NCBI GenBank assembly: GCA_045533115.1
Contig: JAZSHF010000005.1
Span: 3,268 to 67,267, forward strand
Reading direction: 5' to 3'
DNA from: Eubacteriales bacterium
Lineage (GTDB): Bacteria > Bacillota > Clostridia > Oscillospirales > CAG-272
Length of the DNA: 64,000 nt
Part shown: positions 1 to 64,000 of the stretch, in pieces
Layout: each line of letters opens with the position of its first letter
Numbering within the stretch: the stretch's first letter is position 1
Notes under the pieces: generated by a model
The model's database searches: none
What the model was told of the DNA's origin: nothing
What the model saw: the letters and a program-made list of their open reading frames with translations, nothing else
Translations under genes and position numbers: made by a program

Positions 1-66
1 CATCCTAACCTCATCCGTCACCTGCGGTGACACCTTCCCCAAGGGGAAGGCTTATTTGCGTTCATC
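1..66. repeat. Right arm of a mosaic hairpin repeat, cut by the window edge (box CCTCATCC, hairpin GTCACCTGCGGTGAC, hairpin CCTTCCCCAAGGGGAAGG, tail CTTATTTGCGTTCA)
   Basis: The same arm and tail recur at 2835-2868. The family recurs at about 19 loci in the window. Confidence 0.8.
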
Positions 67-88
67 TGATTACACAAGTTGATCTGGG

Positions 89-385
89 TTTTCCACAGGT
101 TTTCCCCTGTGGAAAACTTTTGCGTCGGCTCTGAAATTGCGGTATCGGTTATGGAAAACCGTCGCCATTTTCAATTTTTTGCCTTTTATACAGGGAAAAT
201 TCACTTTACTGTGGAAAAGTTTTGCACATTTTTCAGGGTTATCCACAGTTTTATCAACAGAAATTTCTGTCTTTTCGTGTTGTAAAGCGTCAAAATATCG
301 GCTTTACGCACTGTTTTGTCGGGTGTACCTCAAAAGTTTTCCACAGAATCGGTCATATTGTGGAAAACTTATTTTGTTTTCCACA
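89..385. promoter_or_regulatory. Cluster of nine DnaA-box-like 9-mers downstream of gyrB
   Basis: TTTTCCACA at 89-97, 337-345 and 377-385. TGTGGAAAA at 108-116, 210-218 and 359-367. A perfect TTATCCACA at 239-247. TTATCAACA at 251-259. TATGGAAAA at 150-158. Both orientations are present within about 300 bp of non-coding DNA. Confidence 0.75.
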
Positions 386-520
386 TTTGTGTTTTTGGGG
401 TTGTGAATAAATGAATATTTGCGTATTATTGAGGATTGTATGTAGAACTGATGCTTGCTTTTACCGTCTCTACTACGCTCACTCTATCGCGGTCAACTAA
501 ATGCTTCGCCGCATTCCCTT

Positions 521-667
521 ACCTTCTCCAGTGGGAGAAGGTGCCGAGTGTAACGAGGCGGATGAGGTGTACGGGTATAATGTGACATCTCTTTGGCATA
601 CGGTTGCTCCGCAACCTACACCTCATCCGTCAACCTTCGGTTGACACCTTCTCCCGCTGGAGAAGGT
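521..667. repeat. Complete mosaic hairpin repeat (left arm H1-H2-GGATGAGGTGT, centre, CTAC-type hairpin, right arm ACACCTCATCC-GTCAACCTTCGGTTGAC-H1)
   Basis: ACCTTCTCCAGTGGGAGAAGGT at 521-542 pairs with CACCTTCTCCCGCTGGAGAAGGT ending at 667. The box and its reverse complement are both present. Confidence 0.85.
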
Positions 668-745
668 CAATAACGTGGCGCATTTTCTCAACATAGCGGT
701 GTATTATTCACACCCTACGGTGTGGCTAAAATTTGTAATGTTATA

Positions 746-2868
<2,123 letters not shown>

Positions 2869-2886
2869 CTTTAATTTTATAAATAA

Positions 2887-3123
2887 TTATTCAACTCTGC
2901 CGATGAGGGCTTGCGTTGATATCTGGGAAAAGTATACTTTTCCGTCGTTTGTGAGTATAAATGACTTCGGGACTTCTTCAAAAAGCGCTTCTGTCATACC
3001 GTTTTTTTCTCTACCCTTGAGAAATTTTTTCGTATCGGCAGATACGGTTGCCGTATCCATATCGAAGATGCCGATTATGTTTTTAAGGAGTAGATTTTTG
3101 TTGTTTCCTGCATGTAAGAACAT
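2887..3123 (-). CDS. DUF370 / RemB(YaaB)-like small protein
   Basis: 78-aa ORF between recF and gyrB, the position of remB/yaaB in Bacillus. Contains the IIGIFD...S motif typical of that family (from memory). Confidence 0.75.
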   Translation of the reverse strand: MFLHAGNNKNLLLKNIIGIFDMDTATVSADTKKFLKGREKNGMTEALFEEVPKSFILTNDGKVYFSQISTQALIGRVE

Positions 3124-3179
3124 ACTGCGTAGGCCTTTCTTTTTTATCTCATATTTTCACAAATGTTTATAAATTCATT

Positions 3180-3248
3180 GTAGGTGCGATCATTGGTCGC
3201 CCGAAAAATTGCCTTAAGAATGGACGGGCGACCAATGGTCGCCCCTAC
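3180..3248. repeat. REP doublet (inverted pair of GTAG + GGGCGACCA hairpins)
   Basis: GTAGGTGCGATCATTGGTCGCCC at 3180-3202 and GGGCGACCAATGGTCGCCCCTAC at 3226-3248, separated by a 23-nt spacer. Confidence 0.85.
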
Positions 3249-3274
3249 AATAACAGGGTTAATCTTCTGAAATT

Positions 3275-4342
3275 TTAATTTACAACCCCGTTATTTACGT
3301 CATAAACCTTACAGGGTGTATCAATTTTATCGCAGGACGTGATAATTACCTGCTTATTTTCGATACCGGAGAGGAGATATTCGCGTCTTTTTTCGTCAAG
3401 CTCACTCAGAATATCGTCAAAGAGGAACACGGGATAGGTTCCGCTGATCTCGCGTGAAATTTCGCCCTCGGCGATCTTCATTGAAAGAGCAACCGATCTT
3501 TGCTGTCCCTGCGAGCCGAAGGACCGAGCCTCGCGGCCGTTCAGCATTATTTCTATATCGTCCTTATGAGTGCCGTAGAGTGTCGCGCCGAACCGAAGCT
3601 CACGGTCACGGTTTTCATTAAGCAGCGAAAGATATTCTTCCTTCGTTTTTCGCGTCTGATAGGTCAGCTTAACACTTTCTTTACCCGCCGTCATATCGTT
3701 TATTATCTCATCTGCCGAAACGCTCAGGCGCGATATATAAATATCACGCTTTTCCGAGATAATTTCAGCCTCGGCGGCAAGCTGCTCGGCGTAAACGTCG
3801 GAAAGCAGGAAAATATTATCATCTCGGCGGTCACGCGCCATTTTTATAAGCGCGTTTCGCTGTGAAAGAAACGCGTTATATCTCTGAAGCGACCTTAGAT
3901 ACTCGGTATCGGTCTGTGACAGGGCATTGTCTATAAATTTTCGTCTTACCGACGGGCCGTCCTTGACTATCGACAGATGCTCGGGGCAGAAAAGCACGGC
4001 GCGGAATTTTCCGACGACCTCGGATAGGCGCGTTATGGGAGCTCCGTTCAGCGAGCAAAACCTTTTTCCGAGCCGAGGCACGAAGCGGAAAAGCATTTCG
4101 TTTTCGCGCTTGCCGTCGAAAAAGGTCATTTCTATCTGTCCGTATTCAGCCCCGAAGCGTACAAGCTCGTTTTCGTGCACCGTACGGAAGGATCGCCCTC
4201 CCGCGAAGAAATACACTCCTTCGAGTATATTCGTCTTTCCCTGCCCATTTAAGCCGTTAAAAACGGTAACTGTGGGTGATATTTCAAGTGACGCCTCTTC
4301 GATATTACGAAAATTCTTATATACGAGCTTACGGCAGATCAT
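3275..4342 (-). CDS. recF: DNA replication/repair protein RecF
   Basis: 355-aa ORF with the Walker A motif GLNGQGKTN and the SMC-like signature FGSQGQQRS. Overlaps the dnaN stop by 4 nt. Confidence 0.96.
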   Translation of the reverse strand: MICRKLVYKNFRNIEEASLEISPTVTVFNGLNGQGKTNILEGVYFFAGGRSFRTVHENELVRFGAEYGQIEMTFFDGKRENEMLFRFVPRLGKRFCSLNGAPITRLSEVVGKFRAVLFCPEHLSIVKDGPSVRRKFIDNALSQTDTEYLRSLQRYNAFLSQRNALIKMARDRRDDNIFLLSDVYAEQLAAEAEIISEKRDIYISRLSVSADEIINDMTAGKESVKLTYQTRKTKEEYLSLLNENRDRELRFGATLYGTHKDDIEIMLNGREARSFGSQGQQRSVALSMKIAEGEISREISGTYPVFLFDDILSELDEKRREYLLSGIENKQVIITSCDKIDTPCKVYDVNNGVVN

Positions 4343-5481
4343 CCGTTAAGACGAACGGGGAGAATGAGGAGTAAGAACTTGCTCGGACTGTCCGACGCTT
4401 CCTCGACCGTCATACTCATAAGAGGAGAGGTAAGGCAGAGCTTAATTCTCTCGCAGTCACATACCTTGATAGCGTCGTATAGGAAGCGGCAGTTGAAGCC
4501 GATCTCAATGTCCTCACCCTCGTGGTGAACGGAAATTACATCGTTTACGCGTCCCGTGACCGACGAGGAAGCGATAGTAAGCTGTCCTTCCTTAACGGTG
4601 CAGATAACGGGGCTCGGAATCTGTCCCTGACGTCTTTCTTCAGTTACGAGAAGAGCTCTTTCAAGGGCAGAAAGGAGATCTGAGGTATCAAGTGTAACGA
4701 ATATCTTGGGCGATTTGGGGATAAAGCGGTCGTAATCAATATACTGCGCGTCAATTCTTCTCGTAAAAAGAACGAATCTTCCTATGAAGAATATGATGTG
4801 CTTACGGGCAACGTAAATTTCCATTTCCTTATCGCTGTCGGAAATGAATCTCATAAGCTCGGAAATACTCTTACCCGGGATAATTACGTCAAAAGCAAGC
4901 TCACTTGTACCGACGCTTTCCATCGGCTCGGTCTCGGTCACGACCGAAAGACGGCTTCCGTCGCAGGAAACTGCCGAAAGGACTCCGTCCTCGACCTTGA
5001 GGTCAAGACCGTTAAGCTCGGGCTTTACGGAATTAACGGCGATAGCGAACTGTGTTTTCTGAATAATTGCGCGAAGCGCGTCCTGACGGATTTTGAATCC
5101 ACGGTCGCCTCTTAGCTCCGGCAGATCGGGAAAATCGGACGCCGAGAGCGCATAAAGCTCAAATTCCGACGTTCCTGCCGATATCTTTGCCTTTAGGTTG
5201 CTTTCGTTGATTTCAATCGTAAGAAGTCCGTCGGGCATTGCCTTTATTATCTGAATAAATCTCTGGCAGTTGATAATTCCCGCGCCGCCTTCCTCGACGA
5301 TACAGGTAACGGTCGTTTTCATACCCTTTTCAAGGTCGTAAGCGGTAAGCTCACAGGTATCGTTTGATATTGTTTTAAGAAGGATACCCTCGATCGACGC
5401 GATCGTGTTTTTGTTTGACGCAAAGCCCACTGAGGGGATAGCCGCCTCGAGAATTTCGTTTTTCATTACCTTGATCTTCAT
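4339..5481 (-). CDS. dnaN: DNA polymerase III beta sliding clamp
   Basis: 380-aa ORF with the three-domain clamp length, directly downstream of dnaA. Confidence 0.95.
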   Translation of the reverse strand: MKIKVMKNEILEAAIPSVGFASNKNTIASIEGILLKTISNDTCELTAYDLEKGMKTTVTCIVEEGGAGIINCQRFIQIIKAMPDGLLTIEINESNLKAKISAGTSEFELYALSASDFPDLPELRGDRGFKIRQDALRAIIQKTQFAIAVNSVKPELNGLDLKVEDGVLSAVSCDGSRLSVVTETEPMESVGTSELAFDVIIPGKSISELMRFISDSDKEMEIYVARKHIIFFIGRFVLFTRRIDAQYIDYDRFIPKSPKIFVTLDTSDLLSALERALLVTEERRQGQIPSPVICTVKEGQLTIASSSVTGRVNDVISVHHEGEDIEIGFNCRFLYDAIKVCDCERIKLCLTSPLMSMTVEEASDSPSKFLLLILPVRLNG

Positions 5482-5605
5482 TTTTTTGTTCCTTTCGTTC
5501 CGAGCTTCATTCGGACTCTGTCAATTTTTCTTTTCGCGCGCAGCGCGTCAGAAAGAAATAAATAATAATATTTTAAGTAGGTATATCAGTAGGTGCTGTT
5601 GGAAT

Positions 5606-5800
5606 TGTGGATAAGCCTGAAAACCGTTATGCCAAACTGCTTTTCGGGGGGTAAATGTCGAAATTTGTCTGTGGATAAGCTGTTCGATTTTTTGAAAGTT
5701 GTCCACATGGGGATAATGTGTTGATAAGCTGGGGAAAAATGTTGATAATTTTTGAATTAAAATAGAATTATCTACATTATAGGTAATATTTGCCACGTTG
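5606..5800. promoter_or_regulatory. oriC-type DnaA-box cluster with AT-rich tract in the dnaA-dnaN spacer
   Basis: Perfect TGTGGATAA at 5606-5614 and 5670-5678. One-mismatch boxes at 5699-5707 (TTGTCCACA), 5719-5727 and 5740-5748 (TGTTGATAA), and 5768-5776 (TTATCTACA). AT-rich stretch at 5745-5790. Confidence 0.8.
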
Positions 5801-5804
5801 TCTT

Positions 5805-6237
5805 ACCTTCTCCTTAGGGAGAATGGGGGCCACCGAAGGTGGTGGATGAGGTGTTACATAGGTAATGAATTTTTTCTTAACTTTTCTTACTCGTGTAAGA
5901 AAAGTTACAAAAGAACCACGCCAAGGGGCAAACCGGTTTGAATTTTGCCTTCGCAAAATTCTGCACACGTTTTCCCCTTTGGAAACCCCTTTCCTTTAAG
6001 GAAGATTTGTGACGTTTCATCGTAGGGCGGGGGCTTGCTCCCGCCGTTGCAAAGAAAAGTAACATCGTTTTTGTGCGGGCGAGCAATGCTCGCCCCTACG
6101 AGAGAGTTTGGAATTTCATTGTAGGGGCGACCAATGGTCGCCCGTTTTCGTGGCGGTTTAATGCGTGCGACCATTGGTCGCACGTTTTAAGTAAAGTAAC
6201 ACCGCTTTGGAACGGCGGGAGCAAGCCCCCGCCCTAC
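5805..6237. repeat. Composite repeat block: left-arm half element, a 130-bp family-E copy, and five REP hairpins
   Basis: Left arm at 5805-5867. Family E at 5878-6004. REPs at 6022-6045 (GTAG GGCGGGGGCTTGCTCCCGCC), 6077-6099 (GGGCGAGCAATGCTCGCCC CTAC), 6121-6143 (GTAG GGGCGACCAATGGTCGCCC), 6165-6183 (a degenerate copy) and 6214-6237 (GGCGGGAGCAAGCCCCCGCC CTAC). Confidence 0.85.
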
Positions 6238-6256
6238 GAAATTGTGGCAAAGTTTA

Positions 6257-7657
6257 TCAACGCTTCTTTATCCTATTTATAAGGTCTTTGATTTCCGCGT
6301 CAAACGACGGCTCTGTATTCATACGCTTTTCGACTGTTTCGATGGAATTTATGATCGTCGTATGGTCGCGTCCGAAAACTCGTCCGATCGCGGGGAGTGA
6401 ACGGTCGGTCAGCTTTTTGATAATATAGACTGATATATGTCTTGCCGACGCGACGTTACTCGTTCTTTTTCTGCTTTTAATGTCCTCGACCGTAATACCG
6501 TATTTCTGCGAAACCATCGTAAGAATTTTATCTATCGTTACCGTTACGGGTTCAGATCCGACAACCTGGTCGGAAATACATCTTATTGCGAGGTCAACGG
6601 ACACCTCAGCACCGGTCAGTATACACTGCGCCGAAATTCTCTTGACCGCGCCCTCAAGCTGACGGACGTTATCGGTGAGGTTTTCCGCTATGTAGCTTAC
6701 GACCTCTTCGGGGAATGTCATACCGAGCTTTTCAACCTTTTTCTTGACGATAGCCGCACGAAGCTCGAAATCCGGCGGATTGATATCAGCAATAATTCCG
6801 CCCTCAAAGCGTGTGCGTAAGCGCTCCTCAAGCCGCTCGATATCGCGAGGTGGAAGGTCGGAAACGAGGATTATCTGCTTTCCGTTTTCATACAGGTGGT
6901 TGAAGGTATTAAAAAATTCCTCTTGAGTCGACGCTTTGCCTGCAATAAACTGAATATCGTCGATAAGAAGCACGTCCGCCTGACGGTACTTTTCGCGGAA
7001 TTCGTGCCGCAGGTCGCGGGAAAGGGAATCTATCATCTGATTTGTAAATTCCTCTCCCTTTACGTATACGACCTTATATGACGGAAAATTTTCCTTCAGT
7101 CGGTTAGCTATTGCGTAAAGCAGATGCGTTTTACCGAGACCCGACGGGCCGTATATAAAGAGGGGATTTGCCTGACGCGCAGGATGGTTTGAAACCGACT
7201 GTGCCGCCGCATGTGCAAACTTGTTCGATTCACCTACGACGAAGGAATCAAAGGTAAATTCGGAAAACGCCGCGGGAACCGCCGCACGGTTAAGCACCTT
7301 ATTTTCTCCGACCGTAGAATAAATTTCGGTATTGACTTCACTCTTTTCCGCAGCCGCAATTATCTTTTCCGTCGTTTCCTTTTCGTTCTGAAGCGAACGA
7401 ACGGAAACAGTTACCTCAAATCCAATGACCTCAAAAAGAGCTTCCTTTATCTTGGTAAGATATCTGTTATGAATAATATCGCGCTTGAAATCTGACTTCG
7501 CCATAAAAACGGCGGTATCGTTTGTCAGAACCGTTAATTTAAGGTCTGAAAACCAGAGCTTCATAACGATATCGTCGTATCCGTTGATATCCTGAAGCTT
7601 CTTTTTCACGAGCGTCCATATCTCGTCAAATTGGTTGTTGTCGTTTATGTTTATCAT
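6257..7657 (-). CDS. dnaA: Chromosomal replication initiator DnaA
   Basis: 466-aa ORF with the AAA+ Walker A motif GPSGLGKTHL and a C-terminal DnaA-box-binding domain (RHISVYIIKKLT...IGRVFGRDHTT). Confidence 0.98.
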   Translation of the reverse strand: MININDNNQFDEIWTLVKKKLQDINGYDDIVMKLWFSDLKLTVLTNDTAVFMAKSDFKRDIIHNRYLTKIKEALFEVIGFEVTVSVRSLQNEKETTEKIIAAAEKSEVNTEIYSTVGENKVLNRAAVPAAFSEFTFDSFVVGESNKFAHAAAQSVSNHPARQANPLFIYGPSGLGKTHLLYAIANRLKENFPSYKVVYVKGEEFTNQMIDSLSRDLRHEFREKYRQADVLLIDDIQFIAGKASTQEEFFNTFNHLYENGKQIILVSDLPPRDIERLEERLRTRFEGGIIADINPPDFELRAAIVKKKVEKLGMTFPEEVVSYIAENLTDNVRQLEGAVKRISAQCILTGAEVSVDLAIRCISDQVVGSEPVTVTIDKILTMVSQKYGITVEDIKSRKRTSNVASARHISVYIIKKLTDRSLPAIGRVFGRDHTTIINSIETVEKRMNTEPSFDAEIKDLINRIKKR

Positions 7658-7796
7658 AGCTTAACTCACTAATGAATATAATTATAGTTATATATATTAT
7701 ATTATATATAGGGAAAAATTTCAAGGTTTTAGCATCGCAAGGACTATTTTTTAACAAAATGTTTACAAAATAAAGAGATATGCGGAGCACTTAATT

Positions 7797-8287
7797 ACCT
7801 TCTCCAGTGGGAGAAGGTGTCAACCGAAGGTTGACGGATGAGGTGTTTCATAGGTAATGCAACTGACTTGATATAATAATATTTTAATTGTACAATACAC
7901 CTCATCCGACTTCGTTCGGCTTCGCCTCTCTCAGCCACCTTCTCCCGTTGGAGAAGGTAAAACAACGCGGCGAAGCATCGGAACGTCCTCTTGCCTTCCC
8001 CTCAGGGGAAGGTGTCGGTCAAAGGGTTCCTGAGGTGTAGGTTGCGAAGCAACCGTTATACCTTCTCCAGCGGGAGAAGGGGGACCACCGAAGGTGGTGG
8101 ATGAGGTGTAGGTTGCGAAGCAACCGCTATACCTTCTCCAGCGGGAGAAGGGGGACCGCGATAGCGGTGGATGAGGTGTAGGTTGCGGAGCAACCGCATC
8201 AAAAACAATGTAACATCACACCCGAACACCTCATCCGACTTCGTTCGGCTTCGCCTCACTCAGCCACCTTCTCCCGTTGGAGAAGGT
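7797..8287. repeat. Largest mosaic repeat block: one full element followed by an element with its internal left-arm module tandemly duplicated
   Basis: Full element at 7797-7967. The second block at 7990-8287 contains units of about 70 bp starting at 8032, 8103 and 8173. Confidence 0.9.
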
Positions 8288-8311
8288 ATGACAATGCGTC
8301 GAAGCTTCCTT

Positions 8312-8345
8312 AAAACAAAAAAACAAGACCTCCTTCGAGGTCTTG
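8312..8345 (-). terminator. Intrinsic terminator of rny
   Basis: Hairpin CAAGACCTCCTTCGAGGTCTTG at 8324-8345, followed on the minus strand by a U-run (plus-strand A-run at 8312-8323). Confidence 0.75.
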
Positions 8346-8458
8346 CTTCCTTATAAAATAGATCATATATAAAACGGAATTATCCGAGATTTTCGCATAA
8401 GCTCTATATGAAAAATCTATTTCAAAATGCCACTCGGCATAGTAGAGTATAAGAAACC

Positions 8459-10009
8459 TTACTTCGCGTACTCGATAGCGCGGCTTTCTCTGATAAGCTG
8501 TATCTTGATCTGTCCGGGATATTCAAGGCTTCCCTCGATCTTCTTAACGATATCACGCGCGGTGAGTATCATCTGATCGTCGTTTACCTCTTCGGGCTTG
8601 ACCATTACGCGGATCTCGCGGCCTGCCTGAATTGCGAAGGACTTTTCAACTCCGGGGAAGGAGTTTGCGATCTCTTCAAGCTTCTGCAGACGCTTGAGGT
8701 AATTTTCAAGGTCCTCACGGCGTGCGCCGGGTCTTGCAGCGGAAATTGCGTCTGCTGCCTGAACTATCATTGCTACGATCGTCTGAGGCTCAACGTCGTT
8801 ATGATGTGCCTCGATCGCGTGAATAACGTCACGGTTTTCCTTATACTTTCTTGCGATATCAACGCCGATCTGAACGTGTGAGCCCTCGACCTCCTGCGTC
8901 ATCGACTTACCGATGTCGTGGAGAAGTCCGGCGCGCTTAGCAAGTGTGCTATCGACACCGAGCTCGTCGGCTATGATACCTGAAATGTGTGCGACCTCAA
9001 TAGAGTGGTCAAGCACGTTTTGTCCGTAGCTTGTACGGTATCTTAGGCGTCCGAGGAGCTTGACGAGCTCGTTATTGAGTCCGTGTACCCCTGTTTCAAA
9101 CGTGGCTCTTTCGCCTGCCTGTTTGATGATGTTTTCAACTTCCTTGCGTGCCTTTTCAACCGTTTCCTCAATTCTGGTCGGATGAATACGTCCGTCAAGG
9201 ATAAGCTTTTCAAGAGCAAGTCTTGCAACTTCGCGTCTTACGGGATCGAAGCAGGATACTGTGATCGCTTCGGGTGTGTCGTCTATAATGAGATCGACAC
9301 CGGTCATCGTCTCGATGGTTCTGATGTTACGTCCCTCGCGTCCGATTATTCGTCCCTTCATATCGTCGTTCGGAAGAGCGACGACCGAAACTGTTACCTC
9401 GGAAACGTGGTCGGATGCACATCTCTGAATTGCAAGTGAGATAATTTCTCTTGCCTTTCTGTCGGCGTCTTCTTTGAGCTGAGATTCGATCTCGACGATC
9501 TTCATGACCGCCTCGTGCTTTGCATCGTCTTCAATCTGACGGACGAGCTCATCCTTCGCCTCCTCGCGGGAAAGTCCTGCGATAGCCTCGAGCTTGGTCA
9601 GCTGCTGCTGGCGTATCTCCTCTGCCTTTGCCATAAGGTCTTCCTGCTCCTTGATCTTTGCTCGGAGCACTTCTTCCTTACGCTCGTAGCTTTCAACCTT
9701 CTTGTCGAGGGTCTCTTCACGCTGTGCGACGCGTCTTTCGAGCCGTGTGACCTCATTTCTGCGTTCGCGTAGCTCTTTTTCAAAATCGTTTTTGTCGCGG
9801 ATGATCTTTTCCTTAGCTTCGATCAAGGCTTCCTTTTTGAGTGTCTCGGCGGTCTTTTCGCCTTCCTCAACGATACGCTTTGCCTCAATCTCGGCAGACT
9901 TGATCTTTGCCTCGCCTATCTTTTTGCGAATAATAATTCCGACAAGCAAGCCGACAAAAAGAGATAGGGCAGCCGCTGAAACGCAGATGATGATTTCGGT
10001 AGGTCCCAT
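8459..10009 (-). CDS. rny: Ribonuclease Y
   Basis: 516-aa ORF with an N-terminal TM helix, a charged coiled coil, a KH domain (IGREGRNIR) and an HD domain (LLHDIGK). Confidence 0.96.
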
Positions 10010-10154
10010 AATACACCTCCTTGTTATTAAATTTTAATAATTTCGTATGTAAAGTAAATAAAAATACTTATACAAAATATATTATAATAAAAATATATTG
10101 AAATGTCAAGTGCGATAAGAAATGTTTTTTAGTTTCTTTCATTATTATATATGG

Positions 10155-10402
10155 CAAGCATCGGAACGTCCTCTTGCCTTCCCCTTGGGGAAGGTGTCGG
10201 GCAAAGGGTTCCTGAGGTGTAGGTTGCGTAGCAACCGTTATACCTTCTCCAGCGGGAGAAGGGGGACCGCGATAGCGGTGGATGAGGTGTTTCATAGGTA
10301 ATGCAACTGACTTGATATAATAATATTTTAATTGTACAATACACCTCATCCGACTTCGTTCGGCTTCGCCTCACTCAGCCACCTTCTCCCACTGGAGAAG
10401 GT
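10155..10402. repeat. Mosaic hairpin repeat, near-identical to parts of 7797-8287
   Basis: Shares the flank GCAAGCATCGGAACGTCCTCTTGCC, H1/H2/box modules and the core TTCATAGGTAATGCAACTGACTTGATATAATAATATTTTAATTGTACAAT. Confidence 0.9.
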
Positions 10403-10466
10403 AGTACATCGTAGCGAAGTGTCGAACCCCCTCAAAAAAATTTTTGAAAAAATTTTGAAAAACCTA

Positions 10467-10495
10467 TTGACAATCAATCCTAATTAGTATATAAT
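10467..10495 (+). promoter_or_regulatory. Consensus sigma-A promoter of the Fur-family/rubrerythrin operon
   Basis: TTGACA at 10467-10472, a 17-nt spacer, TATAAT at 10490-10495. The inverted repeat ATTGA-caa-TCAAT overlaps the -35 and may be an operator. Confidence 0.7.
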
Positions 10496-10522
10496 ATCAA
10501 TAGCAACAAGAGAGGTGACCGA

Positions 10523-10921
10523 ATGAAGAAAAGAAATACGCTTCAAAAATCGATCATTCTCGATGCGCTTAAGGACTTTATGGGAAAGCACCCTACGCCG
10601 AACGAGGTGTATGAGTACATTCACGAAAAGCATCCTTCGATAAGCCGAGCGACCGTGTTCCGCGTTCTTGCGGGCGAGGTCGAGGACGGCGAGGCGCAGA
10701 GAGTATACGCCCCCGATTCGTCGTTACGGTACGAATACGGAGTAAGAAAACACTATCACGTTTCCTGCCGTATATGCGGCAAGGTAGAAGACGTCGAGAT
10801 GCCCTATCTTGAGGGAATCGAAAAGAACGCAGAAGCGCTTAACGGCTTCAAGGTCGAAAGACATATAGTTGAGTTTATCGGACTTTGCCCCGACTGTGTC
10901 GGAAAAGCCGAAAACATATAA
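10523..10921 (+). CDS. Fur-family metalloregulator (PerR-like by context)
   Basis: 132-aa ORF with a winged-helix N-terminus, C-terminal CxxC...CxxC (CRICG...CPDC), and peroxide-stress genes downstream. Confidence 0.85.
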   Translation: MKKRNTLQKSIILDALKDFMGKHPTPNEVYEYIHEKHPSISRATVFRVLAGEVEDGEAQRVYAPDSSLRYEYGVRKHYHVSCRICGKVEDVEMPYLEGIEKNAEALNGFKVERHIVEFIGLCPDCVGKAENI

Positions 10922-10956
10922 ATTAAAAAATTAAATTAAAAAGTGAGGAAAAAATT

Positions 10957-11541
10957 ATGAAATTCGTTTGCACAGTTTGCGGTTACGTTCACGAGGGAGA
11001 AGCTGCTCCCGAAAAGTGCCCGGTATGTAAGGTTCCCGCGTCCAAGTTTAAGGTAATGGAAGAGAATGCCGCTCTTGCCGCTGAGCACGAGTACGGCATC
11101 TACGCTAAGACCGTTAAGAATAACCCCGATATCTCCGAGGAAGACAAGAAGTACATCTACGATCAGCTTATGGCTAACTTTATGGGCGAATGCTCCGAGG
11201 TCGGTATGTACCTCTGCATGGCACGCATCGCACACCGCGAGGGCTACCCCGAGATCGGTCTCTACTGGGAAAAGGCAGCCTTTGAAGAGGCTGAGCACGC
11301 AGCTAAGTTCGCAGAGCTTCTCGGTGAGGATCTCGAGCCGAATATGAAGGCTACGACCAAGGATAACCTTGCATGGCGTGTTGACTGTGAGTACGGCGCA
11401 ACCGCAGGTAAGTTTGACCTTGCTAAGTGCGCAAAGAAGAACAATCTCGACGCTATCCATGACACCGTTCACGAAATGGCTCGCGATGAAGCAAGACACG
11501 GTAAGGCACTCGAGGGACTTCTTAACAGATATTTCAAGTAA
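10957..11541 (+). CDS. rbr: Reverse rubrerythrin (N-terminal rubredoxin-like CxxC...CxxC followed by a ferritin-like diiron domain)
   Basis: 194-aa ORF with CTVCG...CPVC at the N-terminus and ExxH diiron motifs ([17 protein letters not shown]). Confidence 0.9.
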
Positions 11542-11556
11542 TAAGAGGTAAATAAA

Positions 11557-11709
11557 ATGGTATACGTTTGTCCCTGCGGATACGAATATGATCCTGCGCT
11601 CGGCGATCCCGATAACGGCGTAGCACCCGGCACCCCTTGGGAAGAGGTTCCCGAGGATTGGGTATGCCCTACCTGCGGTCTCGGTAAGGAAGTATTCGAG
11701 GAAGCATAA
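11557..11709 (+). CDS. Rubredoxin (50 aa, absent from the ORF track because it is under 60 aa)
   Basis: My translation is [50 protein letters not shown]. It has CxxCG...W...CPxCG motifs and the RBS AAGAGG 8 nt upstream. Confidence 0.9.
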
Positions 11710-11779
11710 TAAGAAAAAACCAAATATAACACCCGACATCGCCTAAAAACGATTTTTCGCCCTGCCGGATGTAGCTAAG

Positions 11780-11809
11780 ACGGCAGAGGAATATCCTCTG
11801 CCGTTTTTT
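11780..11809 (+). terminator. Intrinsic terminator after rubredoxin
   Basis: ACGGCAGAGG-aatat-CCTCTGCCGT followed by TTTTTT. Confidence 0.8.
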
Positions 11810-11876
11810 ATAGCAAAAGGAATGTAATATTTTGAGTTTTCCCGATCTATATGGATTAAGCGCGAAACGTCGTTTT

Positions 11877-12027
11877 ACCCTTCTCCAGCGGGAGAAGGGG
11901 GACCGCGAAGCGGTGGATGAGGTGTTCCAAAGATAAAGTAACTAATTTAATACATAATCAGATTTTTCACCTGACACCTCATCCGTCTGCTCCTTCGTCG
12001 CAGCCACCTTCTCCCACTGGAGAAGGT
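11877..12027. repeat. Mosaic hairpin repeat
   Basis: ACCCTTCTCCAGCGGGAGAAGGG GGACCGCGAAGCGGTGG ATGAGGTGT ... ACACCTCATCC ... CACCTTCTCCCACTGGAGAAGGT. Confidence 0.85.
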
Positions 12028-12084
12028 AAAAATCGCCCCGATAATTTAGAAAATATAATGTCATAACAATGAAAGGAGAAAATC

Positions 12085-12711
12085 ATGTTAAAGAAGAAGT
12101 TTTTGTTATCCGCATCAATAGTTTTGATCATCAGCTTGCTTGCAATGATGATCTCCGCCGCGCCGCTGGTCAAGGATCTGACATCAGCGAAAATCAGCGC
12201 AAATGAAGCAGAAAATATCGCATTAAGCCGAGTCGGTTTGACGCGTGAAAATATAAGATTCGAGCGTACCGAGATAGACCGCGAAAGAGGAAAGCTCGTA
12301 TGGGAAGTTGAGTTTGAATACGGAAATATTGAGTATTCATTTGAAATCAATGCCGTTACGGGTCAAATAATTCGCGAAGAAATAGAGCAGGAAAGAAAAC
12401 CCGCTCCGACACAGCCCCCCGTAACAGATCCGCCCGTTACCGAGCCACCTGCAACTGAACCTCCCGCAACCGAGCCGACTCCCGAAAAGCCCGTTTCGAC
12501 CGAGATCACGCGCGATGATGCGATAAGTATCGCACTTTCCGAAGCGGGACTCACCCGCGAGCAGGTCCGCGAGCTTGAAGTCGAAAAGGACTATGAGCGC
12601 GGCACCCTCGTCTACGAGGTCGAATTCGAGCACGGCAGAAACGAGTATAGCTACGAAATACGCGTAAGCGACGGAAAAGTCCTCACTCGCTCGATCGAAA
12701 ACGACGATTGA
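12085..12711 (+). CDS. Secreted/anchored protein with two PepSY domains joined by a Pro/Thr-rich linker
   Basis: 208-aa ORF with an N-terminal hydrophobic helix. Two internal repeats match each other (A..IALS..GLTRE......E.D.ERG.LV.EVEFE.G..EYS.EI). Confidence 0.8.
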   Translation: MLKKKFLLSASIVLIISLLAMMISAAPLVKDLTSAKISANEAENIALSRVGLTRENIRFERTEIDRERGKLVWEVEFEYGNIEYSFEINAVTGQIIREEIEQERKPAPTQPPVTDPPVTEPPATEPPATEPTPEKPVSTEITRDDAISIALSEAGLTREQVRELEVEKDYERGTLVYEVEFEHGRNEYSYEIRVSDGKVLTRSIENDD

Positions 12712-12721
12712 GCGTATAAAT

Positions 12722-12765
12722 AAAAAGCATCGCAATAGCTATTATAGCTATTGCGATGCTTTTTT
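12722..12765. terminator. Bidirectional intrinsic terminator
   Basis: 14-bp stem GCATCGCAATAGCT / AGCTATTGCGATGC flanked by an A-run and a T-run. Serves the convergent genes on both sides. Confidence 0.8.
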
Positions 12766-12769
12766 AGTA

Positions 12770-12916
12770 TTACAGCATATCAACGCTCTGAGTTGAAGGG
12801 CTACTGAGATTTACATCAATAGAAAACCCTTCTTTCTTGTCATCACAGGACACAAAAGACAGCGCAGTCAAAGACAAACACAGAAGAACAAGGATCGCAG
12901 TAACAATTTTTTTCAT
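12770..12916 (-). CDS. Small putative lipoprotein (48 aa, not in the ORF track)
   Basis: My translation is MKKIVTAILVLLCLSLTALSFVSCDDKKEGFSIDVNLSSPSTQSVDML. It has a signal peptide and lipobox-like FVSC, the RBS GTGAGG 8 nt upstream, and a terminator directly downstream. Confidence 0.5.
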   Translation of the reverse strand: MKKIVTAILVLLCLSLTALSFVSCDDKKEGFSIDVNLSSPSTQSVDML

Positions 12917-12937
12917 AATAAACCTCACAAATTTTAT

Positions 12938-12957
12938 TTGCACCTATATAGGTGCAA
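12938..12957. promoter_or_regulatory. Perfect 20-bp palindrome, candidate operator in a divergent promoter region
   Basis: TTGCACCTATATAGGTGCAA lies between the small lipoprotein gene and the XRE regulator gene. Confidence 0.45.
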
Positions 12958-13028
12958 TATTATTCTACCACGCGTTTATAATAATGTCAAGAGTTTTGTT
13001 CTTAAATAAGTGCAAAAAAGAGGTTATT

Positions 13029-13253
13029 ATGAACGCAGAGGTCGAAAAAAGGATCGGCAAAAACATTCGGGAATTGCGCGAACGCGCGAAAATGACGCAG
13101 GAGGAGCTGGCGGCGAAGCTGCAAATCCGCGGTTGCGATATTACCCGCAGCGCCGTTGCAAAGATCGAGGTCGGTCAGCGTCACCTTTACCCCGATGAGA
13201 TCGTTCTGATAAAAGAAATCCTTTCCGTCAGCTATGACGAAATATTTGATTAA
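13029..13253 (+). CDS. XRE-family helix-turn-helix transcriptional regulator
   Basis: HTH signature IRELRERAKMTQEELAAKL......S..AKIE.G. I chose the start at 13029 (RBS AAAAGAGG). The track's 12837 start would overlap the lipoprotein gene and the promoter region. Confidence 0.85.
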   Translation: MNAEVEKRIGKNIRELRERAKMTQEELAAKLQIRGCDITRSAVAKIEVGQRHLYPDEIVLIKEILSVSYDEIFD

Positions 13254-13273
13254 AAATAAAATTGGCGATTATA

Positions 13274-13768
13274 ATGGAAAATGAATTACCGAAGAGGAAA
13301 CAGAATCGTTTACGAAGGTATGATTACAGCTCTTGCGGCGCATATTTTATTACGATATGCACGTTTGAAAGGCGCAATTATTTTTGGGATAACCTTGTAG
13401 GGGCGACCATTGGTCGCCCGAGTGACGTTGCGTTGTCTCAATACGGAAAAATTGTTGATGAGGCGATAATCGGTATATCCTCAATATACCCTGCGTTGTC
13501 TATCGAAAAATACGTGATCATGCCTAATCACGTTCATTTGTTATTAAGAATACGTGCCGACGAATTCGGGCGACCAATGGTCGCCCCTACAATTTCGCGG
13601 ATTGTAAATCAGTTTAAGGGATACGTTGCGAAACGAACAGAAAAGAACATCTGGCAAAAATCCTTTCACGACCACGTTATCCGTAATTATGAGGATTACG
13701 AAGAACATATAAAATACATCCACGAAAACCCAGCTCAGTGGTACTTCGACGAGTTATATTCAGAATAA
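13274..13768 (+). CDS. REP-associated tyrosine transposase-like protein (IS200/Y1 HUH superfamily)
   Basis: HUH motif in IMPNHVHLLL (HVH codons at 13529-13537) and a C-terminal Tyr helix, YIHENPAQW. About 165 aa, with no IS ends. The start could be ATG 13274 or TTG 13262. Confidence 0.8.
   Translation: MENELPKRKQNRLRRYDYSSCGAYFITICTFERRNYFWDNLVGATIGRPSDVALSQYGKIVDEAIIGISSIYPALSIEKYVIMPNHVHLLLRIRADEFGRPMVAPTISRIVNQFKGYVAKRTEKNIWQKSFHDHVIRNYEDYEEHIKYIHENPAQWYFDELYSE
13397..13420 (+). repeat. REP unit inside the RAYT-like CDS (GTAG + GGGCGACCATTGGTCGCCC)
   Basis: GTAGGGGCGACCATTGGTCGCCCG, in frame and encoding VGATIGRP. The same unit occurs at 19740-19762; 6121-6143 carries the same stem with the opposite loop (AA). 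Confidence 0.9.
13567..13590 (-). repeat. Inverted REP unit inside the RAYT-like CDS
   Basis: CGGGCGACCAATGGTCGCCCCTAC, in frame and encoding GRPMVAPT. It is the exact reverse complement of 13397-13420 and matches the intergenic copy at 3226-3248. Confidence 0.9.
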
Positions 13769-13797
13769 AAAGCAGAGCCGAACGGCTCTGCTTTTTA
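13767..13797. terminator. Bidirectional intrinsic terminator
   Basis: AGCAGAGCCG-aa-CGGCTCTGCT flanked by AAAA and TTTTT. Lies between convergent genes. Confidence 0.8.
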
Positions 13798-13800
13798 GGT

Positions 13801-15198
13801 TTATACTATATGAATCTTATTTTCCGCGTCGGAATTCTTCATATCGATGCCGTACTTTTCGGCGCGGCGCTTCTCGAAGAACTTCATAGCGACGTTCTCG
13901 AACATTGCGTAGGAGAGAAGGTCCTCCTCCTGCTCCATATAGAGCTTGCACTTTTCGCGGAGAGTATCAAGCTCGGGGGAGAGGAGATCAGCGGGACGGC
14001 AGGTCTTGACCTCGGCGTCGCCGAGTATTTTCTTGGAAAATTCGGGATCGATCTCGGCAGGGGTCTTACCGTAGTCACCTGCAAGTATTCCCTTGAATTC
14101 CTTTGAAACCTGCTTGTATCTTTCGCCCATAAGGACGTTAAGAACTGCCTGAGTACCGACGATCTGCGAGGTCGGAGTAACGAGCGGAACGTAGCCCGCG
14201 TCTGCTCTTACGCGCGGAACCTCCTCAAGGACCTCCTGAAGAAGCTCGCTCTTACCTGCCGCCTTAAGCTGAGAAACGAGGTTCGAGAGCATACCGCCGG
14301 GAACCTGATAAAGAAGCGCGTTTACGTCGACCTTGGTAACGGAACGGGAGATAAGTCCGCTTTCGTCGTACGCCTGTCTTATTGGAGCGAAGTAACGACT
14401 GATCTCATCGAGCTTTTTAAGGTCAAGCCCTGTATCGTATCCCGTGCCTGCAAGGGTCGCAACGATCGCCTCGGTCGGTGCCTGAGAGGTACCCATAGCC
14501 ATAGGCGAGATCGCGGTATCAACTATATCACAGCCCGCCTCGATCGCTTTGAGAATAGTCATCGAAGCGAGACCCGAGGTATAGTGAGTATGGAGCTGGA
14601 TCGGAAGGGTCACGTTTTCCTTGAGTGCCTTTACGAGATCGTAAGCGGCGTAGGGAGTGAGAAGTCCCGCCATATCCTTGATACAGAGAGAATCTGCGCC
14701 CATATCCTGAAGCGTTTTTGCGAAGCTTACGAAGTAATCGTTATTGAAAACGGGACCCGTCGTGTAGGAGATAGCAGCCTGAACGTGTCCGCCTTCCTTT
14801 TTGGTCGCTTCAACTGCAGTCTTGAGGTTACGCGGGTCGTTAAGCGCGTCGAATATTCTGATTACGTCGATACCGTTAGCGACCGACTTCTGAACGAAAT
14901 ATTCAACGACGTCGTCTGCATAGTGACGGTAGCCGAGCATATTCTGTCCGCGGAAAAGCATTTGGAGCTTGGTGTTCTTAGCCGCCGATCTGATCTTGCG
15001 AAGGCGCTCCCACGGATCCTCGTTAAGATAACGGAGGCAGGAGTCGAAGGTCGCACCGCCCCACGCTTCAAGTGAGTGGTATCCGATACCGTCGAGCTTC
15101 TCAATGATGGGAAGCATCTCGTCGGTTTTCATTCTCGTCGCCGCGAGTGACTGATGCGCGTCGCGGAGTACTGTTTCTGTAATCTTTACCTTTTGCAT
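13801..15198 (-). CDS. 5S-type carboxyltransferase (oxaloacetate decarboxylase alpha / pyruvate carboxylase subunit B N-terminal type, no biotinyl domain)
   Basis: 465-aa ORF. The N-terminus ITETVLRDAHQSL...EAWGGATFD is typical of the HMGL-like carboxyltransferase domain. Confidence 0.85.
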   Translation of the reverse strand: MQKVKITETVLRDAHQSLAATRMKTDEMLPIIEKLDGIGYHSLEAWGGATFDSCLRYLNEDPWERLRKIRSAAKNTKLQMLFRGQNMLGYRHYADDVVEYFVQKSVANGIDVIRIFDALNDPRNLKTAVEATKKEGGHVQAAISYTTGPVFNNDYFVSFAKTLQDMGADSLCIKDMAGLLTPYAAYDLVKALKENVTLPIQLHTHYTSGLASMTILKAIEAGCDIVDTAISPMAMGTSQAPTEAIVATLAGTGYDTGLDLKKLDEISRYFAPIRQAYDESGLISRSVTKVDVNALLYQVPGGMLSNLVSQLKAAGKSELLQEVLEEVPRVRADAGYVPLVTPTSQIVGTQAVLNVLMGERYKQVSKEFKGILAGDYGKTPAEIDPEFSKKILGDAEVKTCRPADLLSPELDTLREKCKLYMEQEEDLLSYAMFENVAMKFFEKRRAEKYGIDMKNSDAENKIHIV

Positions 15199-15250
15199 TA
15201 TATTATCCTCAATTTATTATATACTTATAAAATCTTTGGGACGTTGTCTT

Positions 15251-15662
15251 ACCTTCTCCTGAGGGAGAAGGCGTCATTCGCTACGCGAATGACGGATGAG
15301 GTGTCGAGGGGTTCCCCGAAAACGAGCTTGTCGAGTTTTTGGGGGTTCCTGAGGTGTCTAAAAAGGGAACATACTCCTCATCCACCACTACGAGCGAACC
15401 CCAAACGCTCATTTCATTCGCATTTGGGAACCCCTCGCGTGGTCCCCCTTCTCCCACAGGAGAAGGTATTTAGTAACATCTTTTTGTCACGGCGGGAGCA
15501 GGCCCCCGCCCTACTACAAACAACGTGTCGAAGTATCAGGGCGTTGTCTTGCCTTCCCCTTGGGGAAGGTGTCAACCGAAGGTTGACGGATGAGGTGTCT
15601 AAAAGGGAACATACTCCTCATCCACCACCTTCGGTGGTCCCCCTTCTCCCTCAGGAGAAGGT
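15251..15662. repeat. Two mosaic hairpin repeats plus one REP, between two genes of the decarboxylase cluster
   Basis: Elements at 15251-15467 and 15551-15662 share the centre CTAAAAAGGGAACATACTCCTCATCCACCAC. REP GGCGGGAGCAGGCCCCCGCC CTAC at 15491-15514. Confidence 0.85.
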
Positions 15663-15701
15663 ATTGGGTAACACCGTTTTTATGCGGGAGTGGAAATCCT
15701 C

Positions 15702-16880
15702 TTATCTGAACATCGAAAGGAACCAACCTGCCGCAACAGCCGATCCGATAACGCCTGCGACGTTCGGGCCCATTGCGTGCATAAGCAGGAAGTTCGAAGG
15801 ATCCTCTTTCTGACCTACGGTCTGTGCAACTCTTGCCGCCATCGGTACGGCAGAAACGCCTGCCGAGCCAATGAGGGGGTTAATCTTTCCGCCCGTGAGC
15901 TTGCACATGATCTTCGCGACGACAAGTCCGCCGAAGGTAGACAGGCAAAATGCGGTAAGACCGAGAGCGATGATGCAAAGCGTTTCTGTTTTAAGGAAGT
16001 TTTCGGCGTTTGCGGTCGCACCGACCGAAACTCCGAGGAATATCGTAATAATATTGATAAGCTCGTTCTGCGCGGTCTTGGAAAGACGGTCAACGACGCC
16101 CGTTACGTTAAAGAGGTTACCGAGCATAAGGAAACCGACGAGGGGAGCAGCCGAGGGAAGAATAAGACAAACGACAGCGGTAACTATTACGGGGAAAAGG
16201 ATAAGCTCGGTTTTTGAGACACGGCGGAGCGAGGTCATCTTGATCCGGCGCTCCTTTTTGGTCGTAACGAGCTTCATTATCGGCGGCTGAATTATCGGTA
16301 TCAGCGCCATATATGAATATGCCGCGATAGCGATAGCGCCGAGAAGCGTCGGTGCAAGCTCCTTCGTAACGAGAATTGCGGTCGGTCCGTCGGCACCGCC
16401 TATGATACCGATAGCGGCAGCGGCGTTTTCGTTAAAGCCGAGGAAGAGGGCACCCGCAAATGCGGCGAAGACACCGAACTGTGCGGCTGCACCGAGCATA
16501 AGCGATTTCGGGTTAGCGATAAGGGGAGAGAAGTCTGTCATCGCGCCGATTCCCATAAATATGAGCGACGGATAAACGCCGAGCTTAACCCCGATATAGA
16601 GAATGTCGAGCAGCCCACCCTTGCGGAGTATCATACCGTAGTCGATATCCTTGGCAAGGAACCATTCGGTATGTATGAGGTTCGCGCCGGGGAGATTCGC
16701 AAGAAGCATACCGAACGCGATGGGTAATAGGAGCATAGGCTCAAACTTACGCCATATCGCAAGGTAGAGGAGCGCACCGATAATGACGTACATTATCAGG
16801 TACTTGATGAGCAGAGTCGTGTCGGCGCTCGCGATCGCGATACCGGTCGACTCCCAAAACGTTTTTAATGCTTCTATCAT
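15702..16880 (-). CDS. Na+-translocating decarboxylase beta subunit (OadB/GcdB/MmdB family)
   Basis: 392-aa polytopic membrane ORF in a cluster with BCCP, OadG-like and carboxyltransferase genes. Confidence 0.9.
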
Positions 16881-16892
16881 AGCTGTCTATCC

Positions 16893-17291
16893 TTATGCGA
16901 TAGTAGCGAGGACCGCGCCGGTAGCAACGGTCTGACCGTTCGAAACGGTAACGGAGGTAACGGTACCGTCGCAGGGAGCGAAGATCTCGTTTTCCATCTT
17001 CATAGCCTCAAGCAGGCAAACAAGGTCGCCCTTCTTTACTGCCTGACCGTTCGATACGGCAACTTTAAGGATAGTTCCCTGCATAGGAGCGGTAACGGGA
17101 GTTCCGTTGCCTGCCGCCGCAGGAGCCGTCTTTGGAGCAGGGGCCGCTTTTGGAGCGGGAGCCGCCTTAGGTGCGGGTGCTGCGGGCGCGGTGGTTTTAG
17201 CGCCTGCGCCGATTTCTTCTACTTCTACCTCGTAAACTACGCCGTTTACGGTTACGTTATAAAGCTTTGACATTTTATTAATTCCTTTCAC
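16893..17291 (-). CDS. Biotin carboxyl carrier protein
   Basis: Biotinylation motif EAMKMENEI and an Ala/Pro-rich linker ([11 protein letters not shown]). Confidence 0.9.
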
Positions 17292-17648
17292 TTAGTGCTT
17301 TTTTCTGAATGATACGACTCTGAAATTGCCCGCGGGCTTATCTTCGTAAGAAGAGATGGCGGCAACGATCGCTGCGACGATAGCGGAATCATCGGTAGCG
17401 GGAGCTGCTTCGACAGCGGGAGAAGGATCGGCGGGGATCACCCGGGTGGTCTTCTTTTCCTTCGGCTTCTTGTCAAAGCACTTGCCGACAAGCGCGATGA
17501 TGAGCCAGATAATGGCAAGAATGACGAAAACGAGAAGGTATCCGACGACGCCGGTCGTCAAGATTGAATTGAGCTTTTCGGATAAGGTAAGGTCAGATGC
17601 GACCTCCTTCGAAAAGTTTAGAAACGACATATAAAGCATAGCGTTCAC
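17292..17648 (-). CDS. OadG-like small membrane subunit (decarboxylase gamma)
   Basis: 118-aa ORF with a single TM helix and an Ala/Pro-rich tail, positioned between the carboxyltransferase and BCCP genes. Confidence 0.6.
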   Translation of the reverse strand: MNAMLYMSFLNFSKEVASDLTLSEKLNSILTTGVVGYLLVFVILAIIWLIIALVGKCFDKKPKEKKTTRVIPADPSPAVEAAPATDDSAIVAAIVAAISSYEDKPAGNFRVVSFRKKH

Positions 17649-17649
17649 C

Positions 17650-18972
17650 TTATGCTAAGAACTCGAGCGCTGAAGCGAGACGCTGTTTAAGCTCGTCGCT
17701 TGCAACGATATCGTCGATGTCGCCCGAGCGGGCGTTCGTGAGAGCCGACGCGGGACCTGCCATCCACTCGTTTTTAAGGGACGCGCGTGCAGCGTTAGGA
17801 TCATGTGCTGCCTTAAGCTCGTCGTCGTAAAGGAACTCTACTGCGGTATCGGGGTCAAGAACCGAGATTACTGCATTGTCAAGGGCGAACACGAATGACG
17901 CGCCAAGCGACTTCGAGCCCATAAGGGTGTATGCCGAGCCGTAAGCGTTGCCGATTATCGCGGTAACTGCAGTTTCGCAGTTGTTATACGCGAAGGCAAG
18001 GTCGGAAAGGGCTGTAAGGTAGTTCTTACAGTTTCCCTTGAAGCCGACTGTGTTAACGAGAGTAACTACAGGAATATCGTAATCGGAGCAGAAATTGACG
18101 AAGCGAGCCGTTTTTTTAGCAGCCGCACAGGTGAGCGCACCGCCGTTTTCGGTCGGCTGGTTAGCGGCTACGCCGATGGCTCGTCCGTTGAAGGTCATAA
18201 GCGCGGTAACGACCTCGCTCGACGCCTTTTCGGAAAGGAAGAGAGGGGTGCCGTTATCGGAAAGGGCAGAAATAAGCTCCTTAACGTCGCCGTCAACGTA
18301 AGCATTTACGTCAAGAGGCTCGTTTATGCTTTCGCAGTCGTCACCGAGAACGGTTCCCTCCTCGCAGTTCGCGGGGAGAAGCGAGAGGAGAGCGCGAAGC
18401 TGAGAGGCAAGCTCGGCTTCGGTCGTAACGATGTCGGGGTTGCCGACAGCGGGGCCGTTCGCTATAAGGTATCTGTCGCCCTTTTCGGTCGCGACGGTAA
18501 GGTCAAACATTTCGGAAAGAACCGCAGACGCACCTCCGCAAGCACCGCTTATAACTGCGATCTGCGGAATAAGTGCCTTAGCCTCTGCAATCTTGCTCAT
18601 AACGGAGCCGTAAGCGGAAAGGCAGTCGATTCCCTCGCTGACCTTTGCGCCCGCGCCCGAAAATACGCCGACGACGGGAGCGCCCGCCTTGAGCGCCTGA
18701 TCGTAAAGGGCGCAGATTTTCTTGCTGTGAGAAGCCGTAAACGCCGCCTTGTCAACCGTTTTATCCTGAACGAACGCGTAAACGGGGCGTCCGTCAACAG
18801 CGCCGCAGCCTGTGATAACTCCTTCAAAATTTCCTTCTCCGTACTTGACGTAGGTGCCGAATTCAAGAAACGTGCCCTCGTCAAAAAGCGTCGAAAGAAG
18901 GACTCTTGCGTCTGCCGAGGAAGCCTTCACTTCTTCGCGGAGCTCGGCAGATATCTTGTTATTCTGTGCCAT
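17650..18972 (-). CDS. Acyl-CoA carboxyltransferase (12S / MmdA / GcdA-like), divergent and short
   Basis: 440-aa ORF. GCGAVDGRPVYAF...GAPVVGVFSGAGAKVSEG...ISGACGGASA resembles carboxyl transferase domain motifs. Confidence 0.8.
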   Translation of the reverse strand: MAQNNKISAELREEVKASSADARVLLSTLFDEGTFLEFGTYVKYGEGNFEGVITGCGAVDGRPVYAFVQDKTVDKAAFTASHSKKICALYDQALKAGAPVVGVFSGAGAKVSEGIDCLSAYGSVMSKIAEAKALIPQIAVISGACGGASAVLSEMFDLTVATEKGDRYLIANGPAVGNPDIVTTEAELASQLRALLSLLPANCEEGTVLGDDCESINEPLDVNAYVDGDVKELISALSDNGTPLFLSEKASSEVVTALMTFNGRAIGVAANQPTENGGALTCAAAKKTARFVNFCSDYDIPVVTLVNTVGFKGNCKNYLTALSDLAFAYNNCETAVTAIIGNAYGSAYTLMGSKSLGASFVFALDNAVISVLDPDTAVEFLYDDELKAAHDPNAARASLKNEWMAGPASALTNARSGDIDDIVASDELKQRLASALEFLA

Positions 18973-19034
18973 GTTTTTCCTCCGATTTTTGAGGGAAAGT
19001 CAATACAAAACCATTCTCCCCCATTATTAACTAT

Positions 19035-19063
19035 ATTGTAAAACAAAAAGTAAAATTTGTCAA
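19035..19063 (-). promoter_or_regulatory. Promoter of the decarboxylase operon
   Basis: On the minus strand: TTGACA at 19063-19058, a 17-nt spacer, TACAAT at 19040-19035. Confidence 0.6.
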
Positions 19064-19139
19064 TGATACGGTGTCAATTTGCAAGAAAAATTTCATATTT
19101 ATTATAATAAAAAATCTCCCCCAAAGGGAGAGGGGGAAA

Positions 19140-19307
19140 TGATATATCGCCTGCGGCGACATGATGCATTTGCTTCGCAAATATGATGTTGCTCCCGTTG
19201 GTCGCAATGATGCGATGTTTGCCACAAAACATTAGGCGAAGCCGACATCATTAGCGTCAGCGGCATCATTAGTAAAACGACATCATTTGCCGAAGGCAAA
19301 CATCATT
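19140..19307. repeat. Array of short hairpins separated by ATGATG (3 copies) then CATCATT (4 copies)
   Basis: ATGATG at 19161, 19183 and 19207. CATCATT at 19246, 19264, 19281 and 19301. Small hairpins lie between them: TCGCCTGCGGCGA, ATTTGCTTCGCAAAT, ATGTTTGCCACAAAACAT and TGCCGAAGGCA. Confidence 0.7.
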
Positions 19308-19349
19308 CAAAAAACGCACCTTTGTCGGTAGACAAAAGTGCGTTTTTTG
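19308..19349. terminator. Bidirectional intrinsic terminator (ends tRNA-Arg on the minus strand)
   Basis: 13-bp stem ACGCACCTTTGTC / GACAAAAGTGCGT with one mismatch, flanked by an A-run and a T-run. Confidence 0.8.
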
Positions 19350-19350
19350 T

Positions 19351-19426
19351 TGGCGCGCCCTAGAGGATTCGAACCTCTGACCTACCGGTTCGTAGCCGGG
19401 CACTCTATCCGCTGAGCTAAGGGCGC
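19351..19426 (-). tRNA. tRNA-Arg (anticodon ACG), CCA encoded
   Basis: The reverse complement GCGCCCTTAGCTCAGCGGATAGAGTGCCCGGCTACGAACCGGTAGGTCAGAGGTTCGAATCCTCTAGGGCGCGCCA folds as a cloverleaf with anticodon loop CTACGAA. Confidence 0.93.
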
Positions 19427-19442
19427 ATTATGGGCGAGATAT

Positions 19443-19471
19443 ATTCTATCACAGTAAGGGTGATTTGTCAA
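19443..19471 (-). promoter_or_regulatory. tRNA-Arg promoter
   Basis: On the minus strand: TTGACA, a 17-nt spacer, TAGAAT. The stretch TTGACAAATCAC also starts the tRNA-Leu promoter at 62446. Confidence 0.65.
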
Positions 19472-19543
19472 GTGATTTTGAAAAATAATTAAATTTGTTT
19501 TTGACGGGAGGGGAGACGCAGAGAATTATCGGAACGCCGTTAT

Positions 19544-19707
19544 ACCTTCTCCGGCGGGAGAAGGTGGCGGCGAAGCCGACGGATGAGGTGTCAAAGAGTA
19601 TATCAAAGCGAATGTAATGAGCTTTGACAATTTCTTTGCTCTCTGAATTGGGAACCTACTCCTCATCCACCACCTTCGGTGGTCCCCCTTCTCCCTCAGG
19701 AGAAGGT
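19544..19707. repeat. Mosaic hairpin repeat
   Basis: ACCTTCTCCGGCGGGAGAAGGT GGCGGCGAAGCCGAC GGATGAGGTGT ... CTCCTCATCC ACCACCTTCGGTGGT CCCCCTTCTCCCTCAGGAGAAGGT. Confidence 0.85.
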
Positions 19708-19739
19708 AAGATATTGCGGCGAAGCGTTCAAACGTTCTC

Positions 19740-19809
19740 GTAGGGGCGACCATTGGTCGCCCGCTCGTTAGTGATGCAATTTTTGCGGGCGAGCAATGCT
19801 CGCCCCTAC
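19740..19809. repeat. REP doublet with two different stems
   Basis: GTAGGGGCGACCATTGGTCGCCC at 19740-19762 and GGGCGAGCAATGCTCGCCCCTAC at 19787-19809. Confidence 0.85.
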
Positions 19810-19853
19810 AAAACCGTGTCAAAACATTCAAACGCTCCCGTATGGGCAAAACG

Positions 19854-20306
19854 TCATTTATTTCCCCTTATTTTCTTAAAAAACTCACTCAAAATCTCTT
19901 TGCATTCCTTTTCCATCACACCGCCGACGATCTCGGGGCGGGAGGAATAAGGATACGATGCAAGATTGATAAGACTTCCGAACGAGCCCTCGCGGTTATC
20001 GAAGGCGCCGAAAACCACCTTTTCAACGCGCGAATTTATAATTGCGCCCGCACACATCGGGCAGGGCTCGAGGGTAACGTAGAGAGTACAGCCCGTCAGG
20101 TGCCAGCCGCCGAGCTTTTGGCAGGCAAGCCGTATTGCGCTCGTTTCGGCGTGGGCGGTCGCATCAAAGGTCGTTTCGCGCTCGTTATGAGCGGAAGCTA
20201 TGACCTCACCGTTTCGGACGATAACGGCACCTATCGGCACCTCGCTCTTCTCTGCCGCCTTTTTCGCTTCCTCGAGCGCGAGGAGCATATATTTTTCGTC
20301 GGACAT
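19854..20306 (-). CDS. tadA: tRNA adenosine(34) deaminase
   Basis: 150-aa ORF with the CDA zinc motifs HAE and PCPMCAGA. Confidence 0.92.
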   Translation of the reverse strand: MSDEKYMLLALEEAKKAAEKSEVPIGAVIVRNGEVIASAHNERETTFDATAHAETSAIRLACQKLGGWHLTGCTLYVTLEPCPMCAGAIINSRVEKVVFGAFDNREGSFGSLINLASYPYSSRPEIVGGVMEKECKEILSEFFKKIRGNK

Positions 20307-20374
20307 AGTGTTACCTCTGTGGGGGAAAAAAGAATGGAGACCTCTTACTTTAGAAGGGTTTGCCGCATTGTTAG

Positions 20375-20552
20375 CCTTCCCTTTGGGGAAGGGGGACCGC
20401 AGGCGTTGCGCCTGCGGTGGATGAGGTTAGCTGTCGAAGACAGCGTTACATATCAAATGTAACATTACTTGAAAAAACGGTTGCTTCGCAACCTAACCTC
20501 ATCCGACTTCGTTCGGCGTTGCCTCACTTAGCCACCTTCCCCAAGGGGAAGG
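20375..20552. repeat. Mosaic hairpin repeat (CCTTCCCC-type)
   Basis: Left arm with GGATGAGGT TAG CTGTCGAAGACAGCG. Centre TTACATATCAAATGTAACATTAC. Right arm with GGTTGCTTCGCAACC TAACCTCATCC ... CCTTCCCCAAGGGGAAGG. Confidence 0.85.
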
Positions 20553-20615
20553 CAAGACGAAATGTCGAAGCGTTTTAATGTTCGTGATAGAGTGAGCGTG
20601 GGAGCCTATTACGCC

Positions 20616-21464
20616 TTACACCCCCGCGCTTATGTACATTCTCTTCATTTCAAGCGCGTCCTCAGCCATCGTTCCCGCGCTTTCACAGATTATACGGGGC
20701 GTGAGGTTATTGAGGTAGAGAACCTTGGATAGGGGTGAAAATTCGGGGCCGTAGACGGTGTCGGTAAAGGTCAGGTGCTTCTTTTCACCGCCCGTTGTGA
20801 ATTCAATCTTTGAAAAATGGCAGTGCAGATTTTTCGCGACATCATCACCGAGGGACGCACCTATCTTATCAAAAACGCGCTTGTAATCGTCCTCACTAAC
20901 GAACACGTTACCGAGGTCTCGGGCATTGAGATGCCCGAAATCAACTACGGGAATAAGCCTCGGGCTTATCTTACAAAGCTCGATGACCTCGTCAAGAGTT
21001 CCGAGCTGATTTATCTTTCCCATCGTTTCAAGACCGAATTTAACCTCGGTCTTTATCTCGTCAAGGGCGCGCGTGATCGTATCGGCGGCAAGAGAAAGCG
21101 CCTCTTCGCGGGTAATTTTCGACGCGCTTCCCGTGTGGATAACTATTCTGTCCGCACCGAGAAGCTCTGCCGCGTGAACGCTTTTTCTGATGTAATCGAG
21201 GCTTTTAAGACGCTTTTCTTCTTCTATTCCCGAAAGTGAGATGAAGTAAGGAGCGTGAAGTGACATAGCGATACCGTATTTTTTCGCTTGCTCGCCGACC
21301 TCTATAAAATTCGCGTCGGAGCCGGTCACGCCGTTTCCGCACTGATACTCGTATGCGTCAAGACCGATCTCGTTTAGCCACTTAGGAGCCTGCTTTGTCG
21401 ATTTGTTTCCCGCGGCATAGAAGCTCTCGGAGTTTCCGCCAGGGCCGAAAAGCGCTCTGCTCAT
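20616..21464 (-). CDS. Xylose-isomerase-like TIM-barrel protein (endonuclease IV superfamily)
   Basis: 282-aa ORF. Motifs SLHAPYFI, IVIHTG and HLNARD resemble AP endonuclease 2 / sugar-phosphate isomerase folds. Exact function is not assignable. Confidence 0.6.
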   Translation of the reverse strand: MSRALFGPGGNSESFYAAGNKSTKQAPKWLNEIGLDAYEYQCGNGVTGSDANFIEVGEQAKKYGIAMSLHAPYFISLSGIEEEKRLKSLDYIRKSVHAAELLGADRIVIHTGSASKITREEALSLAADTITRALDEIKTEVKFGLETMGKINQLGTLDEVIELCKISPRLIPVVDFGHLNARDLGNVFVSEDDYKRVFDKIGASLGDDVAKNLHCHFSKIEFTTGGEKKHLTFTDTVYGPEFSPLSKVLYLNNLTPRIICESAGTMAEDALEMKRMYISAGV

Positions 21465-22138
21465 TCTACTCTCACCGTATCTGCAAGGGTGATAGCGTCA
21501 AGCTTGACGCCGCTGTACGTCATCTTGCTGTTAAAGGACGCCTCGACGCTTACGGTATCGCCCAGCTCAACCTCTACGGTCTTTGTGTAAAGGAGCGTTT
21601 CGCCCTTTACGTTCTGCTCCTGCGATATCTTCTTGGTCGAAAATTCATATTCAACGCCGTCGATGACGAGGACGTTATCGTATCTTGCATTTATACCGAT
21701 GCTGTAATGCTCAAGATAAAGCTCAACGGTAAGATAAGTCTTTCCGTCCTGCGTAAATGCTGTCACGTCGGCACGGAGATTGAGCCTAACGCCTGTGTTT
21801 GAGAGAATGCTCTTCGTTAGGATTATCTCGTCGGGCGTATTTACGGGCGGCTCGGTTTCATCGGGAGTAGTGGTCACCTCGGGAGTTGTAGTTACTTCGG
21901 GAGTTGTAGTTACTTCGGGGGTTGTAGTTACCTCGGGCGTGGTGGTCACCTCGGGCGTTGTAGTTGCCTCCGGAGCAGTCGTATCGGGAACGGTGGTTGT
22001 CGGAACCGTTGTTGTCGCCTTCGGCTCACCGTCGTTACCGCCGCCGTCATTATTCATTATAATGAGCGCCGCCGCAAGCGACACTATCATTATAACGAGA
22101 AGAACGATTATAAACTTTATTGCAACGTCAATTTTCAT
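21461..22138 (-). CDS. Membrane-anchored hypothetical protein with a (PEVTTT)n linker
   Basis: 225-aa ORF with an N-terminal TM helix and six tandem T/P/E/V hexapeptides. The 4-nt overlap with the downstream gene suggests an operon. Confidence 0.7.
   Translation of the reverse strand: MKIDVAIKFIIVLLVIMIVSLAAALIIMNNDGGGNDGEPKATTTVPTTTVPDTTAPEATTTPEVTTTPEVTTTPEVTTTPEVTTTPEVTTTPDETEPPVNTPDEIILTKSILSNTGVRLNLRADVTAFTQDGKTYLTVELYLEHYSIGINARYDNVLVIDGVEYEFSTKKISQEQNVKGETLLYTKTVEVELGDTVSVEASFNSKMTYSGVKLDAITLADTVRVE
21861..21968. repeat. Six tandem 18-bp coding repeats
   Basis: Units TCGGGAGTTGTAGTTACT and variants begin at 21861, 21879, 21897, 21915, 21933 and 21951. Confidence 0.9.
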
Positions 22139-22151
22139 ATTATTTTCTCCT

Positions 22152-23798
22152 TTATTTACTTACAACGGTATACAGCTGCCAGCCGTATTCGTCGGAATAT
22201 GCGGAAACTCTGCCGTCGGAAACGTCGGAAATATACTTAAAAATGAAGGGAAGAACGACGTTTCCCTCGGTGTCTATCATGCCGTAGCCGTTTTCCGTGT
22301 GACAAACTGCAAGGCCCTGAAGGAACGGTCGCGCCTCGTCAAATACCGCCTGAGCGACCCACGAGTTGTCGATATTCAAATAACCGTATCTTCCGTTCTT
22401 TTCGATCAGCATTACGCCGTCGGAATATGCTTCAAGCGAGAAGCCGCCCGGAACCGATACACGCTTGCCCTCTTTGTTATAAATGAGCTTGGTAGTCCTT
22501 ACGGTGTTCGTCGCCGTCTTGGCGTCGAGCAGGGCGTATCGGACTACGACACAGCCGTCGCTGTAATAATACATTCCCATATCGTTTATATCGTTGTTGA
22601 TTCCGGGATAAAAGGTCTGATAGTGCTTTTTGTAGTTGAAATCGGCAGGCTCAACGTAAGGTGAATTGAGTAGCGAAAGGACACGGTTTCCTTTGGTGTC
22701 GATGAATAAGAGCCTGTAATATTCGTAAATTACACAGGCAAGACCGTCGTCGGTGAAGTCGTAAGCCGTAGTGTACTGCGGCTTAATTACGACCTTTCCC
22801 GAGCTTGTTTTGTAGCCGTAGAGAATACGGTAGGAGACCTTGTAAAGCTTTCCGTCCTTTTCGATTATATCGCCCTCGTTCGGCTCGGTTACCGCCGTAT
22901 TTGATTCTTCGGTTGTTACGTTTCTTGCGTTAAAGACGGCGGGCGCATCGGTCGTGTCGGGAGTAGTGGTTTCCTCGGGAGTAGTGGTTTCTTCGGGGGT
23001 AGTCGCGGGCGGCTCGGTCGTCACAACGCCGACCTGCGTAAGCTCCATAACTCTTTCGGCAAAGGGATAAAGATCGACCTTTGACTTCGCGTAATACCTC
23101 GGCGCGTCTATATACATAGGTGAATTTTTGATCTCGCCGCCGTCGGCAGGCAGAAGCCCGTCGGGTGATATCTTGAATAAGCTGCCGCCAATCTTTATGA
23201 TCGGCATACCGTCGAGGGTCTTTTGATACGTCAGCTCAAACTCTAAGTACTCGGAAATTTGCTTTCCGTCCTTGTTGAAAATGGCGTTGACCTTGCCGCG
23301 GTTGACTATCGCGTAGCCGTAATACAGACGTACTCTCGGAAGATCTGCTTGCTTGGTTTCCTTTCTCGTCTTAAGCGTACCGTTTGCGACCTCATAAAAG
23401 ACCTTTTTCGAAACGAGGTGAGTCGTCAGCGAATATTCGCCGCTAAGATACGGCGCGTCGGTCTTGGCAAGAGCGGAGCTGCTTCCAAATTTATCATATG
23501 AAACGGAATATCCGTTTTTCAGCATTTCGTCAAGCGTTTTCAGTTTTTCGAGTATCTCCTTGACGTCGTCGTCATTCATCGGCGGCTGCGTCACCGTCGT
23601 ATCGTCACCGCCCGTCGTTACGTCGGGCTGTGCTGTGCCGTCTGCGGCAGTTGTGTCACCCGCGGTCGTATACACGGTCGGGCGCTTGACGAAGGAGAAG
23701 TCGTATGCTCCGCCGTCGTACAGGATTATCGCGGCGGCCATTGAGAAGAACAGTATAAGAGCGGCGGCTCTTATTACGGTATTTTTCGTCAGCTTCAT
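22152..23798 (-). CDS. Membrane-anchored WG-repeat (KWG-type) protein with a Thr/Pro-rich linker
   Basis: 548-aa ORF with repeated G.YG.I...G..V..P.F motifs (NGRYGYLNIDNSWV, ENGYGMIDTEGNVVLPFIF). Confidence 0.7.
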   Translation of the reverse strand: MKLTKNTVIRAAALILFFSMAAAIILYDGGAYDFSFVKRPTVYTTAGDTTAADGTAQPDVTTGGDDTTVTQPPMNDDDVKEILEKLKTLDEMLKNGYSVSYDKFGSSSALAKTDAPYLSGEYSLTTHLVSKKVFYEVANGTLKTRKETKQADLPRVRLYYGYAIVNRGKVNAIFNKDGKQISEYLEFELTYQKTLDGMPIIKIGGSLFKISPDGLLPADGGEIKNSPMYIDAPRYYAKSKVDLYPFAERVMELTQVGVVTTEPPATTPEETTTPEETTTPDTTDAPAVFNARNVTTEESNTAVTEPNEGDIIEKDGKLYKVSYRILYGYKTSSGKVVIKPQYTTAYDFTDDGLACVIYEYYRLLFIDTKGNRVLSLLNSPYVEPADFNYKKHYQTFYPGINNDINDMGMYYYSDGCVVVRYALLDAKTATNTVRTTKLIYNKEGKRVSVPGGFSLEAYSDGVMLIEKNGRYGYLNIDNSWVAQAVFDEARPFLQGLAVCHTENGYGMIDTEGNVVLPFIFKYISDVSDGRVSAYSDEYGWQLYTVVSK

Positions 23799-23808
23799 TT
23801 TATCTCCG

Positions 23809-24234
23809 TTATTTGTGGTATTTTCCGTTATTGATTATAGTGAAGGCACGGTATATCTGCTCAAGCAGAATCACCCTCATAAGCTGGTGCGGAAAGGTCA
23901 TTTTCGAAAATGAAAGACGCAGGTCACAGCCCGCTTTTACGTCCTCTCCCATTCCGTCGGAATCGCCGATAACGAAAACGATCTCGGAAATTCCGCGTGT
24001 CGGAAGATCGTCAATTTTTGATGCAAGCTCCTCGCTCGACAGCTGCTTACCCTCGACGCAAAGAGCGATCTTATATGCCTTTTTCGGCAAGGCGGGTATC
24101 AACTCGCGGTCGGTCTTGACCTCTTTTATAACGAGGGACGCGTATCCGCTTATTCTTTTTGAATATTCCTTTACCGCGTCGCGCAGGAATTGCTCCTTTA
24201 AGGTGCCGACGCAGAGAACGGTTACGTTTAGCAT
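23809..24234 (-). CDS. rlmH: 23S rRNA (pseudouridine1915-N3)-methyltransferase
   Basis: 141-aa SPOUT-family ORF with an RlmH-like layout (YxKR...L.E.GK..SS..FA...G). The C-terminus PHQLMRVILLEQIYRA is typical. Confidence 0.88.
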   Translation of the reverse strand: MLNVTVLCVGTLKEQFLRDAVKEYSKRISGYASLVIKEVKTDRELIPALPKKAYKIALCVEGKQLSSEELASKIDDLPTRGISEIVFVIGDSDGMGEDVKAGCDLRLSFSKMTFPHQLMRVILLEQIYRAFTIINNGKYHK

Positions 24235-24267
24235 AATATGTCCTTGTTGTTTTTGTCGTTTTTACGC

Positions 24268-24436
24268 GGGAGGGGAACCCCCTCCCCTATTAAATGTAGA
24301 TTGAACGTTGTCTACCTTCTCCAGTGGGAGAAGGTGTCAACCGAAGGTTGACGGATGAGGTGTCTAAAAAGTGAACTTACTCCTCATCCACCACAGGCGT
24401 TCCGCCTGCGGTCCCCCTTCTCCCTCAGGAGAAGGT
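24268..24436. repeat. Degenerate REP followed by a mosaic hairpin repeat
   Basis: GGGAGGGGAACCCCCTCCCCTAT at 24268-24290. The element at 24314-24436 has GTCAACCGAAGGTTGAC and the centre CTAAAAAGTGAACTTACTC. Confidence 0.85.
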
Positions 24437-24471
24437 AAACAACGCGGCGAAACGCTCGAATTTTCGAAATC

Positions 24472-25236
24472 TTACCCCAACAAAACCGTCGCCTCATCGC
24501 GTTTTGCGGCGCTCACGGTGACACCGTAGGGATCGGTCGCTTTTCTGACGGTCGAAACGGCGATCTCGGGGGTATTGTTTTCCTCGCTGAGGTGAGCGAG
24601 CAGAATTTTTTTCGTTCCCTGACGCGCCCACGCGCCCGAAATTTCGGCGCAGTCGTCGTTTGAGAGATGACCGCCGCCCGACAAAATTCTTGCCTTCAGC
24701 ACGGCAGGATAGCTTCCGCACCGTACCATTTCACGGTCGTGATTAGCCTCAATTATTATTGCCTCACAGCCGCAAAGGGAGTCGTAAACGGTCTGCGTAA
24801 CGTAGCCGATGTCGGTAACGGCACCAACCGAAACGCCGTCAAAGTCAAATCTGTATCCGACACAGGCAGAGCTGTCGTGCGGAACGGGGAACGCAGTTAT
24901 TTTGCAACCGCCGATCTCAAGCTTGAACTCCGCTCCGTGGCGGACAAGACACTTGTCAAGCGCGCCGCAGGTGATATTCATCGCATTGGCGCTCATCTCG
25001 GTAATATGTACACGGCAGGGGTGCTTTTTTACCAGCGCCGAAAGGGCGTGAGTGTGGTCGCCGTGCTCGTGTGTAATAAAAATGTCTGAAACGCGAAAAA
25101 GATCAACTCCGAGCTTGTCAAGGGACGAGATCAGCGCCTTCGCGCTTCCGCCTGCGTCGATAAGAAAGGTGTTTTCGCCTGCTTCTATCAGCGTGCAATT
25201 TCCCGACGAGCCGGAATAAAGGGAAATAACTTTCAT
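24472..25236 (-). CDS. MBL-fold metallo-hydrolase (YycJ-like)
   Basis: 254-aa ORF with the motif THEHGDH. Confidence 0.85.
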   Translation of the reverse strand: MKVISLYSGSSGNCTLIEAGENTFLIDAGGSAKALISSLDKLGVDLFRVSDIFITHEHGDHTHALSALVKKHPCRVHITEMSANAMNITCGALDKCLVRHGAEFKLEIGGCKITAFPVPHDSSACVGYRFDFDGVSVGAVTDIGYVTQTVYDSLCGCEAIIIEANHDREMVRCGSYPAVLKARILSGGGHLSNDDCAEISGAWARQGTKKILLAHLSEENNTPEIAVSTVRKATDPYGVTVSAAKRDEATVLLG

Positions 25237-25652
25237 CAGATCTTAAGTCCTAAATTCAAGGTTGCGTACAGATATGCCGTGTCGAAAAGCAGAGTGAAGA
25301 TTATGCCGATGATGATATATAGAAGCGGTCTGCTTTTTTCAAATCGGCGCGCCTGCATCCGAATAATTTCGTCCTTTTCGTTTTCAGTCAGATCGTCGCT
25401 GAGATCGTCTCTTGTCAGAGGACGGAAGGCTCCGCGGTTTATTGCGACGTATACGACCGCAATAACGCCGAGACCTATCCAGTATATGTGTACCGCCGCT
25501 TCAAATTCGAGGGCGATCATTACTTGATATATGGTGAATATCAACGCTGTTATTCCGAAAAGCGCAAATGCCCGTTTTTTCGGAAAGGGCTTTTTCTTTT
25601 TTGCCTCGGTCACACTGACCTGCTTTTTCTTTTTCTTCTTGTATTTTGCCAA
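25236..25652 (-). CDS. Small membrane protein of unknown function with a Lys-rich N-terminus
   Basis: Three predicted TM helices. I prefer the TTG start at 25652 (RBS AAGAGG 6 nt upstream), because the track's start at 25718 lies inside a repeat element. Confidence 0.55.
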   Translation of the reverse strand: MAKYKKKKKKQVSVTEAKKKKPFPKKRAFALFGITALIFTIYQVMIALEFEAAVHIYWIGLGVIAVVYVAINRGAFRPLTRDDLSDDLTENEKDEIIRMQARRFEKSRPLLYIIIGIIFTLLFDTAYLYATLNLGLKI

Positions 25653-25694
25653 GGGGAACCTCTTTATGATAAAAATTATAGTGAACGCTGTTGG

Positions 25695-25927
25695 CCTTCC
25701 CCTTTGGGAAGGTGTCAACCGATAGGTTGACGGATGAGGTTAGCCGTCGCAGACGGCGTTACCAAAGGAAAGTAACATTGTTTTTGTGCGGGAGGGGAGC
25801 CCCTCCCCTACGGAGATAGAGGGGACGCTGTTAGCCTTCCCCTTGGGGAAGGTGTCGGTCGAAGACCGACGGATGAGGTGTAGGCTGCAACGCCGCCATA
25901 CGGAGGTGTCACGAACGTTGTCTTCCT
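25695..25927. repeat. Two left-arm modules with one REP between them
   Basis: First left arm at 25695-25760, then the connector AAAGTAACATTGTTTTTGT, then REP GGGAGGGGAGCCCCTCCC CTAC at 25790-25811. Second left arm at 25835-25900. Confidence 0.85.
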
Positions 25928-27037
25928 TCACTCCGTCACGTCCTCTCCGCGCAGAGCGGCAATTCCGACGCGGAGTGCCTTAGCCGCTGCGCGTCTTTCC
26001 TCGGGGGTTCCTTTTTCGAGCATCGGAAGAAGCGAACGGAAAAATTCACCTATTATGGTCGGATCGTTACGGAGCTGCTCGGTTCCGTAAAGCGGAAGCG
26101 TCAGGTCGCGGATTTCAAGGAAAAACACGCCGTTCATCTCGCTTTCAAGTGCGGTCGTGTCAATATTCAGCGTCGTCGGAACGTATCCGACAAGCTCAAC
26201 TCTCAGGGACGTTTCTTTTTTATATCCCGAAACGAGCGCCGAGATCCGTCTTCGAAGCTCGGAGCCGTCAGTTACGCCCGAAACGTCGAGCTTTTCCCAT
26301 TCGTATGTGTAATTCGAGAATATTTTTTGCTCAAAAATGGGCTTTTTGCTATCAAAAGTAACCTTTATTGCACCCTTTTCGCCCGTTTCACCGAAATCTC
26401 TGCCGTTAAGACATCCGCTGTATGCGTAGGGAACGCCGCCTGCCGTCTTGACGCCGTCGTTCAGATGAATATGACCGAAGCCGCAGTAGTCGAATCCGCT
26501 GTTTTCAATGTCGGAAAGCGACACGGGGCAGTAGGGCGACAAGGGATCGCCAAGCTCTCCGTGACCGCAAAGAATATTTATCTTGCTTTCGTCATCTACC
26601 TTGAAGCTGACGAACGGGCAAGCTTCAAGCACGTTCGTTCCGCAAAACGCGTAGCCGTAGATACGGAGATTCGTTCCCTCGATATCAATATACGAAAGCT
26701 CGGTCGACTTGAAAATATGGACGTTATCGGGGAATACCCCGTCGTAAACTCCGCCCTCGCAAATTGGGTCGTGGTTTCCGGGGGAGATGACGAACTTGGC
26801 TTTCGGCACCGTCGACACGGCATCCTTGAAAAACGCGGCGGTGTCGGCGGAAACGTAAGGCGTGTCGAAAACGTCGCCCGACATAATAACGACGTCGATC
26901 TTTTCCTCTTTGACGGTATTTATTAGCGACAAAAACGACTTTTTCAGCTCGCGTCTCATAAGTGCGGACTGCTCGGGCGTTTTTGAATGGAACGGCGAAT
27001 CGAGATGAATATCGCCGCAGTGAAGGAGTGTCAACAT
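25928..27037 (-). CDS. Metallophosphoesterase, SbcD/YhaO-like DNA repair exonuclease
   Basis: 369-aa ORF with the motifs HCGDIHLD, GDVFD, GNHD and GHIH. Confidence 0.8.
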   Translation of the reverse strand: MLTLLHCGDIHLDSPFHSKTPEQSALMRRELKKSFLSLINTVKEEKIDVVIMSGDVFDTPYVSADTAAFFKDAVSTVPKAKFVISPGNHDPICEGGVYDGVFPDNVHIFKSTELSYIDIEGTNLRIYGYAFCGTNVLEACPFVSFKVDDESKINILCGHGELGDPLSPYCPVSLSDIENSGFDYCGFGHIHLNDGVKTAGGVPYAYSGCLNGRDFGETGEKGAIKVTFDSKKPIFEQKIFSNYTYEWEKLDVSGVTDGSELRRRISALVSGYKKETSLRVELVGYVPTTLNIDTTALESEMNGVFFLEIRDLTLPLYGTEQLRNDPTIIGEFFRSLLPMLEKGTPEERRAAAKALRVGIAALRGEDVTE

Positions 27038-27169
27038 AGTATTTTCTCTTTCGGGACTATATATTTATAGTTATACAGTATAATTATAATAGAAAACAAA
27101 AATTTTTTCAACAGTTTTGTGAAATATTATGTTTGTTTACAAAATTGGATTTTTGCGGTACGTTGTTTT

Positions 27170-27520
27170 ACCTTCTCCAGCGGGAGAAGGTGTCAACCGA
27201 AGGTTGACGGATGAGGTGTTCCACGGGAAATGCATTTGATTTGACGTAATCAAATTTTAATTGTACAATACACCTCATCCGACTTCGTTCGGCTTCGCCT
27301 CTCTCAGCCACCTTCTCCCGCTGGAGAAGGTAAAAAAACGCCCCGAAGCTTCGCCACGTCGTTAGCCTTCCCCTTGGGGGAGGTGGCGAGTGAAACGAGG
27401 CGGATGAGGTTAGGATGCGAAGCATCCGTCACAAAAATAATGTTACTTAATTAATACAACGCCGTCTGCGACGGCTAACCTCATCCGACGCCTTCGGCGC
27501 CACCTTCCCCAAGGGGAAGG
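27170..27520. repeat. Two adjacent complete mosaic hairpin repeats
   Basis: Element 1 at 27170-27333 (ACCTTCTCC type). Element 2 at 27365-27520 (CCTTCCCC type) has the centre CACAAAAATAATGTTACTTAATTAATAC. Confidence 0.9.
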
Positions 27521-27552
27521 CAAGGGTGTGGCGTAGCTTTCTGATCTCCCTA

Positions 27553-27578
27553 ACAAAAAACCGCCGAAAATCGGCGGT
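27553..27578 (-). terminator. Intrinsic terminator after folA
   Basis: CCGCCGAAAATCGGCGG, with a U-run on the minus strand (plus-strand A-run at 27554-27560). Confidence 0.8.
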
Positions 27579-27584
27579 TTTCCA

Positions 27585-28085
27585 TTATTTAACGTAGGTA
27601 ACTATCTTCCACTTCATTCCGCTCGGGGAATCGTCGGAAGTTGAGATAAACGTTTCGCTTTCACTTTCGATTTTCCAGCCGTTTTCGTCGAGGTTCGGGA
27701 AAAATGCATCGGCGGGAAGCTCGGCATCGAATTTCGTGACGTAAATTCTCTGACAGTACGGCAAAAATAGCTTATAGATACTGTCACCGCCGATAACTAC
27801 GGCGTTTTCGTCTTCGCCTATCATCGAGAGGGCTTCGTCAAGACCGTGTGCAACCTCGGCACCCTCTACCTTGTAGTCGGGATTTCTTGAAAGAATAATA
27901 TTTCTTCTGTTTTTCAGCGGTTGACCGTTCGGAAAGGTGGACAGCGTTTTTGAGCCGAGAATGACGGTCTTTCCGCTCGTGACTGAACGGAAATTGCGGA
28001 GATCGTCACGGACACGGCAGAGAAGCTCGCCCTTATAACCTATTCCCCAGCCGCGGTCAACGGCAACTATTGCCTCGAGCATCAT
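27585..28085 (-). CDS. folA: Dihydrofolate reductase
   Basis: [22 protein letters not shown]... and RRNIILSR are DHFR motifs. The start ATG at 28085-28083 overlaps the metK stop TGA at 28084-28082 (ATGA overlap). Confidence 0.9.
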
Positions 28086-29257
28086 TTGAGAAGTGCCGCA
28101 AGCGTGGGCGCTATATCGGTCTTTTCCCAACCTACGTTAAGCTCCTCGCGGCCGAGGTGACCGTAAGCGGCAAGAGGGGCGTAGATAGGACGGCGGAGAT
28201 CAAAACGCTTGATAAGTGCGGCGGGACGGAGGTCAACGAGCTGACAAATCTTATCGCAGATCACGTCCTCGGCAACCTTGCCCGTGCCGAAGGTATCTAC
28301 CATTACCGAAACGGGCTTCGCAACGCCGATAGCGTAAGCAAGCTGAACCTCGCATTTAGATGCAAGACCTGCCTTGACTATGTTCTTTGCAAGATAACGC
28401 GCGGCATAAGCACCCGTGCGGTCAACCTTCGTCGGATCCTTGCCCGAGAATGCACCGCCGCCGTGACGCGAATATCCGCCGTAGGTGTCAACGATTATCT
28501 TTCTTCCCGTAAGACCGGAATCACCGTGAGGCCCGCCTACGACGAAGCGTCCCGTCGGGTTAACGTATATTTTGGTATTTTCGTCAATAAGGTTCGACGG
28601 AACGGTCGCGTAAATAACGTGCTTTTTGATATCCTCTCTTATCTGCTCAAGGGTGATCTCCCCGTCGTGCTGTGAGGAAACGACGACTGTGTCGATGCGG
28701 ACGGGCTTGTCGCCGTCGTATTCAACCGTCACCTGCGTCTTTCCGTCGGGACGGAGATAGGAAAGCGTGCCGTTCTTTCTGACTTCTGTGAGCTTCTTTG
28801 CGAGCGCGTGCGAAAGGGAGATCGGGAGCGGCATAAGCTCGGGGGTTTCGTCGCAAGCGTAGCCGAACATCATACCCTGGTCGCCTGCACCTGTGTCAAG
28901 GCCGTCGCCGTTGCCTTCCTTAGCCTCGTAGGAGAGGTCAACTCCGAGGGCGATGTCGGGGGACTGACCGTGTACCATATTGATAACGGCACAGGTGTCG
29001 CAGTCGAAGCCGTACTTGCCGCGGTCGTATCCGATCGCTCTTACCGCCTCGCGTGCGATAGTCTGGAAATCAATGACCGCGGTGGTCGTTATTTCGCCCA
29101 TTATCGAGATAACGCCCGTCGTGACGGTCGTCTCACACGCAACGCGCGCCATCGGGTCGAGTTCAAGTATCGCGTCAAGGACGGAGTCGGAAATTTTGTC
29201 GCAAATTTTGTCGGGATGACCTTCGGTCACCGATTCGGATGTAAATAGTTTTTTCAT
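28082..29257 (-). CDS. metK: S-adenosylmethionine synthase
   Basis: 391-aa ORF with the motifs GHPDK, GAGDQG and GGGAFSGKD. Confidence 0.98.
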
Positions 29258-29308
29258 TTTCTTCTTCCTTCTTCTAAAAATTCTCTCTTGTTTTCGTTCC
29301 GAGGGAAC

Positions 29309-29467
29309 AAAAAGACCCTCGCAGAACGAGGGTCATCTTTTCTTCAAATTAACTCTCATCTGCCCGGATTTGGCACCTTTTTGGTTTATTTTGGGCGTTT
29401 ATCACGCTTAAACCAAATGGTTGTCGGGCTTCACAGGGCCGGTCCCTCCGCCACTCTTGATAAGAAC
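29309..29467 (-). promoter_or_regulatory. SAM-I (S-box) riboswitch with terminator, in the metK leader
   Basis: The minus strand reads TTCTTATCAAGAGTGGCGGAGGGACCGGCCCTGTGAAGCCCGACAACC...GGTGCCAAATCCGGGCAGATGAGAG. The terminator GACCCTCGTTCTGCGAGGGTC followed by TTTTT comes next. Confidence 0.9.
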
Positions 29468-29473
29468 GTGGAT

Positions 29474-29502
29474 ATTATAACACATCTGACGACGGATTTC
29501 AA
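29474..29502 (-). promoter_or_regulatory. metK promoter
   Basis: On the minus strand: TTGAAA, a 17-nt spacer, TATAAT, about 7 nt upstream of the riboswitch P1 stem. Confidence 0.65.
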
Positions 29503-29559
29503 CCTTTTTTGAGAAAATTTTATTTGAACAACGCGGCGGAGCATCGGGGGGGTTGTTAG

Positions 29560-29750
29560 CCTCCCCCTTGGGGAAGGTGTCGGTCGAAGACCGACGGATG
29601 AGGTGTAGCCGCGAAGCGGCGTTACCAAAGCAAAGTAACATTGTTTTTGTAACGGATGCTTCGCATCCTAACCTCATCCGACTTCGTTCGGCTTCGCCTC
29701 TCTCAGCCACCTTCCCCAAGGGGAAGGCTAGATGCGACCGATGGTCGCCA
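29560..29750. repeat. Complete mosaic hairpin repeat plus a degenerate REP
   Basis: Left arm, then GTAG CCGCGAAGCGGC, then the connector GTTACCAAAGCAAAGTAACATTGTTTTTGTAAC, then GGATGCTTCGCATCC TAACCTCATCC and the right arm. GCGACCGATGGTCGC at 29734-29748. Confidence 0.9.
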
Positions 29751-29774
29751 TATATAAATTGATCCATAAACAAG

Positions 29775-29802
29775 CAAAAACAGACGGACAGCGTCCGCCT
29801 GT
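29775..29802 (-). terminator. Intrinsic terminator after the flippase gene
   Basis: CAGACGGACAGCGTCCGCCTG with a U-run on the minus strand. Confidence 0.7.
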
Positions 29803-29811
29803 TTTATAATC

Positions 29812-31449
29812 TTAGTCAGCCAAAAGCTTCATTTTCGAAAGCACTCTTGCGAGCTTTTTGCCTCGGGGGAGCATTTCGACCTCTTCGCGCGTAATTCCGC
29901 GGATGACGAGGATGGTCAGAGCGTAAACGATCACCGCCGTGAAAATCGAAAGAATAAGGGAAATATCCGCAATACCGATAAGCGTATAGTAAAGCTTATA
30001 CGATCCGATCGCGCCGCCGGCACATACGACAGCCGAGATGAGCGGCTTGATTATCAGCTTTGCAAAATTCGGCGTGTAGCCTATCTTTTTGCGAATGAAG
30101 TAGAAATTCATCGCCGAGATCGTGAAGCAGGAGAGGATAGCCGAGATGGGCGAGCCCATAACGCCGATATCCTTTACCGAAACGAGAGCCATCGTTGTAA
30201 TGACCTTTACGACGGCACCGACTGCAACGCTGATAACGGGGTAACGCCCGAGCTTATGTGACTGAAGTATCGCCGCTGTCGTCGATATCATACTCATAAA
30301 GAATACCGACATAACGTGAACCGAAAGGAGAGGCCCTGCCGACCTTGCGGCACTTGCCGAGCGGAAAAGGAATGCAACTATCGGTTCTGCAAGAACCGAA
30401 ATTCCGAAGATACAGGGAAGAATTACGATTATTCCCATACGGAAGGCGGTATCCATCGTCTTTTTGACCTTTTCGGGCTTGCCCTCGGCGACGGCGACCG
30501 AAATGAGCGGTACTATGACCGAGGTTATCGGGTTGGCGAACGCCAAAATTATGTTACTTATCGGGGTAACGCAGGTCTTTAAGTTTCCGATAAACGCCTT
30601 CGTCGCTTCCTGCGTGTAGTTGAGCTGTAATCCGCGCGACAGGATTATACCGTCAAGCACGTTTGACAGCGTCATAACCGAGCTTGAAAGGGTTATCGGT
30701 ATCGCGATAGCAATAAGCATCTTGATAATCTTCGACGCGGAGCTTGTTTCCATACCGTCTTTTAATAGGCCGGCGTATTCGGTATCGTATTTTGCGGGCT
30801 TAAAGACGAGCTTTCTTATAATGAGCGACACCATTCCCGCCGCAACTCCGACGGTCAGACCGAAGACGGCGTAGGCGGCGACAATATGTGTCGGCTTGCC
30901 TGCCTGAACGGCGTAATTTGCAAAGAGGATACCGAGAGCCATCTTTCCGACTGCCTCGATGACGTTCGAGACCGCCGACGGAACCATATTCTGGTAACCT
31001 TGAAAATAGCCCTTGAGCGCCGACGCGATGCATATAAAGAAGAGCGTCGGGGCGATCGCCATAATGCTGAACGACAGATTGTCTATCTTGTACGCCGTCT
31101 CAAAGAGCGGCGCACCGAAGAACATTATGGAAGTGCCGATAAGGCCTATAGCGACGAAAAGCCACATCGCTATCTTCATTATCTTCTTGCTTTCCCGTAT
31201 ATTACCGCTTGCACGGTTTTCCGATATCATCATCGAAACGGCGGTAGGCAGTCCCACGTTCGACACGGTATAAAGGAAGGCGTATATGTCGTAGGCATTG
31301 TTGTAATATGCCATTCCGCTGTCGGAGAGTATTCCGCGGAGCGGTATTTTGAGAAGGAGTCCGACCGTCTTGACGAACAGATTTGCTATCGTCAGGGCGA
31401 GGACGCCCGAGAGCATTCGGGACGCTCCCTTTCTTTCCTTTGCACTCAC
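29812..31449 (-). CDS. MOP-superfamily flippase (MurJ / SpoVB-like polysaccharide biosynthesis protein)
   Basis: 545-aa ORF with about 14 TM segments. The N-terminus ...KIPLRGILSDSGMAYYNNAYDIY is typical of this family. Confidence 0.8.
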   Translation of the reverse strand: MSAKERKGASRMLSGVLALTIANLFVKTVGLLLKIPLRGILSDSGMAYYNNAYDIYAFLYTVSNVGLPTAVSMMISENRASGNIRESKKIMKIAMWLFVAIGLIGTSIMFFGAPLFETAYKIDNLSFSIMAIAPTLFFICIASALKGYFQGYQNMVPSAVSNVIEAVGKMALGILFANYAVQAGKPTHIVAAYAVFGLTVGVAAGMVSLIIRKLVFKPAKYDTEYAGLLKDGMETSSASKIIKMLIAIAIPITLSSSVMTLSNVLDGIILSRGLQLNYTQEATKAFIGNLKTCVTPISNIILAFANPITSVIVPLISVAVAEGKPEKVKKTMDTAFRMGIIVILPCIFGISVLAEPIVAFLFRSASAARSAGPLLSVHVMSVFFMSMISTTAAILQSHKLGRYPVISVAVGAVVKVITTMALVSVKDIGVMGSPISAILSCFTISAMNFYFIRKKIGYTPNFAKLIIKPLISAVVCAGGAIGSYKLYYTLIGIADISLILSIFTAVIVYALTILVIRGITREEVEMLPRGKKLARVLSKMKLLAD

Positions 31450-31464
31450 TTTTTTAACCCTTTT

Positions 31465-32898
31465 TTACTTATTTATATATTCGTATGTGTATTTCGGCTC
31501 GAATATTCGCTCGATCTTGCCGCCACGATTTAAGAATTTGCTGACAGCCCCCGCACCGACGGCGTAGATGTCCTGAAGCTCTTCCATTATAAATATGTTG
31601 TAAAGCCCCTCATATCCGTCACGGCAGAAGCCGACGTTCTCGAGATTCCCCTGCGCGTTCTTTTGGCGGTAGAGGTAGTAGGGGAAATATCCCGCCTGAC
31701 CGAGCGCCCTTTGGGCGTAATCGACGCAGGAAGCACTTACACCACCGAAAAAGGAGTATATACCGCGCTTGTCACCGCCGAGAAGCGCCTCGGTCGTAAA
31801 CGACGCGGCACGCTTGACGCAGTAGGTATGAACCGTTACGTTTTGCGGGGAAAGGTCGATTATCTTGTCGACGGTCGAGCAGAAGCTTTCCTCGGTTGCC
31901 GTCGGAAGCCCTGCGATAAGGTCGGTGTTTATGCTTCTTATACCGCTTTTTACCGCAATTTCATAAGCACGGTAGAAATCGTCGACGGTATGACGGCGGC
32001 CGATTTCACTCAGAACACCGTCATCGAGAATTTGCGGATTTATGCTCGTTCTGTCAACGCCGAACGAGGTCATAATATCAAACTTTTCCTTTGTCACGGT
32101 GTCGGGACGTCCCGCCTCGACGGTAAATTCGAGGATATTATGCCCCTTTATATTATCCACGACTGTGGAAAGCAGACGGTGAAGCTGCTTTTCGTTAAGG
32201 ACGGTAGGGGTTCCGCCGCCGATATAGACGGTCTTTATCCTTTTGCCCGCCTCGTTTATCTGTCTGCACCTGTTCTCAATATCAAGACAGAGCTTGTCAA
32301 GATAATCGGGGAGCGTCGCGAGGTATCGCGGGGTAGAATACGATACGAAGGAGCAGTAACCGCACCTCGTCGGGCAGAACGGAATTGATATATAAAGGGA
32401 ACAGGTGTCGGAGCCGAGCAGCGAACGCGCGTATTTCTGACGCTCGTTTACCTCGGTGAGCAGCTCGGCTTTCTCCTTTCGGATAAGGAAATCCGAAACG
32501 AGAGCATTTACTGCCTCGTCCCTCGTCAGCCCGTTTTTTACAAGCTCCTCTGCGAGCTTCGACGGGCGGACGCCCGTTGAAATTCCCCAAGGGGGTGCCT
32601 GACCGAGTAAAACCCCGCCCGCACGCTGAAATGCCTTTCCGACTGCGAGCTTTTTTGCGCGGTCGGGGGTTCGTATTTCATTCGCTTCTGCTTCGCCCCT
32701 GCCCGAAGCGGTCGTTTTTCCGTCGAAAAGCGTCACTTCCGCATAAAAAACGCCGTTTTCCCCGCGCAAAACCACGTTTGCTTCGGGAATTTCTCCCGTC
32801 TGAACTTCGTTTTCGGGGAACTTCGCACCGGGGAAGAAGATAAGACATAGATTTTGGCAATAGGTTCTTTTTATATCGCCCTCGATCTTAACTATCAT
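31465..32898 (-). CDS. hemZ: Radical SAM coproporphyrinogen dehydrogenase-like protein (HemZ type)
   Basis: 477-aa ORF with the radical SAM motif CPTRCGYCSF and a HemN-like C-terminus. Confidence 0.8.
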   Translation of the reverse strand: MIVKIEGDIKRTYCQNLCLIFFPGAKFPENEVQTGEIPEANVVLRGENGVFYAEVTLFDGKTTASGRGEAEANEIRTPDRAKKLAVGKAFQRAGGVLLGQAPPWGISTGVRPSKLAEELVKNGLTRDEAVNALVSDFLIRKEKAELLTEVNERQKYARSLLGSDTCSLYISIPFCPTRCGYCSFVSYSTPRYLATLPDYLDKLCLDIENRCRQINEAGKRIKTVYIGGGTPTVLNEKQLHRLLSTVVDNIKGHNILEFTVEAGRPDTVTKEKFDIMTSFGVDRTSINPQILDDGVLSEIGRRHTVDDFYRAYEIAVKSGIRSINTDLIAGLPTATEESFCSTVDKIIDLSPQNVTVHTYCVKRAASFTTEALLGGDKRGIYSFFGGVSASCVDYAQRALGQAGYFPYYLYRQKNAQGNLENVGFCRDGYEGLYNIFIMEELQDIYAVGAGAVSKFLNRGGKIERIFEPKYTYEYINK

Positions 32899-33359
32899 TT
32901 TTTGTCCCCTCGAAGCTCGTCGGTGTCGAGGATTATCGTCACGGGGCCGTCGTTAAGAAGCTCGACCTTCATATCCGCGCCGAAAATTCCGCGCTCAGTC
33001 TTACATTCCGAGAGGGCTTTTACCTTGTCTGTAAAATATTCGTAAAGCTCGTTTGCGCGGACGGGGCCTTCTGAGGCAAAAAAGTCTGGGCGGTTACCGT
33101 GGACGCAGTTTGCGTAGAGGGTAAACTGCGAAATTACGAGAATTTCGCCGCCTATTTGGTTAAGCGACAGGTTCATTTTGCCGTTCTCGTCGCAAAAAAT
33201 TCTCATTTTTGCAATTTTAGCCGCCAAAATATCGGCTTCCGCTTCACTGTCGCCCTTTCCGACGCCGAGAAGCACGAGAAATCCCTGCCCTATCTTGCCG
33301 ACGACCTCGTTTTCAACCGTGACCGAGGCGTATTTTACTCTTTGAATTACCGCCTTCAC
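32895..33359 (-). CDS. dtd: D-aminoacyl-tRNA deacylase
   Basis: 154-aa ORF with MKAVIQRV...SQFTLYA...G.RP motifs. Has 4-nt overlaps with both neighbouring genes. Confidence 0.93.
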   Translation of the reverse strand: MKAVIQRVKYASVTVENEVVGKIGQGFLVLLGVGKGDSEAEADILAAKIAKMRIFCDENGKMNLSLNQIGGEILVISQFTLYANCVHGNRPDFFASEGPVRANELYEYFTDKVKALSECKTERGIFGADMKVELLNDGPVTIILDTDELRGDKK

Positions 33360-35578
33360 GTCGTATAACCTCTACTTACTTCCTCAACGTTGTCGACAGA
33401 GCGCAGACGCGAGAGGATAGATTTGAAATGGTCAAGATTTTTACAGCTGACCGTAAGCTCGACTATCGTGCAGTCGGAGCGGTTGTGCGTTGCTATGCCG
33501 AGAAGCGCGACGCGCATATCGGCAGGCGCCATCGTAATGTCGGCGATAAGGCGGATACCGGGCTGTGCGGTAATTCTTATATGCGCCTCAAACTCACCGC
33601 CGTGCATCGAGGTGCTTTCCCAGCGCGCATTTACCCAGCGGTCGATATATGCGGGGTTTTTAAGTCCCGAAATGACGTTCGGGCAGTCCTGCTTGTGAAC
33701 CGAAATGCCGTATCCCTTGGTTATAAAGCCGATGACCGAGTCTCCGGGGAGAGGGTTACAGCACTTGCTGAACTTGACGGATAGACCCTCGACGCCGTCG
33801 ATGATAACTCCGCTCGTCGACTTCTTGCGCTTTACGGTCTGAACGTCAGACGCTTCGACGATAGCGGGCGTTTCGTCCTTGACTACGCGGTCGAACTCGT
33901 CTCTTATCTTGGTTCCGATCTTCGAAACGGTAATTCCGCCGTAGCCTATCGTATTGTAAAGGTCTTCAATATCCTGAATGCCGATACGCTTCGCGACGTT
34001 GAGAAGAATTTCGGCCTTCTGCGCGTCGGTACACGCCTTGCCGATGCGCTTGAATTCGCGCTCGATCTCGATACGGCCGACGTTGATGTTCTCGGGACGC
34101 TGCTCCTTCTTGAACCATTGGCGTATCTTGTTTCGCGCTTCGCCTGTGCGGACTATCTTCATCCAGTCACGCGACGGGCCTCGCGATGCGGCGGAGGTAA
34201 TTATCTCAACGATCTCGCCGTTTTGCGGAGCGCGGTCGATAGGAACTATCATACCGTTTATCTTCGCTCCTACCATCTTGTTACCGACGGCGGAGTGAAT
34301 TGCATACGCGAAGTCGATGACGGTCGCGCCCTGCGGGAGCGTTATAATGTCGCCCTTGGGGGTAAAGACGAAGACCTCGTCGTGCATTATATCTATTTTG
34401 AGTGCCTGAAGAAATTCCTCGGGGTCGCGCGTGTCGTCCTCAGTTTCAATGAGCTTCGCTATCCAGGAAAGCTTGCGGTCAATCTCTTCTCTGCTCTCCT
34501 CGCCGCTCTTGTATTTCCAGTGTGCGGCGACACCGTATTCTGCGACACGGTGCATTTCCCAGGTTCTTATCTGAACCTCAAAGGGAATGGCGTTTCTTCC
34601 CATAACGGTTGTGTGCAGAGAACGGTACATATTAGGCTTCGGGGTGGAAATATAGTCCTTGAAGCGTCCGGGCACCATATTGAACATTTCGTGTATCATA
34701 CCGAGGACGACGTAGCATTCCTCCTCGGTGTCGACGATGACTCGGAGCGCGTAGAAGTCGAATATCTCCTCAAAGCTCTTATTCTGCTGATACATCTTGC
34801 GGTAGATGCTGTAAACGCTCTTTACGCGTCCTTCAAGTGTGAACTTGATTCCCGCTCCCGTCAGCTTGTCGGAGACGCGTTTACGCATCTGCTCGATGAA
34901 GTCGCGGCTCTCGCCGTAACGCTTTTCGATGTCGTTACGGATCTCCTCGTGTCCGATCGGATCGAGGTATTCGAGAGAACGGTTTTCAAGCTCGTGCTTC
35001 ATTCTCTGCATACCGAGCCGGTGAGCAAGGGGCGCGTAAACGTGCATCGTTTCAAGGGCGGTGCTTCGTCTCTTTTCGTCCTTCTTTACGCCGAGGGTAC
35101 GCATATTGTGAAGTCGGTCACAGAGCTTTACGAAGATAACTCGGACGTCCTTCGCCATGGCGAGGAACATCTTACGAAGGTCCTCAACGTGCTGCTCCTC
35201 TTTATCCGAAAAGGGAATACGGACGAGCTTCGTCAGGCCGTCAACGAGGTGTGCAACGTCCTCCCCGAACGCCTTTTTTATCATCGTAAGGTCGATAAGC
35301 TCGCCGCAGTCCTCGACGGTATCGTGAAGAAGCGCGGCGCAGATCGAATCGGTGTCGAGACCGAGCCCTACCGCTATTTCGGCAACGGCAACGGGGTGGC
35401 TTATATAAGGGTCTCCGCTGTAACGGTACTGACCCTCGTGAAGCTCCCTTGCGAGCTCGTAGGCACGCATTATCTTGTCGGTGTCGTAGTGCTTACCCGA
35501 CTTTTCGATGGCAGATAGAAGCTTTCCTATGCCCGTCGGGTCGTTTTTTACTGTTTCGTTAGCTGCTTGTATATGCAT
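33356..35578 (-). CDS. relA: Bifunctional (p)ppGpp synthetase/hydrolase
   Basis: 740-aa ORF with HD hydrolase, RelA/SpoT synthetase, TGS and ACT regions. Confidence 0.96.
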   Translation of the reverse strand: MHIQAANETVKNDPTGIGKLLSAIEKSGKHYDTDKIMRAYELARELHEGQYRYSGDPYISHPVAVAEIAVGLGLDTDSICAALLHDTVEDCGELIDLTMIKKAFGEDVAHLVDGLTKLVRIPFSDKEEQHVEDLRKMFLAMAKDVRVIFVKLCDRLHNMRTLGVKKDEKRRSTALETMHVYAPLAHRLGMQRMKHELENRSLEYLDPIGHEEIRNDIEKRYGESRDFIEQMRKRVSDKLTGAGIKFTLEGRVKSVYSIYRKMYQQNKSFEEIFDFYALRVIVDTEEECYVVLGMIHEMFNMVPGRFKDYISTPKPNMYRSLHTTVMGRNAIPFEVQIRTWEMHRVAEYGVAAHWKYKSGEESREEIDRKLSWIAKLIETEDDTRDPEEFLQALKIDIMHDEVFVFTPKGDIITLPQGATVIDFAYAIHSAVGNKMVGAKINGMIVPIDRAPQNGEIVEIITSAASRGPSRDWMKIVRTGEARNKIRQWFKKEQRPENINVGRIEIEREFKRIGKACTDAQKAEILLNVAKRIGIQDIEDLYNTIGYGGITVSKIGTKIRDEFDRVVKDETPAIVEASDVQTVKRKKSTSGVIIDGVEGLSVKFSKCCNPLPGDSVIGFITKGYGISVHKQDCPNVISGLKNPAYIDRWVNARWESTSMHGGEFEAHIRITAQPGIRLIADITMAPADMRVALLGIATHNRSDCTIVELTVSCKNLDHFKSILSRLRSVDNVEEVSRGYTT

Positions 35579-37668
35579 GATCTTTCCAAATCTACTTTCG
35601 TTTCAATGTGAGGGACGGCAATAAAGACGCTTTCGCTTCCTTTTTCGCCGTCGGTACCGCTCAGGGTAATAACTCCGCTTTCGCTTAAAATATCAAGAAC
35701 GAGGCGGAGCTTTATATAGCTCATATCACCGCCGTTTATGGGAATAAGCGCGTGAAGAAGCGAGCGCAACGGTATCGAAGCGCCGTCCTCGGGCGTCGTT
35801 CTTTTAAGGTGGAGATAGGTGCTGACGAAATCAGCGCGGACGGGAATGTTTTTGCCGGGCGGCGTAACGCCGTCGATGATGCTTAAATATTCGTCATATT
35901 CCTTTTCGCGTTCAGTGCGTTGCTCGTTTGAACGGCGTATATCACGGAGCAGTATTTGCTCGCTTTTTGCGCCGCGGAATTCGTTTATACCGAGCTTAAA
36001 GGCGATGTCGACCTTATCGGACGGCGAAAATCCAAGCTCCTCGGGGGAGCTTCCGAAGAACACGGCGGAAATGCGCTTGCCGTTTCCTTCGAGGAGATAT
36101 TTCGTGTGTCTGCCCTGACCCATTGAGGTCGCCTCAATGACCGTCAGCGACGGGCAGTAGAAGGACGGCTGCGGATTTCCGACACCGCACGGCTCGATAA
36201 GCTCAAGCTCTGATGCCAAAGTTAGCGTCATTTCGCTCGGCGAAAGCTCAAAATCAAGCTCGAGCGTCGGGGAAGCCGACTCTTTTCCGAGAGCCGAGAG
36301 GGCGTATTCCTTCAGCTTTTTCTTGAACGGCTCGAGGTTTTCTTCCTTTACGGTAAGACCTGCCGCCAGCTCGTGACCGCCGAATTTTTCGAGCAGGTCG
36401 GAGCAGTGGACGAGAGCCTCGACGAGGTTCATTCCCTTGACGCTTCGCCCGGAGCCCTTGCCGACACCGTCCTCAAACGAGATTATGATGGACGGCTTGC
36501 CGTATTTTTCGGTAATGCGTGAGGAAACGATGCCGATAACGCCGTGGTTCCAGCCCGTGTCGTCAAGAACGATGACGGGGGAATTCAGAGCAAGTTCATT
36601 TTCGATTCGTTCCTTTAAGGAATCGACTATCTTGTTTTCCTCGTTTTGTCTTTGAGAATTTATAAGACACAGCTCTTCCGCGATTTCGCGTATTTCGTCG
36701 GGATCGCGGGAGAGAAACAGCTCCGCGGCACGCGATGCCGACGCCATTCTGCCCGCCGCATTTATGCGGGGTGCGATGGTGAAGCTGATGACGGAGGATG
36801 TCATTTTGCGCTTTTTGCTCGGCGCCTTTACCGCGTCAACGGCGTCGAGAAGCGCGGTAATTCCCGCTCGGGGCGATCTCTCCATATAAGACAGACCCAT
36901 ACTTACGATAAGCCGATTTTCATTCACGAGCGGCATAACGTCCGCAACGGTTCCGAGCGCGGCGAGGTCGATATATTTTTTGCAAATATCGGTCAAAAAA
37001 CCGTCGGTCGGGGTTCCTCGCCTTACGCGGAGCGTGTATTCTATCGCGGTCACGAGCTTGAACGCAACTCCGACGCCGGCAAGCTCCTTAAAGGGGTAGG
37101 GGCAGTCGGGACGGTGAGGGTTCACGACGGCGGCAGCCATCGGTATCTCGCCGCGGCACTCGTGGTGGTCGGTTATTACCATATCGCAGCCGAGTGACGC
37201 GCAGTATTCAGCCTCATCGACGGCGGTAATGCCCGTGTCGACGGTGATTATGAGGTTCGTTCCGCCCCCGACCAGCTTGTCGATTGCCTCGCGGTTAACG
37301 CCATAGCCTTCGCCGACGCGGTTCGGAATGTGATATTCCGTTTCCACGCCGTTGTCGCGGAAGTAAAGGGAGAGCAGGCAGGTCGACGACACGCCGTCGA
37401 CGTCGTAGTCGCCGTAAATTGCGATTTTCTCGCCCTTTTCCATCGCGTCGGCGATCCTGTCCGCCGCCTTTTTCATATCCGCCATCAGAAACGGATCGTG
37501 GAAAAGCTCGGCTTCGAGCCGTATAAATGCGGAGGCATCCGCAGGCGTTACGTATCCGCGGTTGTAGAGCAGATTTGCAGTCGGGATCGATACACCGAGC
37601 GTTTGTGCGATATTCATTATTTCGGGAGAATCGGAACGCGATCCGATGTTCCATATTTTTTTCGCCAT
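35548..37668 (-). CDS. recJ: Single-stranded-DNA-specific exonuclease RecJ
   Basis: 706-aa ORF with DHH motifs (DYDVDG, DHH) and a DHHA1 domain. Overlaps the relA start by 31 nt. Confidence 0.94.
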   Translation of the reverse strand: MAKKIWNIGSRSDSPEIMNIAQTLGVSIPTANLLYNRGYVTPADASAFIRLEAELFHDPFLMADMKKAADRIADAMEKGEKIAIYGDYDVDGVSSTCLLSLYFRDNGVETEYHIPNRVGEGYGVNREAIDKLVGGGTNLIITVDTGITAVDEAEYCASLGCDMVITDHHECRGEIPMAAAVVNPHRPDCPYPFKELAGVGVAFKLVTAIEYTLRVRRGTPTDGFLTDICKKYIDLAALGTVADVMPLVNENRLIVSMGLSYMERSPRAGITALLDAVDAVKAPSKKRKMTSSVISFTIAPRINAAGRMASASRAAELFLSRDPDEIREIAEELCLINSQRQNEENKIVDSLKERIENELALNSPVIVLDDTGWNHGVIGIVSSRITEKYGKPSIIISFEDGVGKGSGRSVKGMNLVEALVHCSDLLEKFGGHELAAGLTVKEENLEPFKKKLKEYALSALGKESASPTLELDFELSPSEMTLTLASELELIEPCGVGNPQPSFYCPSLTVIEATSMGQGRHTKYLLEGNGKRISAVFFGSSPEELGFSPSDKVDIAFKLGINEFRGAKSEQILLRDIRRSNEQRTEREKEYDEYLSIIDGVTPPGKNIPVRADFVSTYLHLKRTTPEDGASIPLRSLLHALIPINGGDMSYIKLRLVLDILSESGVITLSGTDGEKGSESVFIAVPHIETKVDLERSCIYKQLTKQ

Positions 37669-37748
37669 AACGTGCCTCCTTTCGTGATGATTTTGATTTT
37701 TTAACGTCCGATTTCCCTTCCGTTAAGGGAGATGCGCCGCGATGTTAG

Positions 37749-37902
37749 CCTTCCCCAGCGGGGGAAGGGGGACCGCGGGCGCTGCGCCCGCGGTGGATGA
37801 GGTGTTCTAAAAGTGAAGTAACATTACTTCTGGCACACGGCGGCTTTGCCGCCTAACCTCATCCGACTTCGCTTCGCTCAGCCACCTTCCCCAAGGGGGA
37901 AG
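37749..37902. repeat. Mosaic hairpin repeat
   Basis: CCTTCCCCAGCGGGGGAAGG GGGACCGCGGGCGCTGCGCCCGCGGTGG ATGAGGTGT ... GAAGTAACATTACTTC ... GGCGGCTTTGCCGCC TAACCTCATCC ... CCTTCCCCAAGGGGGAAG. Confidence 0.85.
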
Positions 37903-37910
37903 CCTTTTTA

Positions 37911-39488
37911 TTAAAACCTCTTATATCTCTTAATTATCTCCTCGGCGACTTTGATGCCGTCGACGGCGGCAGAGGTTATACCGCCCGCATATCCGGCACC
38001 CTCGCCGCAGGGATAAATATTATCAAAGCCCTCGGCAATAAGCGCCTCGTTTCTCATAATTCGTAACGGCGCAGAGGTTCTGCTCTCAACTCCCGTCAAG
38101 ATCGCCGACGGGCTTGAAAAGCCCTTTATTTTATGTTCAAAATCGCGGATACCAAGATCAAGCATCGACGAAATGCGCTCGGGGAAGAGCTTTCTCAGGT
38201 CGGCTTCCTTGACCTTTCCCTTTCGGTAGGTCGGGCTGACACGGGACGGAGACCGTCCGCTTGTGCCGTGAAGAAAATCGCCGACCGTCATTATCGGCGC
38301 GGAATAATCGCCTCCGCCGAGCTTGAATGCATCTCGCTCAAGCCTGCGCTGGAATTCGATAGGATCACCGTCGGGCATTACGTTTACGGCAAGCGCGGAA
38401 TTGGAGTTAACGCCGTCGCGCTTATAACGCGACATTCCGTTCGTAACCACGCCTTCCTCTTCCGATGCGGCGGCAACTACCTCGCCGCCGGGACACATAC
38501 AAAATGAGTAAACGCAGTCCTCGCCGATACGCTTTGAAAGTGTATATTCAGCGGCACCGAGTCGGCTGTCGCCCGCGTGTTTGCCGTAAACGGCACGGTC
38601 AATGTCCTCTCTTAAATGCTCAATACGAACACCGACCGAAAAGGGCTTTGGAACAAGCTTAAAGCCCGCGCCTTTAAGATAATAATATGTATCTCTTGCG
38701 CTGTGACCGATTGCGAGAATAACGGCGGAGCAGGGAATCTCTCCGTTATTCGTCTTAACGGCATTTGCCTTGCCGCCATTCATTACTATTCCGTCAAGAC
38801 GCGTGTTATATCTTATTTCGCCGCCAAGCTCGGTTATCCGCGCGGCGACGTTATTTACTACTCCAAGGAGCTTGTCGGTGCCGATATGAGGCTTCGCGTG
38901 AAGAAGCACCTCCTTCGGCGCGCCAAAGGAATAAAGCCGATGAAGAACGTAACCGACGCGCGCGTCGTTTATGCGAGTGACGAGCTTGCCGTCGGAAAAG
39001 GTGCCTGCGCCGCCCGCGCCGAACTGAATATTGCTCTCGGTGTCAAGAATTCCGTCGCGGGAAAATCTTCCGACCTTCTGGGTGCGGGTGAGTACGTTGT
39101 CGCCGCGCTCAATAACTATCGGGCGGTAACCCTTTTCGGCAAGCATAAGAGCGGAAAACATTCCGCAAGGCCCGAAGCCGACGACGACGGGACGCTCGGT
39201 CATAATTTCGTTTCCCGAGCTTACTCCGTCGAGCGGATCGCTTTCGTATAGCTCTGCCGCGTCAATGGCTTTAAGCTCATTTTCTGTCAGATCGTTTGCC
39301 ACTTCAACGGCAACCGACCATACGAACGTGACCTCTCTGCGCCGAGTATCAACGGAGCGGCGGAAAATATGCTTATTTATAATATCCTTTTTGAGAGTGA
39401 ACGGAGCAAGCCGAGAACAGGCCTGCTCCATTACCTCGCTTTCCGACACCGATATCGGTGTGCGGATGTTTCGTATTACAATTTTCAT
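37911..39488 (-). CDS. FAD-dependent protein (COG2509-like NAD(FAD)-utilising dehydrogenase)
   Basis: Dinucleotide-binding motif VVVGFGPCGMF. I chose the start MKIVIRN at 39488, because the track's 30-aa N-terminal extension is encoded by a repeat element. Confidence 0.75.
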   Translation of the reverse strand: MKIVIRNIRTPISVSESEVMEQACSRLAPFTLKKDIINKHIFRRSVDTRRREVTFVWSVAVEVANDLTENELKAIDAAELYESDPLDGVSSGNEIMTERPVVVGFGPCGMFSALMLAEKGYRPIVIERGDNVLTRTQKVGRFSRDGILDTESNIQFGAGGAGTFSDGKLVTRINDARVGYVLHRLYSFGAPKEVLLHAKPHIGTDKLLGVVNNVAARITELGGEIRYNTRLDGIVMNGGKANAVKTNNGEIPCSAVILAIGHSARDTYYYLKGAGFKLVPKPFSVGVRIEHLREDIDRAVYGKHAGDSRLGAAEYTLSKRIGEDCVYSFCMCPGGEVVAAASEEEGVVTNGMSRYKRDGVNSNSALAVNVMPDGDPIEFQRRLERDAFKLGGGDYSAPIMTVGDFLHGTSGRSPSRVSPTYRKGKVKEADLRKLFPERISSMLDLGIRDFEHKIKGFSSPSAILTGVESRTSAPLRIMRNEALIAEGFDNIYPCGEGAGYAGGITSAAVDGIKVAEEIIKRYKRF

Positions 39489-39532
39489 TTTTGACCTGTT
39501 ATTTGCAGTTAAAATAATCGGGGCATTGTTAT

Positions 39533-39666
39533 ACCTTCTCCGGCGGGAGAACGGTGCGGTAGTTTGCGCTTTGCGCAACCTACTATGGTCGGATGAGGTG
39601 TCGAATAAGGGAACTTACTCCTCATCCACCACCTTCGGTGGTTCCCCTTCTCCCTCAGGAGAAGGT
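39533..39666. repeat. Mosaic hairpin repeat
   Basis: ACCTTCTCCGGCGGGAGAACGGT ... GGATGAGGTGT CGAATAAGGGAACTTACTC CTCATCC ACCACCTTCGGTGGT TCCCCTTCTCCCTCAGGAGAAGGT. Confidence 0.85.
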
Positions 39667-39704
39667 CAACAACGTGTCGAAGCATCGGGGCGTTCTTTTG
39701 CCTT

Positions 39705-40970
39705 TTATTTTCTTCTCGCCGCGCTTGCGTTAACGGTTACGGTATAGGGCGAGCCCTCTTGATAGATCTCGTAAACGCTTCCCGACAATTCTCCGAGAAA
39801 CTCAAACGTAACGGGAGCGGTGACGGTTCCGGATGCATTCTCAGCGACCTTGACGGTTGCCTTTATCAGCGACTGATCAAGCCGACCCATAACGGCGCTT
39901 TCGCCGCGGAATTTTGCCGTAATGCTTGTGATCCTTACGTTATTTGCGTCGAAAACGGGGATGGTAAGCTCCTTTTCGGTGAAATTCTTCAAGGATACCG
40001 TCACGTTTATCGACTTTACGTTATCGAGGTTCTGTACACCCGCAGGTAGACCGACGACGCAGTTTACGGGGATACCGTTCTTGAGCGTCTTTTCGTCGAT
40101 TATACATTTGACGGTCAGGTTTTTGATCGTACCGATCTCGCCGTAAACTTTGAGAGTCTGACGGCTGAGCGTAACGTTTGCGTTTTCGCTTTTCTGAATG
40201 CCGTGCTTGAATACTACCTCGATCGGCACGGTAGCGTTTCCGTAAAGGGAAACGGTGACCGACGAGCTGTTAGAGGAAAGACGCACGTAGCGGCGGTCGG
40301 ACTCGGAGATCTCGAGACCGTCCTCGCCGATAAGCTTGACCTTTTCGCTGTAAATTCTTCCGCTCGTTATTGCTTCGCCCTTAAGGTCGATGGGAAGCTC
40401 GGCGCGGACGATGCTGTTAACGATCTGCTCGGGCCCCGTGATCTTAACGGCGGGAATATCGCTCAGATGGAGCGAGTATTCGCTCGACATCGAGTAGTTA
40501 AAAGGCTTGGCTTCGACCGGAATATCCTTTGAAGCGGTATTGTCGAGGTAAACGGTGAGCGTTCCGATGCTCGACTTTTCAAGCGTAACGCCGTTTGGCA
40601 GCTTAAAAACGATATCGAAGAACTTTTCTCCCGCCTCGGTTACGTTCGACACGTCAACGTAGGCGCGGATGTCGGAATTTTTCACCTTTCTGAGTGCACC
40701 GGCGTTGCCCGAGAGGGTAACGTCGACGGTCGTTCCGTCTCCCGAAAGAACGGCAAAGCCGCCGTGGTTTACGATCTCAACGGGAACTGCGGTGAATTCC
40801 TTTTCCTGGATTACCGTGTCGATGCTCGACGCGTAGTACCAGAGGAAAAACGCGAGAAGCAGGCATATTATCTTCGCAAGAAAATCAATAGTCTTGTTTC
40901 TCTTGACGGTAATATTGCCCTCTGTTTCGACTATTTCGGGGCGAAGGTCGGTCTTTACTTCATTTTCCAT
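39705..40970 (-). CDS. cdaR: YbbR-domain protein (CdaA regulator CdaR)
   Basis: 421-aa ORF with an N-terminal TM helix and repeated YbbR-like beta modules. Its start overlaps the end of cdaA. Confidence 0.8.
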   Translation of the reverse strand: MENEVKTDLRPEIVETEGNITVKRNKTIDFLAKIICLLLAFFLWYYASSIDTVIQEKEFTAVPVEIVNHGGFAVLSGDGTTVDVTLSGNAGALRKVKNSDIRAYVDVSNVTEAGEKFFDIVFKLPNGVTLEKSSIGTLTVYLDNTASKDIPVEAKPFNYSMSSEYSLHLSDIPAVKITGPEQIVNSIVRAELPIDLKGEAITSGRIYSEKVKLIGEDGLEISESDRRYVRLSSNSSSVTVSLYGNATVPIEVVFKHGIQKSENANVTLSRQTLKVYGEIGTIKNLTVKCIIDEKTLKNGIPVNCVVGLPAGVQNLDNVKSINVTVSLKNFTEKELTIPVFDANNVRITSITAKFRGESAVMGRLDQSLIKATVKVAENASGTVTAPVTFEFLGELSGSVYEIYQEGSPYTVTVNASAARRK

Positions 40971-41844
40971 TCGACTCGCCCTCCTTTTTTGCGGTGTTTT
41001 TATCTTTTTTATGGGTAAATATCTTCGGAACTACGGTCTTTTCACCCTCAGACAGGAAAAGTCCTTCAAGCTCCTTTTTAAGCGAATTGTGGGTATATCC
41101 GCGCTTCATCTGTCCGTTCATTGCGATAGATATCGTTCCCGTTTCTTCGGAAACGATGATGACTACGGCGTCACTTTCCTCGCTTATTCCGATGCCCGCA
41201 CGGTGACGGGTTCCGAGGTCCTTTATTATCTCCTCGTTCGTCGAGAGGGGAAGGAAGCAGCCCGCAGAGGCGATACGCCAATCACGGATTATGACCGCTC
41301 CGTCGTGAAGCGGAGCGCCCTCGTAAAACACGTTGCGGAGCATAAATGACGATACGTCGGCGTTCACTGTGACACCGCTCTTTGCGACGTCGCCGAGCTT
41401 TGTCGTGCGCTCCATAACTATAAGCGCGCCTGTACGCGAGCGTCCAAGCTGAGATACTGCGGCCGAAATTTCGGCAATCCCCGCCGCTGCACCCTCGTTT
41501 GCGTCCTTGTGCTCCGTTTTCGGAATGAAGCCCTTGAAGCGTTCGCCGCCCATCTTTTCAAGCGCGGCGCGAAGCTCGGGCTGGAATACGATAACGAGCG
41601 CGACGAAGCCGACCTGGAACAGGTTCGTCATAATGAACGACACCGAGGACAGACCTATCATACTGCCGAGAAGCATTATTGCGATAAGCAAAGCGACACC
41701 GACGGCGAGCTTGCCCGCACGTCTGTCGCGAATAAAGGCGTAGACGAAATACATCATTATGGCGACAAGCAGTATGTCTATAACGTCAAGAATATTCATA
41801 TTCAAGAGCTGATACTTAAACGTCTCCCATGTAAATAAGCCCAT
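40960..41844 (-). CDS. cdaA: Diadenylate cyclase
   Basis: Three N-terminal TM helices and a DAC domain (DGAVII, RHRAG). I chose the start at 41844 (RBS AAAGGTGGGA). Confidence 0.92.
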   Translation of the reverse strand: MGLFTWETFKYQLLNMNILDVIDILLVAIMMYFVYAFIRDRRAGKLAVGVALLIAIMLLGSMIGLSSVSFIMTNLFQVGFVALVIVFQPELRAALEKMGGERFKGFIPKTEHKDANEGAAAGIAEISAAVSQLGRSRTGALIVMERTTKLGDVAKSGVTVNADVSSFMLRNVFYEGAPLHDGAVIIRDWRIASAGCFLPLSTNEEIIKDLGTRHRAGIGISEESDAVVIIVSEETGTISIAMNGQMKRGYTHNSLKKELEGLFLSEGEKTVVPKIFTHKKDKNTAKKEGESNGK

Positions 41845-42278
41845 TTCGGTCCCACCTTTTCTCTGAATTTGCATTCCTGCACGCAAAAAACGTGTTCGCG
41901 TGGAAATATTCTAATCCATTTTTTATTGTAGCACAATTTTTTTCATATTGCAATTAGTATTTATAATAAAATTAAAATATTTGTAGAGAAATATACGCGA
42001 GAAGGGGCTGCATAACGTGGCGAAGGGTTAAACCGTTTTCATAGGGGCGTTGCGAATAGCCCGTTTGTTAAACATTTACGGGAGGAGCAAGCCCCCTGCC
42101 CGGGTTGGAGGTGACGCCCTCTTGTCTTCCTCAATGCCGAAAAAACCAACATAGCAAAATCCCCAAAACATTACCTCGAATGATAACAAAATTTTCTCTG
42201 CCCCTTCTTGATTTTACTTCGCTGATGTGTTATACTGTGGTATAATGAGAAATTTTGTTGAAATGTGAGGAAAAAACA

Positions 42279-43520
42279 ATGGTAGAAGAAACACTCCGCT
42301 TTTTGACCGAAAATGACCCCGAGGTCGGAAAGGCAATAGAAGCAGAGTTCGAGCGTCAGTGCGACGGCATCGAGCTTATCGCATCGGAAAACTTCGTTTC
42401 CCCCGCAGTAATGGCGGCGGCAGGAACCATTCTTACGAATAAATACGCAGAGGGATATCCGGGCAAGCGCTACTACGGCGGCTGTGAAAAGGTCGACGTA
42501 GTCGAGGATATCGCGCGCGACCGCGCAAAGAAGCTCTTCGGCGCAGAGCACGCGAACGTTCAGCCCCATAGCGGCTCGCAGGCAAATACCGCAGTGTACG
42601 TTGCGCTTCTTCAGGCGGGAGATACCGTAATGGGTATGTCGCTTGCGGACGGCGGACACCTCACACACGGAAGCCCCGTAAACATCTCGGGTCTTTACTA
42701 TAATTTCGTTTCCTACGGCGTCGACCCCGTAACTCACCTTATCGACTACGATAAGCTTGAAGCACAGGCAATGGAGGTCAAGCCGAAGCTCATCGTCGCA
42801 GGTGCGTCGGCATATCCCCGCGTTATCGACTTTGAGAGAATGTCTGAGATAGCAAAGAAGTGCGGCGCATATCTTATGGTAGATATGGCACACATCGCAG
42901 GACTTGTTGCGGCAGGACTTCATCCGAACCCCGTTCCCTACGCAGACGTAGTTACGACGACTACTCATAAGACGCTTCGCGGCCCCCGCGGAGGACTTAT
43001 CCTCTGCCGCGAGGAGCTTGCAAAGAAGATAGATAAGGCGATATTCCCCGGAATCCAGGGCGGACCGCTTCTTCATATCATCGCCGCAAAGGCAGTATGC
43101 TTCGGCGAGGCACTCAAGCCCGAGTTTAAGGCATATCAGGAGCAGATCGTAAAGAACGCAAAGGTTCTTGCAGATACTCTCGTCAGTGAGGGCTTCGACC
43201 TCGTATCGGGCGGAACCGATAACCACCTTATGCTCGTTGACCTTCGTAACTTCAACGTAACGGGCAAGGAAATGGAGCACCGTCTTGACGAGGTACATAT
43301 CACCGCAAACAAGAACGCCATTCCGAACGATCCCGCAAGTCCCTTTATCACAAGCGGTATCAGAGTAGGCACCCCCGCCGCAACGACGAGAGGTCTTAAG
43401 GAAGAGGATATGGTAACGATCGGTAAGCTCATCAAGCTCGTTGCTTCCGATTTTGAAAACTCCGCTGATTATATCAGAGCCGAAGTCAAGAAGCTCTGCG
43501 AAAAGTATCCGCTTTATTAA
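42279..43520 (+). CDS. glyA: Serine hydroxymethyltransferase
   Basis: SHMT motifs ([22 protein letters not shown]). I chose the start at 42279 (RBS GTGAGG). Confidence 0.97.
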
Positions 43521-43538
43521 GCGTAATTACCCGAAATA

Positions 43539-43572
43539 AAAACTCCGTTTTCGAGGGAAAACGGAGTTTTTT
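43539..43572 (+). terminator. Intrinsic terminator after glyA
   Basis: AACTCCGTTTTCGAGGGAAAACGGAGTT followed by TTTTT. Confidence 0.8.
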
Positions 43573-43602
43573 GAGGAAGATAAAGACAGACAGGGAAAAA
43601 TT

Positions 43603-44517
43603 ATGCACTACATAGTCCTCGACCTTGAATGGAACCAAGCGCTGTCCCGCGAGCAGTTCGTGACCGAACCGGTCAAGCTGCGCGGCGAGATCGTGCAGAT
43701 CGGTGCGGTGAAGCTCGACGGCAGCTTCAACACTGTGGACGTTTTCAAAATAATGATATCTCCGCGCCACTACAAAATAATGAATTATAAGGTGCGCGAG
43801 CTGACGGGGATCCGCACGTCAGACCTGAAGCGCGGACACGCCTTCCCGACCGCATACCGCCTTTTTACGAAGTGGTGCGGATCAGAATGCACGCTCCTTA
43901 CCTGGGGCTGTGACGATATTCCGATGCTGAAGGACAATATGACGCTGCACGGTATCGACACCGAGTCGCTCCCGCCGCATTATGACGTTCAGCCGATATT
44001 TGATTCGCAAATAACCAAGGAAAAACGCCAGCACTCGCTTACTGCCGCGATGGAAATACTGAACGAGCCGCCGTTTGAAGCACACGACGCATTAAACGAC
44101 GCGCTCAGCACGGCGGCGATCTGCCGGCATCTTGATATGGAAGCGGGCTTTAACGGCTATGACGATATAACGAGAAGCTCAAAGCTCCCGCCGATCGGCA
44201 AGAGCTTTGCGAAATTCAGCGAAATTTTGAGGGACGAAGAGGTAAACACCTTCGTCTGCCCCGAATGCAGAAGGCTTCTGCAAAGCGGCGAATGGGTCTC
44301 GTGCCGCAGAGGCAAGGTAATGTCGAAGCTCGACTGCGAATGCGGCGGAAAATATCTTGCATTCCTGTTTTGCATCAAAAATAAGGACGGCACCTACCGC
44401 GTCGGACGCAAAATGCCTGCCCGCGAGGAATCAGACGACGCCTATTACGCGAAAAAACACGCTCAAAGCGAGGAGTGGCACAAAAAGAGGGCTGAACGCA
44501 CCCTTGTGAATGCCTGA
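43603..44517 (+). CDS. DEDDh 3'-5' exonuclease domain protein with a Cys-rich C-terminal extension
   Basis: LDLEWN (Exo I), IVQIGAV, HDALNDA (Exo III). The C-terminus has CPECRR...C....C.C. Confidence 0.75.
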   Translation: MHYIVLDLEWNQALSREQFVTEPVKLRGEIVQIGAVKLDGSFNTVDVFKIMISPRHYKIMNYKVRELTGIRTSDLKRGHAFPTAYRLFTKWCGSECTLLTWGCDDIPMLKDNMTLHGIDTESLPPHYDVQPIFDSQITKEKRQHSLTAAMEILNEPPFEAHDALNDALSTAAICRHLDMEAGFNGYDDITRSSKLPPIGKSFAKFSEILRDEEVNTFVCPECRRLLQSGEWVSCRRGKVMSKLDCECGGKYLAFLFCIKNKDGTYRVGRKMPAREESDDAYYAKKHAQSEEWHKKRAERTLVNA

Positions 44518-44584
44518 ATACCAAGGGTATTGCATTTTTTTGAGGAATAGGGTATAATGATAAAAAGCGAAAAGGAGAATTCCT

Positions 44585-45232
44585 ATGCCGACAGATAATA
44601 TTTATGAAATAAAGACGAATAAGAGCAACCTGTTTCTGCGCGTAGCGCGCGGTCACTTTGCAACGAGCCATAGCCATATAAACTATTATATCGACGTGAC
44701 GAAGCAAAAGACGCGTCTGTCCGAAGCGAAGGCGGTCGGGGCGGAGCTTGCCGCACATTATATCGGAAGCTCTGTCGTGAATACCGTGCTTTGCCTTGAC
44801 GGAACCGAGGTTATAGGCGCTTGCCTTGCAAATGAGCTTACAAAGACCTCGTACGCGGGGATCAATTCGAATCAGACGATAAACGTTCTGACCCCTGAGT
44901 ATACGGCGGGAAACCAGCTGCTCTTCCGCGACAGCGTTTCTCCGATGATAACGGGCAACCGCGTGCTTATCCTTGCCGCATCGATCGTAACGGGCTTTAC
45001 GGCGCGCGGTGCGATTGAAGCGATCCGCTACTACGGCGGAGACGTGGCGGGCGTTTGCTCAATATTTGCTATCGCAGATGAGTGTATGGGATATCCCGTT
45101 TGCTCGATATTTGATCTAAAGGATCTGAACGATTACGTCAGCTACGGCTCGCACGAATGCCCTATGTGCAAAAACGGTCAGAAGATAGACGCGTTGATAA
45201 ACCGCTTCGGCCATTCAAAGCTTGAATATTGA
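44585..45232 (+). CDS. Phosphoribosyltransferase-domain protein
   Basis: The PRPP-binding-loop-like sequence RVLILAASIVTGFTA and a C-terminal HECPMCKNG. The substrate is unknown. Confidence 0.6.
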   Translation: MPTDNIYEIKTNKSNLFLRVARGHFATSHSHINYYIDVTKQKTRLSEAKAVGAELAAHYIGSSVVNTVLCLDGTEVIGACLANELTKTSYAGINSNQTINVLTPEYTAGNQLLFRDSVSPMITGNRVLILAASIVTGFTARGAIEAIRYYGGDVAGVCSIFAIADECMGYPVCSIFDLKDLNDYVSYGSHECPMCKNGQKIDALINRFGHSKLEY

Positions 45233-45236
45233 TATA

Positions 45237-45263
45237 AAAAGAGCCCTCATGGGCTCTTTTTTG
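45237..45263 (+). terminator. Intrinsic terminator
   Basis: GAGCCC-tcat-GGGCTC followed by TTTTTT. Confidence 0.8.
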
Positions 45264-45302
45264 TCGCTTTCCATGTGAGAGAATAGATCGAACGCCCTCT
45301 TG

Positions 45303-45417
45303 CCTTCTCCGGCGGGAGAAGGTGACGCCGAAGGCGTCGGATGAGGTGTAGGTTGCGAAGCAACCGTATGCCAAAACAAAGTAACATCATTTTTGTGCGG
45401 GCGACCATCGGTCGCCC
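45303..45417. repeat. Left arm, GTAG hairpin, connector and REP (half mosaic)
   Basis: CCTTCTCCGGCGGGAGAAGG TGACGCCGAAGGCGTC GGATGAGGT GTAGGTTGCGAAGCAACC ... AAAGTAACATCATTTTTGT GC GGGCGACCATCGGTCGCCC. Confidence 0.85.
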
Positions 45418-45433
45418 GTCTGTTTAACTTCAA

Positions 45434-45461
45434 AATAAAAACGCCCCAATGACGGGGCGTT
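45434..45461 (-). terminator. Intrinsic terminator
   Basis: ACGCCCC-aatgac-GGGGCGT with a U-run on the minus strand. Confidence 0.75.
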
Positions 45462-45482
45462 AATTACAAAAAGAGGTTTATA

Positions 45483-45782
45483 TCATTTGTATCTCGACAT
45501 CTCAATCTCCCATAGCTCGTCAATGCTCTTGTCTTTGTCGGAGAACCAGTAGATCGACACCTTGCGATATATATGCAGGTCGCCTTTGTTGCTTCCGTCG
45601 GGGCTTGATGCTAAATACTTGTTCCAAACGACGATCTTATAGGTGAGGGAGGCGTAAACCTTTGTTCCACCGTCCTTGCAGGTGCTTTGCGGAATAGGTA
45701 AAAACAAGATGGTTGCTACCGTTATAACTATGACGATCGAAGCTATAAGTATCTTTTTCATTTTTACCTCCTTAAATTTCAA
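45483..45782 (-). CDS. Small membrane-anchored hypothetical protein
   Basis: 99-aa ORF with an N-terminal TM/signal segment. Overlaps the murI stop by 4 nt. Confidence 0.55.
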   Translation of the reverse strand: MKFKEVKMKKILIASIVIVITVATILFLPIPQSTCKDGGTKVYASLTYKIVVWNKYLASSPDGSNKGDLHIYRKVSIYWFSDKDKSIDELWEIEMSRYK

Positions 45783-46567
45783 TATTCATTTATATTTATC
45801 TTCTCAACCGTTCCGTTTATCTCTTTTCCAAGGAAAAGAGAAGCGTTCGCAACGAACGTCGTCGGGTCGTCGCTGACGTAGTAGCTGACCGAACCGTTTC
45901 CGCCGCTCTCCGTTTTTCCAAGCACTTCAAGCGCCTTTTTTGCCGCCTCGGCACCGGAATTTATAAGAGTAACGTTCGGAAGCACCTTTGAGATGACGCC
46001 CGCAATTATCGGATAGTGCGTACAGCCGAGAATGAGCGTGTCGGCACCGCTCTCTCTTATCCCTGAAAGATAATGCTCGACCGTCAGGCGGGTTATCTCG
46101 CAGTTATCGGAAATAAATCCGTTCTCAACGAGCGGAACGAAAAGAGGACACGCCTGCGTTATTACCTCGGCGTCGGGCGAAAGCTTCTTTATCTCGCGCT
46201 CAAACGCACCGCTTCTTATTGTCGCGGCAGTTCCGATGACGGCGATCTTGCCGTTTTTCGTTGCCTTGACCGCCGCCTCGGCAGACGGCTCGACGACACC
46301 GATGACGGGAATCGGAAGAGTTGCCTTGAGATGGTCTATCGACGTCGTGCTGACGGTACCGCAGGCGACGACGATGGCGTCGACCTCTTTGCTCATCAAA
46401 AACGCGGCGTCCTGAGACGCGTATTTGGTTATCGTGTCAGAGGAGCGGTTTCCGTAAGGAACACGTCCTGTGTCGCCGAAGTATATAAGCTCCTCGCTCG
46501 GCGAGAGCGTGAGCATTTCCTTAATGGCGGTAAGTCCGCCGAGACCGCTGTCAAAAATTCCTATCAT
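45779..46567 (-). CDS. murI: Glutamate racemase
   Basis: 262-aa ORF with the motifs IGIFDSGLGGLT, VVACGT and LGCTHYP. Confidence 0.95.
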   Translation of the reverse strand: MIGIFDSGLGGLTAIKEMLTLSPSEELIYFGDTGRVPYGNRSSDTITKYASQDAAFLMSKEVDAIVVACGTVSTTSIDHLKATLPIPVIGVVEPSAEAAVKATKNGKIAVIGTAATIRSGAFEREIKKLSPDAEVITQACPLFVPLVENGFISDNCEITRLTVEHYLSGIRESGADTLILGCTHYPIIAGVISKVLPNVTLINSGAEAAKKALEVLGKTESGGNGSVSYYVSDDPTTFVANASLFLGKEINGTVEKININEY

Positions 46568-46578
46568 AATAACCTCAA

Positions 46579-47154
46579 TTAAAGCTCGTCGAGCGAATAA
46601 GAGAACGCATCAAGCATATTTTCCCTGAAATAACGAAGCTCGTCGCTGTCGATGCTGTCGAGGATCGCTTCGGTCGACCTTCTCGCCGCGGTAAATTCGC
46701 GGTTGCCTGCCGCTTCTTCGGTAAGACACTTTATGTAAGCGCAAAGCTTGTCGGCAATTTTCACGAGCCTGACACTCTCGGCGTCGGCTTCGGCCGGCGT
46801 GAGCAGGCCCTCATAGGTCGGGCGGAGCTCAGGCGGAAGCTTTGAAAGCAACCGCTCGATCGAGTGGCGCTCGATTTCGGTGTAATCGCGCTTCGTTTCG
46901 GGGCTGAAATACTTGATCGGCGTCGGGAGATCCCCCGTGAACACCTCTGCGGCATCGTGAAACAGAGCAATGGCGGCAACACGCTCGGGATCGTAGCTTT
47001 TGCCGAAAACGGTGTTGCCGATAACGGCGAGCGCGTGAGCAATGACTGCCGCCTCGGCGGTATGCTCGGCGAGCGTTTCGCGCGTGACGGAGCGCATCAG
47101 CCCCCATCTCGTTATGTATTTTTGTCTGAAAAGCAGTGCGTAGAAGCTGTTCAT
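46579..47154 (-). CDS. HD-domain 5'-deoxynucleotidase (YfbR-like)
   Basis: RWG...ESLAEH-type N-terminus (TRWGLMRSVTRETLAEHT) and HD at FHDAAE. I chose the start at 47154. Confidence 0.75.
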   Translation of the reverse strand: MNSFYALLFRQKYITRWGLMRSVTRETLAEHTAEAAVIAHALAVIGNTVFGKSYDPERVAAIALFHDAAEVFTGDLPTPIKYFSPETKRDYTEIERHSIERLLSKLPPELRPTYEGLLTPAEADAESVRLVKIADKLCAYIKCLTEEAAGNREFTAARRSTEAILDSIDSDELRYFRENMLDAFSYSLDEL

Positions 47155-47582
47155 TTCTATATCCTCGTTTTCGGTTTGCTTCCTTATTATATCATTATAT
47201 ACGCACATTGTCAAGGCGGTGAAGAAGTTTGCGGAGGACTGAGGCGGCGCGCAAAAAACACCGATATCGGATGTGTAGAATTTTGCGTTCATAATTTGTG
47301 GGGTTTGCACAAAATGCGAAATATGTCGACTTTGTTGTTAAAGTTGACAACAAAAACCCAAAAGGTAAACAAAAATTACTCTTAATCGGCGAAAATTACG
47401 CAAATTACAACCGATATAAGACCTTGCAAATGCCGAAAGGTAAATACAAATTACTCAAAGCGGTTTTAATCAGTTCCAAAATTGCATCAATATCCCGCAA
47501 AAAAAGGTTCAGAGACGGCTCAAAGCGTTCGATTTTCGGACGCAAAATCGCCCTACTGCTTAAAAAGCGCATCGTGCGCGTA

Positions 47583-47611
47583 TTGACAGTACAAAAAAAT
47601 TATGTTATTAT
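47583..47611 (+). promoter_or_regulatory. Candidate promoter of the ABC-type locus
   Basis: TTGACA at 47583-47588, a 17-nt spacer, TATTAT at 47606-47611. Confidence 0.5.
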
Positions 47612-47617
47612 ACTATA

Positions 47618-47884
47618 GTATAAAAAACAAAGGGGATATTCTGCCCTTTTTAGGGTTTTGAGTGTCCTCGGGGGCACCCTTTCGGATGAAATTTCTTATC
47701 CTGCCTCCCGCCGACGGCGTAGCCGAGCGGCAGGTCGAAGAGGATTAGTGATAGGAACGGTTTGATATGCCGACCGGTTCAGAGGAACAAACGGCGTAAA
47801 AGGTCACTTTCGGATTGATCCGGGCTGCGAACGGATCAGCCAAGCGTATTCCCCCGCAAGCAAAATACCACAGGAGGAAAAAGA
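47618..47884 (+). promoter_or_regulatory. Long GC-rich 5' leader of about 265 nt with several hairpins (unclassified)
   Basis: Lies between the candidate promoter and the RBS AGGAGG at 47872. Includes hairpin TTGATCCG-GGCTGCGAA-CGGATCAG (about 47815-47839) and the pairing CTGCC...GGCAG (47701-47733). Confidence 0.35.
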
Positions 47885-47887
47885 TTG

Positions 47888-50800
47888 ATGCAACATTCAT
47901 TCTTTACGAAGGTACTTTCGGGATTTCTCTCGTTTGTACTTCTGTTCGGCGGTATCTCCGTGCTCCCGACGAGCGCGGCGGAATCGGAAGCTGACGTAAT
48001 TGCCGATCTGCTTACCGACATACCGTTCCATGACAATCTTGCCATCGGTGACGCCGGCCAGCCGTATCTCTCGTATGCCGAGAAGCATGCCGCTGACAAG
48101 GCGGAAAGCGAGGAAGTGATCGACGCGATCGATTACGACCCCGCGAACACGACCGCAAACGTCGAGATCCTTAAGGATTTCGAGGGCAAGGGCGACGTTC
48201 TTTATATGCCCGAATCGGGAAAGACGTCGTGGAAGGTAGAAATACCTAAGACCGCTAAATACGCGATCAAGATAGAGTACTACCCGATAGCCGAGAAGGA
48301 CGGCGTTAAGGTGTCTACTCTTACGACGATAGAGAGAACTCTCTATATCGACGGCTACATTCCCTTCTCGGAGGCAAGATATTTCTACTTCCCGAGAAAC
48401 TGGGCGTACACCGAGTTTGACTACCGCAAGGACGGAACCTGCATATTCCCGACCGACGCAGCGGGAAACGACATCCGTCCCATACGTTACGAGAAGCCGC
48501 AGTGGCAGGAGTATTATCTGCGCGACTGGCTCGGCTATACGATGGAGCCCTTCCAGTTCACGCTGACCGAGGGCGAGCGCGTGATTACCTTTGAGGCAAA
48601 CCGCGAGCCTATCGTTATCTCGAAAATCACGCTTTATCCCTACGACGCTCCCCCTACCTACTCGGAATTTGTCGAGCAGAAGAAGGCAGAGGGCGTGAAG
48701 ATCATTGAAAAGGCGCTCGGGGGAAAGATAAAGGTTCAGGCAGAAAACCCGACCCTTATCTCTAACGCTAACCTTTTTCCGCAGAACGACCGTACCTCGT
48801 CTCTTACCGAGCCGCAGGACCCTCAGCAGATCCGCTACAACATCGTTAACAGCACGACCGTTAACGAATGGATGAAGTATACGGTCGAGGTACCCGAAAC
48901 GGGACTTTACCGTATCGCTATCCGATTCCGTCAGAATTCGCTGATCGGTATGTTCACGTCAAGACGTATTCTTATCAACGGCGAGCTTCAGTTCCAAGAG
49001 GCGTCGAACATACGCTTCAAGTACAGCTCGTCCTGGCAGTCGTCTTATGCGTCAAACGGTGAACACACCTTCCTTTTCTACCTCGAAAAGGGTACGAATG
49101 AGATCACCTTCGAGACCGTTCTCGGCGATATGACCGAGTACGTTTACGAGATCGGTAATATGATCGACAAGCTGAATATTGCGTACAAGAAGATACTTCA
49201 GCTTACAGGACCTACCCCCGACGCTTACCGTGACTACGGCTTCAAGCGCCTCGTTCCCGACGCTATCGATACTATCGTTCAGGCGTCGAAGGATCTTTAC
49301 CGCATCGCCGACGAGCTCGAGGCAATTACGGGCGAGCTCGGCGACCAGGTCGCAACACTTAATACTATCGCAATGCTCTTTGCGAAAATGAAGGACGAAT
49401 ATAAGATCGCTCCTAACTTCGTAACCTTCAAGAACTACATAATCGCGCTGTCAAACTGGCTCTACGCGTCCCTTTCACAGCCCCTTAAGGTCGACTACTT
49501 CACCGTACAGGGAACTAAGGACGGTCTTCCTAAGGCAAAGGCGAATTTCTTTGAGGTCATCTGGTTCGAGATCAGAGCGTTCATCGGCTCCTTCTTTATG
49601 GACTATACGACGGTCGACTTCAAGGTCAAGAAGGGCGAAACGGTTGATAAGAGCATGGTTATCGAGCAGTGGATCACCTCGGCACTCGGCCGTGAGGACG
49701 CGCTCATAACCCGAGGACTTATAGACGAACACTTTACGTCCCAAACGGGAATACAAGTCAAGATGAAGGTCATAACGGTAGGCCTTACGGAGGCGATCCT
49801 CGCCAATATGGGACCGGATATTGCCGAAATGTCGTCGGTTGACACAATTACGTGGGGTCTGCGTGACGCAGTCAAGGAGCTTGACACGATGGACGGCTTT
49901 GAGGAAACTATCGCAAACCTCGACCAGGCGGCGCTGACTCCCTTACAGATGAAAAATGCAAAAGGTGAGTTCCATACCTACGGTATCCCGTCGTATATGG
50001 ACTTCTATATGATGTTCTACCGCTCCGACGTTCTTTACGAGAACGGCGTTAAGGCGCCGAATACGTGGGAGGAGCTTTACGATATTCTTCCCGCGCTTCA
50101 GGCGGCCGACCTTGAGATCGGTATGCCCGGCGGCGTTACCGGAACCAGTGTAGCGGTTGACGGTCTTATCGGACTTAAGTTATTCCTCTATCAGATGGGC
50201 GGCGAGCTCTATGAAAAGGACGGATACAGAGTAAGTCTCGACGGTAACACCGCTCTTGATGCGTTTGAAACTCTTTGTAATATGTTCTCAAAGTACAAGT
50301 GCTCGGTCAACTACGACCTCACCCGTTTCCGTACGGGTGAAATTCCGATCTACTTCGGAACCGCTGTCGGTACCTATAACACCCTTATGTCCTACTACGA
50401 TATCCGCGGACTTTGGGAAATGGCTCCTCTTTGCGGCATGGAGCAGCAGAACGAGGACGGCACAGTAACGATCAACCGCACCTCCTTCGTTTCGGTCGCA
50501 TCGAGAGTTATCCCGAGAGGCGGCTCGAAGAAGGCGGTACAGAATTCCTGGGAATACATCAAGTGGATGGCACAGCCTGAAACTCAGAAGCTCCTCGGAC
50601 GCGAAACCATCATGGTAAACGCAAACCCGACGACGAAGTATAACGCTCCGACGATCGACGCGCTTCTCGGCCAGGCGTGGACCGATGAGGAGCTTGCTGC
50701 TCTTCGTGAGCAGACCAAGTGGCTTGCAGGTATCCCCGAGTATCCCGGCAATTACATTATCGGTACTTACGTAAACTCCGCGTTTATGAACGTGTATAAC

Positions 50801-50956
50801 ACCTCCTCCGACGCTGCGGAGCAGCTTCAGGACCGTGTCGTTTACATCAACAAGGAAATTGCGCGTAAGCGTGACGACTTCAAGATGGACTATATCGACA
50901 TTAAGGGTAAGTACCATTCGGGAAGATATTATACGAACCCCGAATACAAGAAGTAA
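47888..50956 (+). CDS. Giant extracellular solute-binding protein: about 560-aa N-terminal extension fused to a family-1 sugar SBP-like C-terminal half
   Basis: About 1022 aa with a signal peptide ending ...LPTSAAESE. The C-terminal half has SBP-like character (WEELYDILPALQ...). The start could be ATG 47888 or TTG 47885. Confidence 0.7.
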   Translation: MQHSFFTKVLSGFLSFVLLFGGISVLPTSAAESEADVIADLLTDIPFHDNLAIGDAGQPYLSYAEKHAADKAESEEVIDAIDYDPANTTANVEILKDFEGKGDVLYMPESGKTSWKVEIPKTAKYAIKIEYYPIAEKDGVKVSTLTTIERTLYIDGYIPFSEARYFYFPRNWAYTEFDYRKDGTCIFPTDAAGNDIRPIRYEKPQWQEYYLRDWLGYTMEPFQFTLTEGERVITFEANREPIVISKITLYPYDAPPTYSEFVEQKKAEGVKIIEKALGGKIKVQAENPTLISNANLFPQNDRTSSLTEPQDPQQIRYNIVNSTTVNEWMKYTVEVPETGLYRIAIRFRQNSLIGMFTSRRILINGELQFQEASNIRFKYSSSWQSSYASNGEHTFLFYLEKGTNEITFETVLGDMTEYVYEIGNMIDKLNIAYKKILQLTGPTPDAYRDYGFKRLVPDAIDTIVQASKDLYRIADELEAITGELGDQVATLNTIAMLFAKMKDEYKIAPNFVTFKNYIIALSNWLYASLSQPLKVDYFTVQGTKDGLPKAKANFFEVIWFEIRAFIGSFFMDYTTVDFKVKKGETVDKSMVIEQWITSALGREDALITRGLIDEHFTSQTGIQVKMKVITVGLTEAILANMGPDIAEMSSVDTITWGLRDAVKELDTMDGFEETIANLDQAALTPLQMKNAKGEFHTYGIPSYMDFYMMFYRSDVLYENGVKAPNTWEELYDILPALQAADLEIGMPGGVTGTSVAVDGLIGLKLFLYQMGGELYEKDGYRVSLDGNTALDAFETLCNMFSKYKCSVNYDLTRFRTGEIPIYFGTAVGTYNTLMSYYDIRGLWEMAPLCGMEQQNEDGTVTINRTSFVSVASRVIPRGGSKKAVQNSWEYIKWMAQPETQKLLGRETIMVNANPTTKYNAPTIDALLGQAWTDEELAALREQTKWLAGIPEYPGNYIIGTYVNSAFMNVYNTSSDAAEQLQDRVVYINKEIARKRDDFKMDYIDIKGKYHSGRYYTNPEYKK

Positions 50957-50993
50957 TCACTGCTGAATTTACATCGAAAAGGAGTAAAACATC

Positions 50994-51962
50994 ATGACAA
51001 AAACTGAAAAAGATGTAAAGCGTCAGCAGCCTAAGAACGAAAAGTACGCAGGCAAGGCGATGACAAAGGGAAGATATATCCGCACTCAGATGAAGAGAAA
51101 CTGGGTGGGCTACGTAATGGTAGCGCCCTTCCTTGTTATGTTCCTCGCGTTTACCGTCGTCCCCGTCGTTCTTTCGATACTTCTCAGCTTTACGTCATTT
51201 AATATGCTTCAGCTCCCCGAGTGGAAGGGACTTGAAAACTACGTTCAGCTCTTCCTCGCGGACGATCTGTTTATTACGGCATTCTCCAACACAATGCTCT
51301 TTGCGATCACGACGGGCCCCGCATCCTTCATTCTTGCGTTCATCGTCGCTTGGTTCATAAATGAGCTTTCTCCCCGTCTGCGTGCGTTTGTAACGCTCAT
51401 CTTCTACGCACCGTCTATTGCGGGTACCGCTTACCTCGTATGGGGTATCTTCTTCAAGGGAGATATCTACGGTTACGTAAACGGTTGGCTCTTAAAGATG
51501 GGTATGATAAGCGAGCCGATAGTCTTCTTCAAGGACGCTGACTACATAGTCCCGCTCTGTATAGTAGTTGCTATCTGGACTTCGCTCGGTACGACCTTCC
51601 TTTCAAACATCGCAGGTCTTCAGGGCGTCGACCGCTCGCTTTACGAGGCGGGCGCTATCGACGGAGTAAAGAACCGTTGGCAGGAGGCGTGGTATATCAC
51701 GCTCCCCTCGATGCGCTCAATTCTTCTCTTCGGCGCAGTTCTTGCGATCACCGGCTCCTTCGGATTCGGCGCCATAGTTAACAGCCTCTGCGGAAACCCC
51801 TCGACCGACTACGTGGCATGGACGCTGCAGCATCATCTGTCGGAATATATGGGAACACGTTTTGAGTACGGTTACGCGTCTGCCATCGCCGTTGTCCTCT
51901 TTGCAATAATGATGGGTGCGAACGCGCTTGTGCAGAAGTTCCTTTCGAAGGTGGGTGAGTAA
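50994..51962 (+). CDS. ABC sugar transporter permease (MalF/BPD type)
   Basis: 322-aa ORF with 6 TM helices and an EAA-like loop (LYEAGAIDGVKNRWQEAWYITLP). Confidence 0.88.
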   Translation: MTKTEKDVKRQQPKNEKYAGKAMTKGRYIRTQMKRNWVGYVMVAPFLVMFLAFTVVPVVLSILLSFTSFNMLQLPEWKGLENYVQLFLADDLFITAFSNTMLFAITTGPASFILAFIVAWFINELSPRLRAFVTLIFYAPSIAGTAYLVWGIFFKGDIYGYVNGWLLKMGMISEPIVFFKDADYIVPLCIVVAIWTSLGTTFLSNIAGLQGVDRSLYEAGAIDGVKNRWQEAWYITLPSMRSILLFGAVLAITGSFGFGAIVNSLCGNPSTDYVAWTLQHHLSEYMGTRFEYGYASAIAVVLFAIMMGANALVQKFLSKVGE

Positions 51963-51963
51963 T

Positions 51964-52833
51964 ATGGCAGTAAAGAAATTAAGAGTCCGCGGACACCGCG
52001 TCGTTCTTAACCGCTCGAAGGGCGGAGACGTCGGAATTACCATAATGCTCATTCTTCTCGGAGCGCTTATGTTCTTGCCTATGTGGTACCTTCTCATCGA
52101 GTCGGTAAAGCCTCTTGGCGAAAGAAACATAACCCCTCCGCTCCTCTACGTCATCAAGCCGACGGCGCAGAACTTCATCGACCTTTTCTCGAACATCAAC
52201 AGCACCTGGGTACCGATCTCCCGTTATCTCTTCAATACGATAATCATATCGGTAGCGGCGACCTTCGGATGTCTCGTATTCGGTTCTCTTACCGCTTATG
52301 CGCTCTCGAAGATCAAGTTCCCCGGCCGTGTTGCAATGTTCAAGATGATCCAGTGGTCGCTTATGATAAGCTCGACCATCACCGGTATCACCAACTTCTT
52401 TATATTCATTTGGCTCGGTTGGCTTAATACCTACTGGATCTCGATAGTCCCCGTATGGGCATCGACCCTCGGTCTGTACCTTATGAAGCAGTTTATCGAT
52501 GCAAACATCTCGGACGAGATGATCGAGGCTGCCCGTATAGACGGTGCGGGAGAATTCAGAATTTATTGGCAGATAGTAATGCCGCTCGTTAAGCCCGCTT
52601 GGCTTACCCTTCTCGTTACTACCTTCCAGTCGGTCTGGAATGCAGGTGCGTCCGGCTACGTTTGGTCGGAGCAGCTCAAGACCTTCAATAACGCTATCTC
52701 AACGATCAGCACTGTCTCGGCGGGTGCGTCGAGTGCCGGTTCGGTCGTAATGATGAGCGTGCCGATCATCATATTTATTATAAACCAGTCCAAGATCGTC
52801 GAAACGATGGCGTCTTCGGGTATGAAGGACTAA
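51964..52833 (+). CDS. ABC sugar transporter permease (MalG type)
   Basis: EAA loop MIEAARIDGAGEFRIYWQIVMPL. The ATG at 51964 is 1 nt after the upstream stop. Confidence 0.88.
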   Translation: MAVKKLRVRGHRVVLNRSKGGDVGITIMLILLGALMFLPMWYLLIESVKPLGERNITPPLLYVIKPTAQNFIDLFSNINSTWVPISRYLFNTIIISVAATFGCLVFGSLTAYALSKIKFPGRVAMFKMIQWSLMISSTITGITNFFIFIWLGWLNTYWISIVPVWASTLGLYLMKQFIDANISDEMIEAARIDGAGEFRIYWQIVMPLVKPAWLTLLVTTFQSVWNAGASGYVWSEQLKTFNNAISTISTVSAGASSAGSVVMMSVPIIIFIINQSKIVETMASSGMKD

Positions 52834-52845
52834 AAGGAGGGCGCA

Positions 52846-54963
52846 ATGAAAAACAAAATAACAAAAATATTTGCGGTTCTCGTCGCAGTCCTTATGCTTC
52901 TTCCGATGGCAGTATCGGCAGAGCCGTATCAGACCTATACATACAGCATAGACGGAGAGCAGCTCGCGTCTCCCCATGCTTATACGCCTAACGCGGTTTT
53001 GAACTCGAAAGATATGGGACTTCCCGTACCGCTTAAAAAGGTATCGGATATGGTCGTTGACGGAAGCGGCAACGTTTACCTTGCAGACAAGGACGCGAAC
53101 GCCATCTACGTTCTCGACAGAAACCTCAAGTACCGCTTCACTATCGACACCTTCATCAACAGCCACGGTATTGAGGACTCCTTCAATAACCCCAACGGCT
53201 GCTTTGTAACCGAGAGAAATATCTACGTTGCAGACACCGATAACAAGCGTATCGTTATCTTTGACCTCGACGGTAACTACGTAAAGCACCTTGAAGAGCC
53301 GAAGTCGGATATCTTCGAGGACAACGCGCAATACCGCCCGACCGCTATCGCAGTCGACGCGTCCGACCGTATCTACGTCGTCTCCCCCGATATCTATCAG
53401 GGTATCCTCTCGCTTGACGCAAACGGCGAGTTCCAGGGATATATCGGCGCGCAGAAGGTTTCCTATGACGCATGGGAGGTCTTCTGGAGAACCTTCCAGA
53501 CTGCAAAGCAGAGAAGCAAGGGCAAGAAGAACCTCTCGACCTCGTATAACAACATTACGATAGACGACGAGGGCTTCATTTATTGTACCTCTTCTTCGAT
53601 CAATGCAGAAAAACAGCAGGCCTCGATCAAAGACAAGACCGCCGATTACTCGCCTATCCGCAAGTTCAACGCCGCAGGTAAGGATATCCTCGGACGTAAC
53701 GGCTTCTTCGGCCCCGGCGGCGAGGTCAAGATTCAGGGCGGCGGACTTTCAAAGAAGCCCTCGAGAATCATCGACGTAGCCCTTGGTCCGTCTGGCTCCT
53801 GGTCTATAATCGACGCAGAGCGCTCGAAGATCTTTACCTACGACCAGTACGGTAATCTGCTCTTCGTGTTCGGCGACCGCGGAGACCTTCTCGGTAACGT
53901 GAGCGAAATGGCGACCGCTATCGCTTATCAGGACACGAACCTTCTCGTGTTCGACGGACTTCTTCAGACCATCACTCTCTATATCCGTACCGAGTACGGT
54001 GACGTCCTTATAAGAGCGCTTCAGAACGAAATCGACCGTAAGCACGGCGAGGCGGTTAACGACTATCAGGACATTCTTAAGAGAAACAGTAACTTCGACG
54101 CAGCTTACATAGGTATCGGTAAAGCTCTTTACCGTCAGGGTAAGTACGAAGAAGCTATGAAGATGTTCGCAGCGGCATACGAAACCGATAACTACTCAAA
54201 TGCGCTGAAGGAAATGCGTCAGAGCTGGGCGGATAAATACTTCATACTTATCCCGATAGTCGTCGTCGCAGTGCTCTTTGCGATCACAAAGTTCTTCGGA
54301 TATGCAGGCAAGGTCAATAAAAAGACGGCGCTCAAGAAGGGCAAAAAGACCTTCAAGGAAGAGATCCTCTACGCCTTCCACATTATTTTCCACCCCTTCG
54401 ACGGCTTCTGGGATCTGAAGCACGAAAAACGCGGTTCCGTCCGCGGCGCTATCTTCTGGCTCGTTCTTGCACTGATCGCGGTATGCTATCAGTCGGTCGG
54501 CCGCGCATACGTCTTCAATCCCCGCGCGTCTTATACGTCGATGCTCGGCTCGCTCCTTTCACTCCTTGTGCCGGTGGCACTGTGGGTGATCGGAAACTGG
54601 TGCCTTACAACGCTCTTTGAGGGCGAGGGAAGCATGAAGGATATCTTCATCGCAACCTGCTACTGTGCAGTACCTCTTGTGCTGCTTCTCATTCCCGCAA
54701 CGGCAATAACCAATATTCTCACGCTCAGTGAGGCAACGATTTATGAAATGCTCGTGTCGATAGCTTGGGTATGGGTAGGACTTCTTCTGTTCTTCGGAAC
54801 GATGGTCACCCACGACTATCCTATCGGTAAAAACGTCCTGACATGTATCGGAACGATCATCGCTATGGCCGTGATCATATTCTGCGTACTGCTCTTCTCG
54901 ACGCTTATCATGAAGATGATATCCTTCATCACGGGTATCGTTGTCGAGTTGTCGTATCGGTAA
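52846..54963 (+). CDS. Fusion protein: signal peptide, NHL-type beta-propeller, TPR segment and C-terminal Yip1-like polytopic membrane domain
   Basis: NHL-like blades (GNVYLADKDANAIYVLD, NIYVADTDNKRIVIFDLDGNY, DRIYVVSPD). TPR-like YRQGKYEEAMKMFAAAYE. Five C-terminal TM helices follow FHPFDGFWDLKHEKRG. Confidence 0.65.
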   Translation: MKNKITKIFAVLVAVLMLLPMAVSAEPYQTYTYSIDGEQLASPHAYTPNAVLNSKDMGLPVPLKKVSDMVVDGSGNVYLADKDANAIYVLDRNLKYRFTIDTFINSHGIEDSFNNPNGCFVTERNIYVADTDNKRIVIFDLDGNYVKHLEEPKSDIFEDNAQYRPTAIAVDASDRIYVVSPDIYQGILSLDANGEFQGYIGAQKVSYDAWEVFWRTFQTAKQRSKGKKNLSTSYNNITIDDEGFIYCTSSSINAEKQQASIKDKTADYSPIRKFNAAGKDILGRNGFFGPGGEVKIQGGGLSKKPSRIIDVALGPSGSWSIIDAERSKIFTYDQYGNLLFVFGDRGDLLGNVSEMATAIAYQDTNLLVFDGLLQTITLYIRTEYGDVLIRALQNEIDRKHGEAVNDYQDILKRNSNFDAAYIGIGKALYRQGKYEEAMKMFAAAYETDNYSNALKEMRQSWADKYFILIPIVVVAVLFAITKFFGYAGKVNKKTALKKGKKTFKEEILYAFHIIFHPFDGFWDLKHEKRGSVRGAIFWLVLALIAVCYQSVGRAYVFNPRASYTSMLGSLLSLLVPVALWVIGNWCLTTLFEGEGSMKDIFIATCYCAVPLVLLLIPATAITNILTLSEATIYEMLVSIAWVWVGLLLFFGTMVTHDYPIGKNVLTCIGTIIAMAVIIFCVLLFSTLIMKMISFITGIVVELSYR

Positions 54964-54985
54964 CTACTAAAGAAGGAGAGATAAA

Positions 54986-57900
54986 ATGAAAATTTTTAAG
55001 AAATTTTTATCGGCTGTGATGGCCTTCTGTATGTTGCTTGGTACGCTTTCGGTTCTTTCGGCGCTCCCCGTATTCGGAGCAGAGGAGACCGAAACCCCGC
55101 AGGAACCGATAAATGCGACTGACTTCTTCACCTATGCTTTCAATTCCGAGGAAGAAAAGATCGCATCAATGGACCTTATGGCAGAGCGTTACGGTTACGC
55201 TCTTTACGCCGAGCCCCTTACGGGCGAGGTCGCTATCGTAAACACAAAAACAGGCGATATACTTTCGACTAACCCCTATAACGTCGGCAATATCAAAGCA
55301 GATGATTCTGTAAAGAGAAATCTTCTGTCGCAGGTCATAATCAACTACCAGAGCGTTGACGGAATAATCACCGCCCGCGATATGTCCAGCTTTGAAAGTG
55401 CTGCCGAGCTCAAGCAGATCAAGGCAAAGCCGATCAAAAACGGTGTCCGCGTTGAGTACGTAATCGGTAAGCAGGAAACACGCTACCTCTTCCCCGAGCA
55501 GATCGAGAAGACTCGTTTCGAAGAAGAAATCCTTTCCAAGATTCCCTACGACCCCGACACGTTCGATGCCAAGACTGCGACTTATGAGGAAAAGCAGGCG
55601 CGTCTTCATTACAATAAGATAAAGGCGTCCTACGTTCTTAAGGACCCTTCGGACAAAAATGTTCCGGAATCGATCCGCCTCGCAATGCTCAAGCAGTATC
55701 CCGTTCTTGATAAGAACTCCGACGTCGGTAAAAACAGCCCCGTAACGGCGCTTTACGTCTTCGATACTAAGGCGAGCATGAAGCTCAAGAACGAGATCGA
55801 GTACATCATCAAGCTCTACTGTCCGAACTACACCTATGAGTCAAGACAGTATGACCATGAGCTCTGTCAGTACGAGGAAAAGAGAGAAAACCCCGTTCAG
55901 TTCAGAATCGCTCTTGAGTATTACATCGATGAGACCGGTCTCCGCGTAAGAATACCCGCAAACGGTATCCGTTACGACCAGAGCTCCTACCAGCTCAACA
56001 AGATGACCTGTCTTCCCTATATGGGCGCAGCAGATTCTAATTATACGGGTTACACCGTATTCCCCGACGGCTCGGGCACCCTCGTCCGCTTTGAGGACGT
56101 AAAGGAAAGCGGAAGCTCCTTCAGCTTCTTCGCTATACCCTACGGACAGGACTACGTCTACCGTACTATGAAGATCGGTAAGAACCTTATGCCGATGCGT
56201 ATGCCGGTATTCGGTATGGTTGAGGATACTCAGCATACCGTGACCGACGAAGCAACGGGCGAGGAAACGACGTATGTACGCAAGAGCGGCTACTTCGCAA
56301 TTATTGAAGAGGGCGACGCGCTTGCAATGATCCGCGCCGTGCACGGCGAAAAGGGACATAACTATTATTCGATCCAAATCGAGCTTGACCCCCGCCCGAA
56401 GGATACATTCTCTCTCAGCTCGATAGTATCTGTCGGCGGAAACGGCTCCATTACCGCGGTTTCCGACAGAAAGTATACGGGTAACTTTACTATCCGTTAC
56501 ATAATGCTTTCCGACCTTGAATACGCAAAGAACAACGGTATAGACGCGGCGGGTTGCTATGATACGAGCTATCTGGGTATGGCACTTGCTTACCGTCAGC
56601 GTCTTATCTCGACGGGCGCTCTCGTCGATGAAAAGCTTGAGGCGGGCGATATTCCGCTTTACCTCGAGACCCTCGGCGCAATGAACGTTCAGGAAAAGTT
56701 CCTTTCTATTCCCGTAACCGTCAAAAAGGCGCTTACCACCTTAAACGATATCAAGAAGATCCATTCCGAGCTCGGCGAGGCGGGAATATCCAACCTCGTA
56801 TTCAAGCTGAACGGCTTTATGAACGGCGGTCTGAAGAGCACGCTGTCTAATCAGATAGATGTTGAAAAGGTCGTCGGCGGAAACTCGGGACTTAAGAAGC
56901 TCCAGAAGTACGCGAACCAAAAGAACTTTGAGATCTACCTCAATGCAGACTTCTCGTATACCTACAAGGATACTCTCTTTGACGGCTTCGACCGCCGTAA
57001 GGAAGCGGTCCGAGCAATAGACGACCGCTTCGTACAGAAGCAGGAATACGACGCAGTTCTTCAGAAATTCACAAGCACGGGTATGCTCGTTATCGCGCCC
57101 TCTTCCTTTGAAAGCATCTTCGCTAAGCTGAATAAGGATGCGAAAAAGCTCAAGCTCGAGGGTCTTGATCTCGGCGCCCTCGGCTCCGACCTCTCCTCCG
57201 ATTTTGACGAGAAGGAGCCGTACAACCGTGAGGACTCCAAGCAGCAGGTGATCGACACGCTTGAAAAGGTGCGCAAGGCGGGCTACGACATTATGATGGA
57301 CGGCGGTAACGCTTATGCCGTCGGATATGCAAAGCATCTGCTCAATATTCCGCTCGCATCCTCGCGCCGTGCACAGGCGTCTGAGGCAATACCTTTCTTT
57401 GCACTCGTATACCACGGATATCTTAACTATGCCGGCTCGCCGACCAATATGGCGGGCGATATCCGTTACGAGATGCTTAAGATCCTTGAAAACGGCGCAA
57501 ATCCCTACTTCATTCTCGTTTACCGCAATTCCGAGAAGCTGAAGGAGGATAAGACGCTTTCCAAGTACTTTGCGATCTCCTATCAGAACTGGAAGGAAGA
57601 TATCATTGAGACCTATAAGGCGCTCAATGAAGCACTTTCTCCCGTCAAGAGCTCTCTTATGACCTACCACGGCTTCCTTACAGGTATGAGAGTACCGACC
57701 GCGGAAGAGCTTGAGGCCGATCTTAAGGCCGAGGAAAAGGCAGAGCAGGAGAAGCTCGACAAGGAGCAGGCTGATAAGGATGCAGCCGCAAAGGAAGAGC
57801 AGCTTAAGGACCATCTCGGCAACAACTATATACCTAACGATACCGAAACGGAATCTCCCGAAGCGAACACTCCGACGAATACCGTTTCAAAGTATCTCGT

Positions 57901-58081
57901 AGACAACGGAATGATAGTCAAGGTAACGTTTGAAAACGGCTACAGCTTCATTCTTAACTACAACTATTTCGACGTTACCGTTGAAGAGTGCGGAGATACC
58001 GTTATCCCCAAGCTCGGATACGTAGTGATTGATCCTAACGGCGAAATGGTGATCAACAGCGGAGAGGAGGCGGCGAAATGA
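54986..58081 (+). CDS. 1031-aa secreted protein of unknown function (from memory resembles DUF5696-type proteins; unverified)
   Basis: Signal peptide ...ALPVFGAEE and a C-terminal K/E-rich coiled segment. I could name no catalytic motif with confidence. Confidence 0.5.
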   Translation: MKIFKKFLSAVMAFCMLLGTLSVLSALPVFGAEETETPQEPINATDFFTYAFNSEEEKIASMDLMAERYGYALYAEPLTGEVAIVNTKTGDILSTNPYNVGNIKADDSVKRNLLSQVIINYQSVDGIITARDMSSFESAAELKQIKAKPIKNGVRVEYVIGKQETRYLFPEQIEKTRFEEEILSKIPYDPDTFDAKTATYEEKQARLHYNKIKASYVLKDPSDKNVPESIRLAMLKQYPVLDKNSDVGKNSPVTALYVFDTKASMKLKNEIEYIIKLYCPNYTYESRQYDHELCQYEEKRENPVQFRIALEYYIDETGLRVRIPANGIRYDQSSYQLNKMTCLPYMGAADSNYTGYTVFPDGSGTLVRFEDVKESGSSFSFFAIPYGQDYVYRTMKIGKNLMPMRMPVFGMVEDTQHTVTDEATGEETTYVRKSGYFAIIEEGDALAMIRAVHGEKGHNYYSIQIELDPRPKDTFSLSSIVSVGGNGSITAVSDRKYTGNFTIRYIMLSDLEYAKNNGIDAAGCYDTSYLGMALAYRQRLISTGALVDEKLEAGDIPLYLETLGAMNVQEKFLSIPVTVKKALTTLNDIKKIHSELGEAGISNLVFKLNGFMNGGLKSTLSNQIDVEKVVGGNSGLKKLQKYANQKNFEIYLNADFSYTYKDTLFDGFDRRKEAVRAIDDRFVQKQEYDAVLQKFTSTGMLVIAPSSFESIFAKLNKDAKKLKLEGLDLGALGSDLSSDFDEKEPYNREDSKQQVIDTLEKVRKAGYDIMMDGGNAYAVGYAKHLLNIPLASSRRAQASEAIPFFALVYHGYLNYAGSPTNMAGDIRYEMLKILENGANPYFILVYRNSEKLKEDKTLSKYFAISYQNWKEDIIETYKALNEALSPVKSSLMTYHGFLTGMRVPTAEELEADLKAEEKAEQEKLDKEQADKDAAAKEEQLKDHLGNNYIPNDTETESPEANTPTNTVSKYLVDNGMIVKVTFENGYSFILNYNYFDVTVEECGDTVIPKLGYVVIDPNGEMVINSGEEAAK

Positions 58082-59070
58082 CAGCAGTGAAAAAGAGAAA
58101 TAATGCAAAAAAACGCAGGAAGATAGTTTCTCTTGACAAGAAAAAGTCAAGAATCGGCTGGCTGTTCGTCCTTCCGTTCATTATCGGACTCCTTATCATT
58201 TATCTTCCGATAGTGATCGACTCGATCAACTACAGCTTCAACAAGATCATTCCGCTCCCCCCCTCAAAGGGCGGCGGTTCGCGTCTTGAATTCGTTGGTT
58301 TTGAACACTATCAGAGAGCGCTTACCGAGGACGCAAAATTTACTGAGGTGCTTATCTCGGGCGTAAAGGATCTGGTGTTCGATATTCCCGCGATAGTAAT
58401 CTTCTCACTCTTCGTTGCAGTGCTTCTTAACAAGAAGATCCTCGGACGCGCGGCGTTCCGTGCGATATTCTTCATTCCCGTTATTCTTTCTACGGGACTT
58501 ATAAACGAAATATCGGGTCTTGCATCTGCGGGACAGAACTATATGAGCCAGAGCGGAACCGTCGACGACGGCTCGGGTCAGGGCTCGGCAGGCGGCGTTG
58601 CACAAATAGTATCGGTAACCGACTTCAGATGGCTGTTCCAAAATATGCAGGTCGGTAGCGGACTTATCAAATACGTAACGGGTATCGTAAACGATATCTA
58701 CAATATCATCAACCGCTCGGGCGTTCAGATGCTTATCTTCCTCGCCGGACTTCAGTCCATTTCGCCCGCGATCTACGAATCCTGCTCGATAGACGGTGCG
58801 ACGGGTTGGGAGACCTTCTGGAAGATAACCTTCCCGATGATAAGCCCGATGATCCTCGTAAATTCGATCTATACCGTCATCGACTCCTTTACGTCGAGCG
58901 ACAGCAAGATAATGTCGTATATCAACAGTAAGTATACCGACATTGTAAACGGCGGCGGACGAGAGATCGCTACTGCGATGTCGTGGATTTACTTCCTCAT
59001 AGTAATAGGAATAATTGCTCTGGTAGCCGCCGTCCTTTCGGCGTACATCTTCTACCAGAGACGTGATTAA
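58078..59070 (+). CDS. ABC sugar transporter permease (MalF type), second pair
   Basis: 330-aa ORF with the EAA-like loop IYESCSIDGATGWETFWKITFP. The start overlaps the upstream stop (ATGA). Confidence 0.85.
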   Translation: MTAVKKRNNAKKRRKIVSLDKKKSRIGWLFVLPFIIGLLIIYLPIVIDSINYSFNKIIPLPPSKGGGSRLEFVGFEHYQRALTEDAKFTEVLISGVKDLVFDIPAIVIFSLFVAVLLNKKILGRAAFRAIFFIPVILSTGLINEISGLASAGQNYMSQSGTVDDGSGQGSAGGVAQIVSVTDFRWLFQNMQVGSGLIKYVTGIVNDIYNIINRSGVQMLIFLAGLQSISPAIYESCSIDGATGWETFWKITFPMISPMILVNSIYTVIDSFTSSDSKIMSYINSKYTDIVNGGGREIATAMSWIYFLIVIGIIALVAAVLSAYIFYQRRD

Positions 59071-59083
59071 GGAGGGAATTGTT

Positions 59084-60127
59084 ATGAATAATACTAAAAC
59101 AAACTCTCCGAAGATCAAGAGAGAATCTAAAAACAAGATCAAGGTAGATTTTGAAAGAACAAACTGGTGGACTCGCTTCCGTCTCCGCTTCCTTACCGGA
59201 AACGCGATAAAGAAGGGGCTCACGTGGATCTTCAGATTTCTCCTTCTTCTCGGAATCTCGTACGTAATTCTTTTCCCGTTCTATACGAAGATAGCATCGT
59301 CGTTTATGGGACGTAACGACTTCATCGACGTAACGGTCAAGCTTATTCCGAAAAGACCGACTCTTGATACCTATAAGGCAGTAATCGAGTATCAGGATTA
59401 CTTCAAGGGACTTATGGGAACGGCGACTCTTTCGCTGGTTTGCGCGATTCTTCAGACTTTTGTCTGTGCGCTCATCGGCTACGGCTTTGCCAAGTATAAG
59501 TTCAAGGGCTCGAAGCTTCTGTTCGCTCTCGTGGTCTTTACGATGGTAATTCCTCACGATACGCTTCGCCTTTCAATGTATATGAAGTTCCAGAATTTCG
59601 ACATCGGTCTTGGTGGATTTGGAATTTTGAAAATGCTGGGTCTCAAGCCTATCAACTTTTTGGAGACTACTACGCCTCTTATGATTCTGTCGGCGACGGG
59701 ACTTGCCTTTAAGAACGGACTCTTCATATTTATGATGAGACAGTTCTTTGCGGGTGTTCCAGACGAGCTTGAGGAGTCTGCATACATTGACGGCTACGGC
59801 CCGTTCAAGACCTTCTTCAAGATCATCATCCCGATTTCGATTCCGATGCTTATAACGATATTCCTCTTCTCTTTTGCATGGCAGTGGACGGATAATTTCT
59901 ATGTAAATCTCTTTAACATGAGATATAACGATAATATCTTCCTGCTGAACGATATACAAGGTATACCGGCTGTGCTCAAGGTCAAGGGATATCCGGGAGA
60001 AGCGCTCTTCACGTCGGCGGTATACAGTACCGAGGCTATCCTGATAATGCTTCCGCTCGTAGTGCTCTACCTCTTCTTCCAGAAGTATCTGGTACAGGGT
60101 ATCGAGCGTTCCGGTATCGTTGGATAA
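59084..60127 (+). CDS. ABC sugar transporter permease (MalG type), second pair
   Basis: EAA loop LEESAYIDGYGPFKTFFKIIIP. RBS AAGGAGGG lies 7 nt upstream of the ATG at 59084. Confidence 0.85.
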   Translation: MNNTKTNSPKIKRESKNKIKVDFERTNWWTRFRLRFLTGNAIKKGLTWIFRFLLLLGISYVILFPFYTKIASSFMGRNDFIDVTVKLIPKRPTLDTYKAVIEYQDYFKGLMGTATLSLVCAILQTFVCALIGYGFAKYKFKGSKLLFALVVFTMVIPHDTLRLSMYMKFQNFDIGLGGFGILKMLGLKPINFLETTTPLMILSATGLAFKNGLFIFMMRQFFAGVPDELEESAYIDGYGPFKTFFKIIIPISIPMLITIFLFSFAWQWTDNFYVNLFNMRYNDNIFLLNDIQGIPAVLKVKGYPGEALFTSAVYSTEAILIMLPLVVLYLFFQKYLVQGIERSGIVG

Positions 60128-60136
60128 TATTAAAAC

Positions 60137-60174
60137 AAAAATCGGCTGTATTCGTACAGCCGATTTTTGTTTTG
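60137..60174 (+). terminator. Intrinsic terminator ending the ABC-type locus
   Basis: ATCGGCTGTA-ttcg-TACAGCCGAT followed by TTTTGTTTT. Confidence 0.85.
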
Positions 60175-60190
60175 GGAGAAGTGTTTTTTG

Positions 60191-60553
60191 TTAACTTTTC
60201 TTACTTGTGCAGTTTTTCCCACTTTTCTTTGCTCGTGCAAAGACAAGTTTCAAAAGAAAGTGCGCCAAGGGGCAAACCGCAAAAATTTGCGAAAGCAAAT
60301 TTTTACACGTTTTCCCCTTTGGAATCCCCTTTCGTTCGCCCGTGTCATTCTGAGCGGAGCGCCGCCAGACCCATTCGACCGCGCTCAGGGTGACGGGCGG
60401 CGCGAAGTCGAACGGCGAAGCCGCGCCGTAGGCGGAATCTCGGGCGAGAACCACGTTGTCTAGCCTTCCCCTTGGGGAAGGTGTCGGTCGAAGACCGACG
60501 GATGAGGTGTAGCCGCCGTAGACGGCGTTGTAGGGCGGGGGCTTGCTCCCGCC
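60191..60553. repeat. Composite: family-E copy, a GTCATTCTGAGCGGAGCG-type segment, a mosaic left arm and a REP
   Basis: Family E at 60191-60334. Left arm at 60464-60529. REP GTAG GGCGGGGGCTTGCTCCCGCC at 60530-60553, identical to 6022-6045. Confidence 0.8.
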
Positions 60554-60585
60554 GTTGTCCCGCTGATAGAACGAATTAACACAAT

Positions 60586-60620
60586 ATAAAAGCGACAGTC
60601 GATACAGACCGTCGCTTTTG
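60586..60620 (-). terminator. Candidate terminator after the lipoprotein gene
   Basis: AGCGAC...GTCGCT stem with a short U-run on the minus strand. Confidence 0.5.
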
Positions 60621-60636
60621 ACATGTTTTTATGCAG

Positions 60637-62109
60637 TTAGTTATCAATTATATTGCCATACTCATCGTAATGAATAACGTTATAGATTTCTCCGTCAGCA
60701 TTATAAAAGGTTCCGGTCTTTACTTCACCGTTTTCGTGGTAGTCGTAGCAGACCTTTTCGTCGGGATAGTAGTAGGTTTCGCTCGTGCGGATCTCGTTTT
60801 CATTATAGTGCGTTTCAATTTTGAGATTTCCGTCGGCGTCGTACTGATTTACCAATTTATAATTGCCGTTATCGTAGTATGTGAAGACGTTTCGGCTTCC
60901 GTCCTCAAATCCGCCAATATACTCAATTACGTAAGATTCTTCTTCCGCGTTATTGAAATTACGCGTTATGTCTATGATGCGTTTTTCTCTAATATTTCCG
61001 TTGTCAAAATAGCTTTCGAAGGTGAAAATATTGCCGTCAAGGGACTCTTTTTGTGAGAGCACTCCGGGTGAGCCGTATGTTTCTCTGTATATTACTTCTG
61101 TTCGTTCGGAATCGTTTTCAGAAGGAAGGGTGATTCGCTTTTCAAAAACACTTCCGTCGGAGAAATATTCAATACTGACCTCGTTTCCGTCCTCATTATG
61201 ATACATTTCATATTCAATAGTGCCGTCGTCACGATATGAGCGCTGCCAAATGACTTTGCCGGTGGAGTCATTGAATTTAATGTACTCTTGCTCTGACCAT
61301 ATCTGATCTGTGTATTCGTGATAGCTGACATCGTGGCATTTCACGGTTCCGTCGGAAAGGTAAGTGAATTCGTAATTTTCGGTGATCCATTTTGTGCCGG
61401 AGTCATCTACTTTATAGTACACTCGCCGCTTAACTCTATTCGAAAAGTCCTTAACCTCGTAGCTGTACTGGTCGTACATATCGTCGTATTGAGGTTTTCC
61501 GGTGTGCCAGAAGGTGCCGAGCTCTTCATCGTAAGTCGTTTCAACCTTTTCATTCACCTGAGAATACATTTCCCAGACGTCGCTTCCCGCTTTAATAGAA
61601 ACGGTTTTTCCGTCAATAAGGTCTGCCATCACGGCTTTCTGGGAGTCGGATAAGCCCAAGTCCTCAAGCTGACTCATCATTTCCGATTTTACGGCCTCGG
61701 CGTTTTCAGATTCTATTGTCATATTGATGTTAGCACCGGTGAATCTGAAGTTGCATTTATTGCCCTTCATTTCAGAGCCGCCGAAGTGCAGGATCTCAAC
61801 GGTGAATTTGTAGGCGTGTCCTGCCGACGTCTTGGACGTGCTTTCGGACTTTGAGAAATAAAGAACCACGCCGTCTCCGACAATAAGCTCTGTGGATTCA
61901 TTCGTCCCGTCATCTTTTTCGGTCGAAACAATGATGTTTTTGCTTAAATGCTCCTTGACCTTTTCCATATCCATGGGAAGTTCTTTTACGTCACCGAAAA
62001 CCTTTTCGAGGTTTTCGTTTGCCTGCTTGCCAGACATAAATGAGTCTGAACAAGAAAACATTGATAATACGATAAATATGGTTAAGATCAAACATGAAAA
62101 ACGCTTCAT
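60637..62109 (-). CDS. Lipoprotein with MORN-variant / YwqK-like repeats
   Basis: Signal peptide and lipobox LSMFSC. C-terminal repeats of the Y..DG....E..Y..NG type. The gene is visibly more AT-rich than the housekeeping core. Confidence 0.7.
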   Translation of the reverse strand: MKRFSCLILTIFIVLSMFSCSDSFMSGKQANENLEKVFGDVKELPMDMEKVKEHLSKNIIVSTEKDDGTNESTELIVGDGVVLYFSKSESTSKTSAGHAYKFTVEILHFGGSEMKGNKCNFRFTGANINMTIESENAEAVKSEMMSQLEDLGLSDSQKAVMADLIDGKTVSIKAGSDVWEMYSQVNEKVETTYDEELGTFWHTGKPQYDDMYDQYSYEVKDFSNRVKRRVYYKVDDSGTKWITENYEFTYLSDGTVKCHDVSYHEYTDQIWSEQEYIKFNDSTGKVIWQRSYRDDGTIEYEMYHNEDGNEVSIEYFSDGSVFEKRITLPSENDSERTEVIYRETYGSPGVLSQKESLDGNIFTFESYFDNGNIREKRIIDITRNFNNAEEESYVIEYIGGFEDGSRNVFTYYDNGNYKLVNQYDADGNLKIETHYNENEIRTSETYYYPDEKVCYDYHENGEVKTGTFYNADGEIYNVIHYDEYGNIIDN

Positions 62110-62277
62110 AAAAAACCCTCTTTTCTGTAATTTTTGATGTTATACCGGGGATTGGGTCGACTTTTCCTTATATCGCTTTGCTTATTATCATTATATCATA
62201 GTTTGGCTTAGTGTTCAAGGGGTAATAAAAATCCCCCGTATATAACGAGGGATTTCTGCTTCTGGTGCGGGTAGCGT

Positions 62278-62400
62278 GGTTTTCCACTTTTCTTGCTCGT
62301 GCAAGAAAAGTTACAAAAGAAACACGCCACAGAGGACAACGGGCTTGAATTTTGCCTATGCAAAATTCTGCACACGTTTTCCCCTTTGGAATCCCCTTTC
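62278..62400. repeat. Family-E 125-bp repeat (third copy)
   Basis: CCACTTTTCTTGCTCGTGCAAGAAAAGTTACAAAAGAAACACGCCA...GAATTTTGCCTATGCAAAATTCTGCACACGTTTTCCCCTTTGGAATCCCCTTTC aligns with 5878-6004 and 60191-60334. Confidence 0.85.
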
Positions 62401-62445
62401 TTTTTTTGCGTATAGTTAGTCGTCGCAAAACTTCGTATTCTACCC

Positions 62446-62474
62446 TTGACAAATCACACTTCAAATGTTATAAT
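62446..62474 (+). promoter_or_regulatory. Consensus promoter of tRNA-Leu
   Basis: TTGACA at 62446-62451, a 17-nt spacer, TATAAT at 62469-62474. Confidence 0.75.
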
Positions 62475-62494
62475 ACATAGCGTCAACTAAATAT

Positions 62495-62581
62495 GCGGGT
62501 ATGGCGGAATTGGCAGACGCGCTAGATACAGGTTCTAGTGACTTCACGGTCATACAGGTTCAAGTCCTGCTACCCGCACCA
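62495..62581 (+). tRNA. tRNA-Leu (anticodon CAG), class II with long variable arm, CCA encoded
   Basis: GCGGGTATGGCGGAATTGGCAGACGCGCTAGATACAGGTTCTAGTGACTTCACGGTCATACAGGTTCAAGTCCTGCTACCCGCACCA. The anticodon stem is CTAGA/TCTAG and the loop is TACAGGT. Confidence 0.85.
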
Positions 62582-62588
62582 AAGCATT

Positions 62589-62638
62589 CAAACCCGAACC
62601 TTTTACCAATCGGTGAAACGTTCGGGTTTGTTGTTTTC
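62589..62638 (+). terminator. Intrinsic terminator after tRNA-Leu
   Basis: CAAACCCGAAC ... GTTCGGGTTTG followed by TTGTTTT. Confidence 0.75.
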
Positions 62639-62745
62639 TTAAACGTTCATACATAAGTCTTTGTTTGTGGCAGTACGGAGTTAGTCGCTCTGTACTGCCA
62701 CTTCTTCGTTTCAAAGAAATTTCGTACATAAAAGGAGATTTTGAA

Positions 62746-62904
62746 ATGAAGATTCTTAAAACAGTTGTTTTGATATTATTGATAGCAGTAAATTTACAGA
62801 CTGGATATTATGCTTTGTTGTATAAGGCAACAACATCAACAGGTGCTTTTCTAATATGTTTAGGTATCACCTTGTTTGTTGCAAGCGATGGCGGCATTAA
62901 TTAA
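62746..62904 (+). CDS. 52-aa two-TM hypothetical membrane peptide in the low-GC region
   Basis: MKILKTVVLILLIAVNLQTGYYALLYKATTSTGAFLICLGITLFVASDGGIN, with the RBS AAAGGAGA 7 nt upstream. Confidence 0.5.
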   Translation: MKILKTVVLILLIAVNLQTGYYALLYKATTSTGAFLICLGITLFVASDGGIN

Positions 62905-62952
62905 TACTAAAAATTATTACTATACAAATTACCTCTTTACAAACTAAAATAG

Positions 62953-62992
62953 AAAAAGCTCTTTCAACACCTAACGATTGAAAGAGCTTTTC
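62953..62992. terminator. Bidirectional terminator between convergent island genes
   Basis: AAAGCTCTTTCAA ... TTGAAAGAGCTTT flanked by A and T runs. Confidence 0.7.
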
Positions 62993-62994
62993 TG

Positions 62995-64000
62995 TTATTC
63001 TATTTCTTCAACTTTGATGATATTTCTAAGATGAATATTGTGGTGTATAAAGTTTTTACTATCTAATTGCTGCATAACTTCGTCATATACCGGTGCCTTT
63101 CCTTTTGGGTCACGTATAGTAAGAAGCAAACAGTATTCTTGTGACAATTGATAATTCTTGTCTGTAGCGTCTTGTTCTATAAAATCTCTGAACAATCCCT
63201 CAATTTTTAGATACCACTTTCTATCTTTTCCTAAATACCGTTCCTTATTAGAAGGTGTAACATCTCCTAAGTCTACGGCATATTTTTTTATCGGGTGAAA
63301 TTTCTTTCCATATTTCACCAAAGTGCATTCGCGTTCAAAACCATTTTGCGGATAAACACCTTTAGTTCTTGAACTATAACAGTTATCTAACAATAGATTT
63401 TGTGCTTCGTCAATACCTTTTGGGTTTTTAATTGTGGGCTTAGTGATATCTCTATCTTTTTCATTTTGATATGTTCCAAAGAAAATGTCAATATTTGACT
63501 GACAATATTCTCCTGCCTGCTTGTCATCAAGTAAAGATTTTGTAACAAGTGTTACAATAATTTGGCCTTTAAAATAACCATCCTCATCAATTAAACTTTC
63601 GGGATACGGAAAGTCAAACATTTCAATAAAACTGCCCTTATCTAATGTATCACGCAAAATTAATGTTATTTCATCAGAGGAGTTATATAACATTTCATCC
63701 ACGCTAGATGGTTTCCCAAATCCCATTTGACCAATTTTATCGGACATATTCATATTGCACCCTGTAGGATACTTGGCATTATGAATCAAGAGAGCTTTGA
63801 TAAGTAGCGGATCGAAATTATTATTCATTAAATATGATATTTCTGCAGCCATTCGAGTGACCCAAGGAGTTGAAAAACTTGTTCCAACATTATATGCGGG
63901 GGTCCCATCAATACCAAAAGAAGGTACACCCGTTATGTGAAGTTTTCCATTATGCATTCCCGCATTACCGCCATAAAAAACTAAATCGGGTTTTACAATA
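62995..64000 (-). CDS. S8 (subtilisin-family) serine peptidase, C-terminal part; the gene continues past the window end
   Basis: Catalytic-Ser motif GTSFSTPWV. The reading frame stays open upstream of the track's Met to position 63999 (...IVKPDLVFYGGNAGMHNG...). The DNA is strongly AT-rich. Confidence 0.8.
   Translation of the reverse strand, partial: IVKPDLVFYGGNAGMHNGKLHITGVPSFGIDGTPAYNVGTSFSTPWVTRMAAEISYLMNNNFDPLLIKALLIHNAKYPTGCNMNMSDKIGQMGFGKPSSVDEMLYNSSDEITLILRDTLDKGSFIEMFDFPYPESLIDEDGYFKGQIIVTLVTKSLLDDKQAGEYCQSNIDIFFGTYQNEKDRDITKPTIKNPKGIDEAQNLLLDNCYSSRTKGVYPQNGFERECTLVKYGKKFHPIKKYAVDLGDVTPSNKERYLGKDRKWYLKIEGLFRDFIEQDATDKNYQLSQEYCLLLTIRDPKGKAPVYDEVMQQLDSKNFIHHNIHLRNIIKVEEIE

Follow-up and report, generated by a model that had tools for sequence, protein, structure and literature searches.

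A dispersed, quasi-palindromic and structure-conserved intergenic element of gut Clostridia is represented in the DNA studied here by an array that is, with good support, a gene-less ('solo') copy of it. The stretch analysed, 64,000 nucleotides long, from an uncultured gut Clostridia bacterium and called the window below, carries this array in the gap between tRNA-Arg(ACG) and a five-gene biotin-dependent decarboxylase operon that runs on the minus strand from 18972 and whose genes are, by Pfam, a carboxyltransferase, OAD gamma, a biotin carrier, OAD beta and an alpha subunit. The family of the array is in the same superfamily as the Rfam motif Gut-1 (RF01706). In many phyla PF05635 genes are bracketed by inverted heptamer arrays, and the arms of the family are the Clostridial version of these, decorated with hairpins. 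The link between the array family and PF05635 genes is new in the present analysis, and our search of the literature on the repeat, on Gut-1 and on PF05635 together with repeats found no description of such arrays.

The array and its repeat family

An earlier, sequence-only reading of this DNA had described seven boxes in three plus four units, with left-arm modules followed by right-arm modules that carry the reverse-complement box. A scan recovered all seven boxes on the plus strand, ATGATG at 19161, 19183 and 19207 (spacings of 22 and 24) and CATCAT(T) at 19246, 19264, 19281 and 19301 (spacings of 18, 17 and 20), and the array is modular with arms that are reverse complements, as described. 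The tally of units had to be amended: a degenerate eighth box, AATGATA, is aligned by the family model R1 (see below) as the last box, so that the design is 4+4 and not 3+4 (Table 1). ATGATG or CATCAT occurs at 42 sites in the 64-kb window; about 0.1 would be expected per 146 nt, against seven found in 146 nt here, and a scan for clustered 6-mers found no second such array in the window. The mini-hairpins H1, H4 (3 bp), H5, H6 and H7 are good in this copy, and the other two, H2 and H3, have decayed: the spacers 19253-19263 and 19271-19280 are left with 2-bp stems. When both strands were folded, the core was better than every shuffle, and equally so on the two strands (z = -4.08 and -4.12). One segment, GGCGAAGCCGA, recurs at about 19565-19575 in the adjoining GGATGAGG element, which agrees with the earlier remark that the array has a segment in common with the main repeat family of the window.

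Table 1. Features of the array and its flanks in the window (coordinates of the whole stretch).
Feature	Position	Strand	Basis or remark
Core element	19138-19307	minus	4 x (AATGATG + mini-hairpin), centre, 4 x (CATCATT + mini-hairpin); R1 match
Left arm (minus-strand reading)	19240-19307	minus	box scan, hairpin parse, R1 alignment
Left-arm boxes 1-4	19301-19307, 19281-19287, 19264-19270, 19246-19252	minus	
Left-arm hairpins	H1 19286-19300; H4 19235-19243	minus	H2 and H3 degenerate
Centre motif GGCAAACATCG	19213-19223	minus	
Right arm	19138-19212	minus	
Right-arm boxes 5-8	19206-19212, 19183-19188, 19160-19166, 19138-19144	minus	box 8 degenerate
Right-arm hairpins	H5 19189-19207, H6 19168-19182, H7 19147-19159	minus	tandem G.A in H5
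tRNA-Arg(ACG), upstream neighbour	19351-19426	minus	ARAGORN and Rfam; element begins at the CCA end
Bidirectional intrinsic terminator of tRNA-Arg	19308-19349	minus	terminator scan; A-run and T-run
Second terminator-like hairpin and T-run, closing the element before the operon promoter	19108-19135 (scan 19132-19116)	minus	terminator scan
Operon promoter-like TTGACA-17-TACAAT, in the flank outside the element	19035-19063	minus	scan 11/12
Promoter-like TTGCAA-18-TATAAT, doubtful	19079-19108	plus	scan 10/12

The family to which this copy belongs comprises at least 150 copies (152 gathered, 147 of them unique) in Clostridia MAGs and in gut, rumen and digester metagenomes, so that membership in a repeat family, one of the options raised from the sequence, is borne out by the search of relatives for such arrays. 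One genome per species was scanned with a three-box pattern, which also returned chance and tandem-repeat matches; among the matches listed, about 20 Clostridia MAGs carry the unit (Oscillospiraceae, Faecousia, Ruminococcus and 'Eubacteriales'). A more specific pattern retrieved at least 120 contigs from metagenomes and three from IMG/VR. The consensus unit opens, directly behind the CCA end, with a terminator of the form ACAAAAAA-stem-TTTGTCtaccGACAAA-stem-TTTTTTG and continues with four AATGATG boxes, each with its hairpin, the centre, and three to four CATCATT boxes with hairpins. From 29 full copies we built the covariance model R1, which has the local hairpins as its structure. It finds a single match in the window, the core element, with 169.8 bits and E = 3.5e-38 over model positions 1-170 of 170. 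All parts of a full-length member are present in this copy, namely four boxes, the centre GGCAAACATYG, four inverted boxes and a terminator ahead that aligns with the terminators of other copies, and its left arm is identical to the left arms of L074 and L249, which were found in other contexts. The array had also been proposed to be a diverged repeat subfamily; it is not simply an offshoot of the window's main family, but belongs to a large and well-conserved family of its own, with relatives in Rfam.

The conservation of the array at its own site was followed in eight syntenic loci (L001-L008), gathered via homologues of the adjacent carboxyltransferase and quoted here with their protein identities. 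Three of them, L002 (89%), L003 (88%) and L006 (76%), carry the same array in the same place with conserved box order and spacing; on its upstream side L003 has tRNA-Leu(TAG) and different genes. The same build with the boxes TATATCATC and GATGATATA is found in L004 (88%) and L005 (83%), and the best protein match, L001 (93%), has ATTTCATC boxes only. The more distant L007 (75%) and L008 (68%) are without an array and have kept the operon promoter, which indicates that the array is dispensable for the operon. A coding role was considered and rejected: the mini-ORFs (MMFAFGK-stop and MMSFY-stop) and the minus-strand ORFs of 52-65 aa lie in frames that differ between L002 and the window, loop length is not constant among the hairpins, and arrays are found in either orientation.

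The terminator behind tRNA-Arg is an integral 5' module of the element; the same hairpin, its apex conserved and its outer stem covarying, stands ahead of arrays behind many different tRNAs, and in a tandem triple array each unit has its own copy. Rho-independent terminators, that is G+C-rich hairpins followed by a T-run, were located by scan on the minus strand at 19349-19308 and 19132-19116, in accordance with the claim that terminator-like hairpins bracket the array on this strand. A second hairpin with T-run recurs at the equivalent place in five array-bearing syntenic relatives. Concerning promoters, that of the decarboxylase operon is conserved in relatives both with and without the array. 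The plus-strand promoter of the sequence-only reading exists as a motif, yet its -10 is not kept in L001-L003, and the plus-strand RNA of about 235 nt that had been derived from it is thereby weakly founded. No antisense promoter was evident in the other array loci read, and inspection of the consensus by eye revealed nothing convincing as a divergent promoter in the centre. Two further candidates were dismissed on the basis of these flanks: a leader or attenuator of the decarboxylase operon, as the operon's promoter comes only after the array and persists in L007 and L008, which have no array, and an island with a repeated tRNA-Arg 3' end as its border, since a second copy of this end is absent from the 64-kb window.

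Beyond the syntenic site, copies of the family occupy recurrent positions. Of the 129 copies with enough upstream sequence, 51 begin 31-49 nt downstream of a tRNA or tmRNA 3' end on the same strand, and the tRNA-linked ones cover 18 tRNA species. In most loci a TTGAMA-17-TATAAT promoter touches the last box, and terminators enclose the window copy as well as the arrays of syntenic relatives and those in tandem. Genes downstream of the arrays are unrelated from locus to locus. Full units occur in tandem, each with a terminator (L205/L213), and L203, L207 and L249 contain small cassettes with flanking arrays; the order in L203 is tRNA-Ser, array, PF05635 gene, acetyltransferase, array, tRNA-Ser 3' fragment and another terminator. 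Other arrays end at the centre, where L054 abuts an MmeI-type gene and L110 a partial PF05635 gene. Half arrays of either orientation occupy 5' leaders and intercistronic gaps, as in L057 (era-recO), L088, L107 and L111, and in L030 a 33-nt direct repeat flanks terminator and array.

Covariation, arm pairing and strand asymmetry

Covariation was measured over the seven local hairpins in 102 copies aligned to R1. In this alignment, which is fitted by the model and favours the structure, 93.2% of the cells are paired, compared with 77.0 +/- 0.4 for shuffled partners and at most 52.8% for slid partners. Two-sided changes occur in 31 of the 36 pairs, and compensatory cells number 495, where shuffling gives 130 +/- 10; the observed values were not reached in any of 500 shuffles. 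An independent, strand-neutral hairpin parse gave the same picture, and the covariation among homologues that had been named as a check is strong for the local hairpins. The boxes, H1 (TTTGCC-ttc-GGCAAA) and the centre are nearly invariant, the stem sequences of H2-H7 vary freely, and H5 has a conserved tandem G.A within its stem.

A long-range helix of 10 bp, P1 (GATGTTTGCC:GGCAAACATC), connects box 1 and the 5' half of H1 with the centre. In the window it corresponds to the complementarity of 19214-19223 and 19295-19304 (inverted repeat I9, 10/10), and across the 102 copies 98.0% of its cells are paired, with three two-sided changes. Concerted three-way variants occur in two lineages (TTTGCT/AGCAAACATC and TGTTCC/GGAACA/GGAACACATC), and the three-way relation of box 1, H1 and centre is also visible in the Gut-1 locus of L030. 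Predicted minimum-energy folds are dominated by box-to-box pairing of the two arms. The boxes never vary within the family, so that what covaries is the local hairpins and P1, and an RNAalifold consensus computed from the raw alignment was discarded as pairing evidence, as it chose box-to-box pairs only because the boxes are invariant. Box-to-box pairing is supported by the arms themselves, which are complementary in every box type seen (AATGATG/CATCATT, GTGAAAT/ATTTCAT and TATATCATC/GATGATATA). It cannot be obligatory, since half arrays occur alone and in both orientations relative to the neighbouring genes.

The non-Watson-Crick pairs show opposite asymmetries in the two arms. Counted on the tRNA-sense strand, those of the left arm comprise 69 A.C versus 33 G.T, and those of the right arm 73 G.T versus 14 A.C; the left-arm bias is a conservative figure, because the alignment model favours G.U on the sense strand. 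A strand-neutral hairpin search yielded 16 pyrimidine-pyrimidine and no purine-purine mismatches in the AATGATG orientation. The strand with the reading 5'-CATCATT carries the G.T pairs, the purine-purine mismatches and the GNA/GNRA loops. Seen from the centre, it is the outward-running strand of each arm that looks 'optimised'. The opposite bias of the arms, together with the half arrays in either orientation, argues against a single one-strand RNA as the whole account, and both observations would fit outward-running transcripts or element ends.

Gut-1, other repeats and PF05635 genes

Gut-1 was reported by Weinberg et al. (2010, Genome Biol 11:R31; PMC2864571), who rated it a likely RNA with covariation and gave as its occurrence human-gut sequences, saying nothing more. 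It has been an orphan motif since 2010, comprising 43 metagenome sequences with no context. A scan of the array at Rfam gathering thresholds assigned no family, and the sole meaningful sub-threshold match was Gut-1: against a gathering score of 50, the window copy reaches 25.9 bits at 19275-19345 (minus) and 21.9 bits at 19107-19194 (plus). The array of L001 scores 28.5 bits, true Gut-1 matches are present in L030 (80.8 bits) and L082 (56.3 bits), and the L004 array with TATATCATC boxes gave no Gut-1 match in Rfam. Gut-1 and the array are both built from consecutive short hairpins with triloops of the C-UUC-G type and one repeated 7-nt linker; both come from gut Clostridia, and both have base pairs backed by covariation (31/36 here). 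They differ in the box, which is GUGAAAU or GUGAUAU in Gut-1 and AAUGAUG in the array, and in extent, as the Rfam model covers three hairpins of one arm whereas the array unit consists of a terminator, four boxes, a centre and four inverted boxes.

In the Gut-1 locus of L030, tRNA-Arg and a terminator are followed by four (G)TGAAAT units, five ATTTCAT units and tRNA-His, and the Weinberg seed alignment holds GUGAUAU-box arrays behind tRNA-Arg and a terminator, followed by AUAUCAC units. GTGAAAT and AATGATG boxes are mixed in one array in L088, and in L082 and L107 arms with different box types lie side by side. A core (R)ATGA is common to all boxes, including the GGATGAGG box of the window (39 copies versus 1.4 expected). 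The window copy shows the Gut-1 motif to be one quarter of a larger, mirror-symmetric unit with several box types that sits at tRNA 3' ends in uncultured gut Clostridia.

Within the window, the sequence-only reading had compared the logic of the array with that of the large mosaic elements, and the comparison is upheld. Like the array, these GGATGAGG/CCTCATCC elements have a hairpin before the left-arm box and the complementary box before the right-arm hairpin, and they share the box core ATGA and GAA/TTC mini-hairpins such as GGCGAAGCC. Unlike it, they contain a single box in each arm, additional CCTTCTCC...GGAGAAGG hairpins and a centre of 30-80 nt; their 39 boxes stand against a single AATGATG array, and they give no R1 match.

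Known repeat systems of other bacteria are more remote. The REP/BIME/REPIN units of Enterobacteria and Pseudomonas are abundant extragenic palindromic units that form mosaic clusters and inverted pairs; they lie after genes and near terminators and are thought to work through structure, by protection of mRNA 3' ends and insulation. REPs conserve the hairpin sequence, whereas the array conserves the linker boxes, lets the hairpins vary and is without the GTAG motif; a palindromic unit of conserved sequence, the hallmark of REP/BIME/REPIN, is not present in it. Similarly, the pneumococcal BOX element, boxA-(boxB)n-boxC, is an intergenic, modular repeat with a variable number of internal units that forms a long stem-loop, and in this modularity it is like the array. 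Its modules of 45-59 nt with conserved sequence are unlike those of the array, to which BOX has no known sequence relation.

A further parallel is offered by the surroundings of PF05635 genes, a family described as four-helix-bundle, '23S rRNA intervening-sequence protein' or Avd-like, and by extension by 23S rRNA intervening sequences that carry an ORF. Using tblastn, PF05635 genes were found in 38 array loci, and in 23 of the 110 copies with enough downstream sequence a PF05635 ORF starts 192-242 nt after box 1. L137 and L168, alike in flank and left arm, represent the empty and the filled state: in L137 the arms are adjacent, and in L168 a ribosome-binding site and a PF05635 ORF lie between the left arm and the CATCATT right arm. 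In most Clostridia loci the PF05635 gene follows a complete 4+4 array and does not lie between the arms. A tblastn search of the 64-kb window found no PF05635-like ORF.

Three matches of the first scan outside the Clostridia, in a Bacteroidia, a Chloroflexaceae and a Verrucomicrobiaceae MAG, also turned out to be PF05635 genes, with contiguous heptamer arrays at their flanks; for the Bacteroidia and the Verrucomicrobiaceae locus, reverse-complement heptamers stand 3' of the gene. For a repeat-blind sample, a PF05635 protein was searched against plasmid records and 12 matches from five phyla were read. Heptamer-type repeats lie beside the gene in all 12, and in nine of them the reverse-complement 6-mers between the upstream 120 nt and the downstream 120 nt exceed all 500 shuffles; examples of the heptamers are AATTCGT/ACGAATT (Nostoc) and AGGAATGAGG/CCTCATT (Monoglobus). 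Several of the sampled genes are inserted in operons (hsdS-hsdR, drmD-mmeI, DUF1156-HEPN and RND adaptor-permease). These PF05635-flanking arrays resemble the window array in having a 5' heptamer array and its 3' reverse complement (AATGATG x4 and CATCATT x4). Both kinds occur near stable-RNA genes or between operon genes, and an ORF lies beside or between the arms in about one-fifth of the family members. The difference lies in the hairpin that separates the heptamers in the Clostridia arms, the heptamers being contiguous in other phyla, and the window copy has no ORF. We found no paper describing heptamer flanks of PF05635 genes; one CRISPR survey lists, in the legend of a figure, '23S rRNA IVP' among proteins associated with CRISPR adaptation modules.

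Possible modes of action and wider reading

For the role of the array, we lean tentatively towards a structure-acting element of the Gut-1 superfamily with PF05635-type arms, an insulator combined with a processing or stabilising stem, of which the window holds a gene-less copy. Such an element would work through nucleic-acid structure and not as an operator. Transcription into or out of it would let the mini-hairpins form and the complementary arms pair in vivo, and the outcome would be a long branched stem with terminators backing both sides. The stem could insulate the strongly expressed tRNA from the downstream operon and may also, in the manner of an rRNA intervening-sequence stem, present a double-stranded site for processing or stabilisation. 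Intervening sequences of rRNA are excised by RNase III, and processing of this type might act on the array stem. In cargo-bearing copies, the stem would separate the PF05635 transcript from host transcripts, and the family would spread or recombine among terminator-proximal sites, mainly tRNA 3' ends. As the window copy is without cargo, it would be an insulator at most, and possibly a relic. The opposite bias of the arms counts against the structural reading, because a single RNA spanning both arms does not predict it. Also counted against it were the missing PF05635 gene and the two decayed hairpins of the window copy, and the position of most Clostridia PF05635 genes outside the arms.

Nearly as good as the structural reading, if rather unlikely when taken by itself, is an account at the level of DNA, in which the two arms mark the inverted ends of a very small, non-autonomous element that moves or recombines, be it MITE-like, an attachment site or a cassette boundary. 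Boxes and hairpins would be recognised on the strand running 5' to 3' outwards at each end, PF05635 or other small genes would be the cargo, and the window copy would be empty. The outward strand symmetry is better explained in this way, as 'optimisation' on the 5'-CATCATT strand is what element ends would be expected to show. Several further observations fit: the unit lies behind 18 tRNA species and tmRNA as well as inside operons, the left arm of the window recurs identically in the other contexts of L074 and L249, and the syntenic slot can hold other box types or no array. The tandem copies, the small cassettes flanked in L203, L207 and L249, the truncations or junctions at the centre in L054 and L110, the 33-nt direct repeat in L030 and the PF05635 genes inserted between genes of conserved operons point in the same direction. 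Against mobility of this kind, no transposase or recombinase was seen in association with the arrays, neither a target-site duplication nor a second tRNA-Arg 3' end was found for the window copy, and freely varying hairpin sequences would be unusual for ends recognised by a protein. The islands of L203 are bounded by tRNA 3' fragments, which suggests an ordinary integrase acting at the tRNA and not at the array.

Less likely than either are two readings that had been put forward from the sequence. The array might be a stand-alone small structured RNA, transcribed as about 235 nt from the plus strand or as a Gut-1-type sRNA on the tRNA strand, whose single-stranded boxes bind or sponge a protein; a repetitive layout of hairpins and boxes is indeed reminiscent of protein-binding RNAs. 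Strong hairpin covariation, the plus-strand promoter (10/12) with the bidirectional terminator, and the judgement of the discoverers of Gut-1 (PMC2864571) speak for an RNA. Yet syntenic relatives have not kept the plus-strand promoter, and the tRNA strand, where the array starts straight after the terminator, offers no space for one. Arrays can also face either way with respect to transcription, the arms have opposite strand biases, and both strands fold equally well, so that we regard a stand-alone sRNA as unlikely. An iteron- or operator-like array, bound by a protein as double-stranded DNA and controlling the decarboxylase operon or the tRNA gene, seems very improbable. It would account for direct and inverted heptamers upstream of a promoter, with the last box abutting the -35 in many loci, but binding of double-stranded DNA leaves the covarying palindromic spacers unexplained. 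Iterons or operators would be tied to one replicon or gene and have unconstrained spacers, whereas the flanks here differ and the spacers are covarying hairpins. The genes downstream are unrelated between loci, the operon promoter is conserved without an array in L007 and L008, and sister genomes have other box types at the same site. Together with the occurrence behind 18 tRNA species and in both orientations in operons, this speaks against the iteron-like option of the sequence-only reading.

On a wider view, PF05635 genes and inverted heptamer arrays could constitute an undescribed, multi-phylum class of miniature selfish, 'intervening-sequence-like' cassette, a possibility that we find on balance doubtful. 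Gut-1, the AATGATG array and the GGATGAGG elements would then be facets of one system, as may be the cyanobacterial STRR heptamer repeats. If so, the cassette would lodge beside or inside stable-RNA genes and between operon genes, its complementary arms would fold out of the host transcript, and gene-less arrays like the window copy would be its solo arms. The PF05635 link itself provides a handle on why '23S rRNA intervening-sequence protein' genes are scattered singly between unrelated genes, and on the purpose of the tandem heptamer repeats beside them. For annotation, the arrays mark terminator-promoter gaps and hot spots of accessory genes, and the heptamer arrays explain the CRISPR-like flags that repeat finders can raise at such loci.

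Arrays in tandem and within island-like loci

Hairpin arrays beyond the window also stand in other settings. Locus L205 (1278-1936) has a tandem series of three complete AATGATG units, every one carrying a terminator of its own, followed by a GTGAAG/CTTCAC array, yet another box type; L213 is organised likewise in both respects. In L030 (about 4100-4480) a terminator and an array lie between direct repeats of about 33 nt (ttgcgcagatgcaaacgaatcccttcaagccca). The upstream copy of this repeat ends in CCA and ARAGORN called no tRNA there, and the repeat may have arisen by att-type duplication at an RNA gene that went unrecognised.

A small island was also observed 3' of tRNA-Ser(GGA) in L203 (minus orientation, about 150-1700). 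It runs from an array through a promoter, a PF05635 gene and a GNAT acetyltransferase gene to a second array, after which come 21 nt that repeat the 3' end of tRNA-Ser, and then another terminator. The island resembles an integrated element with att-like repeats at its boundaries but has no integrase.

PF05635 genes and heptamer repeats

In L084 (minus orientation), another array-bearing locus, the promoter abutting the array, CATTGAAA-17-TATAAT, occurs a second time at about 2000-2060, after a 3'-truncated PF05635 gene. It is as if the gene, a member of the four-helix-bundle family, had been placed at the junction of box and promoter by insertion. An association with repeats also appears in 12 PF05635 genes sampled, without regard to repeats, from plasmid records of Bernardetia, Monoglobus, Nostoc, Planktothrix, Chlorohelix, Gloeocapsa and others. 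Here the 'four helix bundle protein' is encoded by lone small genes among those of defence and other operons, at positions such as between hsdS and hsdR, drmD and mmeI, DUF1156 and Swt1-HEPN, or an RND adaptor and its permease, and upstream of cas1. Heptamer repeats adjoin the gene in all 12 loci, with reverse-complement heptamers on the opposite flank in nine.

One Monoglobus PF05635 gene has GGAATGAGG heptamers next to it, and these resemble the box of the window's main mosaic family, a box that occurs 39 times in the window against 1.4 expected. In a mosaic element a CCTTCTCC..GGAGAAGG hairpin is followed by a variable GAA-loop hairpin and GGATGAGG; then come a centre of 20-80 nt, CCTCATCC and further hairpins. 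Several centres contain a promoter-like TTGATA-17-TACAAT pointing to the right arm.

Other features of the window

TadA acts on tRNA-Arg(ACG), and the window carries a TadA-like deaminase gene next to this tRNA, a neighbourhood also found in three syntenic relatives (L004, L005 and L007). At the window start, DnaA-box-like 9-mers (TTATCCACA, TTTTCCACA and complements, at least seven copies) cluster at 85-385. Because this cluster adjoins gyrB, recF, dnaN and dnaA, it probably belongs to the chromosomal origin region; the cumulative GC skew changes direction at about 8-10 kb. At the other end (62001-64000), G+C falls to 0.36 versus about 0.50 elsewhere. The drop comes just after tRNA-Leu(CAG) (62495-62581), and the stretch may be foreign DNA adjoining this tRNA.

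Annotated features of the window
Feature	Position	Strand	Remark
gyrB	746-2668	-	beside DnaA-box-like cluster
recF	3275-4342	-	beside DnaA-box-like cluster
dnaN	4339-5481	-	beside DnaA-box-like cluster
dnaA	6257-7657	-	beside DnaA-box-like cluster
Mosaic-family sites (examples)	7836-8236, 15294-15623, 19581-19668, 27209-27486		
tRNA-Arg(ACG)	19351-19426	-	just downstream of TadA-like deaminase gene
TadA-like deaminase gene (MafB19-deam / dCMP_cyt_deam_1)	19854-20306	-	just upstream of tRNA-Arg(ACG)
SAM-I riboswitch	29353-29466	-	65.7 bits; upstream of 391-aa ORF at 28082-29257
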